Part shown: piece by piece, positions 1 through 7,798 of the stretch
Layout: each line of letters opens with the position of its first letter
How positions within the stretch are numbered: the stretch's first letter is position 1
From: Naegleria gruberi
Lineage: Eukaryota
NCBI GenBank assembly: GCA_000004985.1
Contig: GG739106.1
DNA: 7,798 bases
Reading direction: 5' to 3' (one strand)
Position numbers and translations under genes: made by a program
Notes under the pieces: model-generated
The model's database searches: none
The model's input: the letters and a program-made list of their open reading frames with translations, nothing else
Told to the model about the DNA's origin: nothing

Positions 1-799
1 CATTTGCACNAGCTTTCCAGATGGAACTCACGAACCATGGGTTTTACTGATTGAAAAAGCTGTTGCTTTGGTATTTGGAAGTTATGAAGCACTAGAAAGC
101 AATAACTTTTCGGTTGGGGCTAATTTGTTGACTGGTGGTTTGCCATTAAGAATTAGTTTTTCTTCTAAATTATTGACAGGGACTGACATTTGGAATATTT
201 TATGCTTCTTTTTTAAGATTGACTCCTTGATTGGAATTTCAAACGGTGGCCATTCTCTTGCCTTGATGGATTTGAACACTATCGAGAATAAGAAAGTGCT
301 TTATATCAAAAATCCTTGGGCTAACGATGGAGGGAAAAAGTACAAGAACTTTGGTGTAGGTGAGGATGATGGTATTTTAAAACTCGAATTAGACCAATTA
401 GTATCTGATTTCAAACATATTGATGTAAGCATTCCTATTGATGCTAAGATTTTTAAAGAGTACAGATGCTCAGTTGCAAACAAAGACATGCATACTCTAA
501 CACTAGAACCTTTTATCAGATATTTCATTAGCTCTGAGGTGAATATTCATGGGGATGTGCATGTTTCGATTGATAATGGTATGAAAATGGGTTCAGGATT
601 CTATTACTCTGGTTTTTTCATATTTAACAAGAAAACTACTATTGAATGTAGTTTACCTCTCAGAGCATTTAGAATTATTGAGACAGACGCTATTATCAAC
701 AAGTTGATAGAACCTTCCAAGGAAGTGCAAACGTGCACCATCTCGAATGCATATTTATCGTTTTTTTCAATTAAAAAAAACAACGGTAGTCAGTACTGA
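1..799 (+). CDS. Calpain-family (peptidase C2) cysteine protease, 3' portion. It is 5'-partial and runs off the window start. Codons begin at position 2, and the stop is TGA at 797-799.
   Basis: The frame starting at position 2 translates to ...FPDGTHEPWVLLIEKAVALVFGSYEALESNNFSVGANLLTGG...SNGGHSLALMD...LYIKNPWANDGG...DGILKLELDQLVSDFKHIDVS... This matches the conserved calpain protease-core motifs (E-x-W-x-x-LLEKAYAK-x-x-GSYEAL, LTGG, GHAYSV with the catalytic His, LRNPWG with the catalytic Asn, and DGEFWMSF-x-DF). The His codon is at 251-253 and the Asn codon at 311-313, 20 codons apart (roughly 24 in classical calpains). The catalytic Cys would lie upstream of the window. The frame is open for 265 codons with no internal stop. 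The N at position 10 falls in the third position of ACN, which is Thr whatever the base. Confidence 0.8.
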   Translation, partial: ICXSFPDGTHEPWVLLIEKAVALVFGSYEALESNNFSVGANLLTGGLPLRISFSSKLLTGTDIWNILCFFFKIDSLIGISNGGHSLALMDLNTIENKKVLYIKNPWANDGGKKYKNFGVGEDDGILKLELDQLVSDFKHIDVSIPIDAKIFKEYRCSVANKDMHTLTLEPFIRYFISSEVNIHGDVHVSIDNGMKMGSGFYYSGFFIFNKKTTIECSLPLRAFRIIETDAIINKLIEPSKEVQTCTISNAYLSFFSIKKNNGSQY

Positions 800-945
800 A
801 GCAATCTTATGATGGTTAAATTGGAATTATAAAGTTTTAATATTGTATTATCAACATGATCTAAAGTAGATTACGATGCAGATTTAATGGAAGTGGCAGC
901 TGATATTATAACTCTAATACCTTTATCTTTCTAGATTGAATTCCT

Positions 946-951
946 AATAAA
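946..951 (+). promoter_or_regulatory. AATAAA hexamer, a candidate polyadenylation signal for the calpain-like gene. A second AATAAA lies at 1042-1047.
   Basis: An exact AATAAA sits about 147 nt downstream of the TGA stop at 797-799, in moderately AT-rich non-coding-looking sequence. The hexamer occurs by chance fairly often in AT-rich DNA, so this is a weak call. Confidence 0.3.
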
Positions 952-1099
952 AGTAAATTTTCACACAGTAAACATGAACGTATTGAACTATCCATATTTT
1001 TTAAATCATTCATTGATTTGGTTTCAAATGTTTGAATTTCAAATAAATTTTCCAAATCAAATTCTTTTACTTGACCTTGATTATTACATGAATATAATC

Positions 1100-4000
1100 N
1101 NNNNNNNNNNNNNNNNNNNNNNNNNNNNNNNNNNNNNNNNNNNNNNNNNNNNNNNNNNNNNNNNNNNNNNNNNNNNNNNNNNNNNNNNNNNNNNNNNNNN
1201 NNNNNNNNNNNNNNNNNNNNNNNNNNNNNNNNNNNNNNNNNNNNNNNNNNNNNNNNNNNNNNNNNNNNNNNNNNNNNNNNNNNNNNNNNNNNNNNNNNNN
1301 NNNNNNNNNNNNNNNNNNNNNNNNNNNNNNNNNNNNNNNNNNNNNNNNNNNNNNNNNNNNNNNNNNNNNNNNNNNNNNNNNNNNNNNNNNNNNNNNNNNN
1401 NNNNNNNNNNNNNNNNNNNNNNNNNNNNNNNNNNNNNNNNNNNNNNNNNNNNNNNNNNNNNNNNNNNNNNNNNNNNNNNNNNNNNNNNNNNNNNNNNNNN
1501 NNNNNNNNNNNNNNNNNNNNNNNNNNNNNNNNNNNNNNNNNNNNNNNNNNNNNNNNNNNNNNNNNNNNNNNNNNNNNNNNNNNNNNNNNNNNNNNNNNNN
1601 NNNNNNNNNNNNNNNNNNNNNNNNNNNNNNNNNNNNNNNNNNNNNNNNNNNNNNNNNNNNNNNNNNNNNNNNNNNNNNNNNNNNNNNNNNNNNNNNNNNN
1701 NNNNNNNNNNNNNNNNNNNNNNNNNNNNNNNNNNNNNNNNNNNNNNNNNNNNNNNNNNNNNNNNNNNNNNNNNNNNNNNNNNNNNNNNNNNNNNNNNNNN
1801 NNNNNNNNNNNNNNNNNNNNNNNNNNNNNNNNNNNNNNNNNNNNNNNNNNNNNNNNNNNNNNNNNNNNNNNNNNNNNNNNNNNNNNNNNNNNNNNNNNNN
1901 NNNNNNNNNNNNNNNNNNNNNNNNNNNNNNNNNNNNNNNNNNNNNNNNNNNNNNNNNNNNNNNNNNNNNNNNNNNNNNNNNNNNNNNNNNNNNNNNNNNN
2001 NNNNNNNNNNNNNNNNNNNNNNNNNNNNNNNNNNNNNNNNNNNNNNNNNNNNNNNNNNNNNNNNNNNNNNNNNNNNNNNNNNNNNNNNNNNNNNNNNNNN
2101 NNNNNNNNNNNNNNNNNNNNNNNNNNNNNNNNNNNNNNNNNNNNNNNNNNNNNNNNNNNNNNNNNNNNNNNNNNNNNNNNNNNNNNNNNNNNNNNNNNNN
2201 NNNNNNNNNNNNNNNNNNNNNNNNNNNNNNNNNNNNNNNNNNNNNNNNNNNNNNNNNNNNNNNNNNNNNNNNNNNNNNNNNNNNNNNNNNNNNNNNNNNN
2301 NNNNNNNNNNNNNNNNNNNNNNNNNNNNNNNNNNNNNNNNNNNNNNNNNNNNNNNNNNNNNNNNNNNNNNNNNNNNNNNNNNNNNNNNNNNNNNNNNNNN
2401 NNNNNNNNNNNNNNNNNNNNNNNNNNNNNNNNNNNNNNNNNNNNNNNNNNNNNNNNNNNNNNNNNNNNNNNNNNNNNNNNNNNNNNNNNNNNNNNNNNNN
2501 NNNNNNNNNNNNNNNNNNNNNNNNNNNNNNNNNNNNNNNNNNNNNNNNNNNNNNNNNNNNNNNNNNNNNNNNNNNNNNNNNNNNNNNNNNNNNNNNNNNN
2601 NNNNNNNNNNNNNNNNNNNNNNNNNNNNNNNNNNNNNNNNNNNNNNNNNNNNNNNNNNNNNNNNNNNNNNNNNNNNNNNNNNNNNNNNNNNNNNNNNNNN
2701 NNNNNNNNNNNNNNNNNNNNNNNNNNNNNNNNNNNNNNNNNNNNNNNNNNNNNNNNNNNNNNNNNNNNNNNNNNNNNNNNNNNNNNNNNNNNNNNNNNNN
2801 NNNNNNNNNNNNNNNNNNNNNNNNNNNNNNNNNNNNNNNNNNNNNNNNNNNNNNNNNNNNNNNNNNNNNNNNNNNNNNNNNNNNNNNNNNNNNNNNNNNN
2901 NNNNNNNNNNNNNNNNNNNNNNNNNNNNNNNNNNNNNNNNNNNNNNNNNNNNNNNNNNNNNNNNNNNNNNNNNNNNNNNNNNNNNNNNNNNNNNNNNNNN
3001 NNNNNNNNNNNNNNNNNNNNNNNNNNNNNNNNNNNNNNNNNNNNNNNNNNNNNNNNNNNNNNNNNNNNNNNNNNNNNNNNNNNNNNNNNNNNNNNNNNNN
3101 NNNNNNNNNNNNNNNNNNNNNNNNNNNNNNNNNNNNNNNNNNNNNNNNNNNNNNNNNNNNNNNNNNNNNNNNNNNNNNNNNNNNNNNNNNNNNNNNNNNN
3201 NNNNNNNNNNNNNNNNNNNNNNNNNNNNNNNNNNNNNNNNNNNNNNNNNNNNNNNNNNNNNNNNNNNNNNNNNNNNNNNNNNNNNNNNNNNNNNNNNNNN
3301 NNNNNNNNNNNNNNNNNNNNNNNNNNNNNNNNNNNNNNNNNNNNNNNNNNNNNNNNNNNNNNNNNNNNNNNNNNNNNNNNNNNNNNNNNNNNNNNNNNNN
3401 NNNNNNNNNNNNNNNNNNNNNNNNNNNNNNNNNNNNNNNNNNNNNNNNNNNNNNNNNNNNNNNNNNNNNNNNNNNNNNNNNNNNNNNNNNNNNNNNNNNN
3501 NNNNNNNNNNNNNNNNNNNNNNNNNNNNNNNNNNNNNNNNNNNNNNNNNNNNNNNNNNNNNNNNNNNNNNNNNNNNNNNNNNNNNNNNNNNNNNNNNNNN
3601 NNNNNNNNNNNNNNNNNNNNNNNNNNNNNNNNNNNNNNNNNNNNNNNNNNNNNNNNNNNNNNNNNNNNNNNNNNNNNNNNNNNNNNNNNNNNNNNNNNNN
3701 NNNNNNNNNNNNNNNNNNNNNNNNNNNNNNNNNNNNNNNNNNNNNNNNNNNNNNNNNNNNNNNNNNNNNNNNNNNNNNNNNNNNNNNNNNNNNNNNNNNN
3801 NNNNNNNNNNNNNNNNNNNNNNNNNNNNNNNNNNNNNNNNNNNNNNNNNNNNNNNNNNNNNNNNNNNNNNNNNNNNNNNNNNNNNNNNNNNNNNNNNNNN
3901 NNNNNNNNNNNNNNNNNNNNNNNNNNNNNNNNNNNNNNNNNNNNNNNNNNNNNNNNNNNNNNNNNNNNNNNNNNNNNNNNNNNNNNNNNNNNNNNNNNNN

Positions 4001-6389
4001 NNNNNNNNNNNNNNNNNNNNNNNNNNNNNNNNNNNNNNNNNNNNNNNNNNNNNNNNNNNNNNNNNNNNNNNNNNNNNNNNNNNNNNNNNNNNNNNNNNNN
4101 NNNNNNNNNNNNNNNNNNNNNNNNNNNNNNNNNNNNNNNNNNNNNNNNNNNNNNNNNNNNNNNNNNNNNNNNNNNNNNNNNNNNNNNNNNNNNNNNNNNN
4201 NNNNNNNNNNNNNNNNNNNNNNNNNNNNNNNNNNNNNNNNNNNNNNNNNNNNNNNNNNNNNNNNNNNNNNNNNNNNNNNNNNNNNNNNNNNNNNNNNNNN
4301 NNNNNNNNNNNNNNNNNNNNNNNNNNNNNNNNNNNNNNNNNNNNNNNNNNNNNNNNNNNNNNNNNNNNNNNNNNNNNNNNNNNNNNNNNNNNNNNNNNNN
4401 NNNNNNNNNNNNNNNNNNNNNNNNNNNNNNNNNNNNNNNNNNNNNNNNNNNNNNNNNNNNNNNNNNNNNNNNNNNNNNNNNNNNNNNNNNNNNNNNNNNN
4501 NNNNNNNNNNNNNNNNNNNNNNNNNNNNNNNNNNNNNNNNNNNNNNNNNNNNNNNNNNNNNNNNNNNNNNNNNNNNNNNNNNNNNNNNNNNNNNNNNNNN
4601 NNNNNNNNNNNNNNNNNNNNNNNNNNNNNNNNNNNNNNNNNNNNNNNNNNNNNNNNNNNNNNNNNNNNNNNNNNNNNNNNNNNNNNNNNNNNNNNNNNNN
4701 NNNNNNNNNNNNNNNNNNNNNNNNNNNNNNNNNNNNNNNNNNNNNNNNNNNNNNNNNNNNNNNNNNNNNNNNNNNNNNNNNNNNNNNNNNNNNNNNNNNN
4801 NNNNNNNNNNNNNNNNNNNNNNNNNNNNNNNNNNNNNNNNNNNNNNNNNNNNNNNNNNNNNNNNNNNNNNNNNNNNNNNNNNNNNNNNNNNNNNNNNNNN
4901 NNNNNNNNNNNNNNNNNNNNNNNNNNNNNNNNNNNNNNNNNNNNNNNNNNNNNNNNNNNNNNNNNNNNNNNNNNNNNNNNNNNNNNNNNNNNNNNNNNNN
5001 NNNNNNNNNNNNNNNNNNNNNNNNNNNNNNNNNNNNNNNNNNNNNNNNNNNNNNNNNNNNNNNNNNNNNNNNNNNNNNNNNNNNNNNNNNNNNNNNNNNN
5101 NNNNNNNNNNNNNNNNNNNNNNNNNNNNNNNNNNNNNNNNNNNNNNNNNNNNNNNNNNNNNNNNNNNNNNNNNNNNNNNNNNNNNNNNNNNNNNNNNNNN
5201 NNNNNNNNNNNNNNNNNNNNNNNNNNNNNNNNNNNNNNNNNNNNNNNNNNNNNNNNNNNNNNNNNNNNNNNNNNNNNNNNNNNNNNNNNNNNNNNNNNNN
5301 NNNNNNNNNNNNNNNNNNNNNNNNNNNNNNNNNNNNNNNNNNNNNNNNNNNNNNNNNNNNNNNNNNNNNNNNNNNNNNNNNNNNNNNNNNNNNNNNNNNN
5401 NNNNNNNNNNNNNNNNNNNNNNNNNNNNNNNNNNNNNNNNNNNNNNNNNNNNNNNNNNNNNNNNNNNNNNNNNNNNNNNNNNNNNNNNNNNNNNNNNNNN
5501 NNNNNNNNNNNNNNNNNNNNNNNNNNNNNNNNNNNNNNNNNNNNNNNNNNNNNNNNNNNNNNNNNNNNNNNNNNNNNNNNNNNNNNNNNNNNNNNNNNNN
5601 NNNNNNNNNNNNNNNNNNNNNNNNNNNNNNNNNNNNNNNNNNNNNNNNNNNNNNNNNNNNNNNNNNNNNNNNNNNNNNNNNNNNNNNNNNNNNNNNNNNN
5701 NNNNNNNNNNNNNNNNNNNNNNNNNNNNNNNNNNNNNNNNNNNNNNNNNNNNNNNNNNNNNNNNNNNNNNNNNNNNNNNNNNNNNNNNNNNNNNNNNNNN
5801 NNNNNNNNNNNNNNNNNNNNNNNNNNNNNNNNNNNNNNNNNNNNNNNNNNNNNNNNNNNNNNNNNNNNNNNNNNNNNNNNNNNNNNNNNNNNNNNNNNNN
5901 NNNNNNNNNNNNNNNNNNNNNNNNNNNNNNNNNNNNNNNNNNNNNNNNNNNNNNNNNNNNNNNNNNNNNNNNNNNNNNNNNNNNNNNNNNNNNNNNNNNN
6001 NNNNNNNNNNNNNNNNNNNNNNNNNNNNNNNNNNNNNNNNNNNNNNNNNNNNNNNNNNNNNNNNNNNNNNNNNNNNNNNNNNNNNNNNNNNNNNNNNNNN
6101 NNNNNNNNNNNNNNNNNNNNNNNNNNNNNNNNNNNNNNNNNNNNNNNNNNNNNNNNNNNNNNNNNNNNNNNNNNNNNNNNNNNNNNNNNNNNNNNNNNNN
6201 NNNNNNNNNNNNNNNNNNNNNNNNNNNNNNNNNNNNNNNNNNNNNNNNNNNNNNNNNNNNNNNNNNNNNNNNNNNNNNNNNNNNNNNNNNNNNNNNNNNN
6301 NNNNNNNNNNNNNNNNNNNNNNNNNNNNNNNNNNNNNNNNNNNNNNNNNNNNNNNNNNNNNNNNNNNNNNNNNNNNNNNNNNNNNNNNN
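1100..6389. other. A 5,290-nt run of N, either an assembly gap or masked sequence. No content can be annotated.
   Basis: Every base from 1100 to 6389 is N. Real sequence resumes at 6390. The ORFs that cross this run on the supplied track consist of X residues and are artifacts. Confidence 0.99.
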
Positions 6390-6410
6390 TCATCATTATC
6401 ATTATTATTA
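6390..6410. repeat. Imperfect TCATTA/TTA simple repeat (tca tca tta tca tta tta tta).
   Basis: Read directly: tcatcattatcattattatta. Confidence 0.6.
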
Positions 6411-6456
6411 CATATCATTACTATAATTCTAATACTATACATAAATAATATATTTA

Positions 6457-6494
6457 ATATATAATATAAAATATAAAATATATAAAATATAAAA
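6457..6494. repeat. Tandem TATAAAA heptamer repeat, 4 copies with one TA insertion. It is preceded by an (AT)n stretch.
   Basis: Units at 6465-6471, 6472-6478, 6481-6487 and 6488-6494 are each tataaaa. Related cataaa(a) units follow up to 6515. Confidence 0.7.
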
Positions 6495-6520
6495 CACATA
6501 TATAAACATAAAACATATAG

Positions 6521-7787
6521 AGGTACAGCTAATTGTCCATTATATGATGGTAGATATTTTGTATCTAAAGGAGATGTAATATTAGTAACAGTTAATTATA
6601 GATTAGGTGCATTAGGATATTTAGTATCTATTGAAAATAATATATTAGGTAATTTTGCATTAAAAGATCAAAGATTAGCATTAGAATTTATACAAAAATA
6701 TATAATTAATTTTGGAGGAGATCCTAAAAGAGTGACTATATTTGGAGAATCAGCAGGAGCAGGATCAGTAACATCATTAATAATGAATAAGAAAAGTGAA
6801 GGATTATTTAATCAAGCAATATTTCAATCAAATCCATTATCATTACCATTTAGAGATTTAAAATCATTAAATAATTTAGGTGAAAGATTTATTCAAGATT
6901 CTAAATGTAAAACATTATCATGTTTAAAACAATTAAATTTTAATTTAATTGTAAAATATTCAGATGAATCATCAAATCATTTAAATATATTACATCCAAT
7001 TATATCATTCATGCCATGGACACCTGTTATAGATCATATTGAATTATTTGAACAACCATTAGATGCTTTTAAAAATGGTAATTATTTTAAAATACCAATC
7101 ATGATGGGTACTTGTTCTGAAGAGGCAATTATGTTTATCTATTTGGCTCTATCTTCTCCTTTAAATTCTATTGAATATGATGGTGCATTATTGGGTTTAT
7201 TTGGTCCAATGTCATATTTTAGTGTTCATTCATTATATCCACCTTATGGTTCAGATCAGAGAATTCAATTTTCCATATTAGGTACTGATTATATTTTCAC
7301 TGCTCCAACTAGAAATGCACTCGAAAATATTTATCAACACCAATCAAATATTCCTATATTCTTTTATGAATTTAATCATACTTTATCTTTTAGTGAACAG
7401 GTTTTTAAAGAGAGATATCCATTTTGTATTGGACATGTTTGTCATGGAAGTGAATTACCAATTCTATTTCATTCATCTCAATATGTTAATTTATATTTAA
7501 ATGAACAGGAGGAATTATTATCACATCAAATGATTCAATATTGGACTAATTTTGCTTATAGTGGTAATCCAAATTATAAATCAAAGGATAATTCTAAATC
7601 AAATGATAGTACAAGAAATGATAGTATTGACTTACCATATTGGTCTGCATTTACAACATCAAATGTATTAAATATGGAATTCCAAACACCAAAAACTTCA
7701 ATGGTACAAGGTTTAAGAAAACAAAAATTAGACATGTTTGATAAAATGTGGTTATCATCATGGTTATTAATAAATTATTATGATTAA
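6521..7787 (+). CDS. Type-B carboxylesterase/cholinesterase-family (alpha/beta hydrolase) gene, terminal exon(s). It is 5'-partial, the first full codon is at 6522, and the stop is TAA at 7785-7787.
   Basis: Translation gives ...GTANCPLYDGRYFVSKGDVILVTVNYRLGALGYLVS...GNFALKDQRLALEFIQKYIINFGGDPKRVTIFGESAGAGSVTSLIMN...GLFNQAIFQSN...IMMGTCSEEAIMF...IGHVCHGSELPILF...LLSHQMIQYWTNFAYSGNPN...LPYWSAF...* All the diagnostic COesterase motifs are present: the nucleophile elbow G-E-S-A-G (Ser codon 6750-6752), the acyl-pocket/acid Glu in GTCSEE (7119-7124), and the catalytic His in C-H-G-S-E-L (7443-7445). Relative to the Ser, the Glu is at +124 and the His at +231 residues, against +127 and +240 in Torpedo AChE. 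The conserved second disulfide loop position is occupied by Cys at +52 and +57 (codons 6906-6908 and 6921-6923). The ORF-track start at 6732 is a GTG inside the conserved FGGDPKRVTIFGESAG block, not a real start. Confidence 0.85.
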
Positions 7788-7798
7788 ATACAGCACGT

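Follow-up and report, generated by a model that had tools for sequence, protein, structure and literature searches.

On balance, our data favor the reading that nt 2–799 of the window, the 7,798-bp stretch of Naegleria gruberi DNA that we analyzed, are the 3′ part of a real, unannotated N. gruberi gene for a highly diverged protein of the calpain family, with a loop-reduced PC2 subdomain and a C-terminal tail that is most simply an eroded or replaced domain III. The piece that is visible comprises the last PC1 helix, a reduced PC2 in which the catalytic His and Asn, Pro-Trp, and Asp-Gly are retained, and a tail of 122 residues.

The window is an entire scaffold, with an N gap of 5.3 kb. The calpain-like gene is located on its left contig of 1.1 kb, which is joined to the other part of the scaffold, bearing an esterase gene, only across the 5,290 N. 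On the plus strand, frame +2 has no stop from nt 2 until the TGA at nt 797–799, giving 265 codons plus the stop; the n at nt 10 produces an X at codon 3, and residues of the fragment are numbered here from nt 11. The open reading frame (ORF) is truncated at nt 1, where the scaffold ends, and the PC1 half expected to bear the nucleophile Cys lies beyond that edge; the metagenome and viral collections yielded no overlapping sequence. Between the stop codon and the gap (nt 800–1099) is a flank with a GC content of 24.7% and no convincing ORF. An Rfam scan of the window gave no match. Tandem repeats were absent from nt 1–1099; the AT-rich repeats and one 18-nt duplication found by the scan were all on the esterase side. 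The esterase matched an annotated Naegleria gruberi protein at 100% identity, which agrees with the protist origin proposed in an earlier note on this DNA that was made from sequence alone.

The ORF is coding. The other five frames contain between 7 and 29 stops each, and a stop-free frame has, from base composition, a probability of about 8e-10 over the whole ORF and of 7e-5 over the tail (nt 431–796, plus strand). Only 3 of 20,000 mononucleotide shuffles left the tail open (1.5e-4), and the 122-residue tail is thus coding as well. A frameshift or alternative frame as the cause of the odd tail was rejected, as a tblastn comparison of 11 calpains with all six frames of nt 1–1099 produced matches to frame +2 only (nt 5–541). 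A word-indexed search of 5.8 billion proteins yielded no gene model identical or similar to the ORF.

Membership of the calpain family was evident from profile searches and from the positions of the conserved residues. The Pfam Peptidase_C2 profile (PF00648), whose failure to match would have counted against the calpain assignment of the earlier note, matched the fragment at 30.2 bits (E 3.2e-7), above its gathering score of 23.8, in a partial match covering profile positions 127–197 of 297. The best sequence matches in the PDB were the protease cores of calpain-1, -3, and -9. When 1.84 billion cluster representatives (about 15 billion proteins) were searched exhaustively with phmmer, nine matches were returned, of which eight were genuine calpains (E 1.6e-7 to 7e-4, covering query residues 6–139 only). 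The ninth, P0001, was discarded as spurious, being a Big_4 repeat protein and not a calpain. The nearest matches of the fragment are ordinary calpains at 27–34% identity, and no relative closer than about 34% was found in the protein, metagenome, and viral collections searched; related loci were likewise absent from JGI metagenome contigs, IMG/VR viral contigs, and phage DNA.

In an alignment of 57 calpain sequences the sole invariant columns correspond to His81, Asn101, Pro102, Trp103, Asp120, and Gly121, and the fragment has all six, bearing out the conserved His and Asn motifs that had been noted earlier. The codon of the catalytic His (nt 251–253, plus strand) falls in a column that is invariant in three calpain alignments, including a 9-sequence alignment and that of 57 sequences. 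The Asn-Pro-Trp and the Asp-Gly (nt 368–373) likewise occupy invariant columns in the alignments of 9 and of 57 sequences. Its context is GHSLAL in the fragment versus the usual GHAYS, with Ser-Leu following the His in columns that are 100% Ala-Tyr elsewhere. The catalytic Asn is followed by Pro and by the Trp that acts as a “wedge” (PMC7001764) at nt 311–319 (plus strand), and is preceded by Lys where Arg is usual (RNPWG to KNPWA). The best-conserved stretch is the last PC1 helix, HEPWVLLIEKAVALVFGSYEAL (nt 29–94, plus strand), at which the Pfam match starts. It aligns to residues 184–205 of human calpain-1 and has conserved columns at E8, W10, E15, K16, A17, and Y25. At the end of PC2, DGILKLELDQLVSDFKHIDVS (nt 368–430, plus strand) is the counterpart of DGxFWMxFxDFxxxFxxIxxC. 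Here the Asp-Gly (D120 and G121, invariant in the 57 sequences) is retained, FWM has become LKL (DGILKL), and DF has become QL. Overall, of the 43 PC2 columns with conservation of 85% or more, the fragment keeps only 21, compared with at least 35 in full-length homologues. Judged by these alignments, it is a divergent, loop-reduced homologue of family C2 (MEROPS C2, clan CA).

PC2 of the fragment has two deletions, across both of which the reading frame stays open. The linker between NPW and the following DG, ANDGGKKYKNFGVGED (nt 320–367, plus strand), is 16 residues long in the fragment and 28–37 (median 33) in 126 calpain domains, none of which had a linker of fewer than 28 residues. A compressed linker had been reported in the earlier note, and its figure of 16 residues is correct; the 40–50 residues given there for other calpains is too high, and the compression is about 2-fold, not 3-fold. 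About 17 residues have been lost after NPW, including an E-W-x-G-x-W segment that bears ligands of Ca2+ site 2 in classical calpains; its columns are 95–100% conserved in calpains and are gaps in the fragment. The other deletion, which is of similar size and was missed by the earlier note, precedes the catalytic His, where a Ser-Asn-Gly-Gly turn (nt 239–250, plus strand) replaces about 16–17 residues. It appears in the alignment as a gap of 16 columns where the PC2 “G1” gating loop is located, over the active-site cleft (PMC7001764). The stretch between a conserved Trp and the catalytic His measures 15 residues in the fragment versus 25–48 (median 31, n = 110) in calpain domains, with none of the 110 having fewer than 25.

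The shortening of the linker bears on the Ca2+ sites of the protease core. In rat calpain-2, the site-2 ligands are Glu292, Asp299, Gln319, and Glu323, and those of site 1 are Ile89, Gly91, Asp96, and Glu175 (PMC4631099). Glu292 falls within the segment deleted from the linker of the fragment, and manual mapping of the rat numbering placed Ile122 at the position of Glu323 and was ambiguous for Asp299. The fragment therefore appears, as far as its alignment indicates, to have no counterpart of Ca2+ site 2 of the classical core. At site 1, the Glu of the HEPW motif sits in the family-wide Glu column of the NE(F/I)W motif, and by manual counting, rather than as the result of a tool, we tentatively equate it with Glu175. 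It is the only site-1 ligand that lies within the fragment, and it is kept; the other three are upstream of the scaffold edge.

Structure prediction is consistent with these assignments. AlphaFold2, when supplied with the 57-sequence alignment, gave block-mean pLDDT values of 73–95 for residues 11–100 and 121–140. The Ser-Asn-Gly-Gly was modelled as a tight turn (pLDDT 86–95) and the end of PC2 as a strand and a helix (pLDDT about 92), with lower confidence in the 16-residue linker (about 58–65). In a Foldseek search the model matched calpain cores (E 5e-7 to 1e-5), and the top 39 PDB matches were all calpains. The model thus has a predicted PC2 beta-barrel fold, although it was driven by the calpain alignment supplied, and a single-sequence run was uninformative (pLDDT 40). 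TMq was slightly higher to full-length m-calpain (0.46–0.47) than to protease cores alone (0.35–0.39). We do not count this difference as evidence because the tail was modelled with low confidence and the alignment may have introduced bias.

The tail had been described as showing no obvious domain III or penta-EF-hand, and neither was found here. Searches of the tail against Pfam and against PDB sequences gave no match at E ≤ 10, EF-hand families had no match in the fragment, and the protein stops 122 residues past PC2. Two ad hoc HMMs for domain III scored the tail at −1.9 and −2.2 bits, the latter no better than shuffled sequences, and hhalign in global and local modes gave a non-significant alignment to domain III that was colinear over 94 columns (E 0.2, probability 0.3%). 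A recognizable domain III, which would have made the protein a conventional calpain, was accordingly rejected. The Gly/aromatic patch GSGFYYSGFF is present as described, at nt 590–619. A structure prediction of the tail, proposed earlier as a way of defining it, produced scattered beta-strands, but with pLDDT below 50. That said, the tail occupies the place of domain III (CBSW) in heterolobosean calpains and has a similar length, and it may be an eroded form of that domain. The description of the protein as a protease core only is unproven, although no Calpain_III or EF-hand sequence can be recognized. The tail is coding and possibly an eroded domain III, and the nearest matches of the fragment include a heterolobosean group with CysPc plus Calpain_III.

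That group, which has Peptidase_C2 and Calpain_III and no EF-hands, comprises N. fowleri FDP41_011983 (XP_044566835.1, 532 aa) and its orthologues in N. lovaniensis (C9374_001049), Willaertia magna, and Acrasis kona. With FDP41_011983, BLASTP gave 27% identity over 186 residues (pairwise E 1e-14), in an alignment that extends from the HEPW helix to KHIDVS and thus through nt 368–430. The fragment resembles the group in having no EF-hand region, and it comes from the same genus as N. fowleri and N. lovaniensis. Among the calpains compared, the linker is already at its shortest, 28 residues, in Naegleria proteins of the FDP41_011983 type; that of the fragment is 12 residues shorter still, and a further 15 residues are lost before the His. 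Identity to FDP41_011983 is 27–31% and confined to PC2, versus 55–69% between FDP41_011983 and the orthologues listed, a similarity below that of orthologues. The fragment differs also in the loss of the FWM and DF motifs, in having no detectable Calpain_III, and in the 143 residues that follow DG, compared with 254 in FDP41_011983. Gene order adds no link, as similarity between nt 1–1099 and the N. fowleri calpain locus was confined to the two conserved coding motifs of the calpain gene, and no esterase is among the neighbours of that locus.

Three short motifs of restricted distribution are shared with the heterolobosean proteins. EKAVA was found in heterolobosean sequences only (5 of 127 calpains), Lys before NPW in 4 of 128 calpains, and NPW-AND in no proteins but those of N. 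fowleri and N. lovaniensis (2 of 127–128). These motifs link the fragment to the group in a way that is suggestive only. Since in phmmer the fragment was about equally far from many calpains (36–48 bits), with a Palpitomonas protein outscoring those of Naegleria, the clade assignment rests on the three motifs.

Compared with the classical cores (human and rat calpain-1, -2, -3, and -9; PDB 1KXR, 1TLO, 2P0R, 6BDT, and 3DF0), the modelled PC2 is predicted to have the same fold, with the His, Asn, and Trp wedge in the same columns and the HEPW Glu kept. Unlike them, the fragment is without the PC2 gating loop, a recognizable domain III, and a penta-EF-hand domain. CysPc-only, other non-classical, and bacterial calpain homologues without Ca2+ sites are known, as are several calpain variants in N. 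gruberi itself (PMC3563603, PMC4631099). The fragment appears to share with these non-classical homologues a catalytic domain without EF-hands or Ca2+-binding apparatus; for bacterial sequences, the comparison was that of the exhaustive protein search. Given its 122-residue coding extension after PC2, it is not demonstrably one of the CysPc-only calpains (Zhao et al. 2012, PMC3563603).

The retention of 21 of 43 conserved positions and the Ser-Leu after the His would fit a non-catalytic or decaying copy as well as an active one. One such explanation is that the gene encodes a functional non-peptidase homologue, in which the calpain fold serves as a binding scaffold and the nucleophile Cys has been lost upstream. 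Such homologues are documented in family C2 (PMC4631099), and the loss of the gating loop and the changes around the active site (GHAY to GHSL, RNPWG to KNPWA, and DGxFWM to DGILKL) are in keeping with it. However, retention of the His, Asn, and following Trp alongside change at half of the other conserved positions is the pattern expected if catalysis is still under selection, and we consider this explanation improbable. Much the same applies to the possibility that the fragment is a decaying or recently dead copy, a relic of a Naegleria CysPc plus domain III calpain for which N. gruberi has no further need, with deletions and a tail that reflect erosion. The absence of a gene model would be explained in this way, as would the location of the fragment at one end of a short contig (1.1 kb) within a very small scaffold that contains a gap, the loss of 22 of the 43 conserved PC2 positions, and the flat codon-position composition (GC1/2/3 of 0.37/0.33/0.34). 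Also consistent with decay are the 27–31% identity to the Naegleria relative, versus 66% between the neighbouring esterase and its N. lovaniensis orthologue, and the fact that no N. gruberi orthologue of FDP41_011983 was among the top matches listed for that protein. Neutral drift of this depth should, however, have yielded stops, and there are none in 265 codons of DNA with 35% GC (P about 8e-10; tail 1.5e-4). Furthermore, both deletions preserve the frame, and what has been retained is precisely the set of six family-invariant residues, the catalytic His and Asn among them. We regard a relic as unlikely.

We also considered that the 1.1-kb left contig is misplaced or foreign, whether through mis-scaffolding, contamination, viral integration, or horizontal acquisition. 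The two parts of the scaffold are joined only by N, and their composition differs: GC3 is 0.34 in the calpain-like ORF versus 0.09 in the neighbouring esterase gene, and flanking non-coding GC is 24.7% on the calpain side versus 10.6% on the esterase side. Low GC3 is reported to be characteristic of N. clarki and Willaertia, and viral insertions in amoeba genomes are marked by shifts in GC (PMC11702301), both of which would suit a foreign origin, as would the absence of an orthologue among N. fowleri, N. lovaniensis, and Willaertia sequences. Against this, searches of IMG/VR, JGI metagenome contigs, and phage records yielded no relative, no non-Naegleria relative was closer among representatives of about 15 billion proteins, and the three short motifs are common to heterolobosean or Naegleria calpains. 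The sequenced N. gruberi strain was grown axenically, which also argues against contamination. We regard a misplaced or foreign contig as very unlikely.

Returning to a real N. gruberi gene with a loop-reduced PC2, we hypothesize that it may descend from a Naegleria CysPc plus domain III calpain. Two surface loops have been cut out of its PC2, namely the residues before the His, where the gating loop over the cleft lies, and the segment after NPW that carries site-2 ligands in classical calpains. If the nucleophile Cys is present in the N-terminal half, the protein would be a papain-fold cysteine peptidase, and its activity would be free of the classical Ca2+ site-2 switch, with a cleft that is less gated. 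The tail would most simply be a strongly eroded or replaced domain III beta-sandwich, for binding of a partner or a membrane. A bolder version, which we find doubtful, is that this is a lineage-specific, fast-evolved minimal calpain, in which a competent core without gating loop and site 2 is constitutively open and Ca2+-independent and has been fused to a new beta-rich domain without relatives among about 15 billion known proteins. If true, nature would have tested how much of the calpain core can be dispensed with.

These data add one unannotated gene to the N. gruberi catalogue. They also point to a lineage that has either no copy or a drastically remodelled version of the heterolobosean two-domain calpain, which is otherwise well conserved. 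In practical terms they will be of little use before the 5′ half of the gene has been recovered. Animal calpains owe their characteristic regulation to the gating loop and the second Ca2+ site, and if the gene is intact and expressed, it would show that the calpain core can work, or be reused, without either of them. In that case it would also be one more example bearing on whether calpains diversify by trimming of loops, as has been suggested for CAPN5 (PMC7001764).

The window is a complete small N. gruberi scaffold, in which a short contig of 1,099 bp and another of 1,409 bp are joined by 5,290 N (nt 1100-6389). Both of its genes are truncated, a calpain-like gene at the left edge by the end of the scaffold and a type-B carboxylesterase by the N gap. 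The calpain-like reading frame on the + strand (frame +2) is already open at nt 2 and closes with the TGA of nt 797-799, and its 265 codons contain no stop; an n at nt 10 gives a single X in the translation, and residues are numbered from nt 11. The remaining five frames of nt 1-799 carry 7-29 stops. Given the base composition, 265 stop-free codons would arise by chance with a probability of ~8e-10, and when the last 366 bases were shuffled 20,000 times, the frame stayed open in only 3 cases. These data indicate that nt 2-799 is coding, C-terminal tail included. No protein in a collection of 5.8 billion sequences resembled this fragment, and thus there is no N. gruberi gene model at nt 2-799.

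The fragment comprises the last helix of PC1 and a reduced PC2, the two subdomains of the calpain protease core, followed by the tail. The PF00648 search proposed in the earlier note gave a Peptidase_C2 match of 30.2 bits, above the gathering score of 23.8, over profile positions 127-197 only, and the PDB sequence matches were the protease cores of calpain-1, -3 and -9 (best E 1e-3). In alignments of the fragment with genuine calpains (8 in one, 56 in the other), His81, Asn101, Pro102 and Trp103 fell in columns invariant in both, as did Asp120 and Gly121 in the larger one. The fragment has all six, and the His, Asn and DG-motif assignments made in that note are therefore correct. PC2 has 43 columns with a conservation of 85% or more, of which the fragment keeps 21, compared with at least 35 in full-length homologues; those kept are the catalytic and core-packing ones, and the losses affect regulation and loops and also include FWM, DF and the Ala-Tyr that follows the His. 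AlphaFold2 was useless without an alignment (pLDDT 40). Given the 57-sequence alignment, it reached block-mean pLDDT 73-95 for residues 11-100 and 121-140, and ~60 in the shortened linker. Foldseek matched this model to calpain cores (E 5e-7 to 1e-5).

Two loops of PC2 are shortened. The linker from the catalytic Asn-Pro-Trp (NPW) to the Asp-Gly of the DG motif is indeed 16 residues, as first noticed, although the comparator of 40-50 residues was too long, the measured range in 126 calpain domains being 28-37 (median 33). A further deletion, equally large and overlooked previously, reduces to 15 residues the stretch that runs from the conserved Trp, in the preceding helix, to the catalytic His, versus 25-48 in other calpain domains (median 31, n=110). 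In A2, one of the alignments that include the fragment, it is a 16-column gap directly before Gly-His, and its human calpain-1 counterpart is Ile252-Lys270, counted from the PDB-search alignment. The CAPN5 disease mutations R243L, L244P and K250N, which sit 2-9 residues before the catalytic His252, have been placed on the "G1 gating loop" (PMC7001764). Based on these positions, the pre-His deletion would take out the PC2 gating loop. The post-NPW deletion takes out the E-W-x-G-x-W columns, which are 95-100% conserved; in rat calpain-2 the corresponding segment carries the Ca2+ site-2 ligand Glu292 and adjoins Asp299 (PMC4631099). By our own mapping of that numbering, the position of rat Glu323 is Ile in the fragment. 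In the comparison set, no other calpain domain combines two such short loops.

The tail (residues 141-262, nt 431-796, + strand, 122 residues) had no match at E<=10 in Pfam or in PDB sequences, and no EF-hand was found in the fragment. An HMM of seven domain III (Calpain_III) sequences scored it at -1.9 bits, and one built from the C-terminal regions of 20 heterolobosean calpains at -2.2 bits, which did not stand out among 418 scored shuffles. The earlier description of no obvious domain III or penta-EF-hand thus holds at the sequence level. A canonical domain III hidden in another frame was rejected, as none was found. Using hhalign, a 54-sequence domain III profile gave E 0.2 and a probability of 0.3%; the local alignment was colinear across 94 columns and paired IECSLPLRAFRIIETD...EPSKE...AYLSFFS with the last domain III strands (consensus L-pG-YvIvP-T..pn..g-F-lrVys). 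We regard this pairing as a lead, not as evidence. Structure prediction of the tail, which had been proposed, yielded scattered strands at pLDDT <50 in the 57-sequence model. These negatives do not make the protein a bare protease core, since a selected 122-residue module stands where domain III sits.

Run exhaustively on 1.84 billion cluster representatives, phmmer returned nine matches, of which eight were true calpains (E 1.6e-7 to 7e-4) covering query residues 6-139 only; the ninth, a bacterial Ig-repeat protein, was rejected as spurious. The calpains came from Palpitomonas, Rhodelphis, the orthonectid Intoshia, several environmental contigs and N. fowleri/N. lovaniensis. A two-domain calpain (CysPc + Calpain_III) is conserved in N. 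fowleri, N. lovaniensis, Willaertia and Acrasis. The N. fowleri protein, FDP41_011983 (532 aa, Peptidase_C2 + Calpain_III; locus 8001-9988, VFQX01000012.1), is 55-69% identical to its orthologues among the matches listed (Willaertia 66%, Acrasis 55%), and no N. gruberi protein was among its top matches. The orthologue is either absent from N. gruberi, or present but unannotated, or reduced to the fragment. Three motifs are common to the fragment and the FDP41_011983 group: EKAVA, present in 5 of 127 calpains (all of them heterolobosean), a Lys before NPW, in 4 of 128, and NPW-AND, in none but the two Naegleria proteins; these Naegleria proteins also have the shortest linker in the comparison set, 28 residues. 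These likenesses tentatively suggest that the fragment is either a young paralogue of FDP41_011983 or its orthologue after drastic remodelling. However, identity to that protein is 27-31%; for the esterase of this scaffold, by comparison, the N. lovaniensis orthologue is 66% identical. The phmmer scores gave the Naegleria clade no preference over other calpains, and comparison of the fragment with the N. fowleri locus showed no similarity outside two conserved coding motifs.

The esterase (nt 6522-7787, + strand; Pfam COesterase, E 7e-73) is represented by its C-terminal 421 residues, 334 of them 100% identical to the annotated "type-B carboxylesterase/lipase [Naegleria gruberi]". That 334-aa protein begins at an internal Met (nt 6783) of the 421 open codons, so the annotation leaves out the catalytic-serine motif GESAG (nt 6744-6758). 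The N. lovaniensis alignment spans residues 156-560 of the orthologue, which implies that ~155 N-terminal residues fall inside the N gap. The preceding nt 6390-6521 (10.6% GC, with tandem repeats of 7 and 9 nt at 6422-6519 and a final ...atatag just before the frame opens at 6522) look like an intron 3' end with its acceptor site. An 18-nt tandem duplication (2.1 copies, nt 7572-7608) within an Asn/Ser/Lys-rich C-terminal insert aligns at a 9-residue gap in the orthologue.

The two genes differ in composition. GC3 is 0.336 in the calpain-like frame (nt 11-796), which has many G-ending codons (TTG 9, GGG 4, TCG 4), versus 0.09 in the esterase (6522-7784), where 42 of 47 Leu codons are TTA; non-coding flanks are 24.7% and 10.6% GC, respectively. 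The difference could reflect a mis-join, or a region that is foreign or atypical. The GC3 contrast (0.34 versus 0.09) raised the idea of a mis-joined or foreign contig, and a low GC3 is reportedly typical for N. clarki and Willaertia (PMC11702301). Viral, metagenomic and other searches turned up no source, and we consider this origin very unlikely. It is also rather unlikely that the fragment is a decaying relic of a calpain gene, as the frame has stayed long and open in spite of deep divergence and exactly the invariant residues were selectively retained. A non-catalytic homologue, a reading that turns on the 5' half of the gene, is unlikely. On balance, we lean towards a live, unannotated, fast-evolved calpain-family gene that has kept the catalytic machinery of PC2 and lost the gating loop and Ca2+ site 2.

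Such a PC2 would retain its catalytic machinery without either regulatory element and, if the Cys is encoded upstream, the product would be a cysteine peptidase outside the control of the classical Ca2+ site-2 switch, with a tail that probably either derives from domain III by erosion or has replaced it. The fragment behaves as a calpain in the family tests that apply to it (profile score, His, Asn-Pro-Trp and predicted fold), and differs from classical calpains in domain III, the penta-EF-hand domain and Ca2+ site 2. Several calpain variants are already known from N. gruberi, and CysPc-only and Ca2+-site-less homologues are well documented (PMC3563603, PMC4631099).

Follow-up and report, generated by a model that had tools for sequence, protein, structure and literature searches.

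Why should two protein-coding genes that share one short scaffold of Naegleria gruberi, and are read from the same strand, differ as strongly in base composition as those described here? The window that we analysed is the entire scaffold (7,798 bp), and it comprises two contigs of 1,099 and 1,409 bp, whose real bases lie at positions 1-1099 and 6390-7798, with one extra single N at position 10. The remainder is a run of 5,290 N (1100..6389), i.e. a scaffold gap, and 68% of the scaffold consists of N. From its odd length we infer that the size of this gap was estimated from read pairs. The window would thus be a minimal scaffold, built from mate pairs, in the Sanger draft genome, with contigs that may each be ~1-2 reads long and an estimated gap of ~5.3 kb bridging the calpain contig and the esterase contig; the two contigs would be linked through the assembler's read pairs, and presumably are.

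Two gene fragments at the edges of a gap

The left contig carries, on the plus strand at 2..799, the 3' part of a gene for a divergent calpain-like cysteine protease, consisting of 265 codons and a TGA stop. Its reading frame (frame 2, 2-796, with TGA at 797-799) runs off the scaffold start on the 5' side. The translation aligns with the calpain-1 core and, over residues 10-82, matches Peptidase_C2 (PF00648) with 30.1 bits (cut-off 23.8; E = 3e-7), a match that falls in the middle of the catalytic core and spans just profile positions 127-197 of 297. Aligned to the N. fowleri calpain P0131, with which it shares 27% identity across 186 aa, the fragment presents counterparts of the catalytic His and Asn motifs (GGHS versus GHAYS, and IKNPWANDGG versus LKNPWANDFG), a correspondence of sequence alignment and not of structure. 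It nonetheless differs from the family in being very divergent and in the shorter loop that leads from the conserved helix to the His, and its Cys region would fall upstream of scaffold base 1. An exhaustive search of 1.84 billion representative proteins yielded weak calpain matches only, the best of them at E = 7e-8; a word-indexed homologue search came back empty, the public proteomes searched held no self-hit, and no Pfam family matched the C-terminal 120 residues.

Between this gene and the gap lies a non-coding tail (800..1099) of 24.7% GC, within which a minus-strand ORF at 906-1097 is open up to the gap edge. This ORF has 63 open codons, a GC3 of 0.125 and a chance openness of ~0.007 per frame; a Pfam search of it produced no match, and a convergent gene situated in the gap may have its 3' end here. 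Rfam and repeat searches of the window returned nothing relevant.

The right contig carries the last exon of the N. gruberi orthologue of a heterolobosean type-B carboxylesterase (6521..7787, plus strand), which is 100% identical to the public N. gruberi model P0001. The ORF occupies 6522-7784, with a TAA stop at 7785-7787, and matches COesterase (PF00135) with 246.7 bits (cut-off 27; E = 7.4e-73), so that both gene calls made by an earlier sequence-only reading of this DNA, calpain and esterase, are borne out. Its 421 open codons would arise by chance, at the exon's own composition, with P = 6e-18. The exon encodes the C-terminal 75% of the protein, and ~155 N-terminal codons are absent; since orthologues measure 560-572 aa and the window's alignment begins at about orthologue residue 156, exon 1 is placed in the gap, which, judging by this alignment, must hold at least that exon (~155 codons) together with the remaining intron. 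The 3' part of this spliceosomal intron is present at 6390..6520 on the plus strand, with 10.7% GC, stops in all frames and no G ahead of the acceptor AG. Its acceptor (...ATATAG/A GGT ACA) matches that of the metagenomic Naegleria contig L002 (...ATTAG/A GGT ACC), and the esterase gene of N. lovaniensis is interrupted by an intron of 224 nt at the corresponding site (L001 10466-10689).

The window shares with the type-B carboxylesterase/cholinesterase family, of the Dictyostelium 'crystal protein' and 'cAMP-regulated D2' type, the GESAG nucleophile elbow that contains the catalytic Ser (bases 6744-6758; FGESAGAGS), and this Ser, the Glu (SEEA) and the His (CHGSE) all align with the solved carboxylesterase 8axc and are invariant or conserved among orthologues. 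What sets it apart from the family is its codon usage: none of the orthologues examined comes near it in AT-richness. Near its end the exon probably carries a 1-base frameshift (7744..7770, plus strand): orthologue C-termini end in ...LDMFDS(I/V)GYHHG(Y/W), and the +1 frame of the window at 7750-7770 reads GYHHGY and then a stop, reproducing that conserved end and placing the true stop at 7768-7770. The predicted C-terminus is ...LDMFDKMGYHHGY followed by a stop, which would make the frameshift a sequencing error. The model P0001 begins downstream of the catalytic Ser and has a frameshifted tail; it is a truncated fragment of the esterase without the catalytic serine.

A contrast confined to third codon positions

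The compositional contrast that had drawn attention to this scaffold is real. Overall GC is 34.7% in the calpain-like ORF and 25.6% in the esterase ORF, and the values for GC1/GC2/GC3 are 37.2/33.3/33.7% and 34.5/33.3/9.0%, respectively, so that the whole of the difference is confined to third codon positions. Counted at degenerate codons, GC3 is 82/257 (31.9%) for the calpain ORF versus 22/405 (5.4%) for the esterase (Fisher P = 1.4e-19), and ENC is 41.4 versus 29.1. The codon preferences that had been listed for the two genes hold without exception: AAC:AAT is 10:8 in the calpain ORF versus 0:33 in the esterase and TAC:TAT 4:5 versus 0:24; AAG accounts for 8/21 versus 2/21 of the Lys codons and TTA for 9/26 versus 42/47 of the Leu codons; ATA is used 2 versus 14 times and TCA 4 versus 23 times; and CCT:CCA is 5:3 in the calpain ORF. 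The amino-acid make-up of the two ORFs is alike (FYMINK 0.37 versus 0.36; GARP 0.166 in both). All of these figures compare two CDS fragments with 5.29 kb of unsequenced DNA between them, in which any boundary is hidden. Coding third positions and adjoining non-coding DNA shift together, the esterase intron being significantly poorer in GC than the tail of the left contig (P = 7e-4).

Composition also varies within the esterase exon, whose GC3 is ~2% across the first 159 codons. The orthologues show this step weakly too, with a somewhat lower GC3 in their first ~160 codons, and because they share part of it the step is not purely regional. Third positions switch from A3 to T3 near 7020-7090, which prompted us to consider that the esterase contig might be a chimera of two paralogues, an idea that we rejected on finding identity to the orthologues equal in the two halves (0.67 versus 0.69). 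The CpG observed/expected ratio is 0.05 in the esterase and 0.51 in the calpain ORF; we likewise rejected CpG depletion as an independent sign of methylation-driven decay, since it is largely a by-product of near-zero GC3 and AGA-only arginine.

Ancestry of the esterase and composition of its relatives

The closest relatives of the esterase are those of N. fowleri and N. lovaniensis (66-69% identity), followed by the metagenomic contig L002 (62-65%) and Willaertia magna (52-55%), and orthologues are present in N. fowleri, N. lovaniensis, W. magna and Acrasis. In an NJ tree the window's esterase lies within a four-member Naegleria clade (bootstrap 99.5%) with Willaertia as sister (99.5%), and its intron position is common to the window, N. 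lovaniensis and L002. A horizontally or recently acquired esterase had been among the proposed causes of the contrast, with a phylogeny against host paralogues suggested as the check; our tree places the gene within Naegleria and, together with the shared intron, refutes the proposal. By its placement and gene structure, the esterase is native and vertically inherited. The wider idea that the contig is foreign DNA, be it through horizontal transfer, an integrated giant-virus element or an AT-rich contaminant, has in its favour a codon usage nearer to AT-rich genomes than to Naegleria, as well as the AT-rich giant-virus insertions known in amoeba genomes (PMC11702301). It is nevertheless extremely unlikely given a phylogeny that nests the gene in Naegleria, a spliceosomal intron at a Naegleria-specific position, an IMG/VR scan empty of viral relatives, a metagenome scan empty of close relatives, and the absence of a second N. 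gruberi orthologue among the esterase homologue matches. A screen for horizontal transfer or contamination that relied on composition would pick out this native gene by mistake.

Measured against its relatives, the window's esterase is extreme. For this exon, a GC3 of 0.09 in the window compares with 0.28 in N. lovaniensis, 0.37 on L002 and 0.17 in W. magna, whose copy still keeps that value in a genome of 24.7% GC; the neighbours of the esterase have a GC3 of 0.29-0.38 in N. lovaniensis and 0.12-0.22 in W. magna. The window's value is thus lower than that of every gene measured at the W. magna locus and far under the 0.28-0.40 of 12 measured Naegleria-type genes, the relatives serving here as a proxy for N. 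gruberi-wide values. The synonymous codons of the esterase are better described by the W. magna table than by the N. lovaniensis table, by 85 nats; for those of the calpain ORF the N. lovaniensis table is the better one, by 42 nats, and the composition of this ORF is ordinary for Naegleria. The shift of the esterase reaches its protein: GC1/GC2 are 34.5/33.3% versus 43.7/38.8% in N. lovaniensis, FYMINK is 0.356 versus 0.29-0.32 in the orthologues, GARP is 0.172 versus 0.19-0.23, and window-specific replacements have cost 9 GARP residues and gained 0.

That the intron and the amino-acid composition are AT-shifted as well argues for a mutation pressure that is regional and lineage-specific, and against codon choice linked to expression. 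Very different expression levels, which the sequence-only reading had put forward, are therefore poorly supported as a cause. The two genes might be expressed at such different levels or in different life stages, translational selection is reported for amoebae (PMC11702301), and the esterase ENC does lie under the mutational expectation for its GC3 (about 34-37); a low ENC is, however, what would be expected if AT pressure collapses six-fold families onto TTA, AGA and TCA, and with a non-coding intron shifted in the same direction, GC1/GC2 and amino-acid content shifted too, and orthologues that are free of the bias, we regard this account as very unlikely.

A different possibility is that nothing regional is at play, GC3 varying widely in N. 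gruberi and a weakly expressed esterase simply sitting at the AT-rich end of an ordinary intragenomic spread. For Naegleria and Willaertia, low GC3 values and a broad range of ENC have been described (PMC11702301), the lower GC3 at the start of the exon in orthologues fits such a spread, and comparison with the relatives might make 0.09 look further out in the tail than it is. Our search of the literature for a GC3 value or codon table of N. gruberi returned whole-genome GC values only, namely 33-37% for Naegleria genomes and 35% for N. gruberi (PMC12482156; PMC9928731). Yet 0.09 (5.4% at degenerate codons) falls below both comparison sets, that of the W. magna locus and that of the Naegleria-type genes, and intron and protein composition are shifted along with it, so that we consider an ordinary spread unlikely.

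Adjacency of the contigs and a proposed regional drift towards A+T

The suspicion that the N-run might be a scaffolding join was well placed insofar as the run is a scaffold gap of assigned size that separates two very short contigs; as for the true adjacency of these contigs, the synteny of relatives lends it no support without excluding it. As a side observation, the N. gruberi 2OG-dioxygenase orthologue P0124 sits on a 1.56-Mb scaffold. A metagenome scan for contigs that span the gap came back empty. N. lovaniensis and L002, which have a geneX-esterase-Ras micro-synteny in common, show no calpain-like sequence in the 10 kb around the esterase; tblastn and tblastx searches of both contigs against the N. 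lovaniensis esterase locus matched the esterase alone; and the nearest Naegleria calpain relative is on an N. lovaniensis contig of 737,947 bp, the esterase being on another (783,699 bp). These arrangements, together with a scaffold made up so largely of N, are compatible with a mis-join, whereby a chimeric clone or spurious read pairs linked non-neighbour contigs and the comparison is one of two unrelated loci. But the distance of N. gruberi from those relatives is such that conserved synteny is not to be expected, and the gap is roomy enough for esterase exon 1 and one or two more genes; a mis-join thus seems to us rather improbable, and it would in any case be an addition and not an alternative cause, since it would not explain the AT-richness of the esterase contig itself.

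The explanation that we favour, with about even confidence, is that a vertically inherited esterase locus has come under lineage-specific, regional A+T-biased drift and lies beside a calpain contig of ordinary composition. The AT-richness of the esterase most likely reflects a local quirk of mutation, not foreign origin, and has regional mutation bias as its probable cause; the AT-rich domain presumably extends into the gap. Neutral sites at the locus would stand at roughly 5-10% GC; the drift would have stripped G and C from third positions, left the intron extremely AT-rich and nudged the amino acids in the same direction, while purifying selection would have preserved the reading frame and the catalytic triad. 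The contrast would then mark the passage from a region of ordinary composition to an AT-rich compositional domain, either as a boundary or as a gradient that the gap conceals. An isochore or regional boundary was one of the four readings originally proposed, and it is the one that fits best, the AT-rich region being documented by 1.4 kb, i.e. one exon and 131 nt of intron. Sanger projects clone and assemble very AT-rich DNA badly, and this would also account for the survival of the esterase locus as an orphan fragment beside a gap.

Regional mutation bias or GC-biased gene conversion is invoked to explain GC3 heterogeneity, and some fungi have AT-rich isochores. The window resembles such intragenomic compositional domains in that its genes differ almost solely at synonymous sites, its non-coding DNA is shifted in the same direction and its esterase protein drifts slightly in a gene that, by its sequence, stays functional; it differs from them in that 1.4 kb of the AT-rich side is in view and the boundary lies inside the gap. 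The mechanism here might be a lack of GC-biased gene conversion, methylation-linked decay or another process. A wide GC3 range is reported for Vermamoeba vermiformis (PMC11702301), whereas gene and exon content has been described as homogeneous along the chromosomes of N. fowleri and N. lovaniensis (PMC9928731). The literature that we examined describes no compositional domains for Naegleria.

It is conceivable, though doubtful, that the ~35%-GC genome of N. gruberi has extreme AT-rich islands whose neutral sites are at <=10% GC, in which intact, conserved genes of the housekeeping type have had almost all of their codons changed to A/T-ending ones since their lineage parted from that of N. 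fowleri and N. lovaniensis, and which lie systematically hidden in Sanger gaps and orphan scaffolds. Should the shift described here be regional, a heterolobosean genome that is otherwise regarded as uniform would for the first time show a hint of strong compositional domains. Such a domain would itself reflect a low rate of recombination, silencing or another local mutational regime, and the case would draw attention to a class of loci that are badly represented in the reference assembly of N. gruberi.

Two contigs and the genes they carry

Real sequence is confined to positions 1-1099 and 6390-7798, on either side of a run of 5,290 N (1100-6389), with a lone N at base 10; these two contigs of 1,099 and 1,409 bp, bridged by a sized gap, constitute a complete small scaffold of the N. 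gruberi NEG-M draft, which comprises 784 scaffolds (supplementary Table S1, PMC11702301) and was obtained by Sanger sequencing (PMC9928731). Since the gap length is irregular, its size is presumably a paired-read estimate.

The left contig carries a calpain-like ORF in frame 2 (2-796, TGA 797-799) whose PF00648 match (30.1 bits; cut-off 23.8) covers the middle part of the catalytic core of calpains. It can be aligned to calpain-1 structures and shares 27% identity over 186 residues with a N. fowleri calpain, with GGHS (His) and KNPWAND (Asn) in register; no family matched its final ~120 residues. When 1.84 billion representatives were searched exhaustively, the best E-value was 7e-8; the ORF is very divergent and ranks among the most extreme calpain-domain sequences in this respect. 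A word-indexed search of 5.8 billion clustered proteins yielded no close homologue and not even a self-match, so the ORF appears to be unannotated.

The right ORF (6522-7784, TAA 7785-7787, plus strand) shows 100% identity to a protein that carries the annotation 'type-B carboxylesterase/lipase [Naegleria gruberi]' and belongs to PF00135 (carboxylesterase, E = 7e-73); its Ser (GESAG, 6744-6758, plus strand), Glu and His align to solved enzymes. The exon starts directly after an AT-rich intron remnant (6390-6520, plus strand; 10.7% GC) that ends in ...ATATAG and whose plus strand has no G before the acceptor AG. Orthologues of 560-572 aa align to the window from their residue ~156, so that about 155 codons and the remainder of the intron must sit in the gap. 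The 421-codon open frame (chance probability 6e-18 at the same composition) and the intact triad indicate that the gene is maintained. Positions 7750-7770 encode the conserved C-terminus GYHHGY and its stop when read in the +1 frame; read in frame, the ORF instead ends in WLSSWLLINYYD and a stop. This points to a 1-base indel near 7747-7749, and hence to a probable 1-base frameshift in the 3' end (7744-7770). Low-quality read ends are a typical place for such indels, and because the site lies ~50 nt from the scaffold end, a read-end error is its likely origin. The public model of this protein (P0001, 6783-7787, 334 aa), which takes an internal Met (6783) as its start, so that the catalytic Ser falls upstream of it, and includes the frameshifted tail, is a truncated fragment of a protein of ~570 aa. 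An 18-nt tandem duplication at 7572-7607 (AATTATAAATCAAAGGAT / AATTCTAAATCAAATGAT), encoding NYKSKD/NSKSND, lies inside an Asn/Lys/Ser-rich insertion that the orthologues do not have; low-complexity expansions of this type are seen in AT-rich genomes.

The compositional break and its unusual side

The compositional break between the two genes is real and large. GC content is 34.7% in the calpain-like ORF (GC1/2/3 37.2/33.3/33.7%) and 25.6% in the esterase (34.5/33.3/9.0%), with G or C ending 82 of 257 degenerate codons in the former versus 22 of 405 in the latter (Fisher P = 1.4e-19) and ENC falling from 41.4 to 29.1. The same contrast is evident in AAC:AAT (10:8 versus 0:33), in TAC:TAT (4:5 versus 0:24) and in the share of TTA among Leu codons (9/26 versus 42/47); these ORF-wide values agree with the hand counts of GC and the codon lists of the sequence-only reading, which therefore hold. 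Amino-acid make-up is similar in the two ORFs, and the difference between them is wholly synonymous. CpG observed/expected is 0.50 in the left contig and 0.10 in the right contig, dropping to 0.05 within the esterase CDS, and GpC remains at ~0.8-1.0; as near-zero GC3 and AGA-only arginine largely account for this deficit, we discarded it as an independent sign of methylation-driven decay.

Naegleria genomes have 33-37% GC, N. gruberi being given as 35% (PMC12482156, PMC9928731), so the left contig looks ordinary and the right one does not. For the same exon, GC3 is 0.28 in N. lovaniensis (six single-exon neighbours 0.29-0.38; locus 37% GC), 0.37 on the metagenomic Naegleria-like contig L002 (its other genes 0.33-0.40) and 0.17 in Willaertia magna (three neighbours 0.12-0.22; genome 24.7% GC), versus 0.09 in the window, where it is ~0.02 across the first 159 codons. 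In a synonymous-codon likelihood test, the calpain-like ORF fits the N. lovaniensis codon table (+42 nats) and the window esterase that of W. magna (-85 nats), which W. magna's own esterase fits less strongly (-39 nats). Judged by its relatives, then, the esterase would be the unusual side; that the GC3 contrast merely falls within the normal N. gruberi range seems improbable. In W. magna, ~3 kb of 8-13% GC follow the esterase orthologue near a contig end (L003 12001-15000).

Descent of the esterase and linkage of the contigs

The nearest esterase relatives are those of N. fowleri and N. lovaniensis (66-69%), L002 (62-65%) and W. magna (52-55%), followed by other heteroloboseans. In a neighbour-joining tree the window esterase, on a branch of unremarkable length, joins three other Naegleria sequences in a clade (99.5% bootstrap) that is sister to Willaertia (99.5%), in agreement with the species tree (PMC12482156). 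In the N. lovaniensis gene the GTANC motif is immediately preceded by a 224-nt intron, the intron acceptor context on L002 is the same as in the window (TAG|A GGT AC), and an IMG/VR scan found no viral relative. The Naegleria clade, the shared intron position and the empty scan rule out horizontal, viral or recent acquisition, the first and last of which had been proposed from the sequence alone.

The calpain stop and the esterase exon are at least 5.4 kb apart, and the gap, which has to contain esterase exon 1, leaves space for one or two more genes. A minus-strand ORF at 906-1097 (63 codons, GC3 0.125, no Pfam match), which is open to the edge of the N-run (~0.007 per frame by chance) and has its end 107 nt away from the stop of the calpain-like ORF, may represent the 3' portion of a convergent gene, the bulk of which would be in the gap. 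The esterase of N. lovaniensis and that of L002 sit within a conserved geneX-(2OG)-esterase-Ras arrangement (L001, the N. lovaniensis locus, 8247-13575; L002 197-3870); the 2OG-Fe(II) oxygenase gene is present between geneX and the esterase in N. lovaniensis only, where geneX (~8247-8913) has no annotation. There is no calpain within 10 kb of the esterase in N. lovaniensis or on L002, and the N. gruberi 2OG orthologue is located on a 1.56-Mb scaffold. These observations lend the join of the two contigs no support, but N. gruberi is too distant from the relatives for synteny to refute it, and a scaffold mis-join would leave the esterase's own composition unexplained. We regard a mis-join as an addition to, not an alternative for, the cause of that composition, and as somewhat less probable than ordinary genome spread.

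Cause of the AT-richness

The shift toward AT reaches beyond synonymous sites. The intron remnant has 10.7% GC versus 24.7% for 300 nt of left-contig non-coding DNA (P = 7e-4), and GC1/GC2 are 34.5/33.3% in the window esterase versus 43.7/38.8% in its N. lovaniensis orthologue. Among the amino-acid classes scored for AT-rich and GC-rich codons, FYMINK amounts to 0.356 (orthologues 0.29-0.32) and GARP to 0.172 (orthologues 0.19-0.23); at sites where the other three Naegleria sequences agree, the window has lost 9 GARP residues and gained 0, versus 9 gained and 4 lost in the control lineage L002. Because intron, GC1/GC2 and protein composition are all shifted, they point to regional mutation pressure rather than codon selection, so that expression-driven codon choice, which the sequence-only reading had offered as one cause, is unlikely.

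The esterase exon is itself heterogeneous. In codon families offering both endings, A- and T-ending codons stand at 50:17 before ~7020 and at 39:48 thereafter (change-point permutation P = 0.006; change point placed in 7020-7090), with GC3 rising from 0.036 to 0.126; a less marked GC3 step also occurs there in the orthologues, while the A-to-T switch is found in the N. gruberi copy only. The two halves of the exon match the orthologues to the same degree, which gives no reason to suspect a chimeric contig, an idea rejected as the source of the switch; the heterogeneity is compatible with a gradient growing more extreme toward the gap.

A lineage-specific, regional AT-rich compositional domain around the esterase is the best and most economical explanation, to which we would give about an even chance. 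Such a domain may extend into the gap, and might have led to the poor assembly of the locus in a clone-based project. Phenomena of this kind are known, and the esterase contrast adds one more case, seen on a scaffold that is fragmentary.
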